A stretch of 64,000 nt of DNA. It comes from Escherichia coli. Lineage in GTDB: Bacteria; Pseudomonadota; Gammaproteobacteria; Enterobacterales; Enterobacteriaceae. The translations under genes were made by a program, and so were the position numbers. The DNA lies in NCBI RefSeq assembly GCF_003991155.1, contig NZ_CP031293.1. The stretch is one strand, 5' to 3'. This document shows, one piece after another, positions 1-64,000 of this stretch (its first letter is position 1; every line of letters starts with the position of its first letter). The notes beneath the pieces were generated by a model. That model saw nothing but the letters and a program-made list of their open reading frames with translations. It was not told where the DNA came from and did not search any database.

Positions 1-720
1 ATGATCGCCAGTGAAATTAAGCAAAAACTGCATGTTGATGTTCAGGTCGGAGGCGCAGAAGCAGAAGCCGCCATTCAAGGGGCCTTGACTACCCCTGGAA
101 CCACACGTCCACTGGCAATTCTGGACTTAGGTGCAGGCTCTACCGATGCCTCCATCATCAATCAGAAAGGGGAAATTGTTGCCACTCACCTTGCGGGTGC
201 GGGCGACATGGTAACGATGATTATCGTTCGTGAGCTGGGCTTAAATGATCGTTATCTGGCAGAAGAAATCAAAAAGTACCCGTTGGCAAAAGTAGAAAGC
301 CTGTTCCACTTACGCCATGAAGATGGCAGCGTTCAGTTCTTCCCTACTCCCCTATCCCCCTATGTATTTGCCCGCGTCTGTGTAGTGAAACCCGACGAAC
401 TGGTGCCTATTCCCGGTGATTTGACGCTGGAAAAAGTACGCGCTGTTCGTCGCAGTGCGAAAGAGCGTGTCTTCGTAACCAATGCCCTGCGCGCGCTACG
501 TCAGGTAAGCCCTGCCGGAAATATTCGCGACATTCCGTTCGTCGTTCTGGTGGGCGGTTCTTCGCTGGATTTCGAAGTACCACAGTTAGTCACCGATGCA
601 TTGGCGCATTATCGACTGGTCGCCGGACGGGGGAATATCCGTGGTAGCGAAGGTCCGCGCAACGCGGTAGCTACTGGGCTACTCATCGCCTGGCACAAGG
701 AGTCGATTCATGGAAAGTAA
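1..720 (+). CDS. pduG: Diol dehydratase reactivase large subunit, C-terminal 239 aa (gene continues upstream of window)
   Basis: ORF runs from window edge; DLGAGSTD actin/Hsp70-like ATPase motif; followed by pduH-J-K order. Confidence 0.6.
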   Translation: MIASEIKQKLHVDVQVGGAEAEAAIQGALTTPGTTRPLAILDLGAGSTDASIINQKGEIVATHLAGAGDMVTMIIVRELGLNDRYLAEEIKKYPLAKVESLFHLRHEDGSVQFFPTPLSPYVFARVCVVKPDELVPIPGDLTLEKVRAVRRSAKERVFVTNALRALRQVSPAGNIRDIPFVVLVGGSSLDFEVPQLVTDALAHYRLVAGRGNIRGSEGPRNAVATGLLIAWHKESIHGK

Positions 721-1060
721 AGAGCGTGCACCAGCCATCGTCGTCATGGAGATCGGTAACTGCATCACTATATGGGATGAGGTGCTTCTTGGCATTGAAG
801 AGGAAGGTATTCCCTTTCGCATTCAACACATTCCGTCAGGTGAAGTTATCGATAGCGCCTGGCTGGCTGCTCGTCAATCTCCCCTGTTGGTTGGCATTGC
901 CTGCGATCAGGAAAAACTGATTGTGCATTACAAAAACTTACCACCATCAGCGCCACTGTTTACGCTGATGTATCAACAAGATAACCATGCCCGGCGCAGC
1001 ATCGGCACTAACGCTGCCCGCCTGGTAAAAGGAATTCCCTTCCGGGAATTCCACTCATAA
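710..1060 (+). CDS. pduH: Diol dehydratase reactivase small subunit
   Basis: 116 aa, start overlaps upstream stop; position between pduG and shell genes. Confidence 0.6.
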
Positions 1061-1079
1061 TCCACAGGAGAAACGCAGT

Positions 1080-1355
1080 ATGAACAACGCACTAGGACTG
1101 GTTGAAACAAAAGGGTTAGTTGGCGCAATTGAAGCTGCAGATGCCATGGTTAAATCCGCCAACGTGCAGCTGGTTGGCTATGAAAAGATTGGTTCGGGTC
1201 TGATTACGGTGATGGTCCGCGGTGATGTTGGTGCAGTAAAGGCCGCCGTGGATGCGGGGAGCGCTGCGGCAAGCGCAGTTGGCGAAGTGAAATCCTGCCA
1301 TGTCATCCCGCGCCCACACAGTGATGTTGAGGCTATTTTACCTAAATCGGCATAA
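1080..1355 (+). CDS. pduJ: BMC-H microcompartment shell protein
   Basis: 91 aa, canonical BMC domain ([25 protein letters not shown]). Confidence 0.8.
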
Positions 1356-1378
1356 CCCCATTTGCTAAGGAGCACAGC

Positions 1379-1801
1379 GTGAAGCAATCACTGGGATTAC
1401 TTGAAGTCAGTGGTCTGGCACTCGCCATCAGTTGCGCAGATGCTATGGCAAAAGCCGCGTCCATCACGCTGGTTGGCCTTGAGAAGACCAATGGCTCAGG
1501 CTGGACGCTCATCAAAATCACCGGTGACGTCGCCTCGGTTAATGCGGCGATCGCGACGGGAGCCAGTTTCGCCGGACAGCGAAATGGCCTCGTCGCACAC
1601 AAAGTGATTGCCCGTCCGGGAGACGGCATTCTGCCCCACACAACTAAAGCATTGACTGTGACGGTTGAAACAAGCGAAACACCAGCAACAACCGTCATCT
1701 CAGAGATTATCAGTTGTAATTTGTGTCTTGACCCGGCATGTCAGCGGCAAAAAGGTGAGCCCCGCTCACTTTGCCTGCACGCCAATAAGCGAGGGGAGTA
1801 A
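1379..1801 (+). CDS. pduK: BMC shell protein with Cys-rich C-terminal extension
   Basis: GTG start after AAGGAG RBS; N-terminal BMC domain; C-terminal CNLCLDPAC motif. Confidence 0.7.
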   Translation: MKQSLGLLEVSGLALAISCADAMAKAASITLVGLEKTNGSGWTLIKITGDVASVNAAIATGASFAGQRNGLVAHKVIARPGDGILPHTTKALTVTVETSETPATTVISEIISCNLCLDPACQRQKGEPRSLCLHANKRGE

Positions 1802-1803
1802 CA

Positions 1804-2436
1804 GTGGATAAACAAACCTTGCAGGAAACAGTGAGCCAGATTCTGGATGAGATGCGCGAGCGCCCTATCCCTCTGGGTGTTTCCAGTCGTCATATTCATC
1901 TTTCAACAGCGGATTATTTGCGTCTTTTTCCTGAACAACCGATTAGCGAGAAAAAGCCGTTAATGCAACCTGGCCAATTCGCTGCTGAACAGGTTGTTAC
2001 GCTGGAGGGACCAAAAGGTAAATTGCACAACGTTCGCTTGTTGGGGCCGCTACGCAATGCAAGCCAGGTGGAAATTTCCCGGACGGACGCCAGAACGTTA
2101 GGGATCACCGCCCCGCTACGCATGTCAGGCGATCTCAGCGGCACTCCAGGGATTCGTTTGGTAAGCCCATTTGCGGAACTGGAGATCACATCTGGCGTCA
2201 TTGTCGCGCAACGGCATATTCATATGTCTCCGCTGGATGCCCTGATTTATGGCGTTACGCATGGCGATAAAGTGGCGGTTGCCATTGAAGGTGATGAGCG
2301 ACGACTGATATTCGAAAACGTCGCTGTTCGCGTCTCTCCGGATATGCGTCTTGAAATGCATATTGATACCGATGAAGCCAACGCCGCAGGGGCTGATAGC
2401 CCTGACGTTTTTGCCACACTGGTGTCAGTGCCATGA
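1804..2436 (+). CDS. pduL: Phosphate propanoyltransferase
   Basis: 210 aa, GTG start; PduL-like sequence and operon position. Confidence 0.7.
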   Translation: MDKQTLQETVSQILDEMRERPIPLGVSSRHIHLSTADYLRLFPEQPISEKKPLMQPGQFAAEQVVTLEGPKGKLHNVRLLGPLRNASQVEISRTDARTLGITAPLRMSGDLSGTPGIRLVSPFAELEITSGVIVAQRHIHMSPLDALIYGVTHGDKVAVAIEGDERRLIFENVAVRVSPDMRLEMHIDTDEANAAGADSPDVFATLVSVP

Positions 2437-2924
2437 ATAACATGCTGATGCAACGTATTGTTGACGAAGTGGTTTTTCGCCTTAAACAACGTGCGGGAAA
2501 AACACTCGTGCTGACTGTTTTTCAACTGCGAGACGCCAGCGTTCAAGAGATAGTTCATCAGTATGCATCATTACAAATCCGATATGTCGATCTGCCGTTG
2601 TTACGACAACTTGCGGAGAACAAAACGTCAGATCGAGCAGCAATTCAGATACACGAAGCGTTAGCCTGGGGATTGCACATTCAATTGTCGTTGCAGCGTC
2701 ATTTCCTGAACGCCATTGAATTGAAGACTCTCGCCCGTCTACCGCTAAGCTGGTGCGACGAGCAAGGGCAACCGATCTACCTTCATCGTGATCGACTTTT
2801 AAGTTATGCCGATATTGCACAGTTAAGCTCGGGAATACTGGTGTTACAGCGAAAATGTTGTGTGACCGCACTGGCTCGTGAAGCGGCAATTACCCGAAAT
2901 ATTCAGTTAATCAGGCAGGAGTAA
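2433..2924 (+). CDS. pduM: Microcompartment structural protein PduM
   Basis: 163 aa, overlapping start; operon position. Confidence 0.6.
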   Translation: MNNMLMQRIVDEVVFRLKQRAGKTLVLTVFQLRDASVQEIVHQYASLQIRYVDLPLLRQLAENKTSDRAAIQIHEALAWGLHIQLSLQRHFLNAIELKTLARLPLSWCDEQGQPIYLHRDRLLSYADIAQLSSGILVLQRKCCVTALAREAAITRNIQLIRQE

Positions 2925-2927
2925 CCT

Positions 2928-3203
2928 ATGCATCTGGCTCGAGTCACTGGCGCGGTAGTATCCACGCAAAAATCACCTTCTCTGATCGGGAAAAAACTGC
3001 TGCTGGTTCGCCGGGTCAGTGCTGACGGCGAACTGCCTCTCACGCCATTAACCGGCGACGAAGTTGCCGTTGATTCCGTCGGCGCAGGCGTTGGTGAGTT
3101 GGTACTCCTCAGCAGTGGTTCCAGCGCCAGACATGTGTTTTCCGGCCCTAACGAGGCCATCGACCTGGCAGTGGTCGGCATTGTCGATACGCTTTCGCGC
3201 TAA
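2928..3203 (+). CDS. pduN: BMC vertex (pentamer) protein, EutN/CcmL family
   Basis: 91 aa, [16 protein letters not shown]-terminus typical of EutN/PduN. Confidence 0.75.
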
Positions 3204-3214
3204 GGAGCTGAAAG

Positions 3215-4222
3215 ATGGCAATTTATACCCGAACAGGTGATTCAGGAAGTACGTCTTTATTTACCGGACAGCGCGTCAGCAAAACTCATCTACGTGTCGA
3301 AACCTATGGCACGCTGGATGAACTGAACGCGACACTCAGTCTGTGTTATTGCGCCACCGCCATCGAAAGCCATCGCATCTTACTGGAAGCCATTCAACAA
3401 CAGATATTTTGGTTTAGCGCCGAACTCGCCAGTGAAAGCGAACAGCCGTCAGCGCAGCAGCGTTACATCGGTACGGAAGAAATTGCCGCGCTGGAAAACG
3501 CGATCGATAGCGCAATGAACGCCGTCCCCCCGGTTCACAGCTTCATTCTGCCTGGTCGATGTGAAGCTGCAAGCCGCATGCATTTCGCCCGCACGGTGGC
3601 TCGACGGGCTGAAAGACGTCTGGTTGAACTGACAACAGAAACCACCGTCCGGAATGTTTTGCTGCACTATATCAACCGACTTTCCGATTGCCTGTATGCC
3701 CTCGCCCGCGTGGAAGACAACGTTGCTCATCAAAACCTGATGATTCAGGAAATCACAAAACGTTATCACGAAGCCAACCACACACCAGCATTGAAGGAAC
3801 GCACAATGCCGCTCACTTTTCAGGATCTTCACCAGCTCATTCGTAGTGCGGCAATGCGCGCAGATGAACTGCATATTCCCGTTGTCATCAGCATTGTTGA
3901 TGCCAACGGAACAGAAAGTGTTACCTGGCGGATGCCTGATGCCCTGTTGGTCAGCAGTGAACTGGCACCGAAAAAAGCCTGGACCGCCGTGGCGATGAAA
4001 ACGGCAACCCACAAACTTGCTGATACCGTGCAACCCGGCGCGCCGCTTTACGGGCTCGAAAGCCATATGCAAGGCAAAGTCGTCACTTTTGGTGGCGGCT
4101 TCCCCCTCTGGCGTGACGGAAAATTGCTTGGCGGGCTTGGCATCAGCGGCGGTAGCGTTGAACAAGACATGGATATTGCCCAAAGCGCAATGGCGGCAAT
4201 TAACGTGGGAGTAAACCAATGA
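3215..4222 (+). CDS. pduO: ATP:cob(I)alamin adenosyltransferase with C-terminal DUF336-like domain
   Basis: 335 aa; PduO-type N-terminal domain (MAIYTRTGDSGSTSL) plus C-terminal domain. Confidence 0.75.
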   Translation: MAIYTRTGDSGSTSLFTGQRVSKTHLRVETYGTLDELNATLSLCYCATAIESHRILLEAIQQQIFWFSAELASESEQPSAQQRYIGTEEIAALENAIDSAMNAVPPVHSFILPGRCEAASRMHFARTVARRAERRLVELTTETTVRNVLLHYINRLSDCLYALARVEDNVAHQNLMIQEITKRYHEANHTPALKERTMPLTFQDLHQLIRSAAMRADELHIPVVISIVDANGTESVTWRMPDALLVSSELAPKKAWTAVAMKTATHKLADTVQPGAPLYGLESHMQGKVVTFGGGFPLWRDGKLLGGLGISGGSVEQDMDIAQSAMAAINVGVNQ

Positions 4223-5604
4223 ATAACTCTGAATTAGAAACACTGATCCGCAATATTCTGCGTGAGCAGCTTGCCCCCGCTACGCAACGAGCGCAAAGAA
4301 ACGCTATTTTCCAGACTGTTGATGAAGCGGTCTGCGCAGCGCACCAGGCCTTTTTACGCTTTCAACAGTGCCCGCTTAAAACCCGTAGCGCCATTATCAG
4401 CGCCATTCGCGAAGAATTAATGCCCCGCCTTACCGAACTGGCAGAAGAAAGCGCCAGTGAAACAGGGATGGGAAATAAAGAGGATAAGTATCTAAAGAAC
4501 AAAGCAGCACTCAATAATACGCCAGGAATTGAAGATTTAACCACCACTGCACTAACCGGTGATGGTGGCATGGTTTTGTTTGAATACTCCCCGTTTGGGG
4601 TTATTGGCTCGGTCACGCCAAGCACCAACCCCACGGAAACCATCATTAACAACAGCATCAGCATGCTGGCAGCAGGTAATAGCGTCTACTTCAGTCCACA
4701 CCCGGGAGCCAAATACGTTTCGTTAAAACTGATTACCACAATCGAAGACATCGCGTTTCGCTGTAGTGGCATTCACAACCTGATCGTTACCGTATCTGAA
4801 CCGACCTTTGCCGCCACCGAACAGATGATGGCGCACCCTAAAATCAGCGTTCTGGCGATTACCGGCGGTCCGGGGATCGTCGCCATGGGAATGAAAAGTG
4901 GCAAGAAAGTGATTGGTGCCGGTGCGGGTAACCCTCCGTGCATCGTCGATGAAACGGCGGATATTGTGAAAGCCGCCGAAGATATCATCAACGGCGCTTC
5001 ATTTGATTACAACCTGCCGTGTATCGCTGAAAAAAGCCTGATTGTCGTGGCATCAGTGGCAGAGTATTTAATTCAGCAGATGCAAAGTTTTGGCGCGCTT
5101 CTTCTTAACTATGAGCAAACGGAGAAATTGCGTGCAATTTGCCTGCCAGACGGTAGCGCCAACAAAAAACTGGTTGGGAAAAGCCCATCAGCCTTGCTGG
5201 AAGCGGCAGGCCTCCCTTTGCCCGCAAAAGCGCCGCGCCTACTGATTGCTGTTGTCGACGCCAATGATAGTTGGGTTACTTGTGAACAACTGATGCCAAT
5301 GCTGCCCATTGTGAAGGTCAACGATTTTGATAGCGCTCTCGCCCTGGCGTTGAAAGTGGAAGACGGCTTGCACCACACGGCAATTATGCACTCGCAGAAC
5401 GTCTCACGGCTCAACCTTGCCGCGCGCGTTATGCAAACCTCAATCTTTGTCAAAAACGGCCCCTCTTGGGCGGGTATTGGCGTCGGCGGCGAAGGCTTTA
5501 CGACCTTTACTATTGCAACACCGACCGGAGAAGGGACAACGTCAGCACGGACTTTTGCCCGCTCACGACGCTGTGTGTTAACCAGCGGCTTTTCAATTCG
5601 CTAG
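4219..5604 (+). CDS. pduP: CoA-acylating propionaldehyde dehydrogenase
   Basis: 461 aa aldehyde dehydrogenase family; operon position. Confidence 0.8.
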   Translation: MNNSELETLIRNILREQLAPATQRAQRNAIFQTVDEAVCAAHQAFLRFQQCPLKTRSAIISAIREELMPRLTELAEESASETGMGNKEDKYLKNKAALNNTPGIEDLTTTALTGDGGMVLFEYSPFGVIGSVTPSTNPTETIINNSISMLAAGNSVYFSPHPGAKYVSLKLITTIEDIAFRCSGIHNLIVTVSEPTFAATEQMMAHPKISVLAITGGPGIVAMGMKSGKKVIGAGAGNPPCIVDETADIVKAAEDIINGASFDYNLPCIAEKSLIVVASVAEYLIQQMQSFGALLLNYEQTEKLRAICLPDGSANKKLVGKSPSALLEAAGLPLPAKAPRLLIAVVDANDSWVTCEQLMPMLPIVKVNDFDSALALALKVEDGLHHTAIMHSQNVSRLNLAARVMQTSIFVKNGPSWAGIGVGGEGFTTFTIATPTGEGTTSARTFARSRRCVLTSGFSIR

Positions 5605-5614
5605 AGAAACGGAA

Positions 5615-6727
5615 ATGAATACTTTTTCACTGCAGACGCGTTTATACAGCGGACCAGGAAGTCTCAAGGTACTTAGCCGTTTCTCTCATAGACACATCTG
5701 GATTATTTGCGATGCCTTTCTGGCACACTCACCACTCATTGACACGTTGCATCAGGCGCTGCCAGACAGTAATCGTCTCAGTATTTTTAGCGAAATAACG
5801 CCCGACCCAACTATCCAGACCGTGGTGAAAGGCATTGCGCAAATGCAGACTTTACGCCCGGATGTGGTTATCGGTTTTGGCGGCGGTTCTGCCCTGGACG
5901 CCGCAAAAGCGATTGTCTGGTTTGGTCGCCAGTGTGGCATTGAAATTGAAACCTGCGTAGCCATTCCTACCACCAGCGGTACCGGTTCCGAAGTGACCAG
6001 TGCTTGTGTCATCAGCGATCCTGAGAAAGGGATTAAATATCCCCTTTTCGATAATGCACTTTATCCGGATATCGCGATCCTTGATCCATCTCTGGTCGTC
6101 AGCGTGCCACCGGCGATAACGGCCAATACCGGGATGGATGTTTTAACCCATGCGCTTGAAGCTTATGTTTCTCCTCGCGCCAGCGACTTCACGGATGCAC
6201 TGGTCGAAAAAGCCGTGCAAATTGTTTTTCAATACCTGCCCACTGCAGTGAAGAAAGGCGATTGTCTCGCCACCCGTGGCAAAATGCATAATGCATCGAC
6301 ACTTGCAGGAATGGCCTTTAGCCAGGCTGGACTGGGATTAAACCATGCAATTGCTCATCAACTCGGCGGACAGTTTCATCTGCCACACGGCCTGGCGAAT
6401 GCGCTCCTGCTCACGGCGGTTATCCGCTTTAATGCTGGCGATCCGCGCGCTGCCAAACGCTACGCCCGGCTGGCGAAAACGTGCCATTTATGCCCGGACA
6501 ACGCCAATGACACCGCCAGCCTGAATGCACTTATTCAACATATTGAACAGCTTAAAACAACCTGTACGCTGCCGACTCTTACCAATGCGCTGAAAGAAAA
6601 AAAAGCAGAATGGTCAATACGCATACCAGATATGGTTCAGGCGGCACTGGCGGATGCAACGTTGCGTACCAACCCGCGTGCGGCTGATGCCTCCGCGATT
6701 GCAGAACTGCTCGAGGAGTTGTTATGA
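5615..6727 (+). CDS. pduQ: Propanol dehydrogenase (iron-containing alcohol dehydrogenase)
   Basis: 370 aa, Fe-ADH motifs (GGGSALDAAK). Confidence 0.8.
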   Translation: MNTFSLQTRLYSGPGSLKVLSRFSHRHIWIICDAFLAHSPLIDTLHQALPDSNRLSIFSEITPDPTIQTVVKGIAQMQTLRPDVVIGFGGGSALDAAKAIVWFGRQCGIEIETCVAIPTTSGTGSEVTSACVISDPEKGIKYPLFDNALYPDIAILDPSLVVSVPPAITANTGMDVLTHALEAYVSPRASDFTDALVEKAVQIVFQYLPTAVKKGDCLATRGKMHNASTLAGMAFSQAGLGLNHAIAHQLGGQFHLPHGLANALLLTAVIRFNAGDPRAAKRYARLAKTCHLCPDNANDTASLNALIQHIEQLKTTCTLPTLTNALKEKKAEWSIRIPDMVQAALADATLRTNPRAADASAIAELLEELL

Positions 6728-8067
6728 ACGTCGAGTTAACCTCCTGCGACGACCAGACCATCCGCGAGCGAGTACAGGCAGCAGGTGTCGTGGGTGCTGG
6801 CGGGGCAGGTTTTCCAACCCATATTAAGCTACAAGCGCGTGTTGACACGTTCCTGGTGAATGCGGCGGAATGCGAACCCATGTTGAAAGTGGATCAACAG
6901 TTAATGGTGCAGCAAGCCAGCCGCCTGCTTCGCGGTGTTCACTATGCGATGAAAGCCACCGGGGCCAGTAGCGGAATCATCGCGCTGAAAGAGAAATATC
7001 AACGGGCAATAAACGCACTCACACCACTGTTACCACCGGATATCCGCCTGCATATTTTGCCCGATGTTTACCCCGCAGGAGACGAAGTGCTGACCATCTG
7101 GATGGCAACTGGTCGCCGCGTTCCACCCGCTGCATTACCCGTTAGCGTCGGTGTGGTGGTCAATAATGTTCAAACCGTACTTAATATTGCCAGAGCCGTC
7201 GAGCAACAGTATCCAGTGACGCGCCGCACACTCACTATTAATGGTGCAGTGGCGAAACCAATAACGGTAACCGTCCCCATCGGCATGTCTTTCCGTGAAG
7301 TCCTGGCGCTGGCGGGCGGCGCAACAGTAGATGCTCCTGGTTTTATCAATGGCGGGCCGATGATGGGAAGTTTGATCACATCGCTCGACACACCCGTCAG
7401 CAAAACCACTGGCGGCTTGCTGGTTTTACCCAACTCTCATTCACTGATCCAACGTCGAATGCAGAATGACCGCAGCGTACTTACCGTCGCGAAAACTGTT
7501 TGTGAGCAATGCCGCTTGTGTACCGATCTCTGCCCACGTCATTTAGTCGGTCACGAACTGGCCCCCCATTTATTAGTACGTGCGGTTAACTACCAACAGC
7601 TCGCTACGCCACAACTGTTACTGACGGCGCTCACCTGTTCGGAGTGCAACGTCTGCGCCAGCGTCGCCTGTCCGGTAGGAATTTTACCAATGCGCATAAA
7701 CCGCCTGCTTAAGCAGGAATTACGCGCACAAAATCTCCGCTACGAAGGTGCCTTAAATCCTGCAGATCCCTTGGCAAATTATCGACTGGTTCCCGTAAAA
7801 CGGCTGGTAACCAGACTGGGCTTAACCCCGTGGTATCAGGATGCGCCATTGTCTGAACAGGTGCCTCAGCCCGAAAAAGTGACGTTATTGTTACGCCAGC
7901 ACATCGGTGCCAGCGCAATTGCGTGTGTACAAAAAGGCGATCGCGTCGTTCATGGGCAATGTGTAGGTCAAATTCCACACGGCACATTAGGTGCCCCCAT
8001 TCATGCCAGTATTGATGGCATGGTCAGCGATGTGACAGAAAACGCGATTACGCTTGTGAGAGGTTAA
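6724..8067 (+). CDS. pduS: Cobalamin reductase, RnfC-like Fe-S flavoprotein
   Basis: 447 aa with two Cys clusters ([25 protein letters not shown]). Confidence 0.75.
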
Positions 8068-8069
8068 CG

Positions 8070-8624
8070 ATGTCGAAAGCGGTAGGTATTTTAGAACTTA
8101 GCAGTATCGCGAAAGGGATGGAAACCGGCGACGCCATGCTGAAAAGCGCCAACGTTGAGTTACTGGTCAGCAAAACGCTATGCCCCGGAAAATTTCTGCT
8201 GATGCTCGGTGGCGATGTGGGCGCGGTGCAACAGGCCATCAACAGCGGTGCTTCCCTTGCTGGTGAAATGCTGGTCGACAGTCTTGTCCTGCCGAATATT
8301 CATCCCAGTCTCCTTTCTGCAATCAGCGGACTGAACCAAGTTGAACAGCACCGGGCTGTCGGCGTAGTCGAAACCTGGAGTGTCGCCGCCTGCATTGACG
8401 CTGCCGATTGTGCTGTCAAAGCTGCGAATGTCATTCTTGTTCGCGTGCATATGGCTTTTGGCATTGGCGGTAAATGCTACATGGTGGTTGCTGGCGATAT
8501 TTCAGATGTTAATAACGCGGTCTCTGTCGCCAGCGAGCGTGCGGGAGAAAAAGGTTTGTTGGTCTATCGGTCGGTGATTGCCCGTCCACATGAAGCCATG
8601 TGGCGTCAGATGGTGGAGGGATAA
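8070..8624 (+). CDS. pduT: Tandem BMC-domain shell protein
   Basis: 184 aa, two BMC domains; stop overlaps pduU start. Confidence 0.75.
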
Positions 8625-8974
8625 TGACAACTCAGCACACAACTGAACGGATGATTCAGGAATATGTCCCTGGTAAGCAGGTCACGCTGGCACATGTCAT
8701 CGCCAATCCAGGGAAGGATCTGTTTAAGAAATTGGGTTTACCAGACACCGTTTCTGCTATTGGCATTCTGACGATTACCCCCAGCGAAGCATCTATCATC
8801 GCATGCGATATCGCCACAAAATCAGGCGCTGTAGAGATCGGTTTTCTTGATCGTTTTACCGGTGCCGTAGTGCTGACTGGTGATGTTTCTGCCATTGAAT
8901 ATGCACTTAGCCAGGTTACCCGTACGCTGGGTGAAATGATGCGCTTTACCACCTGCCCCATTACGCGGACCTGA
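8624..8974 (+). CDS. pduU: Permuted BMC shell protein
   Basis: 116 aa from ATG at 8624 (TAATG overlap with pduT). Confidence 0.7.
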
Positions 8975-8978
8975 CGTT

Positions 8979-9422
8979 ATGCAACGTATGATGCTTATCG
9001 GCCCCAGCCAGTGCGGAAAAACGTCACTCACGCAATGTCTGCGTGGCGAAAATATCCATTATCAGAAAACGCAGGCAATCGTCTGGTCCCCGACCACCAT
9101 TGATACACCAGGCGAATACCTCGAAAACCGCAGCCTCTACAGTGCATTGTTGGTCAGTGCCTGCGAAGCAGACATTATCGCGCTGGTACTTAATGCGGAC
9201 GCACCGTGGTCACCTTTTTCGCCAGGCTTTACCTCGTCAATGAATCGCCCGGTCATTGGAGTAGTAACCAAAGCAGATTTAGCCAGTATGGAACAAATAT
9301 CTTTGGTGAAATGTTGGTTACGGGAAGCTGGAGCGCACAACGTGTTAGTAACCAGTGCGGTTAATAACAATGGAGTTACAGAAGTTTTTGCCTTGCTGCA
9401 TACAGAAGAAGGCTGTCGCTAA
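8979..9422 (+). CDS. pduV: EutP/PduV-family GTPase
   Basis: 147 aa, P-loop GPSQCGKTS. Confidence 0.75.
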
Positions 9423-9481
9423 TTTCGATAGGTTCTCAGATGAGAATGATGACGGTGATACACAGATAAGAATCAATGAGC

Positions 9482-9508
9482 AATGAGGGTTGCCGGGCAA
9501 CCCTCATT
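9482..9508. terminator. Perfect 12-bp-stem palindrome between convergent pduV and yeeX
   Basis: AATGAGGGTTGCCGGGCAACCCTCATT; no strong T-run on either side. Confidence 0.45.
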
Positions 9509-9522
9509 GAATAAAACAGGAA

Positions 9523-9852
9523 TTACTTCGCTTCGCCGTTTTTCATTTCGCCCATAGCTTTCAGCTTTTTGGAGATATCGCGGCGTTCTTTGGAGAGCTC
9601 GGCATTTTTGATGATGTAATCGTCAACGCGATCTTCATAGTCACCTTTCATGCTGGCGATGATGCCCTGGATTGCTTCAACGCTCATCCCTGGCTTGATG
9701 TAATCGCTCAGGTTGTCCAGCAACAGGACGCGCTTCTGGTTGTCACGGATCTTTTTCTCAACGTCCTGAATTTCACGTTGCAGTTTGTTCTTACGACGGA
9801 ACAGACGAACAAATTCCAGTACGTCCTGGAATGAAGGCTTGGTAGTTTCCAT
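9523..9852 (-). CDS. yeeX: DUF496 family protein YeeX
   Basis: 109 aa from [11 protein letters not shown]; ORF track extension upstream judged non-coding. Confidence 0.85.
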
Positions 9853-10023
9853 TTTTATACCCCTGATAATGTGAGAGTCGGATTCGTTTAAGCAACCGCT
9901 ATTCGTTAGGGCCAACATTACTCATAGCTGCCGCAGATGACAATGCTTTTATCCCTTTTCACTATCATACCCTTTATCCTTGCTGAATCGAAGCAGCAGC
10001 AAGATGATTCTGAAGTTCAGGAA

Positions 10024-11082
10024 TTATTTGCGCAAGGCCCGGCAAATCAGATTCGATAGCAACTCAAGCTGATGTGCCGTTTCCATGTTCAGCCACACAT
10101 AACCATAGATTGGTGTTTCTACGACTTTCAGGTCATGGTGGTTATCGAGCAACTGACGCAACTCTTCCACAGCATCGTTCAATTTTTCCGTATTGGCAAA
10201 AACCGGCTGCGGATTACCTTCGTACAGCGCATGAACAAGGCTCAGCAGTATTTGCTGCATCATGTGCTGGGTATCACGAAGTTTTTGCGCGTTCAATAAC
10301 ACGAAATGGCTGGGGCGCGTGGCCCAGTATGCATTGATTTGCAACTCCAGCATACAAACCAGATTGCGATTAATGGTCTGGATACCTTCATATATCGATT
10401 TGGGAATACGGGTTTCTTTGCTGGCGGGCGCAATCAGCCCACGCATTTTCACGGCATCGGTCAGCAGTTTTTGTAGATGGCTTTCCAGACGTGGGCGTTC
10501 GAGTAAGTTCGGTGAGAATGCAGATTGATAGACCCGATTATACTCGGTCAGACTTTTCGCCAGTTGAATGCGCCAGTGGATGAACGCCCGTTGTGGCCAG
10601 ATACCGGTAAACAACATTGCCAGTAAAGAGCCGAGGATCACATCGCCGCTTCGCCACAACGCCGTATCAATTTCACCTGTCGGGGAACCCACAACAATTG
10701 CCAGCGTCACCCCAATCAATAATCCTTGATACGGTTTCTTGCCCAGCGCCAGCCAACCGCAAAGAAACATCGCCGCCGCGCACCAGACTAACATCAGCGG
10801 TAACGAAATTAACTCCAGTTGCAGAGCGATAAGACCTAAAATCGAACCCAACACCGTACCGCCAATACGTTCGAAGGCACGAGGGACAACGTTACCCCAG
10901 AACGAGATTGGCCCCATAATCACCACCATGGTGACCAGCGGCCAGGTACTTTCCGGGATAGTAAACAGGCGGATAATGAGAAAAGTGAGCAGGAATGCCA
11001 GCGCGACCCGAGTACCATGCACAATGCGGTAATGGCGGTATACCCGGATTTCAAACGGGCTTAATGACTTATCGGCACGCAC
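10024..11082 (-). CDS. yeeA: Inner membrane protein YeeA (FUSC-like)
   Basis: 352 aa polytopic membrane protein matching YeeA. Confidence 0.85.
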   Translation of the reverse strand: MRADKSLSPFEIRVYRHYRIVHGTRVALAFLLTFLIIRLFTIPESTWPLVTMVVIMGPISFWGNVVPRAFERIGGTVLGSILGLIALQLELISLPLMLVWCAAAMFLCGWLALGKKPYQGLLIGVTLAIVVGSPTGEIDTALWRSGDVILGSLLAMLFTGIWPQRAFIHWRIQLAKSLTEYNRVYQSAFSPNLLERPRLESHLQKLLTDAVKMRGLIAPASKETRIPKSIYEGIQTINRNLVCMLELQINAYWATRPSHFVLLNAQKLRDTQHMMQQILLSLVHALYEGNPQPVFANTEKLNDAVEELRQLLDNHHDLKVVETPIYGYVWLNMETAHQLELLSNLICRALRK

Positions 11083-11279
11083 GCAGAAACTCCGTAATGA
11101 AGATTAAAAGCGCTCATAACTCATCTGTCGGCCAGAAGGCGCGCCTCTGAATTATCCGACGGACATACCGGGAACAGTGTAATTTCCCGGCAGGAGCGAA
11201 AAAATTGAAAGGCGCATCTTACTCTTTTCGCTTTCAAAAAAAGAGTGGTCATCGCGTTAACACACCGCCCTGAGATGAA

Positions 11280-11753
11280 TTAGTGATGTTTTGGCTGCAC
11301 CGCAACATACATTTCGATATCCCAGTACCCATCTTCCGCGCCATTGTTCAAGTAAACCTCGAAGCAGGGCTTTGGTAACATTTCATAGGCACTGTCCTGC
11401 AAGAGGCTATTAAAGAACTGATACCAGGGTTTAGCAAAATCATCACCGACTACACGAGCCACCGCCACCGCATACTGACCACCTGAAATTTCTGTCAGAA
11501 TGACGCCCTCACTGTTTTCGGGGAGCGTAAAGTTATTCGGTACCGTCACGACGGTGTCGCAGCGTAATTTTTCGGCGGGTGTTTCATCTGGATTGTCGTA
11601 ATAGACAGCAACCCACTCCTTCGGCACAATATTTTTGCTATCTATCCACATCATCAACTGCTCAAAACCTTTCTTTACCGTCTGCTCCCACGGGCCAACA
11701 AGATGGAAACCTGCAACGGTACGTTTATCTTCCTGCTTAATCTCGTAGTTCAT
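11280..11753 (-). CDS. sbmC: DNA gyrase inhibitor SbmC (GyrI)
   Basis: 157 aa, [23 protein letters not shown]. Confidence 0.9.
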
Positions 11754-11769
11754 GACGCCTCCATTAACA

Positions 11770-11785
11770 CTGTTTTTATATACAG
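11770..11785. promoter_or_regulatory. LexA (SOS) box upstream of sbmC
   Basis: CTGTTTTTATATACAG fits CTGT-N8-ACAG immediately upstream of sbmC start. Confidence 0.6.
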
Positions 11786-11871
11786 TATAGTTGCAATATT
11801 AAAACCACAAGGAATGAGTGTTGATTATGCGAGCAGACTCGCACTCCTGCCAGTCTGCTGCAAAAGAAAGG

Positions 11872-13044
11872 TCAGGCCTTATGGTGGAAATAATCACTCA
11901 GCCGGGAAAACATGCTGCCTTCCCCGACAGATTCCAGGGTAACCAGCGGCCAGTGCGCCACCTGTTTATCACGGTCGTAAAGTTCAATTTCCCCTACCCG
12001 CTGATGGGCGCTAATTGGCGCGGTGAGTTCTTTACCATCAAGGGTATATTTGGCTTTGATATGTGGAATTTCGGCTTTCGGTAGCACCATCCAGAACTCT
12101 TGTTCCGTTCCCAGGGCGATATTTTCTTTATCGCCATACCAGATGCGTTCCGTACCAACCTTTTTCCCACGGTGCAAAATTTGCACCGTAGTAAAGTTTT
12201 GTTGCCCCCAACGCAGTAATTTTCTTGCCTCTTCCTCACGACCTTTTGCGCTGTCAGCCCCCATTACCACTGCAATGAGACGACGCTGCCCATCTACAGC
12301 CGAAGCAATGAGATTAAACCCGGCACCAGAAGTATGACCCGTTTTCAGGCCGTCAACATTCATGGTTTTATCCCACAATAACCCGTTACGGTTTTGCTGG
12401 GTGATACCGTTCCAGGTGAGGCTTTTCTCACTGTACATATGATAAAACTCGGGCTCGCCGTGGATGATAGCGCGAGAAAGCACAGCTAAATCATAAGCCG
12501 AGCTATGCTGGCCAGGTGCATCCAGACCATGCACTGTTTCAAAATGCGTATCCTTGAGATGCAGCTTCTCGGCATAGTTGTTCATCATTTCAACAAACTG
12601 CCGTTGCCCACCGGCAATATAGTCAGCCAGAGCAACACAAGCGTCATTTCCGGAATCCACAATTAAACCACGGCTTAAATCACGTACCGATACGCGATCG
12701 CCCTCTTTCAGAAACATCAGTGAAGAACCGACAAACACCGGATTATCTTTCGCCCACGCATCGCGCCCCACGGTGACAATATCGTCTGGCGTAATGCGAT
12801 GACTATCGATAGCACGATCCACGACATAGCCCGTCATCAGCTTTGTCAGGCTGGCGGGATTGCGCTGTTGATGCTCATTACCCGCGGTGAGAATCTGACC
12901 GGTGGTGTAATCCATCAATACCCAGGACCCGGCATGAATCTCTGGAGGCTGAGGTGAAAAAGGAATGTTTTCCGCCGCAAAACCAGACGATAAATTAAAA
13001 ACGAACAAAGAAGCAGCAATAATAAGACGGCGTTTCAACAGCAA
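11872..13044 (-). CDS. dacD: D-alanyl-D-alanine carboxypeptidase DacD (PBP6b)
   Basis: 390 aa with signal peptide and SLTK/SGN motifs. Confidence 0.9.
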   Translation of the reverse strand: MLLKRRLIIAASLFVFNLSSGFAAENIPFSPQPPEIHAGSWVLMDYTTGQILTAGNEHQQRNPASLTKLMTGYVVDRAIDSHRITPDDIVTVGRDAWAKDNPVFVGSSLMFLKEGDRVSVRDLSRGLIVDSGNDACVALADYIAGGQRQFVEMMNNYAEKLHLKDTHFETVHGLDAPGQHSSAYDLAVLSRAIIHGEPEFYHMYSEKSLTWNGITQQNRNGLLWDKTMNVDGLKTGHTSGAGFNLIASAVDGQRRLIAVVMGADSAKGREEEARKLLRWGQQNFTTVQILHRGKKVGTERIWYGDKENIALGTEQEFWMVLPKAEIPHIKAKYTLDGKELTAPISAHQRVGEIELYDRDKQVAHWPLVTLESVGEGSMFSRLSDYFHHKA

Positions 13045-13238
13045 ACCCTCAGGTGTTTCAAATAGCTGTTCTTTTTACGGAAATACTTATGAACTGGCTG
13101 GAATAAAGTGCAAGAAAATGTGACTACTATCTCATTTTTATCTGACATGATCTGTTGCCACTCGCTGCCAAATTGTCGCGCTAAAGCTGATTAGCACGGT
13201 GATATTTGATACTCTGGCAGACAGCAGAAACAACGGAT

Positions 13239-13306
13239 TTAACCTAATGATGAATGACGGTAAGCAACAATCTACCTTTTTGTTTCACGATTACGCGCAA
13301 CACCCC
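13239..13306 (+). pseudogene. sbcB: Displaced native 5' end of sbcB (first ~16 codons) left at prophage left junction
   Basis: ATGATGAATGACGGTAAGCAACAATCTACCTTTTTGTTTCACGATTACG encodes MMNDGKQQSTFLFHDY, then diverges into phage DNA and stops. Confidence 0.6.
13275..13287. repeat. attL core (13-bp identity with attR)
   Basis: TTTCACGATTACG identical to 53257-53269; flanks are imperfectly similar. Confidence 0.6.
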
Positions 13307-13348
13307 TGAGAACCGCCATAAACAAGGGTTTCATGATTTGTGATTTTA

Positions 13349-13375
13349 GTTTGGTACGCAATTTGGTACACAACA
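13349..13375. promoter_or_regulatory. Candidate integrase arm-type binding sites (left arm)
   Basis: Tandem TTTGGTACGC / TTTGGTACAC motifs, same motif repeated near the right junction. Confidence 0.4.
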
Positions 13376-13814
13376 CAATTTTCACTTCAGCGGGTAGTCA
13401 TCAAACTCACCATAACGCACTTCGTTGATGATGTACGTGATCACCAAAAATATCGCATCCGGACTAGTTCCATCTTCATGCGCAGGCATATGTTCATGCC
13501 TACCTGTCTGCAAACCAGTAATAAGCCATTACAGGGTGATAGTGATGCATCAACTACGTTAAGCGCAGAGAAATGATGCAGTGGTGGGCGGATTGGCTTG
13601 ATGAAAAGGTGGAGTGATCCACCTTAACCACTATCGAAGAGCACAAAGCCTTGCAATCCAGTGCAAAGCTTTGTGTGTCTCAGTTTTGTTTCATAGGTAA
13701 TCATGCGTTCACTACGATGCAAGAATCCATACCAAATTTTATTTAAAACTCACAAATACACTAGATAAAAACAATCCCGCAGTTTTCATGCGGGATATAC
13801 TGCATTTATTGCAA

Positions 13815-16292
13815 CTACATTGCCATTAATATAAACATAGCCAATTCGTCATAACGAATTCCGTAGCGTCCACCTGCTTTTTTTACAAGAATCATATTTC
13901 CTGTTTTATATTGAGAATAAATTTTCTCACCTGTATCAGGATCTGTGCTCTCTTCAGTTATCACCTCTTCATCCCATACGTCTGGCCATTCATCGTAACA
14001 CCAAAAAGCATATTGCTCAGGATTTAAACCATGCTTTCTAAGAATATCTCCTACGGTTTGAGCGCCAACTCCAAAATGATACCTTGATAACTCCAATCCT
14101 TTAAAATTAATCGACTCATTAAACCTGAACTTGCATATAATTCCCTTTATTTCCAGCGCAGCATCACGCTCTGCCTGAGTAATGTCATATATTGTTTTAA
14201 GTGTTTCATCTGATGTGCTTATAGTCCCGGATGCAGAATAAATCTGAGCCCATCTAAATGATGGTGCACCAAGAGATTTGCTGTTATCAATAATTGGTGA
14301 AAAATTACCTTTAATGGCAATATTTCCAGAGTCGCCGAATATATTAATAACTGTAGAGTCATCACCATGGTTTTTTACGCTTAAGTTTCTTGATAAAATA
14401 TTTATATCTTTGTTATACCCACTAACATTAATCCATCTTTTACCATCAATGTGATACCCGTAAATATTTCCGTTTGATTGTTCGTCAGGTGACTCTCTAA
14501 GAACAATAGCATCTACTCCAGACGACCATTGTATTTTTGTATCTGTAGGCCTCCAGTTCTTTATAATGAACGAACCATCAGTAAACTCCGTTTTTATTTG
14601 TCTATTGTCTACAAATGCGTCTCTTGGTTTAAACTCACTTGTGTTAACGCTGCTCTGAAGATCAGAAGCAAAAAATCTAAGATTTCCTGTATAACCCTGA
14701 GTCTCGGTCAGGTTATACGCAATCATAATTCCATTTTCAAACTCAGATGATGTTATTTTAACATCACGGCAATCACCAAAAATGCAATTTCCTTTATCAA
14801 ATGTTGTTTGAGCTTTGAATTTATCAAACCTTAAATTACGAACAGGGAAACCATCAACCTCTAATGCAAAGGATGCATGAAGGCCAAAGTATTCTGATGG
14901 CTTACCTGATGTATGATCAAGAGTAGTGGCTACTGTATTCTCAAAAACAGTCCCGCTAAAATTATTACCAATTGACGGAAACCTGATTACACTTATTGTA
15001 CCTTGTATTTCAGGAGAAATACCAGATAGTGTGATGTTAGTTCCATCAAATGATGCATCTGAATACGTATATACTGATTCACTGCCAGCAATTTTAAACT
15101 GTTTAACTGAAGTTATTCTCATCGACTTTTTATGTTTAAATGTCACTGAGCTTTCAGTATTACTTACAAGATCAATCTGAGGGCTATTCCTTATCGCGAT
15201 TCCTGACTGGACATAAACGTTATTAAAGTGCGTTTTTTCAGGATTTCCCTTCATTGAAAGGCTCCCGTCATTTTCTGTCAGTAGTAGTCCTTTTACCCTC
15301 CAATAGCCGACAATCTGTACGTTATCAATAACTGAATCACAGCTATCGTATACATGCAACCCTATATCCCAGTTATCACCCAATGAATAAGAATCAGGGT
15401 TATTGTATCCTTCAATACCATTTTTACTTACCATTATTCTCAGATTGCGTAACTGTGATGCCCTGTTGATACTAACAGCTACGCTCATGGCTTTTGGTGT
15501 AGCAGGAGTAACACCTACAGAATCTTCATTCGTAAACTCAGTGAACTTACAAGATATCCCTTCAACAATTTTAACCGGTCTTTCATTAGAGATGTTAAAA
15601 AAATATTTGTTTTTTTCTCCATCACCAGTAAATACAAGATGGGTTCCTTTACTCCAACTTTTTAATAATCTTTCAGGCGCTGGTCTATATGTATCCCAAT
15701 AATCAATGCCAGATCCAACCAGTGAACACCCCTCAGGAATGTTAATATTCTTCTTGATGATGCATATTCCTTCCGGAATTGTTATAACCGACCTTCCAGA
15801 GTTTAAAGCTTTAATAAAAGCATCTGAATCATCTGTTTCCCCATCTATTTTTGCTCCCCACCCTCTAACATCTCCACAATCTCTCCATCGTGCCATCTGC
15901 AACTCAGGATATTTTTTAGCGCCATCTGGATCTTCTAATTGCTGCCGTAGCTGATCGGGGTCATACTTCAGCACATTAGGAAAATAGAACTGCTGCGCAC
16001 CATATGCATCATAAACAGCCATAGAATGGCCTTGCACAGTTACAAACTTGGCTATTTGCCCGTTATATACCGGGTAACCAGCAGCGTTAATGATGATTGG
16101 TTGCGAAACAGGAACGTGAGAGCCATCTTCGTTCTCCACATAAACCTGAATCTGGTTTTCAGGATTTACAGGGTCAGTGTCAATTTTACCGATATAAATT
16201 TTGCCATTGGCAACCGCTTTAAAAGAACGTGCCATAGTGAAGAGTTGAGAAGGCATACTCACTACAACATTGGCATTTATCGAATCTGTCAT
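13815..16292 (-). CDS. Tailspike: P22 gp9-like head-binding N-domain, divergent receptor-binding domain, C-terminal intramolecular-chaperone-like domain
   Basis: 825 aa; N-terminus resembles P22 tailspike; SDETLK motif about 150 aa from C-terminus. Confidence 0.85.
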
Positions 16293-16391
16293 TTAATTTG
16301 CTCCAGATACAAGGAATCGCCGCAGCATGGCTACGGTGAATTTTGGGCATAAAAAACCCAGCCGAAGCTGGGTCGTTGCGTTGGTTATCTG

Positions 16392-17321
16392 TCAGTAGTT
16401 ATGTACTGAAGGAGGTAATTCTTTATTCTTAAGTCTCATCCATGCGGAAAGATTCGTTGGTCCGTCTGGCTCATTGATATCAACATCTCGTGTGTGATTG
16501 ATTAAAACGTCTCTCGCCATTCCGATAACATACGAGAACTCATGACCATAGTCGTAGCATCTGCCGGAATAGTTCGATTGAATTTGTTTTAATGCCGGAT
16601 ACAGTTCGCGGAATAACGCCTGTGAGCGGTTGGCATAATCCCATAACCATACAAGGCTGTTTGCTTCTTTTGCAGAAAGCTCGTTGGTTTTCTTCTCTTG
16701 TTTGCCAATGAACTCACCTTCAAGCGGAACGCGAGCAGCAAGTGACAGTGCTTCGGTAAACTGCTCATCACTGATTTCTTTGTACGAACATCCAAAATGG
16801 GATTTCAGTGACGACCACATGGTGATCATCGCCTTCGCCTGTTTTTCTTTTGGCAGAGACTGACCGCGACTCATGACGAGTTGTTTAATGGCTTCCTGCT
16901 GTTCAGTGGTGATTTTACCCGGCAACGCCTTTTTAGCTTTGCGTGGGTTAACTACATGGCCTTTAGTCCAGTACTCGTAGAGCACATCGTCACACTCTTC
17001 CTGATACTGGATTACCTTGTCGCGGATTTCAGGGCGGACTTTGTTTGGACTGATGGTTTGCAGCCAGCCAGCAAGTTTGCGAAGTGCCAAACAAATAATC
17101 TCACGGCACTGTTCATCACCAGGAAGCTGCATTGTGATTTTCACAATGGAGGTTTTAAACCGTTGCTTTATTTTCGTAAACTGTGAAGCCCAATCCATAC
17201 CCATACCTTCAACGATAGGTTTCATTGGGGTGTACGGCTCACCGTTGTGATTGACGACATAAAGCTCTGCGCCGTGGAATGGCACGTTGATAGTAGATAC
17301 TGCTGTTGCTATACTTTTCAT
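16392..17321 (-). CDS. ant: Antirepressor Ant (P22 immI)
   Basis: 309 aa, [24 protein letters not shown]22 Ant-like. Confidence 0.85.
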
Positions 17322-17386
17322 GTCAGTTTTTCCTCAAAATTTACTGGCGATTTAAGCCCGAGCTACTCGCAATAGCTTGGGCTTTA
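17318..17386 (+). ncRNA. sar: Candidate sar-like antisense RNA across the arc-ant intercistronic region
   Basis: Intercistronic hairpin GCCCGAGCTA..TAGCTTGGGC antisense to ant RBS; analogy to P22 sar; ends approximate. Confidence 0.3.
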
Positions 17387-17387
17387 C

Positions 17388-17534
17388 TCATTCTGGACAA
17401 ACAATTCCATCCTTAGCTACTGACTCCTTTAGTCTCCTCAATACCTCATTACTGAACGACCGATCATCCTTTTTCGCGGACTGCTCCAAAGCCTTTTCCA
17501 GCCATTCTGGCATCCTTAATGTCTTAACTTTCAT
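17388..17534 (-). CDS. arc: Arc-like ribbon-helix-helix repressor
   Basis: 48 aa from MKVKTLRMPEW with AAGGAG RBS; upstream of ant. Confidence 0.7.
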   Translation of the reverse strand: MKVKTLRMPEWLEKALEQSAKKDDRSFSNEVLRRLKESVAKDGIVCPE

Positions 17535-17646
17535 TTTTGCTCCTTTGCTCCTTTGTATGTGGTACGCATACATAGTATTTAGGTACGCATTGATAGTCAA
17601 TAGATACCTACATATCCTGTGGTAAATAATTATTCAGGATGCGCCG

Positions 17647-17898
17647 ATGTCTGATCGTAAGTACAAAAACCCTCAAGTGAATCTGAGGCTTCCTGTAGAG
17701 ATAAAGGAACGTCTTATTGAGCTGGCTGAGGCTAATTCTCGTTCATTAAATGCTGAGATGGTAGCAGCACTTGAGGCATGGACTGAAAAAAATAAACATA
17801 TTCAAGCACTAGATATTGCAACTATAGCATCGCGGTTGATAGAGCTTGAGCATGAGGTTGAGAAGTTAAAATGTATGCATGGCAACGGTGAAAAATGA
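17647..17898 (+). CDS. mnt: Mnt-like ribbon-helix-helix maintenance repressor
   Basis: 83 aa, NLRLPVEIKERLIELAEANSRSLNAEMVAALEAW; divergent from arc-ant. Confidence 0.7.
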   Translation: MSDRKYKNPQVNLRLPVEIKERLIELAEANSRSLNAEMVAALEAWTEKNKHIQALDIATIASRLIELEHEVEKLKCMHGNGEK

Positions 17899-18209
17899 AA
17901 CGCATCGCTATTTTGTTAATATTGTTCTTCTCTACAATAGTTTGCGCCAAACAAAAATCAGATAATGGCGATCTTAAAGGCCTGCAAGAACTCATGATAA
18001 CTTCGAAATTTGCTGGCATGTGCGGCACAATCAAACAAATGGCAACATTTCAAGAATCAACAAAAATGCCTGGCGGAGATGAGTTCTTACAGCGTTTTCT
18101 GACCACAGAGCAAGCAAGACTTGGAATGAATCCACAGGAGTTTCTTGAAGCATGCCAGAAGTCAATTTCAGCTTATACCAATTATTACAATCTAACTTCT
18201 GATAAATAA
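17895..18209 (+). CDS. Small exported protein of unknown function, translationally coupled to mnt
   Basis: 104 aa; ATGA overlap with mnt stop; signal peptide MKRIAILLILFFSTIVCA. Confidence 0.5.
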   Translation: MKRIAILLILFFSTIVCAKQKSDNGDLKGLQELMITSKFAGMCGTIKQMATFQESTKMPGGDEFLQRFLTTEQARLGMNPQEFLEACQKSISAYTNYYNLTSDK

Positions 18210-18234
18210 TAGAAAGGATTTTATAAATAACTTT

Positions 18235-18720
18235 ATGAAAAAATCACTATTAATTATCCCGCTTCTGCTGGCTGGATGCGCAAAAGTAAGTGACTACCAA
18301 GCAAGTTGCGAACAACGCTATCCAAAGCTTAGTGATATGGCTAATTGCCTTGATGCCAGCGTGAAGAACGACTCACGCATGGCATCAGCACCAACACCTA
18401 AGCTGTATGTCCTTGCTGCGAAGATGCTCGGGCAAGGTGTCGATGAAGGCAAGATAAGTGACGCACAGGCAAGACTTGAGCTTCAGAATCTTTATGTTCA
18501 ATTACAAAGCCAAGAACAAGCCCAACAAATAGCGCAAAGCCAAGCATTCCAGCAGGCTTTATTGAATTATCAGGCTGTAAACACAATGCAAGCGATCGAG
18601 CAAAAAGCGCGCCAGCCTGTTATAACTCAACCTTACCCAACACGCGTTGACACATATACAAACTGCAATTCAGGATTTGGAAACACCGTCACATGCAACA
18701 GTAGCAGCAACATTAGATAA
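18235..18720 (+). CDS. Lipoprotein of unknown function (lipobox LLAGC), Gln-rich C-terminal half
   Basis: 161 aa; MKKSLLIIPLLLAGC signal and lipobox; downstream of mnt in same orientation. Confidence 0.5.
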   Translation: MKKSLLIIPLLLAGCAKVSDYQASCEQRYPKLSDMANCLDASVKNDSRMASAPTPKLYVLAAKMLGQGVDEGKISDAQARLELQNLYVQLQSQEQAQQIAQSQAFQQALLNYQAVNTMQAIEQKARQPVITQPYPTRVDTYTNCNSGFGNTVTCNSSSNIR

Positions 18721-18722
18721 AG

Positions 18723-20885
18723 CTATTCATATTCATTCATACCGCTTAACGAGGCGACAATACCAGCTCTCGACAAGCGATTGAATTCATCGCTACCAAT
18801 AGCATCGCGTATTGCTTTTACGGCGGCTTTATTTGCCATAAATCTGCGTTCCGCCGCCGCTAATGCTTCTTTACTTCCGCCAGCTCTTACTGCTTTCGTG
18901 GCTTCCTGAACTGCTTTCTCTATCGCATATCGGCCGCTACGCGTGGTGGCAATTTTAGATACAGCACCTTTTAACCCGGCGCCAACTAAAGCACCTGCGG
19001 CAGCGCCTGCAATGCCCCCTCCTGCTCCACCAACAATGGCACCTGATGTTGAGTTGGCAATTGCATTTAACACTGTTGATGTGACGTTGGATAAACCGGC
19101 ATCCAGATCGCGTAGTACATTGGCAGTTCTCCCTGTTCTTTCAATATACTGCTGAGGCTTCACTGCTGCTCTTGCAAGAGTGCCATATGCATCAGCAATT
19201 CTTCCGAGTTCTGAGGAATATCTGCTAATGGCTTTTACATTTTGTGGGGTAAGTATCCCTGCGATATGGTTAATTCCTGCTGCATCAGCTTTGCCACCAC
19301 GTACACCATGCGAGATAGCATCTTGCAACATTGATGATATAGCAGGAACACGCTCTGATTCTGGCAGCGCGCGGATCATAGAATGGAACCCAGCAGGACC
19401 ATTAAGACCTTTAGCTGACGATGATTGAAGGGATTTTACTCCATTCGTAATCAGTGCATCTGTTGCCAAATCACGCCCGAAAACAGACTCTGCACTCTCT
19501 TGTGCTGATAACCTCGCTTTAGACAGATCATTAGCTTTCTGCCAGTCATCAAGAAATCCGCCGTTTTCCGCCATTGTGCGCATATCATCAGTAATTGCCC
19601 GGCGTATTTCCCCTGCTCTCCTTGCCGCATTTGCCTCTCCGCTACGCTTATATTTTTGCTCCGCATCAGCAAATTTCGCTCTCCATGCTTTCATGCCATC
19701 AAATGTTACCCCACCTTGATTGTTTGCCTGAACAAACTGTTTCATTTCAGGAGTAAGCGGTATGCCAGCAGATCGCTCTGCCTGAATAACGGCATTACCA
19801 TTTAGCATTCTTGCTTTTTGATTTGGCATTGTTGACCGCACGTCATCCCATGCCGCGCGCTCGGCATCCTTCATCTGATCAAGATTTTGAAGAATCCTTT
19901 GTTTTATAGCCGCACTTTTTTCTGATGCCGTTCCAGATGCGGCCCCAAATTCATCAAGGTTTCGACTTAACTTTGATGATATTTCGTTAAATGCTGCCTG
20001 ATGGGCGTCCTGAACAATTCCTGGTGTTGATGCCAATGCGCCTTCGGCTTGTGCAATTCCACGACTTCCAGATCGCATTCCTGGTGTTAATGCGTTTATA
20101 TCAATTCCAGCAGACTCAGCCGCTTTTGCTACATCTTCGGACACATTAGCGGCCTGACTGGCAATTGACTGACGCCCAGCACCTGACTTTGCCATCCTGG
20201 AAACATCATTAGCAGAATTCAGTGCTGCACCACCAAGAGCCTGTGAAACCCTTGGCGCAATAACGCGCCCGACACCTGAAAGAACGCCTTGAGCACCAAT
20301 ATTGATACCACCGTTAATGGCAGCATTTTGTGCAAAGTCGCCCTCCTGATTTGCAGCATCAGCAAGAGAACCTGCAATCATGTTTCCTGCGGAACCGATA
20401 TCTCCAGCGAGCTTTGCTGGCGCTCCAGCAGCTTTTGCCGCTGTGCCAATTGGCAGGAGATACCCACCAATTGTTTCACCGGCTTGCGCATAAGGGTCTG
20501 TCGGTCGATCGACTGGACGATAGACATCATCCAAAACCTTTGGGCCACCAAGCCCCTGGCTGATTGCATTAATCAGACTTGCGCCACCCTGCAATACGTC
20601 AAATGGTATGTTTACCAGACCACGACCAGCCTGTTCTGCAATTTGCCCTGCACTTTGACCACCTGTGAGCCAATCACCAGCTTGTTGCATCAATGATGGT
20701 TCTTCTTTCTGCTGCTGTGGCGGAGGGTATGCTGCATAAAACTGATCTCTTGCTTCAGCCCATTTGTCACCAGCCTTAGGGGCAACAACCTCATCAAAAT
20801 ATTGCGCTTGAGCCTGTGCTTTCTGTTCTTCAGTTAACGCCTGATACTGTGGAGAAGCGATAACATCTTTCCATGCTTTAGCCAT
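18723..20885 (-). CDS. Ejection/DNA-transfer protein (P22 gp16-like), enlarged
   Basis: 720 aa, Ala/Gly-rich; last gene of ejection-protein block. Confidence 0.7.
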
Positions 20886-22225
20886 TAATCACCCCATAAA
20901 GACGAGAAACCGGAATTATTGCTGTCGCTTCCTGATTTTCGCTCACTAACATATGTGTCATAACCTGATGAACTATATCCCATTGATTCAGCCTCCCTTG
21001 CTGCAACCTTTTGAAATACAGAATATTGCGATCGGATTTCAGATAACTGTTTTCTGACGACCTCTTCAGGCTGTGTTATATCGAGTTTCGCGATCAGGTT
21101 TTCCAGTTTTTGGCCTTCAGCATTGGAGAGGCTACCCATACCTCGCATAGTCTGCACGTTCTGGACAAACGCACCCGACTTTAATTCTTCTATCGCATTA
21201 CGGTTTGCAAGCCCTTCAGCACTTGTGAAGCCATCTATATTTCTTCCTTCGAAGCGACCGATACCTTCAAGCTCCTTCTTACCAAGCAAAGAATCAATTT
21301 TCTCTATCCCTCGCTCACCAGTAATCAACGCATTGTTGTAATTATTGTTGCCATCAAGCCATCTCTTAGCCTGAGACATTCTGGCTGACGTTGCAGCTTT
21401 ACCGGTTAGAGGATCAATTCCCGTCGCTGCTATCTGTGAGTTAAGAGACAAAACATCCATATCCTGAAGTTGTCCTGCTCTTTCAAGGGCCGCCTGTGAC
21501 TGCTTAAACACATACTTGTCGTGATTCAGTCTTGCCATTTGAGCCTTATAGGAAAGATCCTGCCCCCTAATAGCCCTCGCATTCGTCATGTCATTATTGC
21601 GAATGGTTTCGTTAATTCTTTGCTGTTCCTGCTGGCGACCAACCATCTTGTCCTGAACATTGAAGTAATCAATCGGACCAAGAGCAGCCATTCCGAGGTG
21701 ATCAACAAACTCACCAAATCCTGAAGGATTCTGCTGATACATCTGAGCAACGTTGTTAGGGTCAACGCCGACGCGCGCCAGTTCCTTGGCGTTGTTTTGC
21801 AGCCATGATTGCATTGCTTCTGGAGACGAGGCCGCAAGGCGTGCGCCAGCTGCTAAGGTGCCGATAGAATTACGCTGCTCTTCATCAATGAATCCCATGC
21901 CTTTACGAACGGATTCAATCTGGTCTGGATATTGAGTAGCCAACTGACGCAAAGCACCGCGATCACCAGACGCATAAGCATTAGCGTATGCCTGCTGAAA
22001 TTCTTTCTGCCGCTGAGCCTGCTTTTCCTGCTGAAACACCCCCGCAATACCTGAAAGTCCTTGCAAAGCAGTCAGCCCAACATTGTTAGCGCCTGAACGC
22101 TCAATATCATTGTTCTGCCTGATAAGCTGAAGCGTATTGCCGATGTCATTTACGCTCGGAGCGTTTGAGTTGACGCCGCCGATACCAGCCAACAATCCGC
22201 CATTTGATCCTTGCCAAGTAGCCAT
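20885..22225 (-). CDS. Ejection protein (P22 gp20-like)
   Basis: 446 aa; gene order and overlap with flanking genes. Confidence 0.65.
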
Positions 22226-22234
22226 GATTACCCC

Positions 22235-22927
22235 TTAAAACAACGAACCAAGCAATCCGATACCAGCACCAATGCCAGCGCCCCAAGGTGTTGATGTTCC
22301 CAAAAGGCTGGCAAGACCTGCACCGGCAATCGCACCGGACGTTCCGCCGCTAATTGCTGTCTGAAGACTTGATGGTTTATTGGCATTAGCAGCGGCAAGT
22401 GCTGCGCTTTGCTGTGCAATGCTGCTCATGTTGTTGGCGTACGTCTGCCCGGCGTTTGCCTGACCTTGCAGAGCACCAAGCCCAACGTTTGCCAGATTGT
22501 TGTAATTGCTCATCTGGTTTGATAACCAAGACTGACCGAGAGTCGGCGCGATCGTAGCCAGTTGATTGCTTGTGGCTGTCGAACCAAGTCCGCCAGTCGC
22601 CTCCGCAGCAGCAAGACTCTGGTAACGAGCCTGACCTGCAAGGTCTTTATACTGCTGAGAATTGTAATACTGATTAAGTGCCTTCCCCTGACCTTCTAAA
22701 CTGGAAAGATTCTGAAGCTGGTTAACATACTGCTCCGCAAGCGGCGTGAACGGAGCAAGGTTTTTCATGATCGTCTGCCACTGCTGATTTTGCAGGTCTG
22801 CGGCATACTTCTGGGCTTCTGCTGCATACTTTGCGCTTTTATCAGAACTGCCACCTTTCCCGCCTTTTTCAGGGCAATAAGGTTCCTCGCCGCGCAGTTT
22901 TCTGCCCAGCTTAAATGCATATAACAT
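22235..22927 (-). CDS. Ejection protein (P22 gp7-like)
   Basis: 230 aa, Gly/Ala-rich C-terminus; gene order. Confidence 0.6.
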   Translation of the reverse strand: MLYAFKLGRKLRGEEPYCPEKGGKGGSSDKSAKYAAEAQKYAADLQNQQWQTIMKNLAPFTPLAEQYVNQLQNLSSLEGQGKALNQYYNSQQYKDLAGQARYQSLAAAEATGGLGSTATSNQLATIAPTLGQSWLSNQMSNYNNLANVGLGALQGQANAGQTYANNMSSIAQQSAALAAANANKPSSLQTAISGGTSGAIAGAGLASLLGTSTPWGAGIGAGIGLLGSLF

Positions 22928-22929
22928 GG

Positions 22930-23385
22930 CTATCTCCCGTGATTCAGGAAGTCGATTAGTTCTTCGCGTGTGGCGCTGTAAAACGTCACGTCATCCACGC
23001 CTTTGAAGTATTTCTTGATGGTTCCTACACGCTTAAGGCCAATCATTGCGCAGTACATCTGACCGTGGCGGAATTTGCGCGCAGCGAACGATGTGACACA
23101 CTGAACAGTGGTGTTAGTCAGAATGTATCGCCAGAACGCCAGCCCGATTTCCTTGCTGAAGCCGCGAACCTCTGGCAGGTACATGGCGTGGCAATCGAAT
23201 GTCAGCGGCTGAATCTCCTGATAGTAAACAATGCCGCCGAACTGCCCGTGCACGTTAACTTCAAAGTAACGGCAATCAGGTTTGTAGCCGTATTCATCAC
23301 CGTTATTGCTCCCGGCGATAATGTCAGGGTGATTTCCGACTGCTTCTATCAGGTCGATGTTTCGCGTTGGTTTGAATGTAATCAT
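22930..23385 (-). CDS. Virion protein (P22 gp14-like)
   Basis: 151 aa; gene order. Confidence 0.6.
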   Translation of the reverse strand: MITFKPTRNIDLIEAVGNHPDIIAGSNNGDEYGYKPDCRYFEVNVHGQFGGIVYYQEIQPLTFDCHAMYLPEVRGFSKEIGLAFWRYILTNTTVQCVTSFAARKFRHGQMYCAMIGLKRVGTIKKYFKGVDDVTFYSATREELIDFLNHGR

Positions 23386-24086
23386 CAGTCAATCAGCCCA
23401 TGTAATCTAAGTGCTGTTTCAAGCGCCAGAATACGCTGCCGCGCCTGCTGCAAACCTGTAGCGAGAGCCGCGACTTCGGATTGCGTGTACGTAGTGCCGA
23501 CAGTGTATGACTGGTTAGCGTTGAATGAGCCAAGAAGTGGCGTACCTGTGGCTGCAGTCCATCCGGTCTGCCTTGCTCCAACGACCTGAATTCCATCAAC
23601 TGAATATGATGTTTTTACATCCAGCGGTGACGCAAGAGACTGCGATTCGGTTACGGTTTTCGATACGTAATCACTCTTAATGCCAGAGACATCGTTTTCT
23701 ACGTCATTCAGTCTTTGGTCAACAGTGACCAGATGCGCCTGAATATCGATAACCTCATCCAGCAAGTAATCAACATCGCTACGCAGTACGACTATCTTCC
23801 CTTCGGCAGTTGTTAACCTGACCTCAAGGAGATTTATCGCTTTTGTGTTTGCGGTGATTCTTGCGTCGTGATCAGCCAGTTCGACATCCTGTTCATCGTT
23901 TTTCACCTGAGCATCGTAAGCGCCCTGACCAGCCTGATTTGCCTTCCCGGCAATTGCGCCGACATCAGCCCCCTGATTAATGACATACAGCAGGTAAGAC
24001 TGGCTGAAGATATTGCGTGGAAGGATTGATGTATCGAGCCGCGTCGCCTGCACAATAACAGGAGTGTTGAGATTCGAATCCGCCAT
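23385..24086 (-). CDS. Tail needle protein (P22 gp26-like)
   Basis: 233 aa; N- and C-terminal sequences match gp26 as remembered. Confidence 0.9.
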
Positions 24087-25504
24087 TACTCAATCCTTAT
24101 CTGAGCGCCAGAAAGAGTTACAGGTGACTTCGTGATAACGCGCAATTTGAAGCCGACATTTTTCCTGATGCGCCCTACTCTCTTCCACAAAACACGCTTG
24201 TCGTAAACGAACGGTTCATTCTGCTCAATCATCTGCTCACGACCGTAATTGATGCCATCAGTGGTTGCCGAGAGGAACAGGCGGTCGGCGTACTGAGCGA
24301 CACCCGTCGATGATTCCACCTCCAGATCAAAGCATCTGGCGTTATCCGCTTTGAACAACGGAGTAAACAGCAGGTGTTCCTGTTGCTTGTCGTACTGGCT
24401 GCTGATATCGAATTGCAATTTCCCGGTCACGGACTCCAGCTTATCGCCGCACGTTATCTGATTGCCTTCGTAAATGAAGTCGATAGCGCGGTACACATCG
24501 TCATACAGGCCTGTTTTCAGTACACACCATTGCGGACCATTGGCGCTTGAAGATGCGTCGTACACGAGAACATGGCGCGGAAGATGGATAATCAGCAGCT
24601 CATGCGCATCAAATCGCAGAGACTCCATCACACCATCAGCCAGTTCATCAGCAGTGTAGGAGCGGAGGATTTTCTCAATGCTCGCGCTGGCGATTGGTGA
24701 TACCTGACCGGAGCCGATGATATATACAGACGGCGCACCTGTTGCCGGATTGCTGATGAACGCATAAGAATCAGCGAATGGCGTTTTGCAGTAAGTCCCG
24801 GCGATGCCTTTTTGCACCATCAGTGATGGCTGTGCGACATACAAAGCGGCACCAACGGTAGTTGATCCTGTCAGGGAGAAATATTCAATAGTCGATGAAC
24901 CAAAGCATACGATGAAGTCTCGCCATGTTCCGATGCCGATGATGCCGTCAGGCTGCGATTCTGCGCGATATTGTGCGCTGTAGCGGTCAGGGTGCGATTC
25001 GTCTTCAAGGTCAGTGATAAACCATGAATCAGTACCGTCTTTTGACCACGCATAACGCCCACGCAAGCGCGTAATGTCGCGAACAGAACCTAACTCATAC
25101 TGCGTGAATCCGCTGTCCGTAGGCCAGTTTGAGACGGTTTTAACCGTGCCATCATAGCGATACTCGACCAGTTGACCATTAACGCCTACCGCCTGTGATG
25201 TCCGACCATGCGCCATTGATACGCGACCACTTCCGGCAACATCACCGACTTCACTTTCGCCTTTGTACAGCTTGCCACCACACACACGATAAACAGCATT
25301 CTGCGCCATGTTGTACTCGACACCGCGAGATACACCGTTCACATCAGAACGTTTTGCAATGCCCGGGAATGAGCGAAGATATCCGCTGCTGTTCAGGATT
25401 TCTTTGGGTGTAGCCAACATATTCACTGGCAGATAGTCGATATAGTCGGCATTTCGGAAGTCTTTGCCGACACCTTTCATAAGCGGAAGTTGCTGAATCG
25501 GCAT
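24086..25504 (-). CDS. Tail accessory factor (P22 gp10-like)
   Basis: 472 aa; gene order. Confidence 0.8.
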
Positions 25505-26005
25505 TTATTCGCCCCCGTTATCGCAAGGTTCCTTCCGGTGGAAGTAATTCCAACCATTCCACTTCGCCAACTGGTTACCGCTACCAACAGGCATACGGTT
25601 TGGATAACCGGACTTACATTTAGCGGCTTTTGCTCTGTCCATTGCAGACAGTTTGACGAGTCGCTCTTTCCCGTATCTGGCAGTGGTTATAAGTTTTGCA
25701 GGCGCTTCCAGCGCATAATCCGGTGCAATGCGGCAGGCAAGGTTGAAAATAACAGCATTGATAGCGTTATTTGATAAACCGTGCTCATCGCCCGGATCCG
25801 GAGCGACATCTGCATCAGCAAAAATGTAGCCAACGTTGATCCCAGGTGACGCATCACCGCCAAGCCATTCAGCCATCATCATTTCAAGGTCGTTGACGCC
25901 GTCTTCCATAGACTGCGGTTCGACATCAGTTAACGTGGCATTTGATGCCACACCGAGCTTACGTAATGCCGCAAGGACTAAATCACCCTTCGTTGTCAGG
26001 TTCAT
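25505..26005 (-). CDS. Tail accessory factor (P22 gp4-like)
   Basis: 166 aa from internal ATG (MNLTTKG), matching gp4 length. Confidence 0.65.
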
Positions 26006-26219
26006 CTGATGCCGCCTTAGGTTTTCGACCAGGCTTTTTACGCTGCTTTTCTTCTGGCTCTGGCTCTTGCTTTGCAACATCCTTCAAAAGGTCATCAGGA
26101 TGTGAAAACCAGCCAGCATCCAGATATTCCTGAAGCTCTTCGGCTTTCACGATTTCAAAGTCGTAGCCAACGCCTTTCCACTTCTTCATGTCGCCATGAC
26201 GAAAGATCATGTGTGTCAT
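25983..26219 (-). CDS. Small hypothetical protein after the coat-gene terminator
   Basis: 78 aa from MTHMIF; GGAGA RBS after hairpin GGGAGCTTCGGCTCCC plus T-run. Confidence 0.3.
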
Positions 26220-26263
26220 GCTTGTCTCCAGATAAAAACGGGAGCCGAAGCTCCCTCTGGTTA

Positions 26264-27559
26264 TCACGCGGTCTGGTTAGGCAGACCAACACCAATTGCC
26301 TCTGGCCGTACAGCACATGCTGAATACCACACAGCAATACGGCACTTACCAGACAGAGTATTGATATCACCCTGCGTTGCGAAGATGCCGTTAACACCAA
26401 TACCAGGAATGCTGAAGGAAGACGTTTTCATGCCAGCAAACAGTTCATGGGTTACCGGAATCGGCTGAGACAGCAGGCGGATTGAGTCATCAGCCCAGAA
26501 CACGTTAGCGGTGGTTGTTGCCACGTTCAGAACGTTTACCGTAGTGGAATCAGCAAGAGAGGTGTTTACGTTAGCGTAAGCCTTCTCTTCTTTTGTCAGT
26601 GACGCGTCATCCAGTGCAATCGGCTTCGGCGTGATTTCGATGTGAGTACTATCGATCACACGGGTGATTGAGAAAGTTGCATCATCAGTCAGCACGTTCT
26701 TCGCCATCTGAGACAGGAATTTCACACCAGTGAAACTGATTTTGTCGCCGCGCTTAAATCCGGTGGTGGAGGATACAGTCACCGTTGCAACACGGTTGTC
26801 GACGTTCTCTTTGTTACCATCGGTATCAAGGGTGTATGCCTGCGGCTTAAACTTCTGCGCGCCAGAAACAGTTACACCAGTAGCGGTTGACTTGGTAACT
26901 GCCGGAAGTTTCGGTGAGCGAAGAATTTCATCAAAGCCAGCAATCTGACGCTGAATAGTACCGTTGTGATACGCATCTTCAGGAACGCGCCCGAAGATGT
27001 CACCATCTACAAGATTGCGGCCTGCTTTGCGGTAATCGTCAGGGTTCAGGAAGTAACTGATACCCATGTCGCGGTTGAGTTCGCGGGAGAACATCAGTCG
27101 CTCTGCATCAGACACAAAATCCCAGCCAGACAGGCCAGTAGATGGACCAATTGCGCGGGTATCGTGAACAACAAGTGAGCCCATTTCGGTTGCCTGTTTG
27201 GCAATTGCTGACTCAATGTTATTCGCCAGTTTTTTGGCGGATGCCTGGATGCGGCGACGGTAAGAACGCTCATCACGCAGGTCATCTGCACGAAGCTCGA
27301 AGAAATCGTTATCCGGATCGCCCATGTTGCACTTCACGGAGAGTTCCAGAATCCCGGTTGCGTTGCCAGTTAAATCCCAGCCAGTCTGGGTTGGCGCTTC
27401 CTGCTCAACAGGCATCCACACGGTGTTGCTTGAACGCTGCATGGATTCTGCCGGAGGGGTGTATTTTGTCACTTTGGACGCCATTGGCGTCAGGTTCTGG
27501 ACGGTTTCGATGATTTCATCCAGAGCATACGTGACCAGTTGACCTTCATTTAATGCCAT
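26264..27559 (-). CDS. Major coat protein (P22 gp5-like)
   Basis: 431 aa, [19 protein letters not shown]. Confidence 0.95.
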
Positions 27560-28470
27560 TATCGAATTCCTTTATTCAGTTGCGCCTTGAGCTTGCGGTA
27601 TGTCTCCACATCACCTTTGTTTGCTGCCGCTTCCATCTGCTTTTCAATCGCAGAGATATTTGCAGCAACAGCGTGTCCCTGAATGGGTTCATCAGGTAAC
27701 GGGGCTTCTGAAACAGGCTTTGCTCGAGGCTTGAGAGTTAAACGTTCTGACAGTCGAGTGAGTTCAATCAGCGCGGATTGCCCGTCCATCGCCAGCAACT
27801 GGCGTGTTTTCTCAGGATTAGCACCAAGGTGATACATGAGAGCGGCGGATTTCTCCGGGAAGAGGCGCATGATGTCGGCACCGACTGCTGGCGGCACCAG
27901 TTGCATGAATGCATCCTCTTTCTCCTGATAGTCAGGGATATTGAGTTTTTCCGCTGCGTCGTAGTGCTTACGGGCTGCCTCGACGTATTGCGCTGATTGC
28001 TGGGTGAACTCCTGAGTTTTGCGCCCCTGCTCGGCGACAGCCCGGCTTCGTGCGTCCATAGCCTTGATCTGCCATTCACTGTTTGCCTGCTGGAAGGCAG
28101 CCAGTGCGCGGCTCTGGTCATAGTCGTACTTAGCCAGTGCATCTTCGGAAAGATAATCGTTAGGGTCTGGTTGTTTTGGTAACTCAGGGTTCACCCGCAG
28201 GTGCTCCGGCAACTCTCCACGCTTAACCGCTTCCATCTGCTGCTCAAGCTCACGCTGGCGTTTGCGTTCGATGCGGCGACGGGCAAATTCAGCATTAGTT
28301 GCCGGGTCTTGTTTTGGTTTCTCATCGTCTTTCAGGACAATCTCGAAGCCTTCTTCCTGACCTGCGTTGTCGTTGGCATTATCGACAACTAAGCCATCAG
28401 CAGATGCCGCTGCATGATTGCCGGGCAGGGTTAATTCTTCAGAAGCCTGAATGTCGGTGGTTTGGTCCAT
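27559..28470 (-). CDS. Scaffolding protein (P22 gp8-like)
   Basis: 303 aa, charged; between portal and coat. Confidence 0.8.
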
Positions 28471-28483
28471 GATTAACTCTCTC

Positions 28484-30649
28484 TTATTGAGGTGTCTCGG
28501 CTACTCCGCCGGAGGGGATTTGAACTTGACGCATAAGATTCGCGAAATCCATGCGTTGTGAATGAGTCTGGTCTGCATCTTTAAGAAGCAGCTCAGCGTT
28601 AGCACGAGCATCTTTGCTGCGCTGTTGCTGGAATTGACCTACGAGCTTGAGGTACTCACGCAGTTCTGCCTGCTTGTCTAGGTCCATATTGTTGAAGATT
28701 TCCGCAATCTTCGCGGCGTTGAGTTGGTTTTGGGCTTCAACCTTGGCGGCTTCAACCTGAATCTGCGCCTGTTGGTTCTCTGCCTTGAGCAATTCAGCCT
28801 GACCTTGCAGAAGGATACCCTGCGCCTGAATTTGCTCTGCTGATGGCTGCTGCGGCTGCTGTTGAGCCTGCTGTACCATCTCCATCTCTTCAGGTGTTTC
28901 TGGTTTCTTCAGCCCCATCATCACCAGTTGCTTGTTCGCGTACTCTCGCATCATCTCGACGCCTTTACCGTCAAGCAGCGTGAAGTATTGCAGCATCAGC
29001 ATCTGGAACTCTGGAGTACCTTGTGGAACCTTGGTGAGTAACTCCTGAATCTCTGCGCGGTTCTGTTCCTTCATACTCTGGAAGGATGGTCCAACGTCTG
29101 TATAGCACTCATAGCGACCGCGAATGTCGTTGAGTGTGACCACATTGCCGGACTGGTAATCTACAACTTGCGCGTAGAGTTGAACGTCTTTCTCGCTTCC
29201 GTCTTCAAGAGTCAGCGTTACATGGCGAGGAACGTCATAAATATCGTTGACCATTGAGGCATAAATCTCGCCATCACGTCGCATTGCGGTAGCCAGGTTA
29301 TCCTGAAACACGTATGTCTCAAGGTCTGCCCGCATGTTCAGTTGATTGACGGTATCGAAAGCGACCTGACCATTTGCCGCCTGCGCATCAACGCCAAGAC
29401 TAGCCACCTCTTTCACTGCGTTGGTGGCTGCCTCAAGCATGTAAGCGTTGGCTTGCGGCACTTCAGGGTTTTCCATGTAGGAGATTGGACCAATCGGCAG
29501 GTCGTTACCGTTTTCATCGGTCCTGTTCTGCAGATAGTACGGATAGTCATCATTTCCACCGTACATGTATTCGTAGCCTTCGATTTGCTCAGGGAAGAAG
29601 GTCGGTTTCTTCTTCGGTGAACGAGCAACAATATCGGCGTTGAATGACATGATCATGTTACGAAGGCGCTGACCGTCTTTCGTCAGCCTTACCACTCCTT
29701 CGTAGCACTCCTTGTCACCAGCGAATGACCATTCGCCATACACTGGAACGATTGGAATATGCTCTCCGGCTATCTTCTCGCGGTCTTTCAGTATCTGCGT
29801 GCAGGTGATGATCGACTTATACACACGCCGACGCTTGACCTTACGCTCTGCCACCTTAATGAATCCACGATTAGCCAGGTCGTCGATGACGTCTTTGATA
29901 TCCTGCTGGTAATAGCTGACCGGCTCACCTGTCAGCGGGTCGCGGTAGATGAAGACTTTCTCTTTCTTCTCTTCGACCTCGTAATACTCAGCGACGTAGA
30001 CGACATCATTCGATACCCACGGAAACAGCCATGTATCGTTCGGATTCTGGAAAGATGGCAAGGTGTCAGGATCAATACCGTAATCCTCTGCGAACTCTTT
30101 CCAGCCATTGCGTGACAAAGCGTTAATCACCGTGCAGTGCTTAGCGTCGCTCTTATCCATCTGCTTGCTATTGGCGTCCCATATGACGTGTGAGCAGGCT
30201 TCATGGATTGGAAGGCGTCGGATTACCTGATTGTTGCTTGTTGGATCGTTGTCTTCGTACTGCGTGACCAGACGCCATGCACCAACGCCGGACTCTATCT
30301 GCTCACGAACGCCAACGTTAACGGCAATTTTTGCCGTGTTATGGCGCATATCAGTACGATACATCCCCATCAACACATCGGCTGCATCAGGATTAGCACC
30401 GTCTTTTGGTCGGAAGAGAACGTCGATAGGGTTCCGGCGCATCTCTGCGACCAACTTCCTGACCACCGGGCGGACAACATCGAATTGTCCGCGATATTGC
30501 AGGGTGGTGTAGTTTGATAGCCAGTCATCCCATTGCGACACTCGGCTAAAATACAGGTCATTTGTCGCCTCGGTTCTGGCTTCATCGCTCGCCATCCAGT
30601 CTGCGTCAAACTTACACAGAATGGAATTGAGTCTGTTTTCGTCGGCCAT
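28484..30649 (-). CDS. Portal protein (P22 gp1-like)
   Basis: 721 aa; Gln-rich C-terminal barrel region. Confidence 0.9.
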
Positions 30650-32149
30650 TTAAGTTCTCCGTGCGATGGGCCTGATTGGGGCTGGTATCTTTTTCTCTTT
30701 TGGCTTTTTGATGTCGCGCATCATTTTTGCGAAGCGGCGCATCATGTATGCATAGCGAACGGCGGATAGCACGTCGTCGTTAAGCTTGACGATTTTCCCG
30801 TTTTCATCACGGTGATAGAGGCGGAACTCCTCAAAGAATGGCTCACAGGTGTTGAATACTTTGAAGCGACCGTCGAGCATCATGTCTCGCAATTCAGTGA
30901 TGCCAGGCTCAACAGCGTTACCGCCATCAGGCCATGTCGCATGCTCCTGCAACATCATAAATCCAGCGTCTGCATACTGCCCTTTGAGCTGCTCACCGCC
31001 GCCCTTCTCATGCTGGTTTCCGTCATGAGGCCATGCGGTTGGCACTTTATGCGCCCATGATTTAACAGCTCCCCATGCCTGAACCGCTGTTTTTTCTTTC
31101 GCCTTCCACACGCGTGAAACGTAGATTGTGTCTGCGTCCTTATCCCACCAAAGCTGAACCTGCGCCTGTGGGTGATCCCATCCGAAATCCATCCCACCAA
31201 TTACGTAGAAGTGATCAGGACACTCGAACGGCTGACACTTAATTGTCTCTTCCGGTATCTGGAAGATTCGACCACTACCCATCGTAGGAATACCGCGAGC
31301 ACGCGCCTCTCTCTCATGCTCTGGATAGGATGCGATGATTTGCTCTTTCTGCTCGTCGGTATAGTGCTCAGCGTCATAGATGGTCATGTTGACCACTTTC
31401 TGCGACTTGCTTGGATTCTTCAGGAACTTGGTAACAACGTCAGACATCCCCATCAGCGGGGTAAACGTCAGAATTGAGAATTGACCGTATTTGTTGGTAC
31501 GGGTAAGACCTTCGCCATAAATGCTGTATGGTGGCTCTTCGTCAAACCACACGCCGTGGATTGTGTCACCCTGCCAGCGAGCACGGCCTTGCGAGTATGG
31601 TTTGAAGTAGCAGATTGAAATGCCATCTTCAACGCCATCAGCCGTGTGATGCTTAACCAGAAGATGATCAACAAGGTTCGGAAAGAAAGGAGACTTCTTC
31701 CAGCTAATGATGTCTTCTTTCGGTATGGAACCGTAGCCAGGCTCATCATTCTCTTCGATACGACCGCACAGGATGCGTTGAGTCGTTTTGGTTACAGTCT
31801 CGTTTGTCTCGCCACCAATCCAGAAGACAACGGGCTCATAGAAACGCTTACCTTTCCACTCACCGCCATATTTACCATCAGCAGGATAGCCTTTTGTGCC
31901 CGGATAACGCCCTGTAAGGTGAAACGCGACTTCAGCAGCACCAGTAAATGACTTACCAAGCTGGTTACCAGCCATAAAACATCGCTCTGGATAGTCATGC
32001 CCGGCGTCGATGAACTCACGCTGTTTGCTGTATGGCGTAAATTCATATAGCAGGTGTGTGTTCCGGTAGTTCTCTTCTTCTTCGAGTAGCTCGAGCAATT
32101 CGATTTGCTCTTCGTCGCTCAGGTTATCAAGAATCGCGTCCAGTTCCAC
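30650..32149 (-). CDS. Terminase large subunit (P22 gp2-like)
   Basis: 499 aa; gene order. Confidence 0.9.
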
Positions 32150-32621
32150 GGTTGAATAGCTCCTTGATACGAGAGCGTCGCTTATCGCGATCTCCCTTAT
32201 CAGGTGTCACGTCTTCAACTTGCGACTGCTCTTTGAGGCCCAAATCACGGGCGATGATGTTAGCGTTGAGAAGGTCAGCGGCTGCGCCAGAGAATTTCTG
32301 GTCGTAGATGACCTGCTCTGCTCGCGTAACGACTTCAGATAAATCTTCTCGCAGGCGATATGTGCGCCATGTTTCAAGCGTCACATCAATGAACAGAGTG
32401 AGTCCGGTAATAGTCATCGCTCGCATCTTGGCGATAGGCTCTTGTATCACTTCACCCTGATACGAGAACGCCTTCATCTCCCATAGCGGGTTAGCTTCTA
32501 CCCACTCGAAGTATTCACAACAAGCAGCCCACAGCGCCTCAGGCGATTCGAATTTCGGGTTTCGCCCATGACTACTGCGGGCCTCCCAAAATCGGTTGCC
32601 CTTTGGTGCCGCCATATTCAT
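32127..32621 (-). CDS. Terminase small subunit (P22 gp3-like)
   Basis: 164 aa; [23 protein letters not shown]. Confidence 0.75.
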
Positions 32622-32819
32622 CTCACTTATTTGTTATTTCAGGCTGATGACTCTTTCGCGCTTTCAATCAGTGACTGCTTCAGCAGTTCGAGTGTGCCAA
32701 TCGCCTCGCATAAACTGATTTCACCATCGTAATCATGGATGACGCTTTCAAGCCGCTCGTATAGCTCTTGAGTAATTGGGAATTTCTTCTCCTTGCCCAA
32801 ATTGATTACGCGGCTCACA

Positions 32820-33062
32820 TCATGCTCCGGTAGTGAACAGGTCTAACGCTTCCTTCGATTTACGCACCGCTTCGATAGTGCGGGTCGTGATATCTGAATT
32901 AGCGCCACCTGACTGGAAGTGAATTTTGAATAGCTCAAGCTTCAGTTCGTCAGTGCCAATGAACTGAAATGCTTCCTCTGCGGCTGCGTTCTGGTTCATG
33001 ACCAGTTTGTAAATCTCTAACTGGAATTTCTGTTCTTCAGTCATGGGAATAATCTCTGCCAT
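32820..33062 (-). CDS. Hypothetical late-region protein
   Basis: 80 aa ORF between lysis genes and terminase; a possible 59-aa GTG ORF follows at about 32641-32818. Confidence 0.35.
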   Translation of the reverse strand: MAEIIPMTEEQKFQLEIYKLVMNQNAAAEEAFQFIGTDELKLELFKIHFQSGGANSDITTRTIEAVRKSKEALDLFTTGA

Positions 33063-33365
33063 TGTTGGCTCCGTTTATCCGTTAAAAGGGATATCAGTTA
33101 AGTTATCCCGTGTAGGGTATAAGCCATTGTCGAGACCACTCATTGAATGGCCTCTGCAATAACCGATGTCTTTCCATCAGTCCGCCACCACAAAGAATCT
33201 TTTTTGCCATAAGGCTGGAGGTTCATCTTTCAGTGGCTGCCAGTGTTATTTCCCCACTTACTGGCTTGGGTTGTTTCGCTGTACTGCCGTTAATTGGTGA
33301 CCAGAAATTAACTCCGGTTTCATTATCAAGCCCACCCGTAGATGGGCTTTGTAATGACTACATGG

Positions 33366-33803
33366 TTAAATGATTTGCCAGTCTTCAGCCATCAGGTCGC
33401 CAATGGATGGAACCCATGTAGCAAGGCGGTTCTGTGAGTTTTTCAATACAAGCGTGTCATTGAAAGTTGGCTCGCCAACATATTCGCCAAAGCCATAACC
33501 CAACGCAGACGCTAATTTTTCCCCTTTCACGAGATAAACAAACTGGTCTTTCCCATTCCATCCTGCCCGCTGCAAACTTTTGCCCTGTTTTAACGCTTCC
33601 ATGGCAAGGCCGAAACTTAGCCCTGATACCGGACGATAAGCCTTCTCGAATACTTCTTTTGGACTCCAGCTAACGTAGCCATCAAAGCGATCGGTGTTAG
33701 GTTTTCCGCCATCCAGATATTCAACCAGATAGCCTTCGTCCTCGCCGTTTTCTCCGGCAGGAAGCTGCCAGCCACGAAAATCGTTATATGCCTGTCTCGT
33801 CAT
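33366..33803 (-). CDS. DUF2829-like phage protein downstream of lysis cassette
   Basis: Start taken at internal MTRQAYNDF (coordinate approximate); ORF track extends to 33968 but N-extension looks non-coding. Confidence 0.4.
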   Translation of the reverse strand: MTRQAYNDFRGWQLPAGENGEDEGYLVEYLDGGKPNTDRFDGYVSWSPKEVFEKAYRPVSGLSFGLAMEALKQGKSLQRAGWNGKDQFVYLVKGEKLASALGYGFGEYVGEPTFNDTLVLKNSQNRLATWVPSIGDLMAEDWQII

Positions 33804-34067
33804 CGGAAAGGCGTTAATCAGTTTTACGCCAATATGCTGGGTCATAAAATTACCTATGCAGTTGGGAATAAAAAGCCCCGCAAATGCGAGGCTAAATCCT
33901 GGTATTTGTAATGAACTGGCTCTTATCTCAACGCAGCCCCTTGCCGCGCGCCATATGCTTAACTTCAAGCATCAGCAATGAGATGTTTAATCTGGATTCA
34001 CTCCAGAAGTGATCACCACCCTGCCTACAGAGCCAGATGTGAAGGATGATGAGTAGAATTATCGCTA

Positions 34068-34535
34068 TCATCGAAGGCATTGCGTCCTGATGTATTCCTG
34101 AAGCGTTCTCAGTGCTGTTTGGTCGCGGATAATTCCGTCCCGGATACCGAGAACGTTTCGTCCAGCAACTGGAGAGAGTTCGACGGTGGCATCATTGCCC
34201 ATGCCGGAGGCGCTGGAGGTTTCGGCTGAGGATGGCACAGGGCATTTTCCTTTGACGAGCACCCTGCCACCATTATCAAGCTTGCGCCGAAGAGCATCAT
34301 TTTCAGCTTTCGCATCAGCTAACTCCTTCGTGTATTTAGCATCAAGTGCATCAGCAGTACGCTGGCGCTGCTGCATGTCAGTAATGGTGGCAGTCGCCTG
34401 CTTCAGCTCACTGACTTTTTTATCACGCTGTTCTTTGTAGGCGATGGCGTTATCACGGTAATGATTAACAGCCCATGACAGGCAAACGATGATGCAGATA
34501 ACCAGAGCGGAGATAATCGCGGTTACTTTGCTCAT
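34068..34535 (-). CDS. Rz: i-spanin Rz
   Basis: 155 aa, N-terminal TM and coiled coil; follows endolysin. Confidence 0.8.
34109..34315 (-). CDS. Rz1: o-spanin Rz1, embedded in Rz in alternate frame
   Basis: 68 aa, lipobox MVAGC and Pro-rich [11 protein letters not shown]. Confidence 0.6.
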
Positions 34536-35008
34536 ACCTCAATCTCTCTGACCGTTCCGCCTGCTTCTTTGAATTTTGCAATCAGGCTGTCAGCCTTATG
34601 CTCGAACTGACCATAGCCAGCGCCCGGCAGTGAAGCCCAGATATTGCTGCAACGGTCAATTGCCTGACGAATATCACCGCGATCAATCATCGGTAAAGCG
34701 CCACGTTCTTTAATCTGTTGCAATGCCACAGCGTCCTGGCTTTTCGGAGAGAAGTCTTTCAGGCCAAGCTGCTTACGATAGGCATCCCACCAACGGGAAA
34801 GAAGCTGGTAACGTCCGGCTGCTGTTGATTTGAGTTTTGGGTTTAGCGTGACAAGTTTGCGAGGGTGATCGGAGTAATCAGTAAATAGCTCTCCGCCAAC
34901 AATGACGTCATAACCATGATTCCTGGTTTTCTGTCGTCCGTTATCAGTTCCCTCTGACCACGCCAGCATATCGAGGAACGCCTTACGTTGATTATTGATT
35001 TCCACCAT
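34532..35008 (-). CDS. R: Endolysin (lambda R-like lytic transglycosylase)
   Basis: 158 aa, [24 protein letters not shown]. Confidence 0.95.
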
Positions 35009-35315
35009 CTTCTACTCCGGCTTTTTTAGCAGCGAAGCGTTTGATAAGCGAACCAATCGAGTCAGTACCGATGTAGCCGATGAACACGCTCGTTATATAA
35101 GCGAGATTGCTACTTAGTCCGGCGAAGTCGAGAAGGTCACGAATGAACCAGGCGATAATGGCGCACATCGTTGCGTCGATTACTGTTTTTGTAAACGCAC
35201 CGCCATTATATCTGCCGCGAAGGTACGCCATTGCAAACGCAAGGATTGCCCCGATGCCTTGTTCCTTTGCCGCGAGAATGGCAGCTAACAGGTCATGTTT
35301 TTCTGGCATCTTCAT
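34992..35315 (-). CDS. S: Holin/antiholin (lambda S-like, dual start Met1/Met3)
   Basis: 107 aa, [20 protein letters not shown]. Confidence 0.95.
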
Positions 35316-35605
35316 GTCTTACCCCCAATAAGGGGATTTGCTCTATTTAATTAGGAATAAGGTCGATTTCTGATAGAACAAATCCAGGCTACTGTGTTTA
35401 GTAATCAGATTTGTTCGTGACCGATATGCACGGGCAAAACGGCAGGAGGTTGTTAGCGCAGCCTCTTGCCACCCGCTTTCACGAAGCCAGCCATTGCGCT
35501 GGTTTTCTTTTATGCAAAGCACACCGCACCGTAGCCACAGCGGATAAGGTGATTATTTTGGTCTGTCTGGTATTTGGTTTGATGCGCTTTCAGAAAGGTC
35601 GTGCT

Positions 35606-35645
35606 TAAAACGCAAAAAGCCCCGAGCTATTAACTCAGGGCTTTA
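35606..35645 (-). terminator. Intrinsic terminator just downstream of late promoter (tR'-like)
   Basis: Minus-strand hairpin GCCCTGAGTTAATAGCTCGGGGC followed by TTTTTGCGTTTT. Confidence 0.45.
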
Positions 35646-35664
35646 TTTAACGAGTGCATTTATC

Positions 35665-35710
35665 CATCGTTGAGTCAAATTTACCCAACTTTATTCAAAA
35701 AGTCAATATT
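35665..35710 (-). promoter_or_regulatory. Late promoter pR' with qut-like region
   Basis: Minus strand TTGACT-N17-TAAATT followed by TTGACTCAACGATGG, closely resembling lambda pR' as remembered. Confidence 0.6.
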
Positions 35711-35748
35711 ATGCCGTTAATATGTTGCCATCCGTGGCAATCATGCTG

Positions 35749-36372
35749 CTAACGTGTGACCGCATTCAAGATATTGTCTGCGATTGACTCTTCCTTGTGG
35801 CATTGCACCACCAGAGCGTCATACAGCGGCTTAACAGTGCGTGACCAGGTGGGTTGAGTAAGGTTTGGGATTAGCATCGTTACAGCGCGATATGCGGCGC
35901 TTGCTGGCATTCTTGAATAGCCGACACCTTTGCATCTTCCGCATTCTTTCTCAACAACTCTCCCCCACAACTCTGTTTTGGCAATATCAACCGCACGGCC
36001 TGTACCGTGGCAATCTCTGCATCTTGCGCCCGGCGTCGCGGCACTACGGCAATAATCCGCATAAGCGAATGTTGCGAGCACTTGCAGTACCTTTGCCTTA
36101 GTATTTCCTTCGAGCTTTGCCACACCACGGTATTTCCCCGATACCTTGTGTGCAAATTGCATCAGATAGTTGATAGCCTTTTGTTTGTCGTTCTGGCTGA
36201 GTTCGTGCTTACCGCAGAATGCAGCCATACCGAATCCGGCTTGTGATTGCGCCATCCCCATAGCAGCCATCACATCAGTACCGGAAAGGGAGTCAGAAGC
36301 CGTGGCCCGTGGTGAGTCGCTCATCATCGGGCTTTTTGGCGAATGAAATTTAGCTACGCTTTCGAGTCTCAT
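35749..36372 (-). CDS. Q: Late antiterminator Q (lambda-like)
   Basis: 207 aa, [21 protein letters not shown]; Cys-rich zinc region. Confidence 0.95.
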
Positions 36373-37034
36373 GCGCCTTCTCCCTGTACCTTAATCAATG
36401 TGAGGTTTCCGCAGAACACTGCTCCGGTATCGATATACATTTGGTTGGCAAACTTGAGTGGTTTCACTGCTGGCGTATGACCAAAGATGAACGTGTCCGC
36501 TCCCTTGATTTCTTTTACGATCCCGTCTTGTGAGTTGCTGATTCGTTCGCGGTTCCAGATTACCTGCTGATGAACAACTGGCTTTCCAAACTCGTATTCG
36601 TCACAAGGATAATCGGCGTGGCAGATAACATATTTTTTACCTTTGCTCACCAGTTCAATGATTAACGAAAGTTCATCTGCTTTATGGGCAAGAGCTTTAG
36701 CCAGAATTTCTTTGTCGTAATCGAGATTAAAGAACCAGCCACCGCCATTAAACAGCCAGTGATTGACGTTTCCACGCTCTGATAAGCCATCAATCATCAT
36801 TTGCTCATGGTTTCCACGTACAGCTCTGAACCAGGGGAATGTGATTAATTCCAGGCATTCGACGTTCTCTGTACCGCGATCGACCAAATCGCCAACCGAG
36901 ATAAGCAGGTCTTTTTTGATGTCGAATCCTATCGTCTCCAGTTTTTTCATCAGGTTCGTGTAGCATCCGTGCAGATCGCCAACTACCCAAATATTCCGGT
37001 ATTTGCTGCCATCAATTCTTTCGTAATAGCGCAT
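36369..37034 (-). CDS. ninI: Ser/Thr protein phosphatase (lambda NinI-like)
   Basis: 221 aa from MRYYERIDG; GDLHG and GNHE motifs. Confidence 0.9.
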
Positions 37035-37218
37035 CTCTTTCACTCCATCCGCGATGAACCATGAGAACGTCGTTGACGATGGCGTGCATTTTCCCGTCTT
37101 TATCATCAACGTATTTTCTTACCGTGCCGCGACTACATTTCAGTCTGCGTGCCACTTCTGTCTGGTTTCCGTATGCTTCAACGAGCATGTCTGGAATGGT
37201 TTTTACTGAGAACGTCAT
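37012..37218 (-). CDS. ninH: NinH-like small DNA-binding protein
   Basis: 68 aa, matches lambda NinH pattern. Confidence 0.8.
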
Positions 37219-37826
37219 GCGGCCTCACTTCTGCTATTTCGCAGGTCTTTGAGTTTCTGTTGGTACTCTGCCTTGATCGCCTTGCACTCTTCGACAGTCC
37301 AGCGATGGCGGTTATGGTTTGATTCGATTTCGTCTACTGCTTCCTGCCCGATGCGATTAATCAGTTCGACGCGATACGGAACGAGATTTCCGCTTTTGTG
37401 CTGGTTGCACACCACGCATTGCTTGTGAATATTGCGTTCATCAAATCGGAGTTGAGGTGCCGCAGCAGTTGTCCGGTAATGTCCGGCATCCCACTGAGCA
37501 GACGTGAGCGTTCCGCACGAGATACATGGTAAGTCGCGGTCTCTTTCTCTGATGAAGGCGTTTACGGCTTGTTGGGCTTGTTTAATCCAGTAACTGCGGG
37601 GCTTTAAGGCGAGTTTTCGAATCTTCAGTTTATCTTTCTGTTTCTGCTCCTCTCGTCGTCGTTTCTTCTCTGCTGCTTTTTCCGCTTTTTCGCGTTCTTT
37701 ACTTCGTCGTTCGAGTGCTATCTTGGTTCCACACTCTGGAGAGCACCACCACTGATTAGCGAATGCAGGGTGAAACCATTCCCGACATTCATCGTTTTTA
37801 CATCGTCTTCGCGCTGGTTTAGCCAT
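37215..37826 (-). CDS. ninG: NinG/Rap-like recombination endonuclease
   Basis: 203 aa, Cys-rich N-terminus. Confidence 0.9.
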
Positions 37827-37995
37827 CGTCTTCTTCCTCGTACATTGAGCTATTCGGATCGCTCATCAGTTCTGCGCAGCAGTGCTCACACACGTGAACT
37901 TCCAGCACATGCAGCTTCTGACCGCAGTTAGCGCACGTTAAAGCTCGCTCGACGCTTTCTTTCTGGTATTGAAGAGATTGGGATGGACTAAGCAT
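37819..37995 (-). CDS. ninF: NinF-like small protein
   Basis: 58 aa ([27 protein letters not shown]), not in ORF track because <60 aa; overlaps ninG start. Confidence 0.65.
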
Positions 37996-38360
37996 TATTG
38001 GATTCTCTGCATCATGAGAAAGACAATCATGGCGGCGCGAAGGGGATTTTCATGTATAGCTCGCTTAGATTTACAGTAGGCCACACCGCGTGCACCCCAC
38101 TCGTCTTCATCGAGATTGATAATGCTAATCCTGTATTTTTCAATAATCGGCCATGAGTCTGCTGGGTTTGCGCATGGGTTAAAGGATCCGCGCTCAACTT
38201 CTACTTCAACTGCGTCTCCGTTTACAATGTCTCCCTCAAATGAGACAAACACCATATCGCCATTCTCACCTTCTTTGTAATCCGGTGATCCGTTATGAAT
38301 GGCTTCGAATACCGCCACGTTAATTTCAAAATCACTTAACTGTGAATAATCCATTGTCAT
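37995..38360 (-). CDS. Nin-region protein (NinX/DUF2591-like)
   Basis: 121 aa from ATG in ATGA overlap with ninE stop. Confidence 0.45.
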
Positions 38361-38533
38361 TTCCTCGCACGATGTCTTAGCCACCGGATATCCCACAGGT
38401 GAGCCGTGTAGTTGAAGGTTTTTACGTCAGATTCTTTTGGGATTGGCTTGCGTTTATTTCTGGAGCGTTTCGTTGGAAGGTATTTGCAGTTTTCGCAGAT
38501 GATGTCGGTGATGCTTCGTCGCTGTCGTCTCAT
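38357..38533 (-). CDS. ninE: NinE-like protein
   Basis: 58 aa from [20 protein letters not shown]; ATGA overlap with upstream gene. Confidence 0.8.
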
Positions 38534-39057
38534 GCCGCCCTCCTGACGCCCTGCCCGATCGCCATCAATGCCGCTTTGGATACGGTAGTAAACATCCGTC
38601 GAGGATTGATGAACGGTCGCCAAATCAGCAGCATGGAACCTTTGCTGTTTCCCTTCTTCTCCAGCCCTGTCGATGGTTCGATAAAATTAATCCGTCCATC
38701 AGTGATGATGCGAACTTCGTCAATACTCTCCAGAGCCTTGCTGAACCATCCGACAGACATATCCTCTGGCACAAGCATCACTACCGTCTGTCGCTGTTGT
38801 ATGCACTGCTCAGCGGCTTTTTCCACCCACGGCCTGATATTGCTGTACGGTGGGTTATTCCAGATTGCACCGTGGCTTACCCACTCAGAATTGAGCGCGT
38901 CGTCGGCCTCAGTTAGCCAGTGAGCACACAGAGCATTTTTGTCGCTCGCTGCCGAATCCAGCCAGAATCCAAACTCAATATCCAGTGCATCAAAAAGCCA
39001 AAGCGGCGTTTGCCAGCAGTCCTTGTCGTGTGCTGGCGTATTTGATTTGATAGTCAT
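38530..39057 (-). CDS. Orphan DNA N6-adenine methyltransferase (phage Dam-like)
   Basis: 175 aa from MTIKSN; NPPY motif (AIWNNPPYS); no adjacent restriction endonuclease. Confidence 0.7.
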
Positions 39058-39497
39058 GCAGCCCGATCTCCCCATCTCGCTTTCCACTCCAGAGCCAGTC
39101 TCGCTTCGTCTGACCACTTAACGCCACGCTCTGTACCGAATGCCTGTATAAGCTCTAATAGCTCCGCAAATTCGCCTACACGCATCCTGCTGGTTGACTG
39201 GCCTATTACCACAAAGCCATTCCCGGCAAGGTTAGGAACAACATCCTGCTGCTTTAATGCTGCGGTAAACACACACTTCCAGCTTTCTGCATCCAGCCAA
39301 CGCCCATGCCATTCAACCTGACGAGAGACGTCACCTAAGCAGGCCCATAGCTTCCTGTTTTGGTCTAAGCTGCGGTTGCGTTCCTGAATGGTTACTACGA
39401 TTGGTTTGGTTGGGTCTGGAAGAATTTTCTGGATAGCTTGAATGGCGTTCTGCTGATGGATGGGGCTTCTTAGTTCAAACGTTAGTTTCCTCACCAT
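39054..39497 (-). CDS. ninB: NinB/Orf-like recombination mediator
   Basis: 147 aa, MVRKLTFELRSPIHQQNAIQ. Confidence 0.85.
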   Translation of the reverse strand: MVRKLTFELRSPIHQQNAIQAIQKILPDPTKPIVVTIQERNRSLDQNRKLWACLGDVSRQVEWHGRWLDAESWKCVFTAALKQQDVVPNLAGNGFVVIGQSTSRMRVGEFAELLELIQAFGTERGVKWSDEARLALEWKARWGDRAA

Positions 39498-39641
39498 TTA
39501 CGCTCCTGTAATCGTCAAGTGCAGCTGCAATAGTCCCTATCGGGTCATGGTCTTGCCCGATAATCTCATTTACGTTTTCATCTTCTTCCACACCGAAAAA
39601 GAATCGCAGGGCTAACATGATTTCTTCGTATGCGCTCATAC

Positions 39642-39956
39642 TCACTCCTTCACTTTGACTCCAGCAGTGCGGATGGCCTCTACATCGCTTTCGTATTGTG
39701 ATTCTGCACCTGAGTCATAGCCAATGTGATAATCACCGGGAAGTGGGCCTTTCTTTGGCTTTTGCAGCTCAATTTCAATAGCTGCTCTCGATGCCTGCCA
39801 CGTTTGCCAGTGGCCTTGAACATCGTCCATCACGTATTGACCACCAATATTACCGCTGCCAATTTCATGGTGATTTTCAGGGTAACGGATAAGGTCTGAA
39901 GATTCGCCCCCACGTCGCAACCAACTTTCTTCAAACTGCTTTCTTGATTCGTCCAT
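39642..39956 (-). CDS. Hypothetical protein
   Basis: 104 aa ORF between helicase gene and ninB; no recognised motif. Confidence 0.4.
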   Translation of the reverse strand: MDESRKQFEESWLRRGGESSDLIRYPENHHEIGSGNIGGQYVMDDVQGHWQTWQASRAAIEIELQKPKKGPLPGDYHIGYDSGAESQYESDVEAIRTAGVKVKE

Positions 39957-39973
39957 TGATACTTACCCTCAGT

Positions 39974-40180
39974 TCAACTCACAAAACGCCACGCCATTTT
40001 TGCTACGACAACAGGCATAACACCGATAATCACCCAGACAAATGCAGCGCCAAACAACGTATACCATGGGTCTTTACCGTCATTCACAAGACGAATGTAG
40101 CTATGCAGAACAATAAAAAACGTCAGAAGAATCCATCCAACGCCAACGCATTTGAATGCGACGAGCATAAACTCAGCCAC
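39974..40180 (-). CDS. Small two-helix membrane protein, unknown function
   Basis: 68 aa, two hydrophobic segments. Confidence 0.35.
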   Translation of the reverse strand: MAEFMLVAFKCVGVGWILLTFFIVLHSYIRLVNDGKDPWYTLFGAAFVWVIIGVMPVVVAKMAWRFVS

Positions 40181-40252
40181 GATTTACCCTCCCCCAAATA
40201 AAAAGGCCTGCGATTACCAGCAGGCCTGTTATTAGCTCAGTGATGTAGATGG

Positions 40253-41629
40253 TCATACGTCCGCCCCTTGTGCATATCGTCTGCCACGCGCAGCAGGCGC
40301 ATTTGATGCTGTGCAAATCTGTCTGGCTTCATCCTGGTCACATGCAACAAAGTGTCCGTTACAGAACCGCTGGTAAACCGTACCAAGTGAGCCAAAACGG
40401 TTTTTCGTCACGATGATTTCAGCAAATGGCGCGGCGCTACTGTTCTCGTCATATACCGCTTCCCGATAGAGCATGATGATTGAGTCTGCGTCCTGCTCAA
40501 TGCTTCCTGAATCACGCAAATCTGCGTTTGTCGGGCGTTTGTTTGGTCGCTTCTCAACATCGCGCGAAAGCTGACTCAGGGAGATAACAGGCGTTTTCAG
40601 GTCTTTCGCCATCGCCTTCAGGCTTCCGGAGATGTGAGCAATTGCGAGGTCGTTGCGGTCTGCTTTCGGCTTCTCAATCAGGCCAAGATAATCCGCCATG
40701 ATTAGAGACAGGTTTGGATTTTCCTGTTTATGCCGTTCTGCGATTGAGCGTATTTCTTCGACCGATAACCGCGAGGCATCGACTACCCATACATCCAAAT
40801 CTGCAAGCTGACTCATGCCGTTAGCAACACGCGCCCAGCCTTCGTCATCCATCGATGCAGGATTTCGCAGTACGCTAACCGACATCCTCCCGGCGTTGGC
40901 AATGCTTCGCTCTGCAATCTGCAATGCGCTCATTTCCATCGAGAAAATCAACACTCCGCGCCGGACGTCAGAACCGGGAATAACGCGGCTTGCAACGCCT
41001 TCAGCAATCTTCAGCGCCAGCTCGGTTTTCCCCATACCAGGACGAGCGGCGATAATCACCAGGTCTTCCGCGTTCATCCCTCCGGTGATGGCGTCAAGTT
41101 CTTCGATTCCGGTCTTCAGGGTATCTGACTCTTCTCCGTTCCTCAGACGCCTGTCAAGCGTGTCAGTGTAGTCAGTGATGATTTCCCCTAACCGTACAGG
41201 TTTAACCTCGTCACGGGGCTTTCTGATGGCTGAAAGACGCTTTACAAGCTCGTCCATCGCCTGACTCGATGTATCGATGGTTCCGCTCTGAATTGGTTCA
41301 CGCATTTCATCCATGATTTCCAGCACCAGACGGCGGTGATAGTTATCCGCGACCATTCCGGCATATCCTTTCAGGTTTGCGGCACTCGGGCAGTTTTTGC
41401 TGGTCATCAGGATTGACGTGAAATGCTCCTCTCCGCACGCCTCGGCAACCATCAGCGCGTCGATTAGGTTTCTGTTTCTCGCCTGCTTGCGGATAACCTC
41501 GAAGGCTTTCCGGTAGAGCGGAATTGAAAACGCTTCCGGCTCCAGTGTTGCCAGAACGTCGCTGGCGGTTGGAGTTAATCCACCAATCAGCAGACCGCCG
41601 ATAACGCTCGCTTCGATATCCTGTCTCAT
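40253..41629 (-). CDS. Replicative DnaB-like helicase (P22 gene 12-like)
   Basis: 458 aa, Walker A GMGKT and DnaB C-terminal motifs. Confidence 0.9.
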
Positions 41630-42573
41630 GCAATCCCCCTGTCTGCAAACTTCCCTTCCCGTACTCCCGTTAACGAATCTTCCCTCAGCAGGTAATCAAA
41701 ATCTGCCGTCCATCCCGTGTCGTTGTCTCCGAAGTAAAACGGCTTGGCCTGATGCACAAACGCCCTGACATACGCTCTGAAACCGTCCACGTTTGGCGTT
41801 TTCAGTTGCGGGATGATTTTCTTCAGGCGGCGTTTGCGTTTCTCGTTGACCGCAACAGCGTGTGGCAGTCTGTCACCGACTTCGGTGTTGTAAGCGTTCA
41901 GGAAGGATTCGTAGTCGATTCGTTCTGCCTTGCGACGTTCAGGTTTAACCTGCCCATCGCCTCCCCCATTGGGGGGTAGGGGGGTATTATTTATATTCTT
42001 GTTAATACCTTCTTGTTCATGATGTGCGGTTGTTTGTGCGGCTTCATGTGCGCTTTCATGTGCGGCATGTACGCTGAATGCCGCGCCATTACTGGCTTCA
42101 TCATGTGCGGCATCATGTGCGGTTGTTTGTGCGGCTTCATGTGCGGGTGAACTGTCCATTTTTTGAGCATATTCATGGTAATTTGTGATGGTTATCACAC
42201 GACCTTTTTGCTTCTCCCCATCAATGGAGATCATCCCCTCTTTCACAAAAACCTGAAGCATCCGCTCAACCTGATCACGGCTTGCCGGCTTGCCATGCCT
42301 GTCGCATAACTGAAGACCTAAATCAGCTGCTGTCACAACCAGTTGACCGGGTTGCAGATGCCATTCATGACCTTTGAAATTCGCTTTGTATGGCTTTCTG
42401 GCGGCATTCAGGAGAAGGTTTTCCCACAGGGTGCGAAGATAAACATCTTTCGCCCATGACTGTTTCAGAATGCTCCGGTACAACGGAATGTAACCAGTTT
42501 TCTGGTTCTCCATCCTGTTGCTCCTGCGCTCGTGTGCGGCGCTGAAATCGTAGATTTTTGCTGTATTGCTCAT
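41626..42573 (-). CDS. Replication initiator (P22 gene 18 / O-like) containing ori iterons
   Basis: 315 aa; repeat-encoded His/Ala-rich tract; overlaps helicase start. Confidence 0.8.
42018..42150. repeat. Replication-origin iterons inside the initiator gene
   Basis: Repeated (T)CATGTGCGG units; ~30-bp block ATGTGCGGTTGTTTGTGCGGCTTCATGTGCG present twice. Confidence 0.6.
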
Positions 42574-42575
42574 AA

Positions 42576-42848
42576 CTACCTGCCTTGACGAAAGACCTTA
42601 AGAACATCGTTAAACTGACTTACGGATATGTCTTCTTTGAGAAGCTTTTCCAGAAATGCGTTTGGAATGAACGTATATCCCTCCTCTTTTGGTAGAGACG
42701 AGAGCAACGCCCTCGCCTCAGCCTTCAGAAGCTCAGTTCTGGCAACTTTCACAAAAGAGATTTGAGTTCTTTCATCAATGGAACGAAGGAAGCGCAAACG
42801 CTTAGCTTCTTTGTGTGTATCAGGTGGATTAAAGCCTTTGTTTCGCAT
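42576..42848 (-). CDS. Hypothetical protein between cII-like gene and initiator
   Basis: 90 aa from internal ATG with GAGGT RBS; long ORF-track N-extension overlaps cII in another frame. Confidence 0.4.
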   Translation of the reverse strand: MRNKGFNPPDTHKEAKRLRFLRSIDERTQISFVKVARTELLKAEARALLSSLPKEEGYTFIPNAFLEKLLKEDISVSQFNDVLKVFRQGR

Positions 42849-42870
42849 ATAATTACCTCGCTGGATGTTG

Positions 42871-43164
42871 TTAAAATTCCATTTGTATTTGATCAGAACG
42901 CTCGGTTGCCGCCGGGCGTTTTTTATTGGTGAGAATCGAAGCAACTTGTCGTGCCAATCGAGCCATATCGTCGTCAACGACGCCCCATTCAAGAACAGCA
43001 AGCAGCATTGAGAACTTTGGAATCCAGTCCCTCTTCCACCTGCTGATCTGCGACTTATCAACTCCCACAGCTTCCGCTGTCTTCTCAGTTCCAAGCATTG
43101 CGATTTTGTTAAGCAACGCACTCTCGATTCGTAGAGCCTCGTTGCGTTTGTTTGCACGAACCAT
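42871..43164 (-). CDS. cII: CII-like lysogeny establishment regulator
   Basis: 97 aa from MVRANKRNEALRIESALLNKIAMLG, lambda CII-like. Confidence 0.9.
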   Translation of the reverse strand: MVRANKRNEALRIESALLNKIAMLGTEKTAEAVGVDKSQISRWKRDWIPKFSMLLAVLEWGVVDDDMARLARQVASILTNKKRPAATERSDQIQMEF

Positions 43165-43221
43165 ATGTAAGTATTTCCTTAACAAATAAGAAGTTATGCG
43201 CATCAACTTATGCGCGTTGTA

Positions 43222-43266
43222 TTCCCGCATTTCGGCGGGAATGAGGACCATGACTGTTAAAGAGCA
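43222..43266 (-). promoter_or_regulatory. nutR (boxA + boxB hairpin)
   Basis: Minus strand TGCTCTTTAACA then hairpin TCCCGCCGAAATGCGGGA; same elements downstream of PL. Confidence 0.55.
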
Positions 43267-43272
43267 ATTTGC

Positions 43273-43458
43273 TTATGCCGCTTTGCGGTAAGCGCTTTCT
43301 TGATACTTCAGGGCGCCAGCTGTAACGACTTCCAGTCGATAGGCGTCTTTCTCTGGGATGACTTCCTTCCACTGAGAGACTGCTGCGTCGCTAATGCCTA
43401 ACGCTTTAGCTACAGCACGCTGGGTTCCGAAGTGGTCGATAACATCTTTCTTGTACAT
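43273..43458 (-). CDS. cro: Cro (P22-type)
   Basis: 61 aa, MYKKDVIDHFGTQRAVAKALGISDAAVSQW. Confidence 0.9.
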   Translation of the reverse strand: MYKKDVIDHFGTQRAVAKALGISDAAVSQWKEVIPEKDAYRLEVVTAGALKYQESAYRKAA

Positions 43459-43472
43459 AGACTCGCTCCGAA

Positions 43473-43538
43473 ATTAAAGAACACTTAAATTATCCACTAA
43501 AGGAATCTTAAGTCAAGTTTATTTAAGATGTCTTAACT
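43473..43538. promoter_or_regulatory. OR operator cluster with PR/PRM (three 18-bp P22-type operators)
   Basis: ATTAAAGAACACTTAAAT, ACTAAAGGAATCTTAAGT, ATTTAAGATGTCTTAACT between divergent cro and c2. Confidence 0.7.
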
Positions 43539-44189
43539 ATGAAAACTCAATTGATGGGAGAGCGCATTCGCGCTCGGAGAAAAGAACTCAAGATCAGGCA
43601 GGCCGCACTTGGAAAGATGGTCGGCGTGTCTAATGTTGCCATATCTCAGTGGGAACGCTCTGAGACAGAGCCAAATGGAGAGAATCTTCTCGCCCTGGCT
43701 AATGCGTTGAAGTGTTCCCCTGACTATCTGATGAAAGGAGAGGAAAGTCTTTCAAACATTGCCTATCACAGTAGGCATGATCCAAGAGGGTCATACCCTC
43801 TGATTAGCTGGGTGAGCGCAGGATGCTGGATGGAAGCTGTAGAACCATATCATAAGCGTGCAATAGATAACTGGTACGATACAACCGTAGACTGTTCAGA
43901 AGATTCGTTTTGGTTGGATGTGAAGGGAGACTCAATGACGGCTCCGGCCGGTCTCAGTATCCCTGAAGGAATGATAATACTCGTCGATCCTGAAGTAGAG
44001 CCGCGTAACGGGAAACTGGTAGTTGCAAAGCTCGAAGGAGAAAACGAGGCAACTTTCAAGAAGTTAGTTATTGATGCAGGCAGGAAGTTTCTAAAACCAC
44101 TTAACCCACAATATCCGATGATCGAGATCAACGGAAACTGCAAAATCATCGGCGTAGTTGTCGATGCAAAACTAGCAAACCTTCCATAA
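43539..44189 (+). CDS. c2: C2 repressor (P22-type, LexA-like autocleaving)
   Basis: 216 aa, HTH N-domain and S24 peptidase C-domain. Confidence 0.95.
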   Translation: MKTQLMGERIRARRKELKIRQAALGKMVGVSNVAISQWERSETEPNGENLLALANALKCSPDYLMKGEESLSNIAYHSRHDPRGSYPLISWVSAGCWMEAVEPYHKRAIDNWYDTTVDCSEDSFWLDVKGDSMTAPAGLSIPEGMIILVDPEVEPRNGKLVVAKLEGENEATFKKLVIDAGRKFLKPLNPQYPMIEINGNCKIIGVVVDAKLANLP

Positions 44190-44214
44190 GGGGGCATTCG
44201 CCCCTTTTTTTTAT
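44190..44214 (+). terminator. Intrinsic terminator after c2
   Basis: GGGGCATTCGCCCC followed by TTTTTTTT. Confidence 0.55.
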
Positions 44215-44254
44215 TTCCTTTAAAAATCAAAGCCAAACTTAAGTTACGAAAGAA

Positions 44255-44310
44255 AATTTAAGTTTTCTTCAAAAATACTCTTGACCATTAATTAAAGAGA
44301 TCTTAAATTT
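44255..44310 (+). promoter_or_regulatory. OL operators and PL promoter
   Basis: Operator-like palindrome ATTAAAGAGATCTTAAAT and TTTAAG-containing site; TTGACC -35 at 44281. Confidence 0.5.
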
Positions 44311-44355
44311 AAGCCATCAGCAGGACGCTGGAAGCCAAACGGAACAGATTGGCAG

Positions 44356-44396
44356 GCTCTTTAACATTGATGGGATTGTCCCGCCGAAATGCGGGA
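44356..44396 (+). promoter_or_regulatory. nutL (boxA + boxB hairpin)
   Basis: GCTCTTTAACA then TCCCGCCGAAATGCGGGA, inverted copy of nutR. Confidence 0.55.
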
Positions 44397-44795
44397 ACCA
44401 AAGAGTAGTTGGCTTTGGGATTGGATGAATGAGCAGGCTGATGCTCGACCAATGTATAAACAGCGCTCATGGCAAGCAGTAACCAATCTGCGCCTCAAGA
44501 CAGCGTCACTGGTAGTGCGGGCGCTCTAACCAGTAAGCCGGAGTTCAGCACCGGCCATCCAATCGCCAAAGTCAATTCCATAGGCGTTATGCAGCCGCCA
44601 CCTATTCAAGAAAGCTGCACAAGAGGTAGGAGGATTTATGTGAATACTTACATTCAATTGAGAGATTAATTAAATAGAACTGATCGAGCAGAGTCCATAA
44701 AGGCTCATAAATGCTCTTCCATCCCCGTCTAATTGGCGGGGAAGGAAACCACTTTGTAATAAAAAAATTCCAAAGTTGTTTCATCGGAGGTCAAC

Positions 44796-45095
44796 ATGAC
44801 AGTAGTCATTACATATCTAGCTGACGATAACGCCAGAAATCGCCGCAGAGCACGCAGGCAGGCTCAACGTGAACAGGCAATGCAAGAACAGCGACTGGCG
44901 CGAAAGATTGCGCTAAAGCTCTCTGGTTGCGTCAGAGCAGACAAAGCAGCATCACTCGGAAGCCTTCGCTGCAAGAAGGCAGAAGAAGTCGAGAGTAAAC
45001 AGAACCGTATTTACTACCGCAAGCCACGCAGTGAAATGGGTGTGACTTGTGTTGGTCGCCAGAAAATGAAATTAGGCAGCAAACCACTTATTTGA
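44796..45095 (+). CDS. N-like antitermination protein (P22 gene 24-like)
   Basis: 99 aa, arginine-rich motif NARNRRRARRQAQREQ. Confidence 0.7.
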   Translation: MTVVITYLADDNARNRRRARRQAQREQAMQEQRLARKIALKLSGCVRADKAASLGSLRCKKAEEVESKQNRIYYRKPRSEMGVTCVGRQKMKLGSKPLI

Positions 45096-45106
45096 GAGGA
45101 ATTAAT

Positions 45107-45730
45107 ATGTCATCAATCCGCTTAACTACGAGAATGAAAGAGAAAATCGCTCGTAACGCTTTAATTAAGTCTGGGGTTTTCACTGAACTTGAAGAAGTAA
45201 CAAAGTTAAAGAACCAGCTTGCACTTGACGCCAGAGTTATTGCGTTTGGCGGTAAAAAGAAAACTGAGGAAGTGGATCAGTTATCATCCAGGTTAGTAGC
45301 TATAAGTGAAGAACTTGAAAAGATGGGATGTTCATTTTACTCATACGATGTTCGTTCTACTTCAATTTATCTGACTGTATCTGGCAGAAGGGTTGGATGG
45401 CATTCATATGGGAAAGACGGCAACGGCGAAGATATATTGCTCCCTACTCCAACCAAAGATAAATGCATGTTTGATGCAGAACACGAAATAACAAAAAGGT
45501 TTGATGAAATCTGCGCATTGCAACAAAAACTTGAAGCCAAGAAAAAGGATATCGAATCAAATGTATGGGCTGCTTTGAACTCAGTCACAACAGTTAAGCG
45601 ACTTATTGAAGTTTGGCCTGAAAGCAAAGAATTGCTACCAAAAGAAGCAGACAAAGCAAGTACAGCACTTCCTGCTTTACGGGTAGAAGATTTGAATAAG
45701 ATGATTGGACTTCCTTCCGAGTCCGCATAG
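45107..45730 (+). CDS. Hypothetical early-left protein
   Basis: 207 aa from ATG with GAGAGGA RBS; soluble, no recognised motif. Confidence 0.45.
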   Translation: MSSIRLTTRMKEKIARNALIKSGVFTELEEVTKLKNQLALDARVIAFGGKKKTEEVDQLSSRLVAISEELEKMGCSFYSYDVRSTSIYLTVSGRRVGWHSYGKDGNGEDILLPTPTKDKCMFDAEHEITKRFDEICALQQKLEAKKKDIESNVWAALNSVTTVKRLIEVWPESKELLPKEADKASTALPALRVEDLNKMIGLPSESA

Positions 45731-45903
45731 TCGGCCTTTATTTTTGGCACTAACAACAGAATAAACACTGCACTGTGTATTCATTCCAACGAGTGAATAC
45801 ACGGAGCAATGTCGCTCTTAACTAAACAGGAGCCGACTTGTTCTGATTATTGGAAATCTTCTTTGCCCTCCAGTGTGAGGGCGATTTTTTTGATGGAGGA
45901 TAT

Positions 45904-46872
45904 ATGAGTGAAGTAACAGATTTAGTTGTTATTGAAAAAGCAAATGCAATGACTGTATTTCAGTCTGCCGACCAGATTGAAGAAATCCTTCAAAGGGTTG
46001 AACGTGAAGTTATGTCCTTTGTGCCTGATATCACAACGGCAAAGGGCAGAAAGGAGATCGCTTCTCTGGCGTATAAAGTTGCGCAGACGAAAACATATCT
46101 CGATGGTCTTGGCAAAGACCTTGTTGCTGAACTGAAGGAAATTCCAAAGCTAATTGATGCCAACCGCAAGACAGTGCGCGATCGCCTTGATGAGCTGAAA
46201 GCCAAGGCACGCCAGCCTCTTACTGATTATGAGGAAGAACAGGCGCGGATTAAAGCCGAAGAAGAAGCTAAGGCAGCAGCTGAAGCTCTCGCAAAGCAAA
46301 TTGAGTCTGACCATGAAATAGCTATTTTGATGGATCGCGAATTTGACCGCCAAAGAGAAGAGGCAAGACTCAAAGCGGAGCAGGAAAAGCGAGAGCATGA
46401 AGAACGCTTAAAAAGAGAAGCTGAAGAGAAAGCCAGAGCAGAAGCCGAAGCAAAGGCAAAAGCCGAAATTGAAGCAGCAGCAAGGCGAGAAGCAGAAGCT
46501 AAGGCCGCAGCGGAACGTGCAGAGCGTGAACGCATTGAAGCCGAGCAACGAGCACAGCGCGAAGCAAAAGAGGCAGCAGAACGAGCTGAAAGAGAAAAGC
46601 AGGCGGCAATTGAAGCAGAACGCCGAAAAGCACAGGAGGAGGCTGAACGAATCCGGCGCGAGGCTGAAGCAAAAGAGCAAGCCAGAATAGCAGAAGAAAA
46701 AAGAATCAAGGACGAAGAAGAGCGTAGAGCAAAGGATAAAGCTCACCGGAAAGAAGTAAATAACAAAATACTTGCTGACCTTATCAAGGTTGGCGCATCA
46801 GAAGATGTTGCTAAAAATATCATAACAGCCATCGTAAAAGGCGAAGTATTCGCAACAAAAATAACCTACTAA
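45904..46872 (+). CDS. Coiled-coil protein with TolA domain-II-like Ala/Glu/Lys/Arg repeats
   Basis: 322 aa from ATG with GGAGGA RBS; ~180-aa low-complexity tract. Confidence 0.5.
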   Translation: MSEVTDLVVIEKANAMTVFQSADQIEEILQRVEREVMSFVPDITTAKGRKEIASLAYKVAQTKTYLDGLGKDLVAELKEIPKLIDANRKTVRDRLDELKAKARQPLTDYEEEQARIKAEEEAKAAAEALAKQIESDHEIAILMDREFDRQREEARLKAEQEKREHEERLKREAEEKARAEAEAKAKAEIEAAARREAEAKAAAERAERERIEAEQRAQREAKEAAERAEREKQAAIEAERRKAQEEAERIRREAEAKEQARIAEEKRIKDEEERRAKDKAHRKEVNNKILADLIKVGASEDVAKNIITAIVKGEVFATKITY

Positions 46873-46895
46873 TAAACCAACATAAGGAACCACCC

Positions 46896-47027
46896 ATGAT
46901 TTACGCAATCGCGGGAGGCGCTCGCATGGGTGCCTTCCAACTAAATGAATCTTTACTTGAACGAATCACCCGTAAATTACGTGACGGATGGAAAAGAGTT
47001 GAGGTCTTATTATGCGCAATGAAATAG
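46896..47027 (+). CDS. cIII: CIII-like protease inhibitor
   Basis: 43 aa, ESLLERITRKLRDGWKR core like lambda CIII. Confidence 0.65.
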   Translation: MIYAIAGGARMGAFQLNESLLERITRKLRDGWKRVEVLLCAMK

Positions 47028-47164
47028 CCATCAATCACCAGATGCTTCGTGCTGCACAGAACAAAGCAGTAATAGCCAGATTTATTGGTGATTCAAAAAT
47101 GTGGCTTGAAGCAAATAAAGCAATGAAATCAGCTATCAACCTTCCGTGGTATCGCAGGAAATGA
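47012..47164 (+). CDS. kil: Kil-like host division inhibitor
   Basis: 50 aa, ARFIGDSKMWLEA resembles lambda Kil motif. Confidence 0.55.
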   Translation: MRNEIAINHQMLRAAQNKAVIARFIGDSKMWLEANKAMKSAINLPWYRRK

Positions 47165-47331
47165 GTTTTACAGATAACTGGTCAGACGAAGAATTCATTC
47201 GTCAGATGAAAGAATTAGTCGGTAACGAAGGAGATATGCATGTCACTTGCAACCACAGTGAAGGAGAGCAAGTTACAGAGACGCATGTACACGCAGCAGG
47301 CGTTAATGTATCGCCAGAAGGGAGATCGTGA
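47161..47331 (+). CDS. Small hypothetical protein, ATGA-coupled to kil
   Basis: 56 aa from MSFTDNW; overlaps alternative ORF 47240-47410 in another frame. Confidence 0.3.
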   Translation: MSFTDNWSDEEFIRQMKELVGNEGDMHVTCNHSEGEQVTETHVHAAGVNVSPEGRS

Positions 47332-47410
47332 AGGTGTTCGCGTATTTTTAAATGCGGCAAAGACTGAAGTATTAAATCAGCGTTATTTCCTTGGGCCGTG
47401 TCCATTCTGA
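47240..47410 (+). CDS. Small hypothetical protein immediately upstream of annealing protein gene
   Basis: 56 aa from MSLATTVKES, AAGGAG RBS, stop 9 nt before next ATG. Confidence 0.3.
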   Translation: MSLATTVKESKLQRRMYTQQALMYRQKGDREGVRVFLNAAKTEVLNQRYFLGPCPF

Positions 47411-47418
47411 GGTGAATT

Positions 47419-48126
47419 ATGGATTTGAACAAATTCGATGAACCATTCAGCCCTGAAGATATCGAATGGCGAATACAGCAAAGCGGTAAAACACGCGATG
47501 GCAAGGTGTGGGCTATGGTGCTGGCTTATGTCACGAACCGGGCAATCATGAAACGCCTGGACGATGTTTGCGGCAAAGCAGGATGGCGCAATGAATACCG
47601 CGATATTCCCAACAACGGCGGAGTTGAATGCGGCATATCAATCAAGATTGATTCCGAATGGGTAACCAAATGGGATGCTGCTGAAAACACGCAGGTAGAA
47701 GCCGTCAAAGGTGGTCGTTCCGGTGCAATGAAGCGTGCTGCCGTTCAATGGGGAATCGGTCGGTATCTGTATAACCTTGAGGAAGGTTTCGCACAAACAT
47801 CTCTCGATAAAAAGCAGGGATGGCACAGGGCAAAACTGAAGGATGGAACAGGATTTTACTGGCTCCCTCCATCGCTGCCGGGATGGGCAATCCCAGCATC
47901 AGATAACAAACCATCACCAGAAAATACCAACCAGAAATCTCCATCGGTTGACTGCGAACAAATCCTGAAAGACTTCAGCGATTATGCATCAACAGAAACT
48001 GACAAGAAAAAACTCATCGAGCGTTATCAGCGTGACTGGCAATTAATGGCTGGCAACGAGGAGGCGCAGGCTAAATGCGTTCAGGTAATGAACATCAGAG
48101 TTAACGAACTAAAACAGGCGGCATAA
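47419..48126 (+). CDS. Rad52-family single-strand annealing protein
   Basis: 235 aa; AAVQWGIGRYLY motif. Confidence 0.65.
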   Translation: MDLNKFDEPFSPEDIEWRIQQSGKTRDGKVWAMVLAYVTNRAIMKRLDDVCGKAGWRNEYRDIPNNGGVECGISIKIDSEWVTKWDAAENTQVEAVKGGRSGAMKRAAVQWGIGRYLYNLEEGFAQTSLDKKQGWHRAKLKDGTGFYWLPPSLPGWAIPASDNKPSPENTNQKSPSVDCEQILKDFSDYASTETDKKKLIERYQRDWQLMAGNEEAQAKCVQVMNIRVNELKQAA

Positions 48127-48633
48127 ATGGCAAGCAGAGGCGTAAATAAGGTGATTATCCTTGGTCGGGTAGGACAAGACCCGGAAGTTCGATACTCACC
48201 ATCAGGAACAGCGTTCGCTAACCTGACAATAGCCACGTCAGAACAATGGCGAGATAAAAATACTGGCGAGCAAAAGGAATTAACTGAATGGCATCGTGTT
48301 GCTGTATCCGGGAAACTGGCTGAGGTCGTGGGGCAGTATGTGAAAAAAGGTGATCAGATTTATTTCGAGGGAATGCTGAGAACCAGAAAGTGGAAAGACC
48401 AGTCAGGGCAAGACCGTTACACAACCGAGGTTCATGTCGGAATTAATGGCGTGATGCAAATGCTTGGCGGCATTGGCGACAGCAAACAACAAGCAGCCAG
48501 CAGGCAATCACAGAAGCCACAGCAGCAATCATCACCAGCACAACACAACGAACCTCCGATGGATTTTGACGACGATATACCCTTTGCACCAGTAACTCTC
48601 CCCTTCCCTCGTCACGCTATTCACGCAATTTAA
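48127..48633 (+). CDS. ssb: Single-stranded DNA-binding protein
   Basis: 168 aa; OB-fold N-domain, Gln-rich linker, acidic DFDDDIPF tail. Confidence 0.9.
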
Positions 48634-48646
48634 TCAGGAGAAAATC

Positions 48647-48940
48647 ATGCCAGCGCCTCTGTATGGTGCGGATGACCCGCGCCGCTGTTCCGGCAATTCC
48701 GTATCGGAGGTGCTGGATAAATTCAGGAAAAACTACGACCTGATAATGTCGCTACCGCAGGAAACGAAAGAGGAAAAGGAATTTCGCCATTGTATATGGC
48801 TTGCAGAGAAAGAAGAACGCGAGCGAATTTACCAGACATCAATCCGACCATTCCGCAAAGCCACATATACCCACTTCCCTGAAATTGACCCGCGCCTGCG
48901 TAATTACCGCTCACGCTATGGCGCTATCAGTAATGACTGA
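48647..48940 (+). CDS. Hypothetical protein
   Basis: 97 aa ORF in early-left operon. Confidence 0.4.
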
Positions 48941-49114
48941 GGAATTTACCATGAGAGGACTTGCATACAATCCCGGCATTCTTCCGGCAGAAATGATTAT
49001 TCGCCAACGTGTAAAGCCAATGCCATCGAGAGAGGAATTGCTTAAGAGAAATTCTTTTCCATCAGTAAATCAAAACAAATATCTGAATGCGATGTGGCGT
49101 AAAGGAGGTAAGCA

Positions 49115-49741
49115 GTGAGCAAGATTGATTATCAAAAGCTTCGTGAAATCGCTGAAAAAACAAAAATTGCTGGTGAAACACCCGTAATGCCTTTCGATCA
49201 GCGAATTAATGCGCTTAACGATTTTATGAAGCACTTTTCGCCAGATATCGCGCTGGCATTGTTGGATGAACGGGAAAGAAACCTGCAATACATCAAACGC
49301 CGCGACCAGGAGAACGAGGAAATTGCGCTAACGGTAGGGAAGCTGAGAGTTGAGCTGGAAGGCAAAGACAGCAAAATAGCCAATCTTACCGCCGAACGCG
49401 ATGCTCTTCGTGAAGGTGAGATGGGCGACGCTAGGCATAGCAACACACGGGCCGCAGCTGATATCTACTTCCAACTGGTCGAGGAGTGCGAAATTCCTGC
49501 TGGCGGATCTCTGGTCGAGTACGTTGACGATATGCGCGAGAAGCTGGAAGCCGCAGAGAAGCGCATTGCTGAGCTGGAGTTGCTGGAGGTTGTGCTTCCG
49601 CAATGCTATAGCATGTTGCATCGCGTCGATTTTGACGAGCCTTACCACACTGAAATGGTTTACAGGCAGCATCAGGTTCTTGAGGCACTGCACAACGCTG
49701 GAATAAACGTCACCGAAGCAGGTAAAGGAGAGGCATCATGA
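49115..49741 (+). CDS. Ead/Ea22-like protein
   Basis: 208 aa, central coiled coil. Confidence 0.5.
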
Positions 49742-50241
49742 GCACTATCACAAGAGAATGGCTGCAGCAGGCTATCAACGATTATGAAAGCGTTCGTGAT
49801 GAGCTTCCTTTCGGGCTTGATGATTACCAGGGGAATATCCTGGCTGCCCTGCGTATCGCACTGGCATCGCTGGAAGCAGAGCCGGTGGCGTGGAAGGTAA
49901 CATTCACGCAAATTGACCGTGAATATAACACGTTCACTGGTATGTATTCTGACAAAGCAGAAGTCGAACGGTGGGTGCGGCTGCATAAAGCATGTAATTT
50001 TCGGGCAGATATAACACCGCTTTATACCGCCAAGCCAGTGCCGGTAACTCCGGATGGTTGGATAAGCTGTAGTGAGCGAATGCCGAACGACGCGCAGTGG
50101 TGCGTAGTGAACACAGAATACGGGTATTACGTGCAATGCTGGTCTGAAGGTCAAGGGTGGCTTGGTGATGATATCAGCATCCCTGAATGCGATGTAATCA
50201 ATTGGATGCCGCTACCAGAACCACCGCAGGAGATGAAGTAA
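49738..50241 (+). CDS. DUF551-domain protein
   Basis: 167 aa; C-terminal WISCSERMP...NWMPLPEPP. Confidence 0.5.
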   Translation: MSTITREWLQQAINDYESVRDELPFGLDDYQGNILAALRIALASLEAEPVAWKVTFTQIDREYNTFTGMYSDKAEVERWVRLHKACNFRADITPLYTAKPVPVTPDGWISCSERMPNDAQWCVVNTEYGYYVQCWSEGQGWLGDDISIPECDVINWMPLPEPPQEMK

Positions 50242-50525
50242 TGGACTCCTTCGCGAAATATACGATTATTGACTGGATTGCCTTCCTTCAGGTTTTGCTC
50301 ATCTGGTTTTATATGGCTTACAGGAGTGGACAGTGGATTGTCAGTGTAGCCTGTAGCAGGGGATGGCGTTGGTGGAACCGAAAGAATAAAAAAGCACTGG
50401 CCTTGGATTCGTTTTACGAAGCATTCAATCTTAACAGCCTTCAGCCTGGTTCTGTCATTGTAGTCACCACTCAAAGCGGCATGACGATACAAATTCACAA
50501 GCCAAAGGAGGAAGGTCGTGGCTAA
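50241..50525 (+). CDS. Hypothetical small membrane-associated protein
   Basis: 94 aa from ATG overlapping upstream stop (TAATG). Confidence 0.35.
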   Translation: MDSFAKYTIIDWIAFLQVLLIWFYMAYRSGQWIVSVACSRGWRWWNRKNKKALALDSFYEAFNLNSLQPGSVIVVTTQSGMTIQIHKPKEEGRG

Positions 50526-50799
50526 CCTGCAACTTGCCGTCAAAGGTGAATACTTCGACGCCATGATTCGCGGGGAGAAAACGGAAGAGTATCGCCTGTG
50601 CAATGACTACTGGAATAAACGCCTCGTTAATCGTAAGTATGACCGCCTGATTATCACAAAGGGATATCCGAAGCGCGACGATTCCAGCCGCAGAATTGAC
50701 GTCCCGTATGACGGATATGAAATCAAGACAATCACACATCCGCACTTCGGCGATAAACCGGTAACGGTATTCGCGATAAAGGTGAATATCAATTGCTAA
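50518..50799 (+). CDS. DUF3850/ASCH-like protein
   Basis: 93 aa, EYRLCNDYWNKRL pattern. Confidence 0.45.
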   Translation: MANLQLAVKGEYFDAMIRGEKTEEYRLCNDYWNKRLVNRKYDRLIITKGYPKRDDSSRRIDVPYDGYEIKTITHPHFGDKPVTVFAIKVNINC

Positions 50800-50912
50800 A
50801 TTAGTAGCATAGCATAAAGATGCTTGCATTAATGAAGTGTGTATAATAATGCCTCATCAATAGTAAACTACTGAAATAGCAAAAAAAATGCATATTAAAG
50901 AGGATTCGAAAA

Positions 50913-51104
50913 TTGAAAATGTTCATGCAAATAGACAGACGCATAGATATTAATGGCAATTCATACTTAGTTAGATGCGAAGAGAGGCCTAACGGTGAGT
51001 GGCGTGTATATGATATTGACCGTAAGATCAATATCAGCACCATGAACAAAGACACTGCCTTTGATGAATGGAAAGCTGAAGCTAAAAAACAACATAATTC
51101 GTAA
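50913..51104 (+). CDS. Hypothetical protein
   Basis: 63 aa ORF in AT-rich stretch. Confidence 0.3.
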   Translation: MKMFMQIDRRIDINGNSYLVRCEERPNGEWRVYDIDRKINISTMNKDTAFDEWKAEAKKQHNS

Positions 51105-51183
51105 AATTACAAAAACCCTAACCAATTGATGGATTTCTTTTATCTGAACTCGCTACGGCGAGTTTTGTTTTATGGAGATGATA

Positions 51184-51352
51184 AATGCACTTCCGAGTCA
51201 CAGGAGAATGGAATGGAGAGCCATTCAACAGAGTTATCGAAGCGGAGAACATCAACGACTGCTACGACCACTGGATGATATGGGCGCAGATAGCACATGC
51301 AGACGTAACCAATATTCGAATTGAAGAACTGAAAGAACACCAAGCCGCCTGA
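51184..51352 (+). CDS. Small hypothetical protein followed by terminator
   Basis: ~55 aa (MHFRVTGEWNGEPF); hairpin CCGCCTGATGGCGG plus T-run after stop; coordinates +/-1. Confidence 0.3.
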
Positions 51353-51375
51353 TGGCGGTTTTTTGGGGGTAGTAG

Positions 51376-51567
51376 ATGGCTGCAATTCACATTGTATCAA
51401 TAACATGCAATGCAATTCAGATAGTTGCTTGCATTATCTTTGTTTTCTCAATCATTCGCTCCAGACGATATTCTCCAGCAATTAACCGACATCCTGCACA
51501 AGTTGAAGCCGTCAGGATGGCTATAGAGTTACGAAATGAGATGAATAAGGCATTAATGGAGATGTAG
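51376..51567 (+). CDS. Small hydrophobic hypothetical protein
   Basis: 63 aa ORF with N-terminal hydrophobic stretch. Confidence 0.25.
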   Translation: MAAIHIVSITCNAIQIVACIIFVFSIIRSRRYSPAINRHPAQVEAVRMAIELRNEMNKALMEM

Positions 51568-51691
51568 AAACCATTCACTGACAAACATTAAGAGTGGAAA
51601 TAAAGAAATCACACCGCCTCACACTCGATGAGGCCTGTTCATATCTGATAGAGCCGCTATATGGCGGTTTCTTTTTGCCTGGAGAATTAAG

Positions 51692-51883
51692 ATGACCGAT
51701 ACCAGCCTGATTCCTGAGAAAGAAGTGATGAACAAGCTCGGTGTTTCATCACGTCAGACAATCTGGAACTATACCAAACGGCACGGATTTCCGAAGCCAG
51801 TCAGAACCCACCCCAAATCATACCTTCGTGAAGCTGTTGAAGGGTGGATTCTTAACGGTGGCGTTAATCAGAAATGCTCCTGA
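51692..51883 (+). CDS. xis: AlpA-family excisionase / DNA-binding regulator
   Basis: 63 aa with HTH (LGVSSRQTIWNYTKRHGFPKP); adjacent to integrase. Confidence 0.7.
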   Translation: MTDTSLIPEKEVMNKLGVSSRQTIWNYTKRHGFPKPVRTHPKSYLREAVEGWILNGGVNQKCS

Positions 51884-53042
51884 TGTGCCAGAACAATTTA
51901 TCAGCGTGAAGCTCATACGCTTTGCGCTGAGCCTCTATCCAGTCGTGTTTATTGTATACGGACATTATCCCGCCAAGTTCATGACCGAGCATTCGCTCAG
52001 TAACATGAGGCTCGACATTCATCTCGGACAGACGTGTAACAAGCGTTCTTCTGAAATCGTGTGTTCGCCAGTAACCTAGATCCATCCCTCCCCTTATTCT
52101 ATTTACGAATCGGTTGGCTGCAGCGATGCTGATCGGTTTGTTTATGTCTTCTCCAGGGAAAAGAACATCATTGTACGTTGTCATGGCCTTTTCGAGGAAA
52201 GGCTTAATTTGTTCGAAGATTGGACGGCGGATAGCATTACCCATCTTGCTATGCTCTTTCGGTACGGTCCATACGTTTTCCAGCAGGTCAAATTCTGTCT
52301 TTTTTGCCAGCCTAAGCTCTGAGAGCCTCGCCCCCCACAGCATAAGCATCTGATGAAGTAGCTTATTTGACGTAGACGCACGGCTTCTTTCAATAGCAAG
52401 CCAAATCTTAGCCAGTTCGTGATACGACAGTACACGATCCCCTACCTCAGCGCGGGAGCCGAAGTCCCTTGGTTGGATGCTCATAATTGCGCAACTATCT
52501 ATCAACTGACGCCGCATGCACCAACTTATTGCTGATCTTAGTTGACTTAGCACCTGCCTTGCTCGGCGTGGATTATCTCTTTCTTCTTCGGTAAGCAGGT
52601 CAACCCATTGCTTAACCGTGATAGAAGATGCCGGACGATTAGGGAAGGCGTCATGCATGCGCTTCATAACCGTTGATCGGTAAAGTGCCTGGGTCTTTTC
52701 TCTGAGAGTTGTAGAGACGTAGTTGTCGAACCAGTAGTCGAGACACTGGGCGACCGTCATGGAGTTCTCCACCTTCTCTTCAAAATAAGTGCGTGGATCC
52801 GTTCCTGAGAAATAGAGCTTTCGCAAGTCAGCAGTGATCTGTCTGGCATCCTTCAAAGACATGGATGGGTATCGACCAAGCCCAAGTCGATTAGGCTTGC
52901 CATGCCAGCGATAGCGGTACTGGAACTGGATGACCCCCTTCGGTGAAATTCGTACGCTGAGGCCATCGGCATCAGCCACTTCTTGTGGGCCCGAATATGG
53001 TTTACCATAAATAGTACGAAGTTTTGTGTCGCTTATAGCCAT
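51864..53042 (-). CDS. int: Tyrosine site-specific integrase
   Basis: 392 aa; C-terminal HDFRRT...LGH catalytic region; next to right junction. Confidence 0.9.
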   Translation of the reverse strand: MAISDTKLRTIYGKPYSGPQEVADADGLSVRISPKGVIQFQYRYRWHGKPNRLGLGRYPSMSLKDARQITADLRKLYFSGTDPRTYFEEKVENSMTVAQCLDYWFDNYVSTTLREKTQALYRSTVMKRMHDAFPNRPASSITVKQWVDLLTEEERDNPRRARQVLSQLRSAISWCMRRQLIDSCAIMSIQPRDFGSRAEVGDRVLSYHELAKIWLAIERSRASTSNKLLHQMLMLWGARLSELRLAKKTEFDLLENVWTVPKEHSKMGNAIRRPIFEQIKPFLEKAMTTYNDVLFPGEDINKPISIAAANRFVNRIRGGMDLGYWRTHDFRRTLVTRLSEMNVEPHVTERMLGHELGGIMSVYNKHDWIEAQRKAYELHADKLFWHIRSISD

Positions 53043-53050
53043 AAATAATA

Positions 53051-53097
53051 TTTGGTACGCTCAGAAATAATGGTTTGGTACACATCTGGTACACAAT
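53051..53097. promoter_or_regulatory. Candidate integrase arm-type binding sites (right arm)
   Basis: Repeated TTTGGTACGC / TTTGGTACAC / TGGTACACAA motifs between int and core. Confidence 0.4.
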
Positions 53098-53223
53098 ATC
53101 ACATGGACAACAGCGCACAGTAAACAACTATATTTGACGTTCGTAGACATACTCAGGTGAAAAAATGGTTGTTTTTCGAGTTATAACAGACAGTTAATTA
53201 ACTACAGTGGACAATGCTAGACA

Positions 53224-54648
53224 ATGACAGACACAGATAAACAACCTACCTTCCTCTTTCACGATTACGAAACCTTTGGAACGCACCCCGCGTTAGATCG
53301 CCCTGCACAGTTCGCAGCCATTCGCACTGATAACGAATTCAATGTCATCGGCGAACCCGAAGTCTTTTACTGCAAGCCCGCGGATGACTATTTACCCCAG
53401 CCTGGAGCAGTATTAATTACCGGTATTACCCCGCAGGAGGCACGGGCGAAAGGAGAAAACGAAGCCGCGTTTGCCGCCCGTATTCACTCGCTTTTTACCG
53501 TACCGAAGACCTGTATTCTGGGCTACAACAATGTGCGTTTCGACGACGAAGTCACACGCAACGTTTTTTATCGTAATTTCTACGATCCTTACGCCTGGAG
53601 CTGGCAGCATGATAACTCGCGCTGGGATTTACTGGATGTTATGCGTGCCTGTTATGCCCTGCGCCCGGAAGGAATAAACTGGCCTGAAAATGATGACGGT
53701 CTACCGAGCTTTCGCCTTGAGCATTTAACCAAAGCGAATGGTATTGAACATAGCAACGCCCACGATGCGATGGCTGATGTGTACGCCACTATTGCGATGG
53801 CGAAACTGGTAAAAACGCGTCAGCCACGCCTGTTTGATTATCTCTTTACCCATCGTAATAAACACAAACTGATGGCGTTGATTGATGTTCCGCAGATGAA
53901 ACCCCTGGTTCACGTTTCCGGAATGTTTGGGGCATGGCGTGGCAATACCAGCTGGGTGGCACCGCTGGCGTGGCATCCTGAAAATCGCAATGCCGTAATT
54001 ATGGTGGATTTGGCAGGAGACATTTCGCCATTACTGGAGCTGGATAGCGACACATTGCGCGAGCGTTTATATACCGCAAAAGCCGATCTTGGCGATAACG
54101 CCGCCGTTCCGGTTAAGCTGGTGCATATCAATAAATGTCCGGTACTGGCCCAGGCGAATACGCTACGCCCGGAAGATGCCGACCGACTGGGAATTAATCG
54201 TCAGCATTGCCTCGATAACCTAAAAATTCTGCGTGAAAATCCGCAAGTGCGTGAAAAAGTGGTGGCGATATTCGCGGAAGCCGAACCGTTTACGCCTTCA
54301 GATAACGTGGATGCACAGCTTTATAATGGCTTTTTCAGTGACGCCGATCGTGCAGCAATGAAAATTGTGCTGGAAACCGAGCCGCGTAATTTACCGGCAC
54401 TGGATATCACTTTTGTTGATAAACGAATTGAAAAACTGTTGTTCAATTATCGAGCGCGCAACTTCCCGGGGACGCTGGATTATGCCGAGCAGCAACGCTG
54501 GCTTGAGCACCGCCGCCAGGTCTTCACGCCAGAGTTTTTGCAGGGCTACGCTGATGAATTGCAGATGCTGGCACAACAGTATGCCGATGACAAAGAGAAA
54601 GTGGCGCTGTTAAAAGCGCTTTGGCAGTACGCGGAAGAGATTGTCTAA
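53224..54648 (+). CDS. sbcB: Exodeoxyribonuclease I; first ~11 codons supplied by the prophage
   Basis: 474 aa; N-terminus MTDTDKQPTFLFHDYETFG differs from the remnant MMNDGKQQSTFLFHDY at attL. Confidence 0.9.
   Translation: MTDTDKQPTFLFHDYETFGTHPALDRPAQFAAIRTDNEFNVIGEPEVFYCKPADDYLPQPGAVLITGITPQEARAKGENEAAFAARIHSLFTVPKTCILGYNNVRFDDEVTRNVFYRNFYDPYAWSWQHDNSRWDLLDVMRACYALRPEGINWPENDDGLPSFRLEHLTKANGIEHSNAHDAMADVYATIAMAKLVKTRQPRLFDYLFTHRNKHKLMALIDVPQMKPLVHVSGMFGAWRGNTSWVAPLAWHPENRNAVIMVDLAGDISPLLELDSDTLRERLYTAKADLGDNAAVPVKLVHINKCPVLAQANTLRPEDADRLGINRQHCLDNLKILRENPQVREKVVAIFAEAEPFTPSDNVDAQLYNGFFSDADRAAMKIVLETEPRNLPALDITFVDKRIEKLLFNYRARNFPGTLDYAEQQRWLEHRRQVFTPEFLQGYADELQMLAQQYADDKEKVALLKALWQYAEEIV
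53257..53269. repeat. attR core (13-bp identity with attL)
   Basis: TTTCACGATTACG inside sbcB codons 12-16. Confidence 0.6.
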
Positions 54649-54655
54649 TGTGAAG

Positions 54656-54681
54656 CCTCCGCCGCTGGTACGGCGGAGGAC
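54656..54681. terminator. Bidirectional hairpin between convergent sbcB and yeeD
   Basis: CCTCCGCCGCTGGTACGGCGGAGG. Confidence 0.5.
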
Positions 54682-54690
54682 AATTTTGAG

Positions 54691-54918
54691 TCAGGCTTTT
54701 TGAACGGTGATGCTCCACGTAGCATCACCAATCTGCTGATAATCGGTGATGGCATGTCCTTCTTCTGCCGCCCACTGTGGGATTGCTTCAGTTGCCTGGG
54801 TGCAATCAAACTCAATTACCAACTCATCGCCGCTGGCCATTTCTGCCAGTGCTGCTTTTGCTTCTATGAGTGGAAACGGACAGACCTGCGTCACCACATC
54901 CAGCTTTTTAATCGCCAT
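54691..54918 (-). CDS. yeeD: TusA-family sulfur carrier protein YeeD
   Basis: 75 aa with CPFP motif. Confidence 0.85.
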   Translation of the reverse strand: MAIKKLDVVTQVCPFPLIEAKAALAEMASGDELVIEFDCTQATEAIPQWAAEEGHAITDYQQIGDATWSITVQKA

Positions 54919-54931
54919 CTTTACACCTTAC

Positions 54932-55990
54932 TTAATTTGCCGCAGCAGTTGCCAGTCGCGCCTTACGCTGCGGTCGAACATACACAAGCCAGGACGCAGT
55001 CCAGACTCCGAGAATCATAAATACAAGGCCAATCCAGCCCTGCCAGGTCATCATTGCAGTCATTACCAGTCCATTACCGATAGAGCAACCACCTGCAATG
55101 CTGGCACCGAAGCCCATCAGTACACCACCTAACCCGCTACGTAATGTTGTTTGTGCATCAGCAGCGCGAACGCGGAACTCACGGCTCGCTTTGGCGGCAA
55201 TAAATGACCCCACGAAGATCCCTAACACCAGGAAAACGCCCCAGTTAATGTATTTCACGTCACCCGCGACCAGAAATTGCAGAATATTGGCCGTTGGGGA
55301 AGTGATGCCTAACCCAAACATACGTCCGGTTGCTTCACTCAGGGGCCAGGCTAAAAGCGCAATCAAACCGATGAGTACAGCTGTGACAAAGGGATGCCAG
55401 CGTTTTTCAAACATAATATGAGCGATCCCAGTTCGGCGCGGCGGTAAGGTCGCGACTTTGAGTTTTGGCTTCTTCAACTCTTTCATCACCACCCAGAGCG
55501 TTATCACCAGCAAAACGGCAACCAACGGCCACACAGACAAATTAAAAGTCTCAGCAATAGAGTTATGTTCAGTACTGTAGTGCTGCAAGGTTTGATTTAA
55601 ACCACTGGCATGTGGAGAACGCATCACCGCACTCATCACCATATAAGTGAAAAGCGCGATCCAACTGCCGATCAATCCCTCACCCGCGCGATACCAGGTC
55701 CCGGTAGCACATCCACCCGCCAGAACAATTCCCAGCCCGAAGATATACCCACCGATAACAGTGCCAAGCCACGGGAACGCCCCGGCTTCGTAAGTCAGTA
55801 GACCCGCCTGAATTAACGCAAAAACCCCCACGCTTTGTACCGAAATTGCAATCAGCAGGGCGTAAAACATGCGATTATTTTTCGCGATATACATATCGCG
55901 AAAACCACCTGTCAGGCAAAAACGCCCACGCTGCATGACAAATCCCAGCAGAGCACCACAAATTAGCCCGCTTAATATCATTGAAAACAT
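54932..55990 (-). CDS. yeeE: Thiosulfate transporter YeeE
   Basis: 352 aa polytopic membrane protein. Confidence 0.85.
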   Translation of the reverse strand: MFSMILSGLICGALLGFVMQRGRFCLTGGFRDMYIAKNNRMFYALLIAISVQSVGVFALIQAGLLTYEAGAFPWLGTVIGGYIFGLGIVLAGGCATGTWYRAGEGLIGSWIALFTYMVMSAVMRSPHASGLNQTLQHYSTEHNSIAETFNLSVWPLVAVLLVITLWVVMKELKKPKLKVATLPPRRTGIAHIMFEKRWHPFVTAVLIGLIALLAWPLSEATGRMFGLGITSPTANILQFLVAGDVKYINWGVFLVLGIFVGSFIAAKASREFRVRAADAQTTLRSGLGGVLMGFGASIAGGCSIGNGLVMTAMMTWQGWIGLVFMILGVWTASWLVYVRPQRKARLATAAAN

Positions 55991-56118
55991 AAATTAATTA
56001 ACCAGATGAATGTTAATGAGGAAATTATTCATGACTGGTGGAATGCAGACCAATAACCAAATTCTCTAAATTAGAACAAATGGTTATTAATGAGGATTTC
56101 GATAAAAAAGAATAAAAA

Positions 56119-56155
56119 AACCGGAGCCAAATATTCATTCGACTCCGGTTGATTA
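56119..56155 (-). terminator. Intrinsic terminator after plaP
   Basis: Minus-strand hairpin AACCGGAGTCGAATGAATATTTGGCTCCGGTT then T-run. Confidence 0.6.
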
Positions 56156-56168
56156 TTAGAAAAGATGA

Positions 56169-57527
56169 TTATGCTACGTCTTCGTACTGCGGAACCGGGT
56201 TACGGAAGCTCTTGGTGACGCAAGCCAGGTAAATCAGACCGATAGCAGCCCAGATCAGACCCAGAACCATTGAGCTTTCTTCCAGGTTAACCCACAGCGC
56301 ACCAACGGTCAGCGCACCACACATCGGCAGGAACAGATACTGGAAGTGATCTTTCAGCGTCTTGTTACGCTTCTCACGGATCCAGAACTGCGAGATAACC
56401 GACAGGTTAACGAAGGTGAACGCCACCAACGCACCAAAGTTAATCAGCGCCGTAGCCATTACCAGGTCGAAGTTGATTGCCAGCAGGGCAATCGCGCCAA
56501 CCAGGATGATGTTCATCGCCGGAGTACGCCATTTCGGGTGTACATAACCGAAGAAGCTTTTCGGGAATACGCCGTCACGACCCATTACGTACATCAGACG
56601 CGCTACGCCTGCGTGCGCCGCCATACCGGACGCCAGTACGGTAATGGTGGAGAAGATCAGCGCGCCAACCTGGAACGCTTTACCCGCAACGTACAGCATG
56701 ATTTCAGGCTGTGACGCATCCGGATCTTTAAAACGAGAGATATCCGGGAAGTACAGCTGCAGGAAGTAAGTTGCAAAGATGAAGATCATGCCGCCGATCA
56801 GCGCGGTCAGGAAAATCGCACGCGGGATCACGCGCTCTGCATCTTTGGTTTCTTCCGACAGGTTGCTGATGCCGTCAAAGCCGGTAAAGGAGAAGCACAG
56901 GATTGTCGCCCCGGTAATCATCGGGATAACATGCGCATCGCCAGACCAGAACGGACGAGTGCTCGCCAGCGTACCCGCGCCTTCACCTTCAAATACGCCA
57001 TAAACAACCATGCCCAGGATCACCGCGATCAGCACTACCTGCAACACGACGATTACAGTGTTGAAGTTCGCTACGGATTTCAGACTACGCAGGTTAAAGG
57101 CGGTCATAAAGGCCACCAGCGCCACCACAAACATCCACGATGGAATGGAAGGCACCAGAGCTTCAAAATAGATTTTCGCCAGCAGAATGTTGATCATCGG
57201 CGCGAACAGATAGTCGAGCAGAGAAGACCAACCCACCATAAAGCCGACGGTCGGGCTAATGGATTTCTGGGCGTAAGTGTATGCAGAGCCAGCAGAAGGA
57301 TAGCGGCGGACCAGCTTCCCGTAGCTCAGAGCCGTAAACAGGATCGCAATCAATGCGAACGCATAGGCTGTCGGCACATGACCATCCGTGAGGCCTGAAA
57401 CGATACCAAATGTATCAAACAGCGTCATCGGCTGCATATAGGCAAGACCCATCATTACAACCGGAACTAACGTAAGCGTTTTACGCAATTCCACGCGAGA
57501 GGTGTTTGGAGTAACGTTATGCGACAT
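56169..57527 (-). CDS. plaP: Putrescine importer PlaP (YeeF)
   Basis: 452 aa APC-family permease from [14 protein letters not shown]. Confidence 0.85.
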
Positions 57528-57793
57528 GGTCATTCTCCTTTACGGTGATAACCGTCGCGTAAGCAAAAAATTGCCCCATTTTTTTGGATTCCTCAGCGAC
57601 AACAACTGTCGATTTTTAGTAAATATCTATCCGGTACGAAGCCCGGCCTCTTGGTATGAATGATTGGTTTGAAGCAAAAAATAACCGACGCTAATTAAAC
57701 GTCGGTTTTTAGTCATTTTTTGACAGCGGCGCATTGTGCCTAAATGGGGGGGAAATGACAAGAGAATGAGAGGCTTGTCATAATAATTTTTCT

Positions 57794-58723
57794 TTAAATG
57801 GCTGATTTTCCGTCATCAGATTTTGCATAAACACCGGCGATCGCACTATTTGCTAAAATCTCGTCTCGCCACCAGGCGCTGGCAAGTCCTGCGGTCTGTT
57901 CGTTCCAGCCAATCCAGACAGGTTCAAAGAGAGTTTGGGCGACCACTTTCTTCTCGATTAACGCGCCACTATCGAGAAAACGTTGCGCCAGATAACGGGG
58001 TAAATAGCCGCAGCCGAGGCCGCTAATTTGCAGCTCCAGCTTGGTTTTAAAATCGAAAACGGTAATGGCTTCTTGTTCGTCGAGAAGTTGCGAGGCCGTA
58101 GAAGCGCCGGCCTGCGCAGTATCCCCTACCACAATCGCCCTATATTGCTTAATGATACGACGGTTTAACGGTTCTTCTTCCTGGGCTAACGGATGATGGG
58201 GCGCGACCGCAAAGACTTGTTCAAGATCGCCCAACCGCGAGAAACCAAACTCACTGGAAGATGGTGGCTCATGCATCGCGCCAACAATAATATCCGCTCG
58301 TCCCTGAGTCAGGGCATCCCAGGAACCACCGAGCACGCCATTGATAAACTTCAGGCGCGTCACACTATGATGTTGATAAAAAGCTTCAATAAGTGGCGCG
58401 AGAAGAGAAAAAGGGAAGGTATCGTCCACGCCAATCACCAGCTCGTTTTCCCAGCCTTCATGCAGTTTGATCGCCTGCTTTTCCAGTTCTCGCACGGTAT
58501 GCAGAACTTCCCTCCCTTTCTCTAATAACATTTTTCCGGTGCGGGTGAATTTAGCGCGGTGTCCGCTACGATCAAGCAATTGAATATTAAGGTCGCTTTC
58601 CAGCTTGTGAACGGTGTAACTCAGAGCGGACGGCGTCTTGTAGAGTTTGGCCGACGCCGCCGCAAAACTGCCCTCTTTTTCTAAGGCATCGAGGATCATC
58701 AACACATCCAGCAGTGGTTTCAT
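57794..58723 (-). CDS. yeeY: LysR-family transcriptional regulator YeeY
   Basis: 309 aa from MKPLLDVLMILDALEKEGSF, HTH N-terminus. Confidence 0.85.
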   Translation of the reverse strand: MKPLLDVLMILDALEKEGSFAAASAKLYKTPSALSYTVHKLESDLNIQLLDRSGHRAKFTRTGKMLLEKGREVLHTVRELEKQAIKLHEGWENELVIGVDDTFPFSLLAPLIEAFYQHHSVTRLKFINGVLGGSWDALTQGRADIIVGAMHEPPSSSEFGFSRLGDLEQVFAVAPHHPLAQEEEPLNRRIIKQYRAIVVGDTAQAGASTASQLLDEQEAITVFDFKTKLELQISGLGCGYLPRYLAQRFLDSGALIEKKVVAQTLFEPVWIGWNEQTAGLASAWWRDEILANSAIAGVYAKSDDGKSAI

Positions 58724-58768
58724 ACACGCCCCCTTGCAGTGCATGCGGCGTCCTGCTGGCGTGATCGT

Positions 58769-59593
58769 TTACTCCAGCGGCATTACCAGCGGATCGGGAT
58801 ACTGGTATTCAAATCCCAGTTCATTACAAATCCGACTGCCATCAATAATCTTACCTTTTCCGCTGTCCAGACTATTTCTGAACTGCGGAGGCTCCAGCCC
58901 CAGTAAACGGGCCATCTGCGGATAGAAAACATTACGCGCAGGGTGAGCTGGCGCACATATATTATAGATGTGTCCGCCTTTAGGTGCCTGTAACAACAGG
59001 GTGATAGCGCCAATAACATCTTCTAAATGGACTAAATTGACACCATGTTCACCATCAGGGGCGGTTTTTCCGGCAAAGAAGCGTCCCGGATGACGTCCCG
59101 GTCCGACCAGGCCCGCAAGACGCAGAATATCGACCGAAGTACCGGGTAAATTGTGCAGCCAGTCTTCGAGTTCTTCTAATACTCGTCCACTGTTGGTTAC
59201 CGGATTACGCGGGGTGGTTTCTTTCACCGTGCCTTGCGCGTCGCCATAGACAGATGTTGAGCTGGTAAAAATAATGCGGGGAATACGATGGGCCAGCGCG
59301 CTATCTACTAACTCTTGTACCGCTTGTAAATAGAACTCATCGCCGGGGCCGCTACGACGTGCCGGAAGCGTAATGACCAGCGCATCGGCATCCATCAGGG
59401 CATCCAGATCGTCAGAATCGCAAACTAACTCAGGCTCCATGCGAAGCAGATAGCTATCAATCCCACTCATTCGGGCCGCTTCGACACCATCTTGTGTGGT
59501 TTTACTCCCGGTGACTTGCCAGCCTCGCGCTGAAAGTGACATCGCCAGCGGCATGCCTAACCACCCTAACCCGACAATTGCGACCTTTTTCAT
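58769..59593 (-). CDS. yeeZ: NAD-dependent epimerase/dehydratase family protein YeeZ
   Basis: 274 aa, Rossmann GxxGxxG N-terminus. Confidence 0.85.
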   Translation of the reverse strand: MKKVAIVGLGWLGMPLAMSLSARGWQVTGSKTTQDGVEAARMSGIDSYLLRMEPELVCDSDDLDALMDADALVITLPARRSGPGDEFYLQAVQELVDSALAHRIPRIIFTSSTSVYGDAQGTVKETTPRNPVTNSGRVLEELEDWLHNLPGTSVDILRLAGLVGPGRHPGRFFAGKTAPDGEHGVNLVHLEDVIGAITLLLQAPKGGHIYNICAPAHPARNVFYPQMARLLGLEPPQFRNSLDSGKGKIIDGSRICNELGFEYQYPDPLVMPLE

Positions 59594-59697
59594 CCGTTAT
59601 CTCCTGATACACCTTAGATCTATAAGGCTACGCTAGCGTATCAAAACTGACAATTCATTCTATGAATGAAATCGAAACTGTTAGCAAATATACAATT

Positions 59698-59796
59698 GCC
59701 TGATGTGCTCCGCTTATCAGTCCTACAAAAACATCAATACATTGAATTTAGGCAATATTTGTAGACCTGATAAGGCATTCACGCCGCATCCGGCAG
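59698..59796. repeat. REP/BIME elements in yeeZ-hisL intergenic region
   Basis: GCCTGATG..CGCTTATCAG..CCTAC and inverted GTAGACCTGATAAGGCATTCACGCCGCATCCGGCAG. Confidence 0.5.
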
Positions 59797-60019
59797 GAAC
59801 AAAGCCCACTTTAGTTACAGAACACAATGTTCTTGAGGGTTTTAAAGACATATTTTCACGATTACTTTTTTAACGTAGCCACTCCTGGCCCCCTCCTTTC
59901 CCCGCTCATTCATTAAACAAATCCATCGCCATAAAATATATAAAAAAGCCCTTGCTTTCTAACGTGAAAGTGGGTTAGGTTAAAAGACATCAGTTGAATA
60001 AACATTCACAGAGACTTTT

Positions 60020-60070
60020 ATGACACGCGTTCAATTTAAACACCACCATCATCACCATCATCCTGACTAG
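60020..60070 (+). CDS. hisL: his operon leader peptide
   Basis: MTRVQFKHHHHHHHPD with seven consecutive His codons. Confidence 0.9.
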   Translation: MTRVQFKHHHHHHHPD

Positions 60071-60170
60071 TCTTTCAGGCGATGTGTGCTGGAAGACATT
60101 CAGATCTTCCAGTGGTGCATGAACGCATGAAAAAGCCCCCGGAAGATCACCTTCCGGGGGCTTTTTTATT
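60071..60170 (+). promoter_or_regulatory. his attenuator including terminator hairpin
   Basis: Hairpin AAAGCCCCCGGAAGATCACCTTCCGGGGGCTTTTTT at 60132-60170. Confidence 0.8.
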
Positions 60171-60215
60171 GCGCGGTTGATAACGGTTCAGACAGGTTTA
60201 AAGAGGAATAAGAAA

Positions 60216-61115
60216 ATGACAGACAACTCTCGTTTACGCATAGCTATGCAGAAATCCGGCCGTTTAAGTGATGACTCACGCGAATTACTGGCGCGCTGCG
60301 GCATTAAAATTAATCTTCACACCCAGCGCCTGATCGCGATGGCAGAAAACATGCCGATTGATATTCTGCGCGTGCGTGACGACGACATTCCCGGTCTGGT
60401 AATGGACGGCGTGGTTGACCTTGGGATTATCGGCGAAAACGTGCTGGAAGAAGAGCTGCTTAACCGCCGCGCCCAGGGTGAAGATCCGCGCTACTTTACC
60501 CTGCGTCGTCTGGATTTCGGCGGCTGCCGCCTTTCGCTGGCAACGCCGGTTGATGAAGCCTGGGACGGCCCGCTCTCCTTAAACGGTAAACGTATCGCCA
60601 CCTCTTATCCTCACCTGCTCAAGCGTTATCTCGACCAGAAAGGCATCTCTTTTAAATCCTGCTTACTGAACGGTTCTGTTGAAGTCGCCCCGCGTGCCGG
60701 ACTGGCGGATGCGATTTGCGATCTGGTTTCCACCGGTGCCACGCTTGAAGCTAACGGCCTGCGCGAAGTCGAAGTTATCTACCGCTCGAAAGCCTGCCTG
60801 ATCCAACGCGATGGCGAAATGGAAGAATCCAAACAGCAACTGATCGACAAACTGCTGACGCGTATTCAGGGCGTGATCCAGGCGCGCGAATCAAAATACA
60901 TCATGATGCACGCACCGACCGAACGTCTGGATGAAGTCATCGCCCTGCTGCCAGGTGCCGAACGCCCAACCATTCTACCGCTGGCAGGTGACCAACAGCG
61001 CGTAGCGATGCACATGGTCAGCAGCGAAACCCTGTTCTGGGAAACGATGGAAAAACTGAAAGCGCTGGGTGCCAGTTCAATTCTGGTCCTGCCGATTGAG
61101 AAGATGATGGAGTGA
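60216..61115 (+). CDS. hisG: ATP phosphoribosyltransferase
   Basis: 299 aa from [17 protein letters not shown]. Confidence 0.95.
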
Positions 61116-61120
61116 TCGCC

Positions 61121-63491
<2,371 letters not shown>

Positions 63492-63492
<1 letters not shown>

Positions 63493-64000
63493 TGAGTCAG
63501 AAGTATCTTTTTATCGATCGCGATGGAACCCTGATTAGCGAACCGCCGAGTGATTTTCAGGTGGACCGTTTTGACAAACTCGCCTTTGAACCTGGCGTGA
63601 TCCCGGAGCTGCTGAGGCTGCAAAAAGCGGGCTACAAGCTGGTGATGATCACTAATCAGGATGGTCTTGGAACACAAAGTTTCCCGCAGGCGGATTTTGA
63701 TGGCCCGCACAACCTGATGATGCAGATCTTCACCTCGCAAGGCGTACAGTTTGATGAAGTGCTGATTTGTCCGCACCTGCCCGCCGATGAGTGCGACTGC
63801 CGTAAGCCGAAAGTAAAACTTGTGGAGCGTTATCTGGCTGAGCAAGCGATGGATCGTGCCAACAGTTATGTCATTGGCGATCGCACGACCGACATTCAAC
63901 TGGCGGAAAACATGGGCATTAATGGTTTACGCTACGACCGCGAAACACTGAACTGGCCGATGATTGGCGAGCAACTCACTAAACGAGACCGTTACGCCCA
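63492..64000 (+). CDS. hisB: Bifunctional histidinol-phosphatase / imidazoleglycerol-phosphate dehydratase, N-terminal part (runs off window)
   Basis: [17 protein letters not shown]-type phosphatase N-terminus; TGATG overlap with hisC. Confidence 0.9.

What the first reader, a model, noticed from the sequence alone, without database searches (positions are those of the whole stretch)
59594..60019. The yeeZ-hisL interval carries REP elements and no yefM-yoeB toxin-antitoxin pair
In E. coli K-12 as I recall it, the yefM-yoeB module lies between yeeZ and the his leader. Here the ~425-bp interval contains two REP-like palindromes and no ORFs, suggesting presence/absence polymorphism of the module at this site.
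Basis: partly seen in the sequence, partly recalled or inferred. Interest (0 to 1): 0.3.

Follow-up and report, generated by a model that had tools for sequence, protein, structure and literature searches.

The report
Toxin-antitoxin-free yeeZ-hisL spacer with REPs
This E. coli carries the common, already published version of the yeeZ-hisL spacer in which a pair of ordinary repetitive palindromes (a BIME-1 element) sits where K-12 has the yefM-yoeB toxin-antitoxin genes, so the finding is correct but ordinary.

Summary
The spacer between yeeZ (58769-59593, minus strand) and hisL (60020-60070) is 426 bp. It contains two REP palindromes in inverted orientation, at 59698-59726 and 59761-59797, joined by an IHF-type linker, which makes a BIME-1/RIP element. 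No yefM or yoeB is present here or anywhere else in the 64-kb window.

K-12 does carry yoeB-yefM at this position. Among 5,426 complete E. coli genomes, about 1,197 (22%) have the window-type allele and about 4,218 (78%) have the toxin-antitoxin allele. The two sets overlap by at most one genome.

This is a replacement, not a simple insertion or deletion. About 211-220 bp (window 59671-59881/59890) stands in for about 652-661 bp in K-12, and the two segments share no detectable similarity. Other enterobacterial genera have a spacer of roughly 175 bp with neither segment. A second Escherichia species carries the BIME allele at the same divergence as yeeZ, so the allele is old.

The polymorphism, including the REPs, was published in 2011 (Iguchi et al., PMC3158064).

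One genome (HH97) looked like a toxin-antitoxin-to-BIME intermediate. It is most likely an assembly chimera, and I rejected it as evidence. Which allele arose first remains unresolved. Interest is low.

The parts
58769..59593 (-). yeeZ (SDR family oxidoreductase), the left boundary gene
   Evidence: 274-aa ORF. Annotated as yeeZ, WP_000754737.1, in the 100%-identical genome 2016C-3878.
59594..59670 (.). Left spacer shared by both E. coli alleles. It is partly homologous to the spacer of other genera (TAAGGCTACGC...CTGACAATTCAT...ATGAATGAA). It holds the -10 hexamer of the only promoter-like match on the yeeZ strand.
   Evidence: 110 of 110 identical to the K-12 type up to 59669/59670. Promoter-like site 59684..59657 on the minus strand scores 9 of 12, which is not above chance.
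59671..59881 (.). Allele-specific segment of the window-type allele. Its right edge is fuzzy (59882-59890). It replaces the 652-661 bp yoeB-yefM segment of K-12.
   Evidence: Pairwise and multiple alignments. At least 80% of it is covered in 1,196 of 5,426 genomes. No significant similarity to the K-12 segment (z = 1.0).
59680..59797 (.). BIME-1 / RIP-type element: a left flank motif, REP-1, an L linker and REP-2
   Evidence: About 80% identical over 120 nt to the torZ-cmoB intergenic element. Matches 19 to at least 40 places per genome in 5,425 of 5,426 genomes. The RNA fold of the minus strand is -35.5 kcal/mol, z = -2.5.
59698..59726 (+). REP-1 (Z1-like palindromic unit): GCCTGATGTGCTCCGCTTATCAGTCCTAC
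   Evidence: Read directly. Matches the recalled Z1 consensus with 3 substitutions by my base-by-base reading, and is found by the consensus scan.
59727..59760 (.). Linker (L motif) with an IHF-type core: ATCAATACATTG at 59733-59744, or ATTCAATGTATTG on the other strand
   Evidence: Sequence. The linker core CAATAnATTGAA(T)TTAG is shared with the torZ-cmoB copy. The match to the IHF consensus WATCAANNNNTTR is my own reading. Binding was not tested.
59761..59797 (-). REP-2 (Y-like palindromic unit, inverted relative to REP-1): CCTGCCGGATGCGGCGTGAATGCCTTATCAGGTCTAC on the minus strand
   Evidence: Inverted repeat I1 with REP-1.
59798..59881 (.). Single-copy sequence specific to the window-type allele, of unknown origin
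   Evidence: Present exactly once in 1,197 of 5,426 genomes at 90-100% identity. No significant similarity to the K-12 segment.
59891..59941 (.). 51-nt segment (CCCTCCTTTCCCCGCTCATTCATTAAACAAATCCATCGCCATAAAATATAT) shared by both E. coli alleles and by Escherichia sp. E1V33. No counterpart is recognisable in the Citrobacter, Kluyvera, Enterobacter, Pseudenterobacter and Lelliottia spacers printed.
   Evidence: Alignments. Outgroup spacers.
59942..60019 (+). Ancestral his promoter and leader start, conserved across genera. The -35 TTGCTT (59952-59957) and -10 TAGGTT (59976-59981) are placed from my knowledge of the his promoter.
   Evidence: Conserved in all outgroup loci. The hexamer assignment is an inference, not a test.
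60020..60070 (+). hisL leader peptide (MTRVQFKHHHHHHHPD), the right boundary gene
   Evidence: Sequence. Annotation in the identical genome. His_leader Rfam match at 60046-60169.

Best explanation
**What it is.** The window carries the minority allele (about 22% of E. coli genomes) of an old, known replacement polymorphism in the divergent yeeZ / his-operon spacer. Most strains, K-12 included, hold the autoregulated yefM-yoeB type II toxin-antitoxin cassette here. This strain instead holds a BIME-1 (RIP-type) repeat followed by about 84-92 bp of allele-specific single-copy DNA. The BIME-1 is two REP palindromes in inverted orientation around an IHF-type linker.

**What follows functionally.**
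- Shown: there is no antitoxin gene, no toxin gene and no recognisable remnant of the K-12 cassette (operator included) anywhere in the window. Genomes with this allele also lack a K-12-type copy elsewhere.
- Inferred: the strain has no YoeB mRNA interferase activity from this locus.
- Inferred: yeeZ cannot be read through from the yefM promoter and must rely on its own promoter in the shared left spacer.
- Inferred from what is known of the family (IHF, gyrase and Pol I binding; hairpins in transcripts): the BIME itself is a non-coding dispersed repeat. It is most likely neutral or at most a local architectural site.
- The his promoter and attenuator are intact and lie outside the variable part.

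**Evolution.**
- Both alleles are derived relative to other enterobacterial genera, whose spacer is about 175 bp with neither segment.
- Both share an Escherichia-specific 51 nt next to the his promoter, so they descend from one altered spacer.
- The toxin-antitoxin cassette is a compact mobile unit running from its operator to the yoeB stop codon (543 bp).
- The BIME allele is at least as old as the split from a sister Escherichia species.
- Inferred: the alleles are shuffled among phylogroups by homologous recombination in the recombination-prone his / O-antigen region.
- Which allele came first is not resolved.
For: **Anatomy.**

**K-12 arrangement and allele boundaries.**

**Population counts.**
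- The 1-kb query around the locus matches 5,423 genomes, of which 1,193 cover it in full.
- The window-specific segment is present in 1,196 genomes.
- Its 84-nt unique part is single-copy in 1,197.
- The toxin-antitoxin segment is in 4,218, never on plasmids.
- The union is 5,414, so the overlap is 0-1.

**Allele diversity.** Both allele classes are diverse: most copies fall in the 95-99% identity band.

**Spread across lineages.**
- Window-type: O157:H7, BL21 and O6:H16; IAI39 and CE10.
- Toxin-antitoxin type: K-12 DH5alpha, O103:H2, O145 and O113:H21; K-12 MG1655 and O111:H8.

**BIME identity.** 19 to at least 40 places per genome and about 80% identity to the torZ-cmoB element.

**No toxin-antitoxin in the window.**

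**Outgroups.** In the 35 loci from other genera where the YeeZ start was found, yeeZ's ATG lies about 110-130 nt from the his -10 region. None has a YefM or YoeB hit.

**Sister species.** Escherichia sp. E1V33 has the BIME allele at 93.2% identity, against 93.7% for yeeZ.

**Cassette limits.** K-12 and Salmonella enterica subsp. salamae share 80% identity over exactly 543 bp, from the operator to the yoeB stop codon. The Salmonella copy sits at a different locus, between genes with DUF1158 and GCS2 Pfam domains.

**Literature.**
- Iguchi 2011 (PMC3158064) already describes the missing yoeB/yefM and the REPs in O157 Sakai.
- Ramisetty et al. 2016 (PMC5120126) describe these cassettes as horizontally moving promoter-plus-ORF units. 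They judge that yeeZ is probably cotranscribed with yefM-yoeB.
Against: - REP/BIME elements usually sit at 3' ends of genes or between convergent genes. Here the element lies between two divergently transcribed genes, which is atypical and unexplained.
- The REP consensus and the IHF consensus I compared against are recalled from memory, not taken from a curated library.
- Nothing here measures IHF binding, transcription of yeeZ, or any fitness effect.
- The order of events (toxin-antitoxin first, BIME first, or both from a lost proto-allele) is not determined. The allele-specific 84-92 nt and the roughly 105 nt K-12-specific stretch upstream of the cassette have no identified origin.
- Divergent yefM/yoeB-family paralogues (below about 85% DNA identity) elsewhere in this strain's genome cannot be excluded from a 64-kb window.
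Confidence: 0.9

Rival explanations
1. Recent simple deletion. This strain's ancestor had the K-12 arrangement and lost yefM-yoeB by a clean deletion, leaving an empty site.
For: Both alleles share identical flanks up to 59670 and from about 59891. That is the pattern a deletion would leave.
Against: - The window holds 211-220 bp that K-12 lacks, with no similarity to the K-12 segment.
- The allele is diverse, mostly 95-99% identical among 1,196 genomes.
- It occurs in O157:H7, BL21, IAI39 and other lineages.
- It is present in another Escherichia species at the same divergence as yeeZ.
Confidence: 0.03
2. Decayed toxin-antitoxin remnant. The window segment, REPs included, descends nucleotide-by-nucleotide from yoeB-yefM, with the HH97 allele as a surviving intermediate.
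For: - HH97 (NZ_CP116409.1) has a 649-bp spacer.
- It aligns at about 75% with yoeB-5'/yefM/operator of K-12 (z = 106).
- By my count it is about 93% identical in aligned blocks to the left part of the window's BIME (z = 31).
- A weak colinear similarity exists between window 59806-59868 and the K-12 operator region (p about 0.035).
Against: - HH97's allele is unique among 5,426 genomes.
- Its junction 19-mer occurs in metagenome contigs only as 4 unrelated chance hits.
- Its 80-aa pseudo-ORF has no relative among 5.8 billion proteins.
- The same window stretch (59774-59868) matches two separate HH97 segments (scores 43 and 30, against shuffle maxima of 18 and 15).
- HH97 has essentially no private bases. 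Of about 270 three-way aligned sites, 1 differs from both parents, while the parents differ from each other at about 71. A natural sister lineage should carry about 27 private changes.
- That is the signature of a consensus or polishing blend of two alleles.
- Without HH97, the window and K-12 segments show no significant similarity (p = 0.04-0.16 for the operator stretch, and not robust to gap settings or to the E1V33 version).
Confidence: 0.04
3. The BIME allele is the older Escherichia state, and the yefM-yoeB cassette later landed in it, displacing the BIME. This is the opposite order to 'toxin-antitoxin first'.
For: - The cassette is a compact mobile unit with sharp limits, found at another locus in Salmonella salamae.
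- These cassettes are described as horizontally transferred into core intergenic regions (PMC5120126).
- The one other Escherichia species recovered (E1V33) has the BIME allele at species-level divergence.
Against: - The toxin-antitoxin allele keeps no trace of the BIME or of the 84-nt unique part.
- It carries about 105 nt of its own non-cassette sequence.
- Only one non-coli Escherichia species was recovered by the scan, so the sampling is too thin to polarise the change.
Confidence: 0.35
4. Artefact of the window. The missing toxin-antitoxin pair is an assembly collapse or error in this sequence.
For: None found.
Against: - The 1-kb region is 100% identical to a finished genome (H1).
- The same structure is present in about 1,197 complete genomes from many laboratories.
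- It is also described in the literature.
Confidence: 0.01

Closest known systems
BIME-1 / RIP (RIB) elements of E. coli: two REP (palindromic unit) sequences of Y and Z1 type in inverted orientation around an L motif that binds IHF
   Same: - Two roughly 30-37-nt imperfect palindromes with the CTAC/GTAG ends, in inverted orientation.
- A 34-nt linker carrying an IHF-type core.
- Extragenic position.
- Dozens of related copies per genome.
   Different: - It lies between two divergently transcribed genes rather than at a 3' end.
- By my reading, each REP has 3 substitutions from the consensus as I recall it.
- IHF binding was not tested.
The yeeZ-hisL toxin-antitoxin-less arrangement of E. coli O157:H7 Sakai (Iguchi et al. 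2011, PMC3158064)
   Same: - The same locus and the same absence of yoeB/yefM, with REP sequences reported in the yeeZ-hisL interval.
- O157:H7 genomes carry the window-type segment at about 95% identity.
   Different: - The window's copy differs by about 5% from the O157:H7 version. It is identical to that of strain 2016C-3878, and its BIME is identical to those of IAI39 and CE10.
- The paper did not give population frequencies or outgroup states.
YefM-YoeB type II toxin-antitoxin module of E. coli K-12
   Same: Only the chromosomal address, between yeeZ and hisL.
   Different: Neither gene nor any recognisable remnant of the K-12 cassette (operator included) is present in the window. This is the alternative allele, not a member of the family.
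Other chromosomal toxin-antitoxin presence/absence polymorphisms in E. coli, such as ccdO157 between folA and apaH (recalled from the literature, not checked here)
   Same: A small toxin-antitoxin cassette occupies a core intergenic spacer in some lineages and not in others.
   Different: Here the toxin-antitoxin-less allele is not a short empty spacer. It carries its own 211-220 bp, including a BIME.

Membership tests
REP / BIME-1 (RIP) repeat family | An imperfect palindrome of about 30-40 nt matching the REP (palindromic unit) consensus, with the conserved GTAG/CTAC end | tested here: met
   59698-59726 and 59761-59797 are found by a scan with the recalled Z1 and Y consensus sequences. By my base-by-base reading each has 3 substitutions. 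The consensus is recalled from memory, which is a weakness. The match to the torZ-cmoB copy is independent support.
REP / BIME-1 (RIP) repeat family | Dispersed, many copies per genome | tested here: met
Every one of those genomes has a place covering at least 80% of the 111-nt query.
REP / BIME-1 (RIP) repeat family | Two units in inverted orientation separated by an L linker with an IHF site | tested here: met
   Inverted repeat I1. The 34-nt linker has the cores ATCAATACATTG / ATTCAATGTATTG. The linker core is shared with the torZ-cmoB copy.
REP / BIME-1 (RIP) repeat family | Actual binding of IHF (and gyrase or Pol I) | not testable with these tools
   Needs a gel shift, footprint or ChIP experiment.
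REP / BIME-1 (RIP) repeat family | Extragenic location | tested here: met
   No CDS is annotated between yeeZ and hisL in the identical genome. The position between divergent genes is atypical but is not a defining criterion.
YefM-YoeB type II toxin-antitoxin module | PhdYeFM-type antitoxin gene (PF02604) | tested here: not met
   tblastn with K-12 YefM against the whole window gives a best E-value of 2.1.
YefM-YoeB type II toxin-antitoxin module | YoeB/Txe toxin gene (PF06769) overlapping the antitoxin gene | tested here: not met
   tblastn with K-12 YoeB gives a best E-value of 0.25, and that hit lies outside the interval.
YefM-YoeB type II toxin-antitoxin module | Operator with paired TGTACA palindromes upstream of yefM | tested here: not met
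   blastn (word size 7) of the K-12 segment against the window finds nothing. Only a non-significant resemblance exists at 59806-59868 (p = 0.035-0.16).

The most novel reading that the evidence does not exclude
The two alleles (a BIME-1 plus unique DNA, versus yefM-yoeB plus unique DNA) could be an ancient trans-species polymorphism kept by selection rather than drift. For example, the toxin-antitoxin pair might help in some niches (bladder colonisation was reported for CFT073) and cost in others. Alternatively, one allele could have been generated from the other by REP-associated (RAYT/TnpA-REP) DNA processing. That would make this a natural case of a BIME displacing, or being displaced by, a toxin-antitoxin cassette.
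Probability: 0.1. Interest if true: 0.35.

Novelty: already known. Interest (0 to 1): 0.1.

Why it matters
It matters little beyond bookkeeping.

- The strain lacks the YoeB mRNA interferase. That is relevant to anyone using it for toxin-antitoxin, persistence or stress work.
- yeeZ sits in a different upstream context from K-12.
- The population numbers (22% against 78%, mutually exclusive), the short ancestral spacer in other genera and the sharp 543-bp limits of the mobile cassette add some detail to a polymorphism that was already published.
- The HH97 case is a practical caution. A 'complete' genome can hold a blended, non-existent allele at a structural polymorphism, and that blend can mimic an evolutionary intermediate.

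Tried and rejected
1. **HH97 as a toxin-antitoxin-to-BIME intermediate.** I followed this in depth and rejected it as a probable assembly or polishing chimera.
   - It is unique among 5,426 genomes.
   - It has no independent support in metagenome contigs or the protein database.
   - One window segment matches it twice.
   - It has about 0 private bases.
2. **Residual homology between the window-specific and K-12-specific segments.**
   - Smith-Waterman alignments with shuffle controls give z = 1.0 overall.
   - The operator stretch gives p = 0.035-0.16.
   - The non-cassette K-12 stretch gives p > 0.3.
   - I did not accept any of these as homology.
3. **CUWW06 as a cryptic-clade outgroup.** Its region is a foreign, Kluyvera-like import, so I did not use it to polarise the change. 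Genus-level outgroups came from the genome-contig scan instead.
4. **A fixed-spacing REP pattern search** found nothing because the spacing was wrong. An edit-distance scan and BLAST replaced it.
5. **REP annotation in NC_000913.3 at torZ-cmoB.** No repeat features were listed in the local copy, so it could not serve as curated support.
6. **Promoter and terminator scans of the interval.** One promoter-like hit, at chance level, and no terminator. These were uninformative.
7. **Rfam.** Only the His leader was found.
8. **Cluster members of YoeB** gave no useful species information.

Full report
**1. The observation**

The window is E. coli. A 1-kb stretch around the finding is 100% identical to strain 2016C-3878.

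yeeZ occupies 58769-59593 on the minus strand, and hisL starts at 60020. The His leader RNA model matches 60046-60169.

It holds two REP-type palindromes:
- REP-1 at 59698-59726;
- REP-2 at 59761-59797 on the opposite strand.

They are separated by a 34-nt linker with an IHF-type core.

These are not chance palindromes. It aligns at about 80% over 120 nt with the element between the convergent genes torZ and cmoB.

Short ORFs of 23-56 aa exist mechanically. None is annotated, and the longest runs through the REPs and is truncated in a related species.

YefM and YoeB have no tblastn hit below E = 0.2 anywhere in the 64 kb. The K-12 toxin-antitoxin DNA has no blastn match in the window.

**2. 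Comparison with K-12 and the species**

In K-12 (DH5alpha; MG1655, row H96) the order is yeeZ, yoeB, yefM, hisL.

The two spacers are identical up to window 59670 and again from about 59882-59891. Between these points the window has 211-220 bp and K-12 has 652-661 bp. Smith-Waterman alignments with shuffle controls find no similarity between the two (z = 1.0). This is therefore a replacement, not a plain insertion or deletion.

Counts among 5,426 complete genomes:

| Query | Genomes with a match |
|---|---|
| Window-specific segment (59671-59881), at least 80% covered | 1,196 |
| Its 84-nt unique part (59798-59881), single copy | 1,197 |
| K-12 toxin-antitoxin segment (never on plasmids) | 4,218 |
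| Either the 84-nt part or yoeB/yefM coding sequence (concatenated query) | 5,414 |

The two sets therefore overlap by 0-1 genome. Strains with the window allele do not keep a K-12-type yefM-yoeB elsewhere.

Both classes are internally diverse, mostly 95-99% identical. Both cut across lineages:
- Window-type: O157:H7, BL21 and O6:H16; IAI39 and CE10.
- Toxin-antitoxin type: K-12 DH5alpha, O103:H2, O145 and O113:H21; K-12 MG1655 and O111:H8.

**3. Ancestral state**

A scan of one genome per species for the his -10 region returned 36 loci.

In Citrobacter, Kluyvera, Enterobacter, Lelliottia and related genera, the yeeZ ATG lies only about 110-130 nt from that motif wherever the YeeZ start was found. 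None has a YefM or YoeB hit. Both E. coli alleles are therefore derived.

Relative to those genera, the window carries an extra 59671-59941. The last 51 nt of that (59891-59941) are shared with the K-12 allele, so the two alleles descend from one altered spacer.

The only other Escherichia species recovered (sp. E1V33) has the BIME allele. It is 93.2% identical to the window's, against 93.7% for yeeZ. The allele is therefore at least as old as that species split.

**4. The toxin-antitoxin cassette as a unit**

The closest non-coli YoeB (92% identity) is in Salmonella enterica subsp. salamae. It sits at a different locus, between genes with DUF1158 and GCS2 domains.

DNA similarity to K-12 (80%) runs for exactly 543 bp, from the operator 40 nt upstream of yefM to the yoeB stop codon. 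This fits published descriptions of such cassettes as promoter-plus-ORF units without a terminator (PMC5120126).

About 105 nt of K-12-specific sequence upstream of the cassette has no identified origin and no similarity to the window. The order of events (toxin-antitoxin first or BIME first) remains open.

**5. A lead that failed**

Strain HH97 has a 649-bp spacer that looked like a decayed yoeB/yefM merging into the BIME. Taken at face value, that would have meant the window's REPs evolved in place from a dying toxin-antitoxin module.

Tests did not support this:
- The allele is unique among 5,426 genomes.
- Its junction k-mer occurs in metagenome contigs only as 4 unrelated hits.
- Its pseudo-ORF has no relative among 5.8 billion proteins.
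- The same 90-nt window stretch matches two different HH97 segments.
- HH97 has practically no bases of its own. One of about 270 aligned sites differs from both parent types, although the parents differ at about 71.
- The neighbourhood also shows a partial yeeE and several protein accessions in a single consecutive new series (WP_2717112xx/3xx), which I read as probably unique to this genome.

The simplest reading is a consensus blend of two alleles in that assembly. I did not use it as evidence.

**6. How it works (mostly inferred)**

The element is a BIME-1/RIP-type non-coding repeat. By family knowledge it can bind IHF and form hairpins in DNA or RNA. The fold is modestly better than shuffles (z = -2.5).

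Nothing suggests a specific role here, and its position between divergent promoters is atypical.

The practical consequences are these:
- There is no YefM-YoeB at this locus.
- yeeZ loses the possibility of read-through from the yefM promoter (judged likely cotranscribed in K-12).
- The his promoter and attenuator are unchanged.

**7. Novelty**

Iguchi et al. 2011 (PMC3158064) already reported that O157 Sakai lacks yoeB and yefM between yeeZ and hisL. They also reported that REP sequences lie in that interval. The finding is correct, ordinary and already known.

Noticed in passing
L005 2852-3295 (E. coli HH97, NZ_CP116409.1 about 2161535-2161978); neighbourhood in L049: The deposited yeeZ-hisL spacer of HH97 is a fine-scale blend of the toxin-antitoxin-type and BIME-type alleles. 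It has about 0 private bases, and one window segment matches it twice. It is probably an assembly or polishing chimera. Nearby there is a partial yeeE and several protein accessions in a single consecutive new series.
   Followed up: yes
L003 (E. coli CUWW06, NZ_CP182139.1 2902481-2908817): This strain's plaP-yeeZ-hisLGDC region is foreign. It has no yeeY and a 178-bp spacer. It is 86-88% identical to Kluyvera loci across the whole stretch, whereas its yeeZ is only 73% identical to E. coli yeeZ. This looks like an inter-genus import. Seven genomes fall in the 80-90% identity band for this locus.
   Followed up: partly
window 59974: The window has G where K-12, Escherichia sp. E1V33 and all outgroup genera have T (GTGGGTTAGG against GTGGTTTAGG). 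The site lies two bases upstream of the presumed his -10 hexamer. Its frequency and effect were not examined.
   Followed up: no
E. coli genome search results: One copy of the window-type yeeZ-hisL segment is recorded on a replicon labelled as a plasmid. This may be a mislabelled chromosome piece or an F-prime-like element.
   Followed up: no
L047 2753-3255 (Salmonella enterica subsp. salamae CP079837.1): A yefM-yoeB cassette 80% identical to the E. coli one sits at a different core locus, between genes with DUF1158 and GCS2 domains and near entD/fepA-like genes. Similarity ends exactly at the operator and at the yoeB stop codon, which defines a 543-bp mobile unit.
   Followed up: partly
window 59723-59851 (minus strand): A 42-aa ORF across REP-2 and the linker stays open in Escherichia sp. 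E1V33 with 3 amino-acid changes. It is most likely a REP-encoded spurious ORF and was not tested further.
   Followed up: partly
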